Positions 1 to 17,980 are shown, counted from the first letter of the stretch. The stretch is DNA of 17,980 nucleotides from an archaeon (GCA_035291025.1 DATDTB010000097.1:1-17980), one strand, 5' to 3'. A program made the numbers and translations. Notes: generated from the letters alone by a model not told the origin.

Positions 1-300
1 ACCAACGCGCTTGCCCTGTTTCTTGAACTTCAAGAAACGCTTCACTGCACGCTCTAGGTTGAACACGACTGACTGCTGTGCTTGCGAGTACAAACCGTAA
101 TTCTTGCACATTAACTGCATCGCGTTCCTTGACAAGAAAAAACCAAACGCTTGATAGTGCTTCTTGTTGGCCTCCAACAACTCGTTCCACAACTGCTTGG
201 CCAGAAAACGCTGTCCATTCAACTCCGATAACTGCCTCTTGCCGGGGTACAACCTGAACTTGAAAACTCGAAGCACTTCCATACCACCATTGAACGCCAT
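1..300 (-). CDS. tnpB: TnpB-like (IS200/IS605 OrfB) RNA-guided endonuclease, N-terminal 100 codons only; the rest lies beyond the window start
   Basis: Reverse-complement translation from the ATG (plus-strand cat at 298..300) gives MAFNGGMEVLRVFKFRLYPGKRQLSELNGQRFLAKQLWNELLEANKKHYQAFGFFLSRNAMQLMCKNYGLYSQAQQSVVFNLERAVKRFLKFKKQGKRVG. It is collinear and roughly 80-85% identical by eye to the N-terminus of the full ORF at 7473..8627. It is absent from the ORF track because it is open at the window edge. Confidence 0.85.
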   Translation of the reverse strand, partial: MAFNGGMEVLRVFKFRLYPGKRQLSELNGQRFLAKQLWNELLEANKKHYQAFGFFLSRNAMQLMCKNYGLYSQAQQSVVFNLERAVKRFLKFKKQGKRVG

Positions 301-459
301 AAGACGCGTTTCCCAAGCATATAAACCCTAAAGAGTGCGGGTTGCCGATGCCCCCTAAAACCAGCACGCGCAGGCAAGCACTGGCAACGGAGTCAACACT
401 GGACTTGGAAAAAATTGCCAACAAAACTCGTTCAAAATAGAAATAGAACAGCGATTCAA

Positions 460-528
460 CCCACAGCTAAATGTCAAACCTCACAGGTTTGACAACTGTC
501 AGACAAAGGCTGACATAAAGCTCGTGGG
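460..528 (-). repeat. Left-end subterminal hairpin of IS copy 1 (stem CCCAC/GTGGG) whose loop holds an extra ~50 nt containing two smaller hairpins
   Basis: Plus strand has cccac at 460..464 and gtggg at 524..528. Inside are gtcaaacc-tcaca-ggtttgac (473..493, 8-bp stem) and gtcag-acaaagg-ctgac (498..514). Copy 2 has the same stem closed by only a 10-nt loop (7293..7312). Confidence 0.6.
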
Positions 529-546
529 ATTTCTCGCTCGACAACG

Positions 547-1314
547 TTAAAGCCCTAATTGGAGGGCGTTGAACAATCCCGCGAACTCGATTACCTCGGT
601 CTGGAACACTTTTTTCCCCGCCAAGCCCAGCCGCTCGACTTTTCCAGCCAGTTCTCCTTTCCTTCTTTCCTTGAACGCAAGGGAAAGGGCTTTTTCCAAG
701 TCCTTGTTCTTGTACTTGAACACGCGTTCAAGGAACGCCTGGAACGCGCTTTCCTTCCCTTTTAGCTGGTTCTTGGACAGCTCGAACTCGACCAACACCT
801 TTCGGGCGGGCGGCCTTGGATGGAAGGAGTCCTGCTTTACCGGTAGCTCGCGCTTCCTCCTGGAAAGGCCTTGGAACATGACAGCCAACGGCGAGTAGTC
901 CAGGAACACGGGCTCGGCCGTGACCTCTAAGTAAAGCTCTTGCGGCAGCAGGTAGTAAGCCTTTTTCTCGGCGAATTCGAGGAACTTCCACAATTGCTTC
1001 TTGTCCAGCCCGGGGTGGACCATTACGAGTACTTTCGTGAAACGCCTTCCTTCCACGCCCTTCAGTTCCCTGCAGCCCCGCAGTGCAGCGTACGCCCCTT
1101 CGTCCACTTCAGTGACTGTTCCAGTAGGGAGTTCCCGTGAAAGGAACCCGAGCGCGTCGTAAAACACTCCAATGGTTTCGTTTTCCTTTACTCCAAGGAA
1201 CGAGTTCATTTCCTGGATTTTCCGCGAGTCAACGAGTACGTTTCTCTTGTCTTTCTTGGGGTCGAACCTGTTTTTCAGCATCAGGGAATAAAGCTCTGGG
1301 AGCAAGTCGTGCAT
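547..1314 (-). CDS. KsgA/Dim1-family rRNA adenine dimethyltransferase homolog with degenerate SAM-binding and catalytic motifs (probable pseudoenzyme)
   Basis: 255 aa with collinear family features. FDPKKDKRNVLVD corresponds to F.PKK.LGQNFL.D. YSPLAVMFQGLSRRKRELPVKQDSFHPRPPARKVLVEFEL corresponds to YG.LSV..Q......V....F.P.PKV.S.VV.L. AFQAFLERVFKYKNKDLEKAL corresponds to F..F....F..R.K.....L. It occupies the KsgA slot of the conserved archaeal eL21-Rpo4-DUF655-KsgA operon. Motif I is IGVFYDALG (expected E-I/V-G-x-G-x-G) and motif IV is VMVHPG (expected N-L/I-P-Y). Confidence 0.7.
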   Translation of the reverse strand: MHDLLPELYSLMLKNRFDPKKDKRNVLVDSRKIQEMNSFLGVKENETIGVFYDALGFLSRELPTGTVTEVDEGAYAALRGCRELKGVEGRRFTKVLVMVHPGLDKKQLWKFLEFAEKKAYYLLPQELYLEVTAEPVFLDYSPLAVMFQGLSRRKRELPVKQDSFHPRPPARKVLVEFELSKNQLKGKESAFQAFLERVFKYKNKDLEKALSLAFKERRKGELAGKVERLGLAGKKVFQTEVIEFAGLFNALQLGL

Positions 1315-1346
1315 TTACAGTCCAGCCCTTCTTGAAACCCGTTGCC

Positions 1347-1910
1347 TCACCAGCGCTGCCTGGCTTCCTTTGGCGGCCTCACGAACAAGTAGTACTTTTC
1401 CTCGCCCTTCAACTCTTGCATTATCCTGTCCACCAAGACCTTTTTGGAGTTGGGGAAGTTTTTGAGGCGGGCGTTCACGTCCTCGAGGCTCTCGAAGGGC
1501 TTTTTCTGCCTCTCGGCCAGGAGTTCCTGGAAGTGCTTCCTGCCAATGCCGGGCAGCAGTTCCAAAGTATGGAGTCTAACGCTGACGGCGCCGGACTTGT
1601 TGTAGAACTGGAGGAACTTGTCTTTTTTTTCGCCGACCATTTTTTCCACTACGCGTTCCAGGCACGACTTGGAGTTTTCAGTCAGTTCCGAGTACGAAAT
1701 GACCCCCTTGACGAGCGCGACCTTGTCCCTTTCGCCTTTTCCAACGAAGACCTTTTCCAATGGCTCGAACTTGGCTTCGGGCTTTGGGACCATTGCCAAG
1801 AGCGAAAAGCGCTCCGTTCCAATTCCTTGAACCAGGGGGGAGTGCTTGTAGTCAGTGTAACGGCCTTCGGGCAAGTAGTCCAAAACGAATACATAGTCTT
1901 CTTTTTCCAT
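1347..1910 (-). CDS. DUF655-family predicted RNA-binding protein (OB-fold plus helix-hairpin-helix)
   Basis: 187 aa with the N-terminus MEKEDYVFVLDYLPEGR typical of archaeal DUF655. A C-terminal HhH-like segment reads LELLPGIGRKHFQELLAERQKKPFESLEDV. It lies immediately downstream of rpoF, as in many archaea. Confidence 0.8.
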   Translation of the reverse strand: MEKEDYVFVLDYLPEGRYTDYKHSPLVQGIGTERFSLLAMVPKPEAKFEPLEKVFVGKGERDKVALVKGVISYSELTENSKSCLERVVEKMVGEKKDKFLQFYNKSGAVSVRLHTLELLPGIGRKHFQELLAERQKKPFESLEDVNARLKNFPNSKKVLVDRIMQELKGEEKYYLFVRPPKEARQRW

Positions 1911-1971
1911 TGGAAACCGCGCCCCTCTTGTTTTTTGGCCTTTTTTAAAAAAGAAAAGAAACCCGCCCTTT

Positions 1972-2310
1972 TCACTTCTTGTGCGAGTTGACTTTTTCGA
2001 ATATCTTTGCTAGGACGTCGTCGGCGGGCGCCTTTCCCTTGGCGTAGACGGCGCGCACGTCTTCGACGCCTTCCGGCATCAAGTCAACGAACTTGCACGC
2101 CAGCGTCTCGTCCACGCCCTCTATTTCCATCAGCGCTTCCTTTAACTTGTTGGCCTTCTTTGCGTCAGTCTTTGAAAACTTTCCAACGTACTTGAGCGTG
2201 GCCTCTTGCTCGAAGTTCGGCTTTTCCACTCCCTTCAGCTTTTCCTCAAGCAACGCGTTGACTTCCGGCACGCTTACCGGCCTGGTCCCCAACAGCTTTT
2301 TACCAATCAT
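1972..2310 (-). CDS. rpoF: DNA-directed RNA polymerase subunit Rpo4 (RpoF)
   Basis: Begins MIGKKLLGTRPVSVPEVNALLEEK and contains ACKFVDLMPEGVEDVRAVYAKGK, matching the archaeal Rpo4/F pattern (MIG.K..., A.KLVDI.PE...D.R.IFAKE). The ATG is at 2310; the track's longer ORF starts at a GTG at 2322, which is an alternative start. Confidence 0.8.
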   Translation of the reverse strand: MIGKKLLGTRPVSVPEVNALLEEKLKGVEKPNFEQEATLKYVGKFSKTDAKKANKLKEALMEIEGVDETLACKFVDLMPEGVEDVRAVYAKGKAPADDVLAKIFEKVNSHKK

Positions 2311-2352
2311 TTTTCCCAACACCCAAAAAAGAATTCCCTTGACTGCCTTTTT

Positions 2353-2370
2353 CCCCCCGGCAAAGGGGGG
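2353..2370. other. C6/G6 hairpin in the rpl21e-rpoF spacer
   Basis: cccccc (2353..2358) ggcaaa gggggg (2365..2370), flanked by T/A runs (ctttttcccccc...ggggggacttttttt). It sits in the 77-nt gap between two co-oriented genes. Function unknown. Confidence 0.4.
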
Positions 2371-2387
2371 ACTTTTTTTCCCGCCTT

Positions 2388-2669
2388 TTAATTCAACGCC
2401 TTCAAGTGAACAGGCAGCGAGACCAGGACTTTTTCGCTGTCCCCGTCGCTTACTTGGACCAGGTAACTCCTGCCCTGCATTCCCACGACTTTTCCCGCGC
2501 GGCCCTCGTACTTGGGGTGCGGGAAGCCCCTCTGGAACCCGGGGTCGATCCTGACTATGACGCGCTGTCCTTCACTGAACGACTGCAAGTGCTGCGTCAA
2601 CGTGGTCGCCCCGTGCTTTCTGAGCTTGTGCCTCGTCCTGTGCTTCAATCCATGTGAATTCTTTCCCAT
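2388..2669 (-). CDS. rpl21e: 50S ribosomal protein L21e (eL21)
   Basis: MGKNSHGLKHRTRHKLRKHG...GQRVIVRIDPGFQRGFPHPKYEGRAGKVVG is typical of eL21. The ATG is at 2669, preceded by AGGGGAG about 8 nt upstream. The track's 2696 start is a TTG that adds 9 atypical residues. Confidence 0.85.
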   Translation of the reverse strand: MGKNSHGLKHRTRHKLRKHGATTLTQHLQSFSEGQRVIVRIDPGFQRGFPHPKYEGRAGKVVGMQGRSYLVQVSDGDSEKVLVSLPVHLKALN

Positions 2670-2930
2670 TTCTTGTCTCCCCTCTCTTTTTTCCAAGCAA
2701 AAAAACTCAAAACCACTCGAAAAGCGTTCTCTTGCGTTGTTAGAAAAGCGCTTGGAGTCCCTTGGACTGGCACTGCAGCCAGCCGCGACGCCAGTGATTG
2801 CTTGAGTAAAACATATGGCGATATCTTTTTATACCATTCAGGGTTTCAACTACTGAGAGAGCTTTATAAAGCCTTTTTAAAGGCGGGTTCGTTTTTAGCA
2901 TTTTTTTGAACGAAAGCTGGGGAAAAACCA

Positions 2931-3581
2931 ATGGCAAAAGCCAAAAAGACACGGCCTTCAAAGCCCAAGGGAAAAACAAAGGCAAAGCCAAGGCCTTCAA
3001 AGGGAAAGCGTTCCAGGAAAACGCCTTACACGATAGTAAACATGGTGGCGTCCTCGGAGTTGAACGTCAACCTCAACCTAGTCGAACTCGTAATGGCCTT
3101 GCCCAACGTCGAATTTGAGCCCGAACAGTTCCCTGGCGCAATAGTCCGCTTGACCGAGCCCCACTCCACCCTGCTTGTTTTCGGGAACGGCAAGATAGTG
3201 TGCACGGGCGCCAACAACGAGGAAACAATCGCGCGGGCCATTGGAACTTTCATGAAGCAAGTAAACAAGGCCTTCCCAGCCCTAAAACTCAAGGGAACGA
3301 GGCCTTTCGAGGTATCCAACATGGTCGCCTCTTCCGAGCTCAACCGCGTCATTGACTTGTACTCCTTGGCAATGCTTTCAGACTCCGTTGAATACGAAGC
3401 CGAACAGTTCCCTGGAGCAATCATCCGGTTCAAGAACCCCAAAGTAGTAATCCTCCTCTTCCGAACGGGCAAGCTCATTTGCGCCGGCGCCAAGTCGCGC
3501 AAGGACATAGAGCTTGCAATCCAGAAGGCAGACAAGCTAATCCGCGAGTGCTCCGTCGAGAAAAAGCCCGAGAAGAAGTGA
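2931..3581 (+). CDS. tbp: TATA-box binding protein with a ~30-aa lysine-rich N-terminal extension
   Basis: Two TBP repeats are present: YTIVNMVASSELNVNLNLVELV...EFEPEQFPGAIVRL...LLVFGNGKIVCTGA and FEVSNMVASSELNRVIDLYSLA...EYEAEQFPGAIIRF...ILLFRTGKLICAGA. They are preceded by MAKAKKTRPSKPKGKTKAKPRPSKGKRSRKTP. Confidence 0.9.
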   Translation: MAKAKKTRPSKPKGKTKAKPRPSKGKRSRKTPYTIVNMVASSELNVNLNLVELVMALPNVEFEPEQFPGAIVRLTEPHSTLLVFGNGKIVCTGANNEETIARAIGTFMKQVNKAFPALKLKGTRPFEVSNMVASSELNRVIDLYSLAMLSDSVEYEAEQFPGAIIRFKNPKVVILLFRTGKLICAGAKSRKDIELAIQKADKLIRECSVEKKPEKK

Positions 3582-3584
3582 AAC

Positions 3585-3594
3585 CTTTTTATTG
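3585..3594 (+). promoter_or_regulatory. TATA-like box (with GAAAC BRE-like flank) for the 5S rRNA gene
   Basis: gaaaCCTTTTTATTGcc ends about 22 nt upstream of the predicted 5S 5' end at 3616. That spacing is typical for archaeal promoters. Confidence 0.5.
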
Positions 3595-3615
3595 CCTTCC
3601 ATGGCGCTTTAGTCC

Positions 3616-3730
3616 GGTATCGGCCATAGCAACACGGTCACACCCGGTCACTTTCCGAACCCGGAAGTTAAGCGTGTTGCGCGCTTGATTGGTACTGCAC
3701 TCTGTGCGGGAAGGTCGGCGTGCTGCTACC
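3616..3730 (+). rRNA. rrf: 5S ribosomal RNA, unlinked to 16S/23S within this window
   Basis: Contains CGGCCATAGC...CACACCCGGTC.CTTTCCGAACCCGGAAGTTAAGC...GGTACTGC...GGGAA, matching the conserved archaeal 5S core. Helix I forms between GGTATCGGC (3616..3624) and GCTGCTACC (3722..3730). A T-run (acttttt) follows. Ends are accurate to about +/-3 nt. Confidence 0.85.
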
Positions 3731-3785
3731 ACTTTTTCAACACCCACTTTCCCATTTACTTTTTAGCAAGCCTTTTGCGCGAGCC

Positions 3786-4280
3786 CTAAAGCCTTTCGAT
3801 TTCTTTTAAGAGTGCAGCGAATACTACTGGCTTGACGTTCATTCCCGCCTTTACTATGTTTAAAAGTACGTCTTTGGCTTTTTCCTTGTTCAAGGTTTTT
3901 CCCTTCACTGCAGTCAAAACCAGCGAAGTCACCCACAGGCATTCAACGCCGTGAGCTCTCGCGACCTCAATCAAGTAGGCGTCGTTTGACACGAGCTGTT
4001 GTTTTTCAGCCTTGGCCAGCAAGACAAGTGAGGCGTCCGCTGCCTCCAGGCCTTCTGCTTTCGCGAGCTTTTTCGCCTCAACCGGGTTTGTTTCCCTTAC
4101 CTTCACCCAGTCGCTGAAGGCTTCCTCGAGTTCTCTCGTCCCGGGCTTTCCAGCGCCTTGAACCACGCATTCGTTGAAAACTTCCCTCGACGCAATGACT
4201 TCCTTGAACAAGCCTTTCAAGAGAAACAAGGCACCTGCCTTGGACAACGGAATCAAGGCAGAAGAATCTACGACAACCAT
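3786..4280 (-). CDS. PIN-domain nuclease toxin (COG2405 / DUF3368-like)
   Basis: Starting at the ATG at 4280, it reads MVVVDSSALIPLSKAGALFLLKGLFKEVIASREVFNEC...GLEAADASLVLLA...LVSNDAYLIEVARAHGVECLWVTSLVL. This is the acidic-residue pattern of DUF3368-type PIN proteins. It lies 7 nt downstream of a UPF0175-like ORF. The 50 extra residues in the track ORF (to 4430) overlap that antitoxin and look spurious. Confidence 0.75.
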   Translation of the reverse strand: MVVVDSSALIPLSKAGALFLLKGLFKEVIASREVFNECVVQGAGKPGTRELEEAFSDWVKVRETNPVEAKKLAKAEGLEAADASLVLLAKAEKQQLVSNDAYLIEVARAHGVECLWVTSLVLTAVKGKTLNKEKAKDVLLNIVKAGMNVKPVVFAALLKEIERL

Positions 4281-4287
4281 GCAGGGC

Positions 4288-4572
4288 TCACTGCGTTCGT
4301 GCCTCTCTTGCCAGCTCCTCCAAGGAGTAACCCGCGTCAATTCCCTCCCTTGAGGCTTCTTCCAGTATTTCGCGGTAGGAAACGCCTGCAAGGCGGGCGG
4401 CGGTTCTAATGGTGGCTTTTTTCTGGGCAAGCAGTTCCAGCGCCTTTTCCAGGCGCCACGCCTTTATCCCTTTTTCCAGGAGCTTCCTCACTATTTCGGC
4501 CTTCCCGCTTTTTTCCTTTTCCTCTATTTCCCAAGGCCCGGGCGTCCTCTTCCGGAATCCTTGCAGTGACAA
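4288..4572 (-). CDS. UPF0175 (COG2886)-like antitoxin, probably frameshifted; a better N-terminus lies in another frame starting at a GTG at 4588
   Basis: The C-terminal part, ALELLAQKKATIRTAARLAGVSYREILEEASREGID, resembles the UPF0175 HTH. This frame has no ATG (the track start is TTG). A second frame from GTG 4588 encodes MVEVEVVTARIPEEDARALG, the usual UPF0175 N-terminus. The two frames join cleanly if one G is skipped near 4533..4538. Confidence 0.6.
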   Translation of the reverse strand: MSLQGFRKRTPGPWEIEEKEKSGKAEIVRKLLEKGIKAWRLEKALELLAQKKATIRTAARLAGVSYREILEEASREGIDAGYSLEELAREARTQ

Positions 4573-4681
4573 CTTCCACTTCCACCACCCCTTAAGCAGT
4601 TACAAACAATGGCACTTCGTTACATAAAAAGTTATCGCTGCAGCCTTTGCCTGGTTCTTTTCCCCCAGCAGGGAGAAAACG

Positions 4682-5131
4682 CTAAGCGGTCTTGATTGAG
4701 CGCGCGTCGTTAGTTCCGCGTATTTCGACCTTGTAGCCGTCGTTCAAGTCCACGCCCGTGCTCAAGATGTCCCTGGAGTCAACGCGGAGGTTCACGTCAA
4801 GAACGTTTTTGTCATTGTAGTTGCACACAGTGTTGGGCCGCGAGTTCACGTCTATTTTGTGGGTGTTGCTCACGGAAATCGTGACGTACACTGTTTGGAA
4901 GTCGGTCTGGTCGCCCTTGCACCTAACGTAAATGACTTCGTTTTTGACGTCAATTGAGTCAATCTCTATCTGGGCCTGCGCGCTCACGCCGCTCGTGTCA
5001 ACCGACTCCAGCGACGCAGTAAGGACTCCGGAACCCCAGAAGTAGGCTATGAGGGTTGCTATTATCGCGACCGCTATCATTGCCACTGACGAAATGATTG
5101 GCGAGACTCCCTTACTTGTCAGCCGGGTCAT
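4682..5131 (-). CDS. Archaeal type IV pilin-like protein with class III signal peptide (pilin 1)
   Basis: MTRLTSKG|VSPIISSVAMIAVAIIATLIAYFW has a short basic leader, then KG-VSPII, then a hydrophobic helix, as in the archaeal pilin N-terminal domain (PF07790-like). The C-terminus ...VEIRGTNDARSIKTA is related to pilins 2-4. Confidence 0.8.
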   Translation of the reverse strand: MTRLTSKGVSPIISSVAMIAVAIIATLIAYFWGSGVLTASLESVDTSGVSAQAQIEIDSIDVKNEVIYVRCKGDQTDFQTVYVTISVSNTHKIDVNSRPNTVCNYNDKNVLDVNLRVDSRDILSTGVDLNDGYKVEIRGTNDARSIKTA

Positions 5132-5154
5132 TAGAAACAGGAAATGAGCAATGG

Positions 5155-5164
5155 AATATAAAAA
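5155..5164 (-). promoter_or_regulatory. TATA-like box upstream of pilin 1
   Basis: The minus strand reads CCTTTTTATATTCC. Its proximal edge is about 24 nt from the ATG at 5131, which implies a leaderless or very short-leader transcript. Confidence 0.45.
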
Positions 5165-5187
5165 GGAAAAGCCTGCAAGTCAAGCGC

Positions 5188-5685
5188 CTAAACCTGCTTG
5201 ACCGCTTCCGCGTTGTTCGTTCCAACAATGCGCACGACGTGTCCCACGTTCACGTCAAAGAAAACGTTGTTTGACATGTTGCTGTCCCTTAAGTTCCACG
5301 AAAGTATTCCCTGGCCGCCGGCGCTGCAGGCGTGGAGTGCGCCCCAACGCAAGTTCCCGTCAGGGTGGTCGGCGTTGTTGACGTCCAGCCTCGTGACGTT
5401 TCCCGGGCTCGTTGTGACGTATATTTGTTGTATGGTGGTTATGTCTCCCTTGCACCGCAGCGTTATAACATTGTTTCCAGCGTCAATGTTTTCGATTGCA
5501 ATTGTCGCAGTCTGTGTCACTTCCCCAGTGTCCGAAGACGCAATTATTCCTGACAGTAGTCCAATTCCCCATAGGTATGCGATTACTGCGGCGGCTACTG
5601 CGACTGCAACCATTAAAACAACGGCTATCACTGGCGAGAAACCGCGGCTCGTCCTTATTTGAAAAGCCTTCATGAAAAAAGCCAT
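5188..5685 (-). CDS. Archaeal type IV pilin-like protein (pilin 2)
   Basis: MAFFMKAFQIRTSRG|FSPVIAVVLMVAVAVAAAVIAYLWGIGLLSGIIA... The ATG at 5685 overlaps the TAA of pilin 3 by 1 nt. An alternative ATG lies at 5673 (MKAFQ...). Confidence 0.8.
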   Translation of the reverse strand: MAFFMKAFQIRTSRGFSPVIAVVLMVAVAVAAAVIAYLWGIGLLSGIIASSDTGEVTQTATIAIENIDAGNNVITLRCKGDITTIQQIYVTTSPGNVTRLDVNNADHPDGNLRWGALHACSAGGQGILSWNLRDSNMSNNVFFDVNVGHVVRIVGTNNAEAVKQV

Positions 5686-6131
5686 TAAACTGTCTTGATT
5701 GCTTCCGCGTTGTTCGTTCCAACAATGCGCACAACGAACCCAACGTTTAAGTCGAAGTTGGCGTCAGTGTCGCTGCTCCCGCTTCCCAGACCCATGTTTA
5801 TGTCTAAAAGCGAGTTAGAACCGGCTGTGCATGACTCGCTGCTCCCACTCAGCACTCCGACTCTCTTGATTGTACCCGGGCTTGTCGTGACGTAAATGTC
5901 TGTTACTGTCGTGGCGTCTCCCTTGCACCTCACGAATATCCTGTTTTCGTCAGCGTTGATTGCCTCGATTGAAATTGCCGCCGTTCCCGTTATTTGTCCA
6001 GTGTCTGACCCGGCAATTATTCCTGACAATAATCCAATGCCCCACAGGTATGCGATGACTGCAGCTGCGACTGCCACTGCAACCATCAAAACTACAGCTA
6101 TTACCGGCGAAAAGCCCCGTTGGTTAAGCAT
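5685..6131 (-). CDS. Archaeal type IV pilin-like protein (pilin 3)
   Basis: MLNQRG|FSPVIAVVLMVAVAVAAAVIAYLWGIGLLSGIIAGSDTGQITGTAA..., with RCKGD...C.AG and the C-terminal VVRIVGTNNAEAIKTV. Confidence 0.85.
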   Translation of the reverse strand: MLNQRGFSPVIAVVLMVAVAVAAAVIAYLWGIGLLSGIIAGSDTGQITGTAAISIEAINADENRIFVRCKGDATTVTDIYVTTSPGTIKRVGVLSGSSESCTAGSNSLLDINMGLGSGSSDTDANFDLNVGFVVRIVGTNNAEAIKTV

Positions 6132-6160
6132 TATGCGTTCTTCCCCTTGCTTTCCTTTTT

Positions 6161-6586
6161 TTAGGCTGTCTTTATTGCTTCGGCGTTGTTACTGCCTACA
6201 ACCCTTACAACGTGACCCACGTTAACGTCAAACGTTCCACCGCTTAGCTTCGTGTCATCCAAGTAAACAAGCGCGGTGCCGCCTGCCGTGCAACTCACTG
6301 TGCTAGAGGCGTTGAACCTTTCAATGTTGCCAGGGCTCCGGGTTACGTACACGTCCGTTATTTCCGTTATGTCGCCCTTGCACCTTATTAACACGTTGTT
6401 GTCCGTGGAGCTTATCGCCTCAATGGACACTGCCGCGGTCCCAGTTATTTGTCCAGTGTCGCTTCCGGCGATTATTCCTGATAGTAGTCCAATGCCCCAT
6501 AGGTATGCGATTACTGCGGCGGCTACTGCGACTGCAACCATTAGCACTACTGCTATTACTGGCGAGAATCCTTTTTGGTCAAGCAT
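6161..6586 (-). CDS. Archaeal type IV pilin-like protein (pilin 4)
   Basis: From the ATG at 6586 it reads MLDQKG|FSPVIAVVLMVAVAVAAAVIAYLWGIGLLSGIIAGSDTGQITGTAA... The track ORF extends to an ATG at 6682, adding 32 Lys-rich residues that are atypical for a class III signal peptide. A palindromic TTTATAAA at 6650..6657 lies inside that extension. Confidence 0.75.
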   Translation of the reverse strand: MLDQKGFSPVIAVVLMVAVAVAAAVIAYLWGIGLLSGIIAGSDTGQITGTAAVSIEAISSTDNNVLIRCKGDITEITDVYVTRSPGNIERFNASSTVSCTAGGTALVYLDDTKLSGGTFDVNVGHVVRVVGSNNAEAIKTA

Positions 6587-6768
6587 GACAATTACCTCTT
6601 TTGCCCTCTTTGCGAGCCTTTTTTTGCCTGCCTTTAAAGACTTTTTCTCTTTATAAAGCTTTTTTCCAGCGGGGTTTTGCATTTAAGTTGACTGCTTTCC
6701 TTCCAGTAACCCGCGTTCTCCAACTTTGGGAGCGCGGCAGGTTTCACCTAAATTTTTGGAGCCTTCCG

Positions 6769-7245
6769 TTAAAACTCGCGAATTATTGACGTCAAAGTCA
6801 CTGTCTTCCTGCCGTTCTTGCTCGTGACAGTTATCTCCGTCGTCGTGCGGTCGGAGACGTCTATGTCGTCAATGTTCGAGCAGTTGGTGCCGTTGAACAC
6901 GTAAGGCGGCGCGTCCTTTAGCATCTCGATCCTGTTCCCGGAGGCGTCCTTGTCGCAGGCGAGCTGGCCGCGCACGAACACGGAGACTTCTTTGACGTCG
7001 TGGTCCCCGTTGTTTTTCACGAACAAGGCGCGAATGCGGTCGCCCGCCGTGTTGAGTTGGGCGCTTTGGATGTCCAAGTCGTCCGGGTTTTGCGCCTCAG
7101 TAACAGTCTTTTCGCCGCGGCTTATTGTCTTGGTCTGTATTCCGGAGACCCAGAAGTACGCTATGACGATGAACGTGACGGCAATGGCCGCCAACAACAC
7201 CGCGGAAATGGTTGGGCTGACTCCTTTCTGGCCGTGAATCTTCAT
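6769..7245 (-). CDS. Archaeal type IV pilin-like protein, divergent family member (pilin 5)
   Basis: From the ATG at 7245 it reads MKIHGQKG|VSPTISAVLLAAIAVTFIVIAYFWVSG... The 62 upstream residues in the track ORF (to 7431) are read through the left end of the IS element, which is repeated at 301..549, so they are not part of the gene. Confidence 0.8.
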   Translation of the reverse strand: MKIHGQKGVSPTISAVLLAAIAVTFIVIAYFWVSGIQTKTISRGEKTVTEAQNPDDLDIQSAQLNTAGDRIRALFVKNNGDHDVKEVSVFVRGQLACDKDASGNRIEMLKDAPPYVFNGTNCSNIDDIDVSDRTTTEITVTSKNGRKTVTLTSIIREF

Positions 7246-7267
7246 TCCAGTTAACACGTCCTTTTTC

Positions 7268-7284
7268 GTTTTAAAGCTTTCGAG
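7268..7284 (-). promoter_or_regulatory. BRE/TATA-like element upstream of pilin 5, at or overlapping the IS left-end junction
   Basis: The minus strand reads CGAAAGC-TTTAAAAC. The TATA-like part ends about 23 nt upstream of the ATG at 7245. Confidence 0.4.
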
Positions 7285-7292
7285 CGAGAAAT

Positions 7293-7312
7293 CCCACTGC
7301 TTTGGCTGTGGG
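7293..7312 (+). repeat. IS left-end subterminal hairpin CCCAC-tgctttggct-GTGGG
   Basis: Read directly from the sequence. Stem sequence and loop length match the right-end hairpin. Confidence 0.65.
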
Positions 7313-7472
7313 TTGAATTGTGGTTCTGTTTCTATTTTGAACGAGTCGTGTTGGCAATTTTTTCCAAGTCCAGTGTTGACCCCGTTGCCAGTGCTTGTTT
7401 GCGCGTGTTGGTTTTTAGGGGGCACTGGCAATCCGCACCGTTGCGGGTTTATATGCTTGGGAAACGCGTCTT

Positions 7473-8627
7473 ATGGCGTTCAATGGTGGTATGGGAGTGC
7501 TTCGAGTTTTCAAGTTCCGCTTGTATCCCAGCAGGAGGCAGTTGTTGGAGTTGGATGGCCAGCGTTTTCTGGCCAAGCAGTTGTGGAATGAGTTGCTTGC
7601 AGCCAGCAAGCAACACTATAAGGACTTTGGTTTTTTCTTGTCTAGGAACTCAATGCAGTTAATGTGCAAGAACTATGGATTGTACTCGCAAGCACAGCAG
7701 TCAGTCGTGTTCAACCTTGAACTTGCAGTGAAGCGTTTTTGTAAGTTGAAAAAGCAAGGAAAACGTGTTGGCTTTCCGCGTTTTAAGTCAGTTGACAGAG
7801 TGAAGTCACTGCACTACCCCCAGTTTGGTTTCAGGCTCGAGGGCAAGAAGTTGCGCGTTAACCCTTTTGGCTTGATTCCAGTCAAGCACCACCGCACGAT
7901 TGAGGGTGGAATAAAAAATCTCACTCTAAAGCGAGAGGCTAGTGGCAAGTGGTTTGCCTGCTTTGTAGTTGAACTCCCCGAAAAACCAGCTCCAGTTCAT
8001 GGTGGTAAGAAGGTAGGCATTGACTTGGGTTTGGAAAAGTTCGCCACTTTATCGAATGGCTTTGTTGTGGCGAACCCGAGGCACTTGAGGAAGCGCGAGG
8101 AAAAACTAGTTTTAGAGCAACGCAGGCTGTCTAGGAAAAAACGCGGTTCTAGGAATCGTGGGAGGCAGAGGCTGAAAGTGGCTAGGGTTTACGAACGAGT
8201 CAGTAATTCTAGGAAAGACTTCTTGCACAAGACCAGTCACTGGCTGGTTAATTCTTTTAGCTTGATTGCATTGGAGGACTTGCGCGTTGCGAGTATGGTG
8301 CAAAACAAGCAGTTATCAAAATCAATTAGTGACGTTTCTTGGAGTTCGTTCACGGGCATGTTGTACTACAAAGCGGTGGAAGCTGGTAGTACTGTAGTGT
8401 TCGTGGACGCCAAGAACACGACACGGCAGTGTTCGGATTGTGGTTTGATGGTGGCAAAGGCGCTTAGTGAAAGGGTTCACGAGTGCACTTGCGGCTTGGT
8501 GTTGGACCGTGACTTGAATGCTGCCAGGAACATACTCATTAGAGCTACCCCTGGAATAGGGGGAAGTCAAGCTCTCCGAGACGAGTCAAGTGGAGTCGTT
8601 GGTGAAGAGAGAAGCCCACAACTTTAG
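7473..8627 (+). CDS. tnpB: TnpB (IS200/IS605 OrfB) RNA-guided endonuclease, full length with an intact RuvC triad and zinc finger
   Basis: 384 aa. The N-terminus LRVFKFRLYPSRRQ is typical of TnpB. RuvC-I is VGIDLGLEKF, RuvC-II is LIALEDL, the zinc finger is CSDCG...HECTCG, and RuvC-III is DRDLNAARNI. Confidence 0.9.
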   Translation: MAFNGGMGVLRVFKFRLYPSRRQLLELDGQRFLAKQLWNELLAASKQHYKDFGFFLSRNSMQLMCKNYGLYSQAQQSVVFNLELAVKRFCKLKKQGKRVGFPRFKSVDRVKSLHYPQFGFRLEGKKLRVNPFGLIPVKHHRTIEGGIKNLTLKREASGKWFACFVVELPEKPAPVHGGKKVGIDLGLEKFATLSNGFVVANPRHLRKREEKLVLEQRRLSRKKRGSRNRGRQRLKVARVYERVSNSRKDFLHKTSHWLVNSFSLIALEDLRVASMVQNKQLSKSISDVSWSSFTGMLYYKAVEAGSTVVFVDAKNTTRQCSDCGLMVAKALSERVHECTCGLVLDRDLNAARNILIRATPGIGGSQALRDESSGVVGEERSPQL

Positions 8628-8634
8628 TCGTGGG
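8615..8634 (+). repeat. IS right-end terminal hairpin CCCAC-aactttagtc-GTGGG (overlaps the tnpB stop codon)
   Basis: Read directly from the sequence. It has the same 5-bp stem and 10-nt loop length as 7293..7312. Confidence 0.65.
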
Positions 8635-8638
8635 TAGT

Positions 8639-10630
8639 TCACGCCTTTTCTATTACCACGTCGTTGTTTTGTTTTTTAAAGGAAAACCTTTCCCCCAGCG
8701 CCGCCGAAACTTCGCCAGCGGACTGCATTGCCTCTCTTAAGTCAACGTCTATTTCCCTGCACACTTCGCTCAGGGTCGTTTTCTCGGGGTCGGCCATTTC
8801 CAAATAACGAATCACCATTTTGGCGACTTTTTGCGGCTTGGGCGCCTTTTCCTGCTGTTTCCTCGCGCCTTGAATTGCGTCAAATGCCAAGTCAAACTTT
8901 GCCTCTGTTTTCTGGATTTCTTTTTCGAAGGCCTGCCTTTGCCCAACGCCTCTCTTGGCGTCTTCCCATTCATCCCTTAATTGCTCGACTCGTTCTCTTA
9001 GGTTTGAGTCCTTTCCCTGCCTGGGTCCCGTCTTCGACAATAGTTCGCCGAGGCGCGAGCTCACTTCAGTTAGCCTCGCGCCGTGTTCCGTGTTTTGCTG
9101 TCTTTCATTCAAGTAAACGTGCCCTTCCAGCGCGCCTACCTTGGTTCCAATGGTTTCAATTGCCTCGGAAATGCTTTTCCTGACGTCCGGGTTGCTTTGC
9201 GCGCGTTCGGCGACGCTTTCGAGTTGTTGCCGAAGGGTTTCGACTTCGTTTTTCACGGCTTCCACTTTCAAGGGTTCTCTTTTGAGCTTCAACGCGCTTA
9301 CCTCTCTTCCCAGCGCCGTGGCCTTCCTGTCAACTTCTTCCAAGTCCTTTTTCAGCACTCCCAATGTAAAGTTTTCAAACCCGGAAAGCTCTGCCTTGAC
9401 TGAGTCGATTTTCTTGCTCAGCGAGGAAAACTCTTCAGGGCTAACTGTTGCCGCGAGCGAATTCACTTTTTCACTTAGCGAGTTCAGCTCGTCAAACACG
9501 GGCTTGACGTTTGTCTCCTTCCTGTTCTTGAGCATTACGACCTCGCCCCTGAGCGCGTCCAAGTCCGTGTGAATCCCTTTCACGTCCAGGGCTACGTCGC
9601 GTTTTACCTTTGCCTCGAAGTCCTTCAAGTTTTCCTGCAACAAGTCCAGCTTGTAAACCACTTTCCCGAACTCGTCTTCCATTTTCTTGCCCGCGCCTTT
9701 TTCGACTGCCTTCATTAGCTCTTCAATGCGTTCCTCCAAGGCCCTTACTTCTGTCTTCATCAAGTGGACGTCAACGGCGGTCTCGCCTGCCGCGCCCGCC
9801 TTCTTGTCCAGTTTTTCCAGGGCCTTGTGCAAGCCGTCCAGTCCCGCGTTCAACACCTCTATTTCCTCCTGGACCTTGGAGTCAGCCGGCTTTTCCAGCC
9901 TGGAGGAAAGCGCGCGGGTGACTTGTTCGATGGTGCTTTCCTTGGCGATTGACTCCTTGGCCGCCTGCTCCAACGCGCTGGCTTTAGACAAAAGCGTCCT
10001 CAGCGAGAACTGGGCCTCGTTTATCAACCCCGAGAATTCCTGGATTTTCATGCTCGCCTTGTGCACTGACTCCGAGAGCGACTCGTACTTGGTTGGCAGG
10101 TCTCCCAGCGCAGCGACGTTGTTGTTAACTTGCTGGAGTCCCGCGTTCAACGAATCAAGTTCTTTCAGCTTTGACGTTATCACGTTCTTGAGGCTGTTTT
10201 CAATGCTTTGCTGGTCTGACCTGAGCGCGGTGACCTTGTTGGACAGTTCCACGTAGTCCTTCTTCAAGTCCAGCATTGTTTTCTGGACTTCCTCCGAGAG
10301 ACGCGTTGAGTCCTTTGTTTCCTTTATTTCGCCGGAGAGCCTTTCCAGCCTGTTGAGTATGTTTATTTCGGACTCGGAAATTGTGTGGAGGCTTTGCTCG
10401 GTCGTGTCGCTTATTGACTCCCTTGAAGCATCTTCCAGCGCCGCCACCAACGAGTTCACTTTGCGGGAGAGCTCGCGGTTTTCCTTGACCACCAAAAGCA
10501 GGAGCTCCTTCACCTCGGTCAACCCCGAGCCGCCGCTGGTTTCCTCCATGGCGTGCTCGTTCAAGAGCTTTTCCAGCTTCAACCGCGTGGACTCGAGTTC
10601 GACGTCCCCGCTGAATTCCTTTCCTGCCAT
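8639..10630 (-). CDS. Long coiled-coil protein B (~663 aa) with a C-terminal winged-helix-like module; function unknown
   Basis: The sequence is E/K/L/S-rich and heptad-like throughout, with no TM segment and no Walker A motif. The C-terminal ~60 aa (PQKVAKMVIRYLEMADPEKTTLSEVCREIDVDLREAMQSAGEVSAALGERFSFKKQNNDVVIEKA) align with the C-terminus of the upstream ORF. The ATG is at 10630; the track start at 10642 is a TTG. Confidence 0.7.
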   Translation of the reverse strand: MAGKEFSGDVELESTRLKLEKLLNEHAMEETSGGSGLTEVKELLLLVVKENRELSRKVNSLVAALEDASRESISDTTEQSLHTISESEINILNRLERLSGEIKETKDSTRLSEEVQKTMLDLKKDYVELSNKVTALRSDQQSIENSLKNVITSKLKELDSLNAGLQQVNNNVAALGDLPTKYESLSESVHKASMKIQEFSGLINEAQFSLRTLLSKASALEQAAKESIAKESTIEQVTRALSSRLEKPADSKVQEEIEVLNAGLDGLHKALEKLDKKAGAAGETAVDVHLMKTEVRALEERIEELMKAVEKGAGKKMEDEFGKVVYKLDLLQENLKDFEAKVKRDVALDVKGIHTDLDALRGEVVMLKNRKETNVKPVFDELNSLSEKVNSLAATVSPEEFSSLSKKIDSVKAELSGFENFTLGVLKKDLEEVDRKATALGREVSALKLKREPLKVEAVKNEVETLRQQLESVAERAQSNPDVRKSISEAIETIGTKVGALEGHVYLNERQQNTEHGARLTEVSSRLGELLSKTGPRQGKDSNLRERVEQLRDEWEDAKRGVGQRQAFEKEIQKTEAKFDLAFDAIQGARKQQEKAPKPQKVAKMVIRYLEMADPEKTTLSEVCREIDVDLREAMQSAGEVSAALGERFSFKKQNNDVVIEKA

Positions 10631-10658
10631 TTCTTGTCCCAACCCATTCCCTGGCTTT

Positions 10659-12746
10659 TCAGCGCTTTTCGATTATTATGTCCTTGCCCTGCAGCCTGGA
10701 GAGCACGTCCGTGTTCCGAGTGTAATAGTTTTCCCCGAGCGCCTTTAGTATCTTGTCAATGTTGTCGGAGGCGAACTTGTAGTCCACCCCGAAAACCCTG
10801 CACATTTCCTTCAAGTTGAACTGTTTTTCGCTTATGCCCTGGAAGTTGGTCACGTAGTCCTTTATTTTTGCGGCAACCTTTTCCGGGTCCAGTGCCACCC
10901 TTACCTCGGAGGCGGCCTTCAAGGACTCTGGGGCCTGGCTCAGCGCGGCCTTCCTTGAGGCAATTTCCAGGTTTTTCAGCACGTCCTGCGCCGTCACCCC
11001 TGAAGTGAGTTCCTTTATTTGCGCGGCCTGCGACGCCACAACAGGAGTCCCGGCCTTTTTCTCGATTTTCGCGGAAACCTCTGCTATTTTCGAGTACTCT
11101 TTTTCCAATGGCTTTTGGGCTTCGCGTATTTCGCGTATTTTTTCAACCAAGTCCTGCATTTTCTCCCTGGAATCTTCGAGTTTTTCGTGGTGTTCCTCGC
11201 TCACGACCGCGACGTCGGCGAAGTCAATCCTTCCGTAAAGCTTTTCCAACTCCCCCAGTTCGACTTCCTGTTCGTCGAATGACCCTTGGATTTTCCTTTC
11301 TTTTTCGTCCTTGCGCGCCACCAACTGGTTGGGCGCGGAAAGGGTGGCTATTGCGATGTTGTCGCCCAGCGTTTCGGCTTGTTCTTGAACGCGTTCAATC
11401 AAGTGCTCCCCAGCAATGTTTTTTGAGGAAAGGGCTTTGGCGTGTTCTGTCATTGCTTCAACGTGTCCCGCGACTTCGTGGTGCAGCACGTGGCCTGCGT
11501 CAATAGGCTTCCTGAGCTCTTCGTGTACTTCCTTCAAGGCCTTGTGCGCTTCCCCCTCAGTCGTTTCCCCCTTGGCCAGTTCCTTGTGCACTTGCTCGAG
11601 CTTTTCGCGGGCGGCTAGCGCGCCTTGAACGGCTTCCTGAATTTTTTCCGGGGTCGCTGACTCCATTTTGGCATGCGCGGCGGAAACGCTTTCGCTTAAT
11701 TTTTCAATTCGGTCCTCGAAGTGTGGCGCCTTCCTCGCTGCAGCCTTTGAGGCTTCAACGCCTAGCTTTATTGCTTTTTCCCGCAAGCGCTGCTCCTTGG
11801 AGCCGACAACTGGCTTTCCCACAAGCGTTGCCTTCACGCCCATGACTTCTAGTTCGCGTTTTGCGTCCTTGGCGCCCTTCCCGAGTTTTTCCATTTCCAG
11901 CGCGAACGACTCGCCCGAGGGAAGCTTGTGCACCTTGACGTAAAGGCTTGAAACGCGTCTTTCAACGTCGTCGAGCTTGTGCGCGAATTCCACGACGAGC
12001 TTCGCGTCCGGGTCCGCGTATTTTTTCATCTTGTCGCGCAAAATGAACAACGCCTCGGAGGCGGTTTCGAGTTCTCGCTTGAAGTTCTTGGTGTTGGAGT
12101 CCTCGATTTCCACGAGCAGTTTTCGGGCTTCGCCGGAGTCCTTGATGGCTTGGACGGCTTCCCTTGGGAGCTTTGCGTTGTCTTTCCGCAGCTGTGAAAC
12201 GAATCCCTCGAGTTTTTCATGCAAGACCGAGTACTCGTCCTTGAGCATTGACAAGTTGACTTCTTCGTCCTTCCTCGCCTTCCTTAGCTCGGAGTACAAG
12301 TCTTCCATGGCGCCTTGGAGGTTTTTGACTTCGCGCTTTATTCTCTCCTCTTCGCCTTCCAAGAGCTCGCTGAGGCGCTTTTGCAGGCCGTCAAGCTTCT
12401 TGAGCCCGTCCTCGTCCGCTTGCCTGGCGTCCTTTAACCTTTCAAGCATGACGACGTTTGACTCAGCTATCGCCTTCAATAGTTCCTCTGTCTTGTCGTC
12501 CTTGACTTCGGAAGCCGCTTCCTCGAACTGCTTCAACAGCAAGTCGAACCTGTGCGACAACTTCTTGGTCTGCCGCGCGGACTCCAGCAACAAGTCCTCG
12601 TAAATCGCCAGGCGTTCGTCCTTTGACTCTTCGCCTTCCCCTGCCGAAAGCCTGCGCCTTCCCTTTTTCTTGCCCAGCGAAGGCCGTTCGAGTTCCTCTT
12701 CTTCCTGGCCGCGCAGCCCGTCCAATTCCTCTTCGTCCAATGGCAT
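10659..12746 (-). CDS. Long coiled-coil protein A (695 aa) with a C-terminal winged-helix-like module; function unknown
   Basis: ATG start. An acidic/basic N-terminal tail is followed by ~600 aa of heptad-like helix. The C-terminus reads PEKVAAKIKDYVTNFQGISEKQFNLKEMCRVFGVDYKFASDNIDKILKALGENYYTRNTDVLSRLQGKDIIIEKR. There is no NTPase motif and no TM segment. Confidence 0.7.
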   Translation of the reverse strand: MPLDEEELDGLRGQEEEELERPSLGKKKGRRRLSAGEGEESKDERLAIYEDLLLESARQTKKLSHRFDLLLKQFEEAASEVKDDKTEELLKAIAESNVVMLERLKDARQADEDGLKKLDGLQKRLSELLEGEEERIKREVKNLQGAMEDLYSELRKARKDEEVNLSMLKDEYSVLHEKLEGFVSQLRKDNAKLPREAVQAIKDSGEARKLLVEIEDSNTKNFKRELETASEALFILRDKMKKYADPDAKLVVEFAHKLDDVERRVSSLYVKVHKLPSGESFALEMEKLGKGAKDAKRELEVMGVKATLVGKPVVGSKEQRLREKAIKLGVEASKAAARKAPHFEDRIEKLSESVSAAHAKMESATPEKIQEAVQGALAAREKLEQVHKELAKGETTEGEAHKALKEVHEELRKPIDAGHVLHHEVAGHVEAMTEHAKALSSKNIAGEHLIERVQEQAETLGDNIAIATLSAPNQLVARKDEKERKIQGSFDEQEVELGELEKLYGRIDFADVAVVSEEHHEKLEDSREKMQDLVEKIREIREAQKPLEKEYSKIAEVSAKIEKKAGTPVVASQAAQIKELTSGVTAQDVLKNLEIASRKAALSQAPESLKAASEVRVALDPEKVAAKIKDYVTNFQGISEKQFNLKEMCRVFGVDYKFASDNIDKILKALGENYYTRNTDVLSRLQGKDIIIEKR

Positions 12747-12823
12747 TGGCTTTAACCCTTCTTCCTTTCCATTTGCAATGCGCCCGGCTTTCTGGCTTCG
12801 CTGGGGCGCTGGAATTGCAAGCC

Positions 12824-12851
12824 TTTATAAAACAACTTTGGCTTTTTAAAA
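12824..12851. promoter_or_regulatory. Two A/T palindromic TATA-like boxes in the divergent intergenic region
   Basis: TTTATAAAA (12824..12832) and TTTTTAAAA (12843..12851) lie between the divergently transcribed genes starting at 12746 (-) and 12945 (+). They are the only A/T-rich elements in a 198-nt GC-rich spacer. Confidence 0.45.
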
Positions 12852-12944
12852 CATACCGCCTCTTAGTACCGACGCCTCCGCGCGCTGGGCGGAAACCGCG
12901 CACTGCAAGCCCTCGAGAAACGCGCAACCGGTGCTTTTCCTGCC

Positions 12945-13937
12945 ATGAACAAGTCGTTGTTTTTCCTGCTTGCCCTGAGTTTCCTGGCCCCTTTCGCGGC
13001 CGCCCAAGGACAGCAGCGCCTTTCCTTTCTCTCATATGTAATATCGGTCGAGCCATTGAACGGCGCGTCACTGGAAAGGATTGAAGCGATGGTCAGGAAT
13101 GACTCAACGGAGTTAGTTGAACGCCTTGACTTTTCCTTCGGTCCCCTCGTCCCGGGAACGCTTAAGGCGTCAGTGGACAGCGAGGCCGCCGCGGTGGAGG
13201 AAGGCGCGGAATCGTTCTCAGTCCTCCTACCAGCGCCCTTGGGTAGAAACCAGCAGGCAAGGGTTTCGATGGAGTTCTCCAAGGAAGGGCTGCTGGAAGA
13301 GTTGGAGGACTCGCGCCTACTCAGCCTCTCCTTTACCTCGCCCGGCGAGTTGTCCAATTTTTACATAAAGGTCTTGCTGCCGGAGGGCGCGTTCATTCCA
13401 TTAGAGCAGCCCGGAACCCTTTCAACGGCCTTCGTTTCACCCGAACCCTCGGGTTTCACTACTGACGGCCAGAAAATAACCGTTTTCTGGGACGCTGACC
13501 TGGCGCCTGGCGAGAGTTTCCCGATTTACCTGCGCTTTTCCCAAGCCGCAAAACCAAGCGTGGTGGAGTTTGACTACTTGCTGTTGTTGTCCTTTATTGC
13601 CGCGCTGGCGCTCTTTTTTGCAGGGATTTACTCAAGGCGCTTTTCCGGAACCCCAACCAAGGCAGTTTCACGCGCCCCCAAAACAACCCCTAGCAAGGAA
13701 TTTGGGCGCAGGGAAAAAATAGTCAAGGGCTACTTCGAGTTATTGCAGGACAGCGAGAAAAGCGTTGTTTCCTTCCTACGCAACGGCCAAAAAACCCAAG
13801 CCGAGTTGCTTGAGTTAACGGGCTTTTCCAAGGCCAAGCTCTCGCGAATCCTTGCGTCAATGGAGCAACGAAACGTGGTGGAACGAAGGCTAGTTGGAAG
13901 GACTAACGTGGTCAAACTCAAAAACAAGGCGCTTTAA
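12945..13937 (+). CDS. Membrane-anchored winged-helix transcriptional regulator (COG2512-like): signal peptide, extracellular domain, one TM segment, cytoplasmic wHTH
   Basis: The signal peptide is MNKSLFFLLALSFLAPFAAA|QG. A ~190-aa extracytoplasmic region follows, then the TM segment YLLLLSFIAALALFFAGIY. The C-terminus LLQDSEKSVVSFLRNGQKTQAELLELTGFSKAKLSRILASMEQRNVVERRLVGRTNVVKL is MarR/ArsR-like wHTH. Confidence 0.75.
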   Translation: MNKSLFFLLALSFLAPFAAAQGQQRLSFLSYVISVEPLNGASLERIEAMVRNDSTELVERLDFSFGPLVPGTLKASVDSEAAAVEEGAESFSVLLPAPLGRNQQARVSMEFSKEGLLEELEDSRLLSLSFTSPGELSNFYIKVLLPEGAFIPLEQPGTLSTAFVSPEPSGFTTDGQKITVFWDADLAPGESFPIYLRFSQAAKPSVVEFDYLLLLSFIAALALFFAGIYSRRFSGTPTKAVSRAPKTTPSKEFGRREKIVKGYFELLQDSEKSVVSFLRNGQKTQAELLELTGFSKAKLSRILASMEQRNVVERRLVGRTNVVKLKNKAL

Positions 13938-14166
13938 GCCCGAATGGAACGATTTCATGCATTTAAAGCGCCTTTTTTTCACCCCATTTTTGCCAGTGGA
14001 CGCCGCAGGCGAGTGGTTTTTTATACCAGTGAAGCGTTCCAAGAACGTTCCATTAATCGTTCCACGAAACCCATAAATAGCGGAACCGCGGAATGGTTTT
14101 CATTGACCGATATTCCTGAACAGGCGCTCGCCCCCCCAGACACGGGGCAGGCGCTTGATGAAAGAG

Positions 14167-14195
14167 TTGAGCAAAGAATTGAGCAATTTGAGCAA
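14167..14195 (+). repeat. Three direct copies of TTGAGCAA immediately upstream of the SD and start codon of the surface-protein gene
   Basis: TTGAGCAA occurs at 14167..14174, 14179..14186 and 14188..14195, followed by GGAGGT (14199..14204) and the ATG at 14213. Confidence 0.6.
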
Positions 14196-14212
14196 ATTGG
14201 AGGTTGTTGTGA

Positions 14213-16402
14213 ATGACTGAACTAGTGAACAAGGGTTTTGGGTTGATGGCTTTGCTCGCGCTGGCCTTGATGGCTTTGGCGTCAATTGCGTTCGCGCAGG
14301 GCGCGGGGGCGCAGTCAAGCGCCGAGGTGAGCGCGGCGATTCTCTCCACTAACTTGAACTATACTGACGCGTACGCCGCCGGTTCTGCGTCAGTCAAGGC
14401 AGGCGTTCCGATTCTCTACACTGCCCACGCGTCCTTGAGCGCTGACGCCAAGGCCGCGATTCAGGCGCAGGGAGTGAAAAAGGTTTACATAGTTGGTGGG
14501 CCGTTGGCTGTTTCCAGCGAAGTCGAGGCCGAGCTGAAGGCATTGGGCGTTGAAGTCGTCAGGCTGTGGGGCTACGTGTGGTATGGCACGGCGGCGGAGA
14601 TTGCCAAGGCCTTTTGGGCCGAGGGCAGCGCCGAAGTAGTCATTGCCGCGTACGACCACTCAAAGTTCGAGGCGCGGACTAGTTACCGAGTGTTGGCGTC
14701 CGCTAAAGCGCTTGCAGCATCAAAGGGGTTGCCGTTGCTGATGGTTTCCGTTGAAGGGGTGCCTTCAGTCACTGCCGAAGCCGTTGGCTTCCTTGGAGCC
14801 AAGAAAGCCTTCGTTGTCGGCGAGCTAAGCGCTGCAGCTAGGACTGAATTGGAAGGCTTGGGAGTTGAAGTCGAGTTAGTTGGGGGCGCTGACGCCGGGG
14901 TGACTGAAAGGGACGTCCGCGCAAAAATCGACGCGGAAGCCAAGGCCCATGGGAAAGGCGTTGACTTGGTAGTGATAGCCGCCAAGGAGTTCAGGCACGC
15001 CTTGCACGGCGCTTTCGTGCCAAGCGAGCACTCCGTTGTCGTGATGGTTTCAAGCGAAAGCGAGGCTGGCGCGGCAGTCGAGGCCGCAAAGTCCAGGAAC
15101 GCCGCCCGAGTCTTGATTGTTGGCGACGCCGAACTGGCTGTTAAAGTCAAGGACGCAATGGTTGCCGCTGGAGTGAACGCCTCAATTGAAGTGCGCGCCG
15201 GCGGCGCCGAGAAAAGCGCTGCTGAAAACTTCGAGCGCGAAAAACCCAGGTTCAGGGAACGCCTTGCCAAGTTCAAGGCCGAAGTCCAGGACTTCAGGGC
15301 AAAAGTCGTTGCAAGGATCCCGTCGCTCATTGAGGCAGTGCGGGACCGCATAGTGGAAATAAAGGCCGAAGCCGAGGCCGAGGGAGAATTGGACGCGGAA
15401 CTGGAAACGCGCTTGGCCCAGGTTCAGGCGGACGTTGACGCTGCCGCGCGCCTTTCCAGCGAGGGCAACTTTTACGCCGCCGCCGAGTTGCTGGTGAAGG
15501 TCGGCAATGACTTGGAGTTAAGGCACTGGGCGCAGGGCAGCGTGAAAATCAGGAGCGAAAACATTGACCACGAAGCCCGCACTACCGTGAAGTCCCGCGT
15601 GACTGCTGCGGCCATGGAGTCATTGAAAGTTCGCCTGTCCTTCCTTAAATCTGAATTGGAAGCTGGAGTCGAGGCAGGCGCCAGCGCCGGGTTGAATGAA
15701 GACGCAAGCTTCAAGGCTCACGTTGCGGCCGCGGAAAACGCGGTTGCAAGGCTTGAAAGCGCGCTCGAGTCAGGCAACGCGTCAGCGGCGTTTGGCGCAA
15801 GCGTTTCAGCCTCTCACGCGATCTTGAACGTTAAGGCGTCCGCGTCAGCCAAGTCCAGCAACGGCGAATCATTGCGGAAAAGGCTGCTGGAAGGAATACA
15901 GGACTTCAAATCAGGCTTCAAGACTGAAGTCATGCAGCGCCTGGAAACGCGTGCGAGCATTGAAGTGGAGGGCTTTTCCAAGTTCGAGTACCGAGTTCGG
16001 TCGGGCGCGAGCGCGGAAACCAGCGGCGAGTTACGTGTTTCCAGCGACGAAATTGAATTCACTGGAACCGCGGGGTTGTCAAACCCGTGCTTTAAGTTGT
16101 CCGCTGCAAAGTCCGTCAACGTGGAAACAAGGGTGCTGTCAATTGACGTAAAGAGCGAGGCCACCGGCGATGCCTGCATTCAAGTCGTTGCCAACTCCAA
16201 GTTCGAAGGCGAGCTGGAGCTTGAGGGACTGGGAGTTGAAGGCGACTGGACCGTCGAACTGGTGTACAACGGCCAAGTATTGGACTCTGAACGCGTGACA
16301 TTTGAGGCAAGCGCGGAAACGAGTGCCAAGGCAGAAATAGAGTCAAGCACTGAAACCGACTCCACTGGCACCAGTACTCGAGTCAGGGTAAGGGTGGGTT
16401 GA
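14213..16402 (+). CDS. Secreted surface (S-layer-like) protein: signal peptide, three CWB2-like repeats, Ala/Glu-rich helical region, C-terminal beta-rich domain
   Basis: The signal peptide is GFGLMALLALALMALASIAFA|QG. Three ~100-aa repeats fit the CWB2 (PF04122-like) pattern, for example GVPILYT....L......I...GVKKVYIVGGPLAVSSEVEAELKALGVEVVRLWG....GTAAEIA. Residues ~340-560 are helical (AEVQDFRAKV...). The C-terminal domain has two Cys (NPCF..., GDACIQVV). A GGAGGT SD lies 8 nt upstream of the ATG. Confidence 0.7.
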   Translation: MTELVNKGFGLMALLALALMALASIAFAQGAGAQSSAEVSAAILSTNLNYTDAYAAGSASVKAGVPILYTAHASLSADAKAAIQAQGVKKVYIVGGPLAVSSEVEAELKALGVEVVRLWGYVWYGTAAEIAKAFWAEGSAEVVIAAYDHSKFEARTSYRVLASAKALAASKGLPLLMVSVEGVPSVTAEAVGFLGAKKAFVVGELSAAARTELEGLGVEVELVGGADAGVTERDVRAKIDAEAKAHGKGVDLVVIAAKEFRHALHGAFVPSEHSVVVMVSSESEAGAAVEAAKSRNAARVLIVGDAELAVKVKDAMVAAGVNASIEVRAGGAEKSAAENFEREKPRFRERLAKFKAEVQDFRAKVVARIPSLIEAVRDRIVEIKAEAEAEGELDAELETRLAQVQADVDAAARLSSEGNFYAAAELLVKVGNDLELRHWAQGSVKIRSENIDHEARTTVKSRVTAAAMESLKVRLSFLKSELEAGVEAGASAGLNEDASFKAHVAAAENAVARLESALESGNASAAFGASVSASHAILNVKASASAKSSNGESLRKRLLEGIQDFKSGFKTEVMQRLETRASIEVEGFSKFEYRVRSGASAETSGELRVSSDEIEFTGTAGLSNPCFKLSAAKSVNVETRVLSIDVKSEATGDACIQVVANSKFEGELELEGLGVEGDWTVELVYNGQVLDSERVTFEASAETSAKAEIESSTETDSTGTSTRVRVRVG

Positions 16403-16414
16403 AAAAACCCCTCT

Positions 16415-16458
16415 TTACTTTTTTTCTTTTCTTTTTCCTTTGCATGCGCTCTTTTTTT
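16415..16458 (+). terminator. Oligo-T tracts downstream of the surface-protein gene (archaeal-type terminator candidate)
   Basis: ctttacTTTTTTTcTTTTcTTTTTcc...ctcTTTTTTTgg, including T7 runs at 16419..16425 and 16452..16458. Confidence 0.4.
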
Positions 16459-16488
16459 GGGGAATGGCTTTTGAAAGTGACAAAACTG

Positions 16489-16929
16489 ATGGGCGTACCC
16501 CTGCGTTTCTTGCTTGCAGTCCTCTTTTTGCTTGCGGGGGCGGCGCTGTTTTACGCTGGCAACTTTGAACCGCCCCGGAAAACTCCAAATGAGCCAGTTG
16601 AAGGAACCAAGGAAGGCCTGGGGGCGGGGGATGAAAACGAAGAGGCTGAAGGTTCCGGTTTTTACTGGGACCTTTACGTCCCAAAGCCTTTCCAGGACTC
16701 GAACGCCGGGCAGGACTCGAATATTGACTCGAACACTGACTCAAGCCAAGCCATGGAAACTGGAAAGACTTCCACGGGGCCGAGAATTGAAGGCCCTCCA
16801 AGCGGAGCGGACTCAAACGGTGACTCCAACGCCGTTCCAACCAACAACGACGGCGGCAGCCGGGACTCCAATGGCTTTGACGCTAACTTGGACGCCAACT
16901 TGGACTTGAACATCAGTCTGCCAATTTAA
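16489..16929 (+). CDS. Small single-pass membrane protein with an acidic D-S-N repeat tail; function unknown
   Basis: From the ATG at 16489 it reads MGVPLRFLLAVLFLLAGAALFYAG (TM segment). A low-complexity region follows with DSNAGQDSNIDSNTDSS...DSNGDSNAV...SRDSNGFDANLDANLDLN. The track start at 16399 is a TTG lying in the T-rich terminator region. Confidence 0.55.
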   Translation: MGVPLRFLLAVLFLLAGAALFYAGNFEPPRKTPNEPVEGTKEGLGAGDENEEAEGSGFYWDLYVPKPFQDSNAGQDSNIDSNTDSSQAMETGKTSTGPRIEGPPSGADSNGDSNAVPTNNDGGSRDSNGFDANLDANLDLNISLPI

Positions 16930-17086
16930 CGCCCCAGACTTTCCTTTTTGGCTTTGGAAAACGCCGTTGCCTTGGCTGAGAGTTCTTTTAAAAAGCCTTT
17001 GCAGTTAACTTGGTTGGAGCGATTTCTCGCTGTCGCAATTCCCTCGCCGGACCGGTTTTCTCCTTTGAGGGGAGAGTTTTTTTGGG

Positions 17087-17980
17087 GTGTTTTTTGTCTT
17101 GGGCTTCAAGTTTGACAAGGCGTTCTTGAGGAACTCGCTTTACCTCCTCTTGCTGAGCGGCTTCATTTTCACCTTGGGCTTCGGCGTGCGAGCGGACATG
17201 CTCAAGTACGACTACATCTTCGAGTTCGACTCTTATTACAGGGCGCGCATAGTCAAGTTGCTGCTGCAAAACGACGGATTACTGCCGGCGCAGGACCCGG
17301 GAAACTTCGCGCCGGGCCTTGACACGGGGCACGCCAGGCTTGTTGAACTAATTGGGTACAACTTGTACAAGCTTCTTTATGGCAGCGAGTACGACCAGGG
17401 AAAGTGGTTGTTGGACAAGCTGGCCCTGGCCAAGCTGCTCCCAGCAGTCTTTGGCGCTCTCACTGCTGTGGCCTTGTTTTTCTTCATGCGCGAGGTTTCG
17501 GGAAACTTTGGCGGCGTGACCGCGGGAATTCTCGCCGCGGTCGTTCCAGCGTTCGTTTACCGGACAATGGGCGGCTGGTTCGAAGACCACTCGCTTGGGT
17601 TCTTGTGGATGGTGGTGGGCTTTGCCTTCCTTGCCCGGGCCATGAAGTCGGAAAAAGTGAGCTCTTCAGTGCTCTTCAACTCGCTGGCAGCGGTGTCGTT
17701 CTTTGTGTTGATGTTTTACACGTGGGCCGCTTACATATTGATTCCGCCAATCGTTGCCATTTACTTCGTGTTGCTGACGTATTCGGATGCGGTGAAGCCC
17801 TCGCTGCAGCAGTTCTTCAGTGAAAAGCCAGTGAGAAAGAAGTACTTCTTTTTCATCTTGTCAGTGTTCGTCCTCTTGGCCACTATTCCAATGCTAGTGT
17901 GGGTTAACCCTTCAGGCTTTCCCGACGGCGGGGCAAAGAATTCCTTTGGCTTGTTCCAGTGGGGCGTTGAAGCCGCAATA
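17087..17980 (+). CDS. aglB: Oligosaccharyltransferase AglB/STT3, N-terminal ~298 codons; continues beyond the window end
   Basis: This frame is open from 17069 to the window end and is not in the ORF track. Its translation is ...LLLLSGFIFTLGFGVRADMLKYDYIFEFDSYYRARIV...VFGALTAVALFFFMREVSG...AFVYRTMGGWFEDHSLGFLWMVVGFAFL... The multi-TM layout, the D-x-YY-R first-loop motif and the G..ED H motif are typical of STT3/AglB. The start is uncertain (GTG 17087 or TTG 17099); the first ATG at 17198 would delete TM1. Confidence 0.75.
   Translation, partial: MFFVLGFKFDKAFLRNSLYLLLLSGFIFTLGFGVRADMLKYDYIFEFDSYYRARIVKLLLQNDGLLPAQDPGNFAPGLDTGHARLVELIGYNLYKLLYGSEYDQGKWLLDKLALAKLLPAVFGALTAVALFFFMREVSGNFGGVTAGILAAVVPAFVYRTMGGWFEDHSLGFLWMVVGFAFLARAMKSEKVSSSVLFNSLAAVSFFVLMFYTWAAYILIPPIVAIYFVLLTYSDAVKPSLQQFFSEKPVRKKYFFFILSVFVLLATIPMLVWVNPSGFPDGGAKNSFGLFQWGVEAAI

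Follow-up and report, generated by a model that had tools for sequence, protein, structure and literature searches.

Two long coiled-coil genes lie in tandem beside an array of pilin-like genes in the genome of a groundwater DPANN archaeon (Iainarchaeota). The locus raises the question of what kind of protein they encode and whether the products could serve the neighbouring surface structure. The analysis covered a 17,980-nucleotide stretch of DNA, referred to below as the window.

The gene pair

The initial annotation described two neighbouring minus-strand genes 28 nt apart, and open reading frames with this arrangement are present in the window:

10659-12746, minus strand: gene A (HLD81512.1), 695 aa, 78 kDa, pI 5.7, ATG start (ORF, translation and gene calls)
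8639-10630, minus strand: gene B (HLD81511.1), 663 aa, 74 kDa, pI 5.4 (ORF and gene calls)
10631-10658, minus strand: A-B spacer of 28 nt (sequence)

The longest ORF of gene B (8639-10642, minus strand) begins at a TTG codon. The likelier start is the ATG at 10630, which yields 663 aa and hence the 28-nt gap. Independent gene calls gave the same lengths of 695 aa for A and 663 aa for B. No terminator-like site was found on the minus strand of the spacer, and A and B are probably co-transcribed.

According to the secondary structure of an AlphaFold2 (AF2) model, A consists of a disordered charged head (aa 1-41), a helical rod (about aa 42-602) and a winged-helix-like tail (aa 619-695). B follows the same head, rod and tail plan, with a heptad signal stronger than that of A. 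The head of A carries a basic patch, GKKKGRRR, which is missing from B.

Properties of the rods

Both proteins are rich in E, K, L and A, contain 6-8% serine and are acidic, with net charges of -18 and -17. Helical periodicity peaks at 3.5-3.6 residues in A and B (z = 8-10), and the heptad a/d positions are enriched over shuffled sequences by 6 SD in A and 14 SD in B. Describing these helices as uninterrupted was nevertheless an overstatement. A contains 14 Pro and 35 Gly and B contains 10 Pro and 33 Gly, and in a low-confidence AF2 model (pLDDT 49.7 for full-length A) Pro/Gly breaks divide the rod of A into some 12 helices, 14-159 aa long.

Neither an NTPase head nor a membrane segment was expected from the initial annotation, and this view held. 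Scanning A and B for Walker A and Walker B patterns gave no match, the 19-residue Kyte-Doolittle hydropathy maximum of 0.7 indicated no transmembrane (TM) segment, and profile matches never reached a head domain. No signal peptide or class III pilin signal was found in either sequence; together with the lack of a TM segment, this favors a cytoplasmic location. A head, a segmented coiled-coil rod and a tail, with no NTPase, make up an architecture of the intermediate-filament-like type.

Paralogy of A and B

Two collinear blocks relate A to B, one being the C-terminal tail and the other lying near the N-terminus:

12417-12626, minus strand: aa 41-110 of A, N-terminal helical block shared with B (BLASTP, shuffle test, alignment)
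10331-10537, minus strand: aa 32-100 of B, N-terminal helical block shared with A (BLASTP, shuffle test, alignment)
10662-10892, minus strand: C-terminal winged-helix-like module of A, aa 619-695 (AF2 tail model, Foldseek, motif positions)
8642-8842, minus strand: C-terminal winged-helix-like module of B, aa 597-663 (alignment, shuffle test, motif positions)

The alignment of the tails, proposed earlier from the sequence alone, proved significant. They share 29-32% identity (BLASTP E = 1e-7), and their local alignment score of 76 compares with 23.4 ± 4.3 in 5000 shuffles (maximum 49; Gumbel p of about 6e-8). The quoted motifs P-KVA, CR..VD, ALGE and IEK were all found. For the N-terminal blocks the identity is 30% (BLASTP E = 2e-5) and the local alignment score is 86, against 27 ± 5 for shuffles (p of about 2e-7). 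Cross-controls for the shuffle test were null. Judged from their sequences, A and B are true paralogs. The N-terminal block had been overlooked in the initial annotation; a domain search with it returned no known domain.

The C-terminal tail

Modeling of the A tail (AF2; pLDDT 75, pTM 0.63) gave an H-b-H-H-b-b order of elements at residues 19-32, 40-42, 43-50, 54-68, 72-75 and 89-92 of the model, with pLDDT of about 80-88. This corresponds to H1, b1, H2, H3 (ending in ALGE), b2, a 13-aa wing loop and b3 (IIEK), and thus to the winged-helix topology a1-b1-a2-a3-b2-wing-b3 expected of a compact 60-80-aa domain. The order is identical in the full-length A model. The only cysteine of A, C649, is located in H2, and that of B, C624, is likewise in the tail. 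By alignment to the A model, the tail of B would adopt the same fold with a shorter wing loop.

When the tail was submitted to Foldseek, winged-helix domains made up almost the whole of the top 50 PDB matches, with probabilities up to 0.98 (up to 0.98-1.0 over the Foldseek lists) and, for small targets, target-normalized TM-scores of 0.59-0.67 at an rmsd of about 3 Å. Yet no match reached E ≤ 1e-3, the best values being 0.12 (PDB) and 0.049 (BFVD), so that the fold is supported while no family can be assigned. Named wHTH families (MarR, ArsR/HTH_20, Rep3 WH1, DUF7343) gave no significant match, the hints being below their cutoffs (HTH_20, E = 0.04; Rep3_N WH1, E = 0.08), a profile search of the PDB with the tail gave nothing relevant, and hhalign of the tail against the neighbouring DUF7343 wHTH returned a probability of 0.2%. 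The resemblance to a winged helix noted in the initial annotation therefore stands at the level of the fold only.

The two tails differ in charge, with a pI of 8.7 (basic) in A and 5.4 in B. H3 has no conserved basic residues and a net charge of +1 in A and -1 in B. Residues common to both tails are mostly core or acidic.

The neighbourhood

The neighbours listed in the initial annotation, namely five pilin-like genes, a membrane-anchored regulator, a surface protein (CW_binding_2) and AglB, are all present. The features bearing on the gene pair are:

4682-7245, minus strand: five archaeal type IV pilin-like genes with class III signal-peptide-like N-termini (TIGR02537)
7301-8634, plus strand: IS200/605-type element with a TnpB ORF at 7473-8627 (Pfam OrfB_IS605 and TNB domains)
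12823-12853, no strand assigned: paired TATA-like boxes, CTTTATAAAACA and CTTTTTAAAACA, in the intergenic stretch that separates A from the divergent regulator gene
12945-13937, plus strand: membrane-anchored wHTH protein, 330 aa, divergent from A (Pfam DUF7343, E = 1.6e-13)

A, B and all five pilin genes are on the minus strand, with the pilins downstream of B; TIGR02537 scores above cutoff in three of the five. The TnpB element between B and the pilin array had escaped notice. Its ends were set by a second copy of 84% identity, and the hairpin at its right end (8615-8634) leaves 4 nt to the stop codon of B. With the element taken out, about 30-100 nt would separate this stop codon from the likely ATG of the first pilin gene at 7245. 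The first pilin gene is preceded by a TATA-like box of its own, so co-transcription with A-B need not hold.

On the other side, the 330-aa protein combines a signal peptide and an ectodomain with a single TM segment, and its C-terminal domain is a wHTH of the DUF7343/MarR type; it is a candidate regulator of A-B, and the boxes CTTTATAAAACA and CTTTTTAAAACA are candidate promoters. The CW_binding_2 protein and AglB/STT3 (E = 4e-25) are located on this side as well. The window contains no gene for a pilus ATPase (CpaF), a platform (TadC) or a prepilin peptidase, and in every assembly the contig breaks off within AglB.

Proposed role

These features are best explained if A and B are cytoplasmic paralogs specific to their lineage. 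Each would combine a short charged head and the conserved N-terminal block with a segmented, amphipathic coiled-coil rod (about 560 aa) and, at the C-terminus, a winged-helix knob of some 70 aa. A role as a cytoplasmic rod scaffold for the adjoining pilus/envelope module is possible, and is the one that we tentatively favor. Co-directionality with the pilins once the insertion element is removed, together with the published coiled-coil proteins of other DPANN archaea, makes this role plausible.

From the same features we infer an oligomeric state, a partner, a link to the pilus and a mode of regulation. The A and B chains would run parallel and in register, an A/B heterodimer being the likeliest form, with a fold-back geometry or a homodimer as alternatives. 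The near-equal rod lengths and the tandem layout count in favor of the overall model. Parallel pairing would place two N-terminal blocks at one end and two winged-helix knobs at the other. The knobs may serve as docking modules, for which a protein partner would be likelier than DNA, since the acidic proteins, an H3 lacking conserved basic residues and the low pI of the B tail favor docking over DNA binding. The rod could then act as a scaffold or adaptor for the surface module of pilins, S-layer-like protein and AglB, the divergent membrane-anchored wHTH protein may control A-B, and the pair would be analogous to the coiled-coil proteins that other DPANN archaea encode in their type IV pilus loci.

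Alternative roles

Searches of billions of proteins returned no homologs beyond the same clonal population, and with a single clonal population as carrier the adjacency of A/B to the pilins could be coincidental. It would be so if A and B were generic intermediate-filament-like elements of the crescentin, FilP or Scy kind, forming filaments for shape or support without a functional link to the pili, which is rather unlikely. The head, segmented rod and globular tail fit this role, the matching lengths of the paralogs recall obligate heterodimer filament systems, and aa 120-176 of B score above the gathering threshold of Pfam NPV_P10 (PF05531; 42.4 versus 29.8 bits), P10 being a fibril-forming coiled-coil protein. 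However, A lacks this match, which in B spans 57 residues of heptad sequence. The family model, too, describes a coiled coil, and baculoviral context is missing; the similarity was treated as compositional or heptad-based rather than as homology. Homology to known filament formers was not found, and an 80-nm rod would cross much of an Iainarchaeota cell, such cells being very small. Extremely improbable is a descent from SMC, Rad50 or ASRP-type proteins that lost their heads and retained the coiled-coil arms alone. B does give weak profile matches to ASRP (43.3 bits against an NCBIfam cutoff of 300), SMC (38.5 against 567) and Rad50 (36.3 against 700), and A to SMC (15.6 against 729), with further sub-threshold matches to LmuB, JetC and SbcC for B and to JetC for A. 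These scores are nevertheless far under the curated cutoffs, and the matches fall on the arms, never on the heads (JetC 735-1053 of 1365, SbcC 463-775 of 967). A Foldseek search with the full-length model gave no head-like match, no signature motif, hinge or zinc hook is present, and what A and B conserve at their ends is a helical block on one side and a winged helix on the other, not half-heads. With arms-only, sub-cutoff matches and no Walker motifs, membership of A and B in the SMC, Rad50 or ASRP families is effectively refuted.

It is unlikely that A and B tether or organize DNA or the chromosome, with DNA-binding knobs and bridging or anchoring rods, or take part in pilus-linked DNA handling; models would be B. 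subtilis RacA (HTH plus coiled coil) or DNA-bridging rods of the SYCP3 type. DNA binding is the main role of the winged-helix fold, and many of the top Foldseek matches are the DNA-binding domains of MarR, ArsR and CodY proteins. The basic tail and the GKKKGRRR patch of A point the same way, as do weak SYCP3/Cor1 matches to A57-144 (PF04803, Pfam E = 4.9e-4; PDB E = 0.007). Against this, the patch is not in B, whose tail is acidic, H3 has no conserved basic residues, and the proteins carry net charges of about -17 to -18. The Cor1 match lies below its gathering threshold (20.8 versus 32.1 bits) and in heptad sequence, and protein-binding winged helices are common (ESCRT-II, PCI, UFL1/DDRGK1), those of kleisins included. 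Export by a non-classical route as a host-contact or adhesion rod, sigma-1-like and shown on or delivered by the pilus, would suit the DPANN lifestyle and a published sigma-1-like interpretation (PMC11291902), but is very unlikely here. The phage tail-fibre and tape-measure matches in its favor are weak, sub-threshold coiled-coil noise, export or membrane signals (signal peptide, class III pilin signal, TM segment) are absent, and a winged-helix knob is not known as a receptor-binding head.

Comparison with known systems

As a putative cytoplasmic scaffold of a pilus/envelope module, A/B can be set beside several known systems. With the arms of SMC, Rad50 and ASRP the pair shares long amphipathic helices and the weak profile similarity of B, but not the ATPase head, hinge or zinc hook. 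Crescentin, FilP and Scy resemble A/B in having a head, a segmented rod and a tail without a nucleotide-binding domain, and in being lineage-specific and known by architecture alone; they are bacterial and unrelated in sequence, and their tails are not winged helices. A small wH/HTH knob on an extended helix, used for docking or anchoring, is also seen in DDRGK1/UFL1, PCI proteins, the C-terminal wH of kleisins and RacA. UFL1/DDRGK1 is among the best Foldseek matches of the tail (probability 0.98). The likeness to these eukaryotic and bacterial proteins, whose partners are unrelated, nevertheless goes no further than the fold (10-17% identity, E of at least 0.1), and the HTH of RacA is N-terminal and basic.

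Closer in context is the coiled-coil protein arCOG07564 in haloarchaeal type IV pilus loci of subclade 4F, for which H. pylori HP0958/FlgZ was proposed as an analogue (Makarova et al. 2016, PMC4858521). Like A/B by description, it is an intracellular coiled coil in an archaeal pilus locus with an S-layer-like protein, and a regulatory or assembly subunit has been proposed. Its lineage is a different one, and HP0958, a short antiparallel hairpin carrying a Zn ribbon, differs from a 560-aa rod that ends in a winged helix.

Conserved type IV pilus loci that encode coiled-coil proteins (CCPs) have already been published for DPANN archaea (Hamm et al. 2024, PMC11291902). They were found through nucleoporin-like or sigma-1-like HHpred matches and reported from cluster 2 DPANN and Undinarchaeota, in loci with a CpaF ATPase and a TadC platform (PMC11291902). 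The A/B architecture was not recognised as a named archaeal family in the initial annotation, and the Pfam, NCBIfam and PDB searches agree, but with these precedents it is less unprecedented than implied. By description the two sets are alike: one or two long coiled-coil proteins beside type IV pilus genes in DPANN, fast-evolving, annotated as hypothetical and with no assigned function. In this window five pilin genes follow B directly on its strand, and the contigs end at AglB. The A/B host is an Iainarchaeote, in contrast, the window holds no CpaF or TadC, Pfam and PDB sequence searches with A/B gave no nucleoporin or sigma-1 match, and no winged-helix tail has been described for the CCPs. 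A bolder and quite unlikely extension is that A/B found a new class of archaeal cytoskeletal or adaptor proteins that work independently of nucleotides. In this class an obligate A/B heterodimeric rod would dock, through paired winged-helix knobs that each hold the only Cys of their protein, on the cytoplasmic base of a host-contact apparatus resembling a type IV pilus. In Iainarchaeota, a cluster 1 DPANN lineage, the pair would then be the counterpart of the cluster 2 pilus-locus coiled-coil proteins, and a rod-shaped cytoplasmic partner would be a general, fast-evolving part of DPANN pili.

Tandem paralogous genes A and B

Genes A and B are tandem paralogs that encode cytoplasmic proteins with a head, a helical rod and a tail of winged-helix fold, and these proteins are not SMC-like. 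The open reading frames and independent gene calls agreed with the initial annotation, which had described two adjacent minus-strand genes.

10659-12746, minus strand: A, 695 aa; open reading frame with which independent gene calls agree; GenBank hypothetical protein HLD81512.1
8639-10642 from TTG, or 8639-10630 from the likely ATG, minus strand: B, 663 aa; open reading frame and gene calls; hypothetical protein HLD81511.1

B likely starts at the ATG at 10630; the protein then has 663 aa and, as annotated, the spacer between the genes is 28 nt. The GenBank locus tags of the pair are VJA40_05920/05925.

BLASTP aligned A51-104 with B42-95 at 35% identity (E = 2e-5). This N-terminal block (N-block; A residues 41-110, B residues 32-100) is a second conserved region that had not been noticed in the initial annotation. 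The C-terminal tails, for which similarity had been claimed, were 29% identical over 77 residues when compared alone (E = 1e-7). Local alignment scores were also assessed against shuffled sequences with Gumbel p values, using 5000 shuffles for the tails. The tails scored 76 compared with 23.4 ± 4.3 for the shuffles (maximum 49 in 5000; p ~ 6e-8), confirming the similarity, and the N-blocks scored 86 compared with 27.1 ± 5.0 (p ~ 2e-7). The cross-comparison of tail with N-block was null in this test, and the middle rods of A and B showed marginal similarity (p ~ 0.03).

Each protein has one cysteine, at the equivalent position in the CR motif of the tail (C649 in A, C624 in B). Tandem repeats of note were absent from the DNA of A and B, and strong internal repeats were not found in the proteins. 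Given the two collinear conserved ends, the near-equal length and the tandem position, duplication is the clear explanation for A and B as judged from their sequences.

Fold of the C-terminal tail

Residues 603-695 of A were modelled with AF2, the tail of B being the sole additional alignment row. The model had a pLDDT of 75 and a pTM of 0.63, with the folded part at about 80-88. The predicted elements follow the order H1, b1, H2, H3, b2, wing loop, b3, which is the topology of a canonical winged helix, and the same topology recurs in the full-length AF2 model of A.

Foldseek searches with the tail model against PDB and BFVD gave nothing at E ≤ 1e-3 (best 0.12 and 0.049). The top matches were nearly all winged-helix proteins, namely CodY, MarR and ArsR-family regulators (HlyU, CadC, CzrA), and further winged-helix matches were to UFL1/DDRGK1 (probability 0.98), ribosomal eS25 and a proteasome PCI subunit. 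Target-normalised TM-scores were 0.59 for SSV1 F-112 and 0.67 for Z-alpha (rmsd 2.9 Å). The full-length model gave winged-helix matches only, and an ATPase-like fold was absent from them. The resemblance to a winged helix noted initially is supported by the AF2 topology and by these near-exclusive matches, all with E > 1e-3.

Sequence-family matches of the tail were weak and not significant (HTH_20, E = 0.04; Rep3_N WH1, E = 0.08). A PDB profile search with the tail returned nothing relevant, and hhalign detected no relationship between the tail and the DUF7343 winged HTH of the neighboring membrane-anchored regulator. With winged-helix topology and Foldseek lists and no sequence-family match, the winged-helix fold of the tail is therefore supported, and membership of a winged-helix family is not.

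Properties of the rod and head

A and B are acidic, with pI values of 5.7 and 5.4 and net charges of -18 and -17, and E, K, L and A are abundant in both. Hydrophobicity along the rods is strongly periodic at 3.5-3.6 residues (z = 8-10 relative to shuffles in both proteins), and heptad a/d positions are enriched over shuffles by 6 SD in A and 14 SD in B. The earlier description of the rod as uninterrupted did not hold. Proline and glycine are scattered along the whole length (14 Pro and 35 Gly in A; 10 Pro and 33 Gly in B), and the full-length AF2 model of A, which is of low confidence (pLDDT 49.7), gives about 12 helices of 14-159 aa over residues 42-602, with short breaks between them.

Walker A and Walker B patterns were sought in A and B and neither was present. 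No hydrophobic segment was detected (highest 19-residue hydropathy 0.7), which means that A and B lack both a TM helix and a signal peptide. The proteins thus lack NTPase motifs and TM segments, as had been proposed, and their assignment as membrane proteins or as secreted proteins with a signal peptide was rejected. A basic patch, GKKKGRRR, interrupts the acidic, disordered head of A at residues 25-32 (about 12651-12674, minus strand). It is absent in B and could be a contact site for nucleic acid or membrane.

Comparison with known families

Matches of A and B in Pfam, NCBIfam, PADLOC and PHROG were sub-threshold, with the exception of NPV_P10, and fell in the coiled-coil arms of the profiles. 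Scores were 43 bits for ASRP and 38 bits for SMC, compared with cutoffs of 300 and 567. The JetC match covered profile positions 735-1053 of 1365 and the SbcC match 463-775 of 967, while LmuB and a tape-measure family also gave sub-threshold arm-region matches. Matches of A to SYCP3/Cor1 were below cutoff. The sole match above a curated cutoff, Pfam NPV_P10 on B120-176 (42.4 compared with 29.8 bits), is treated as non-homologous: it covers 57 aa of heptad sequence, the model is itself a coiled coil, and A has no such match. Assignment as a component of a phage or defence system was rejected; the PADLOC and PHROG matches are coiled-coil noise.

The N-block matched no family, and PDB sequence and profile searches with the full proteins, tails and N-blocks gave nothing significant. 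The initial annotation had recognized no named family and had considered cryptic SMC/Rad50 heads as the finding that would speak against it. Because the profile matches are sub-threshold and restricted to arms, and the N-block is unmatched, such heads are rejected and the pair remains outside the named families.

Search for relatives

Word-index protein searches with A, B and the tail alignment returned only a partial self-match of B. An exhaustive phmmer search with A against 1.84 billion cluster representatives found only two fragments of A. Both types of search are insensitive to relatives as diverged as B, since A and B themselves score only 3.2 bits after bias correction. As a caution, this correction hides proteins like A and B from large-scale homology searches. 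The word-index search lacked a self-match of A because the representative of its 90%-identity cluster is a junk peptide of 32 aa that unrelated Flavonifractor peptides share; through this artefact of clustering, representative-based searches miss full-length A.

In scans of viral contigs and in tblastn against phages and plasmids, the sole match was a coiled-coil one of 20% identity on a Burkholderia plasmid. A pattern scan of GTDB species representatives with the regulator found no relatives. The genome-collection scan with TBP returned one Iainarchaeum contig, which ends 0.5 kb after TBP, and one distant Undinarchaeote; the metagenome scan with TBP returned distant TBPs only (≤42% identity) and no syntenic relatives. 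HMMs of the N-block and tail detected no further members among all ORFs of the fetched loci.

Several groundwater metagenome assemblies contain contigs identical to the window. SNPs were compared across assemblies for signs of selection, and the differences were contig-end artefacts only; the population carrying A and B is clonal across assemblies. A and B are an orphan family seen in this one groundwater population.

Genomic neighborhood

The features flanking A and B are as follows.

3616-3731, plus strand: isolated gene for 5S rRNA (67 bits in Rfam), directly 3' of TBP
3786-4430, minus strand: PIN/DUF3368 with UPF0175 in an adjacent small ORF, located after the 5S/TBP genes and before the pilin array
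4682-7245, minus strand: array of five archaeal type IV pilin-like paralogs with class III signal-peptide-like N-termini, downstream of B on the same strand
about 7301-8634, plus strand: IS200/605-type TnpB-only element between B and the pilins, its ends set by a second copy (84% identity)
12945-13937, plus strand: regulator, 330 aa; signal peptide, about 200 aa of ectodomain, a single TM and, on the cytoplasmic side, a C-terminal winged HTH of DUF7343/MarR type
17087-17980, plus strand: N-terminal part of AglB/STT3 (Pfam, E = 4e-25)

Other genes in the window, which is an archaeal contig, are TBP, L21e, Rpb4/RpoF, DUF655 and KsgA. Its TBP shares 72% identity with the TBP of a Candidatus Iainarchaeum MAG, which places the organism among the Iainarchaeota (Diapherotrites, DPANN). 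RNA genes were sought in the A/B region and none was found. PIN/DUF3368 and UPF0175 form a probable toxin-antitoxin pair.

Three of the five pilin-like genes exceed the TIGR02537 cutoff. Three paralogs have nearly identical signal peptides and hydrophobic N-termini, and the segments 5540-5640 and 6468-6568 (101 nt each) are 92% identical; the similarity within the array suggests recent duplication or gene conversion. The first pilin ORF is annotated at 6769-7431 (minus strand, 220 aa), its initial 62 codons coming from the left end of the IS and the adjacent spacer. The true start is likely the ATG at 7245 (MKIHGQKG/VSPT); about 25-30 nt before it lies the TATA-like sequence TTTAAAA. With the IS removed, B and the pilins are co-directional and separated by about 30-100 nt. 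Having a TATA-like box of its own, the first pilin does not require co-transcription with A and B.

The right-end hairpin of the TnpB element (8615-8634) ends 4 nt from the stop codon of B, and the TnpB stop codon lies in the hairpin loop. The second copy (84-88% identity) adjoins KsgA, at 2-471 of the window (minus strand) and in the fetched locus L006 at 17209-18481. Several assemblies of the population break inside the element.

The regulator is a one-component-like membrane protein, divergent from A across a 198-nt spacer. Within this spacer, at 12823-12853, lie the TATA-like boxes CTTTATAAAACA and CTTTTTAAAACA, which are almost identical and stand 19 nt apart. Beyond the regulator lie a 729-aa CW_binding_2 protein and then AglB/STT3. 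Every public assembly of the population stops about 0.9 kb into AglB/STT3, and this common break point suggests that the sequence there is a repeat or varies between strains. The window contains neither a pilus ATPase gene nor a platform gene, and a search for longer contigs extending past AglB found none.

Possible role of A and B

On the best, though tentative, reading, A and B might act in the cytoplasm as a scaffold or adaptor that serves the pilus and envelope module next to them. The two proteins would pair in parallel into a rod, and the paired winged-helix knobs at their C-termini would dock a partner. The divergent membrane-anchored regulator possibly controls A and B.

One alternative is a DNA tether that would act through the winged helix. 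H3 of a winged helix is usually the DNA-recognition helix. In these tails H3 is devoid of conserved basic residues (net charge +1 in A, -1 in B), and the pI of 5.4 of the B tail also speaks against a tether, whereas that of the A tail, 8.7, is in its favor. The charge pattern leans toward protein docking over DNA binding, and a tether appears distinctly unlikely. An intermediate-filament-like cytoskeleton unconnected to pili is unlikely. That A and B form an exported rod for contact with a host is very improbable. Derivation from an SMC protein that has lost its head is scarcely credible, as the profile matches lie far below cutoffs and in the arms only.

The analysis at once yields a clean annotation of A and B as paralogous head-rod-winged-helix proteins that are not SMC-like. 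As an orphan family in one population, A and B hold nothing yet surprising to a specialist. DPANN archaea depend on cell-cell contact, and unexplained coiled-coil proteins recur in their type IV pilus loci; if A and B are a functional counterpart of these, the association would extend to Iainarchaeota. The handle for finding partners would then be the conserved knob, with its single conserved cysteine, together with the conserved N-block.

One or two coiled-coil proteins occur in conserved type IV pilus loci (CpaF, TadC) of cluster 2 DPANN and Undinarchaeota (Hamm et al. 2024, PMC11291902); Ca. Nanohaloarchaeum antarcticus expresses them, and the authors read them as sigma-1-like. The intracellular coiled-coil protein arCOG07564, which was compared to H. 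pylori HP0958, is found in pilus loci of haloarchaea together with genes for S-layer-like proteins (Makarova et al. 2016, PMC4858521). Given these precedents, an arrangement in which a long coiled-coil protein is encoded next to pilus genes has been seen in archaea before. Set against their published descriptions, A and B differ from these proteins in lineage, in forming a tandem paralog pair and in possessing a winged-helix tail.
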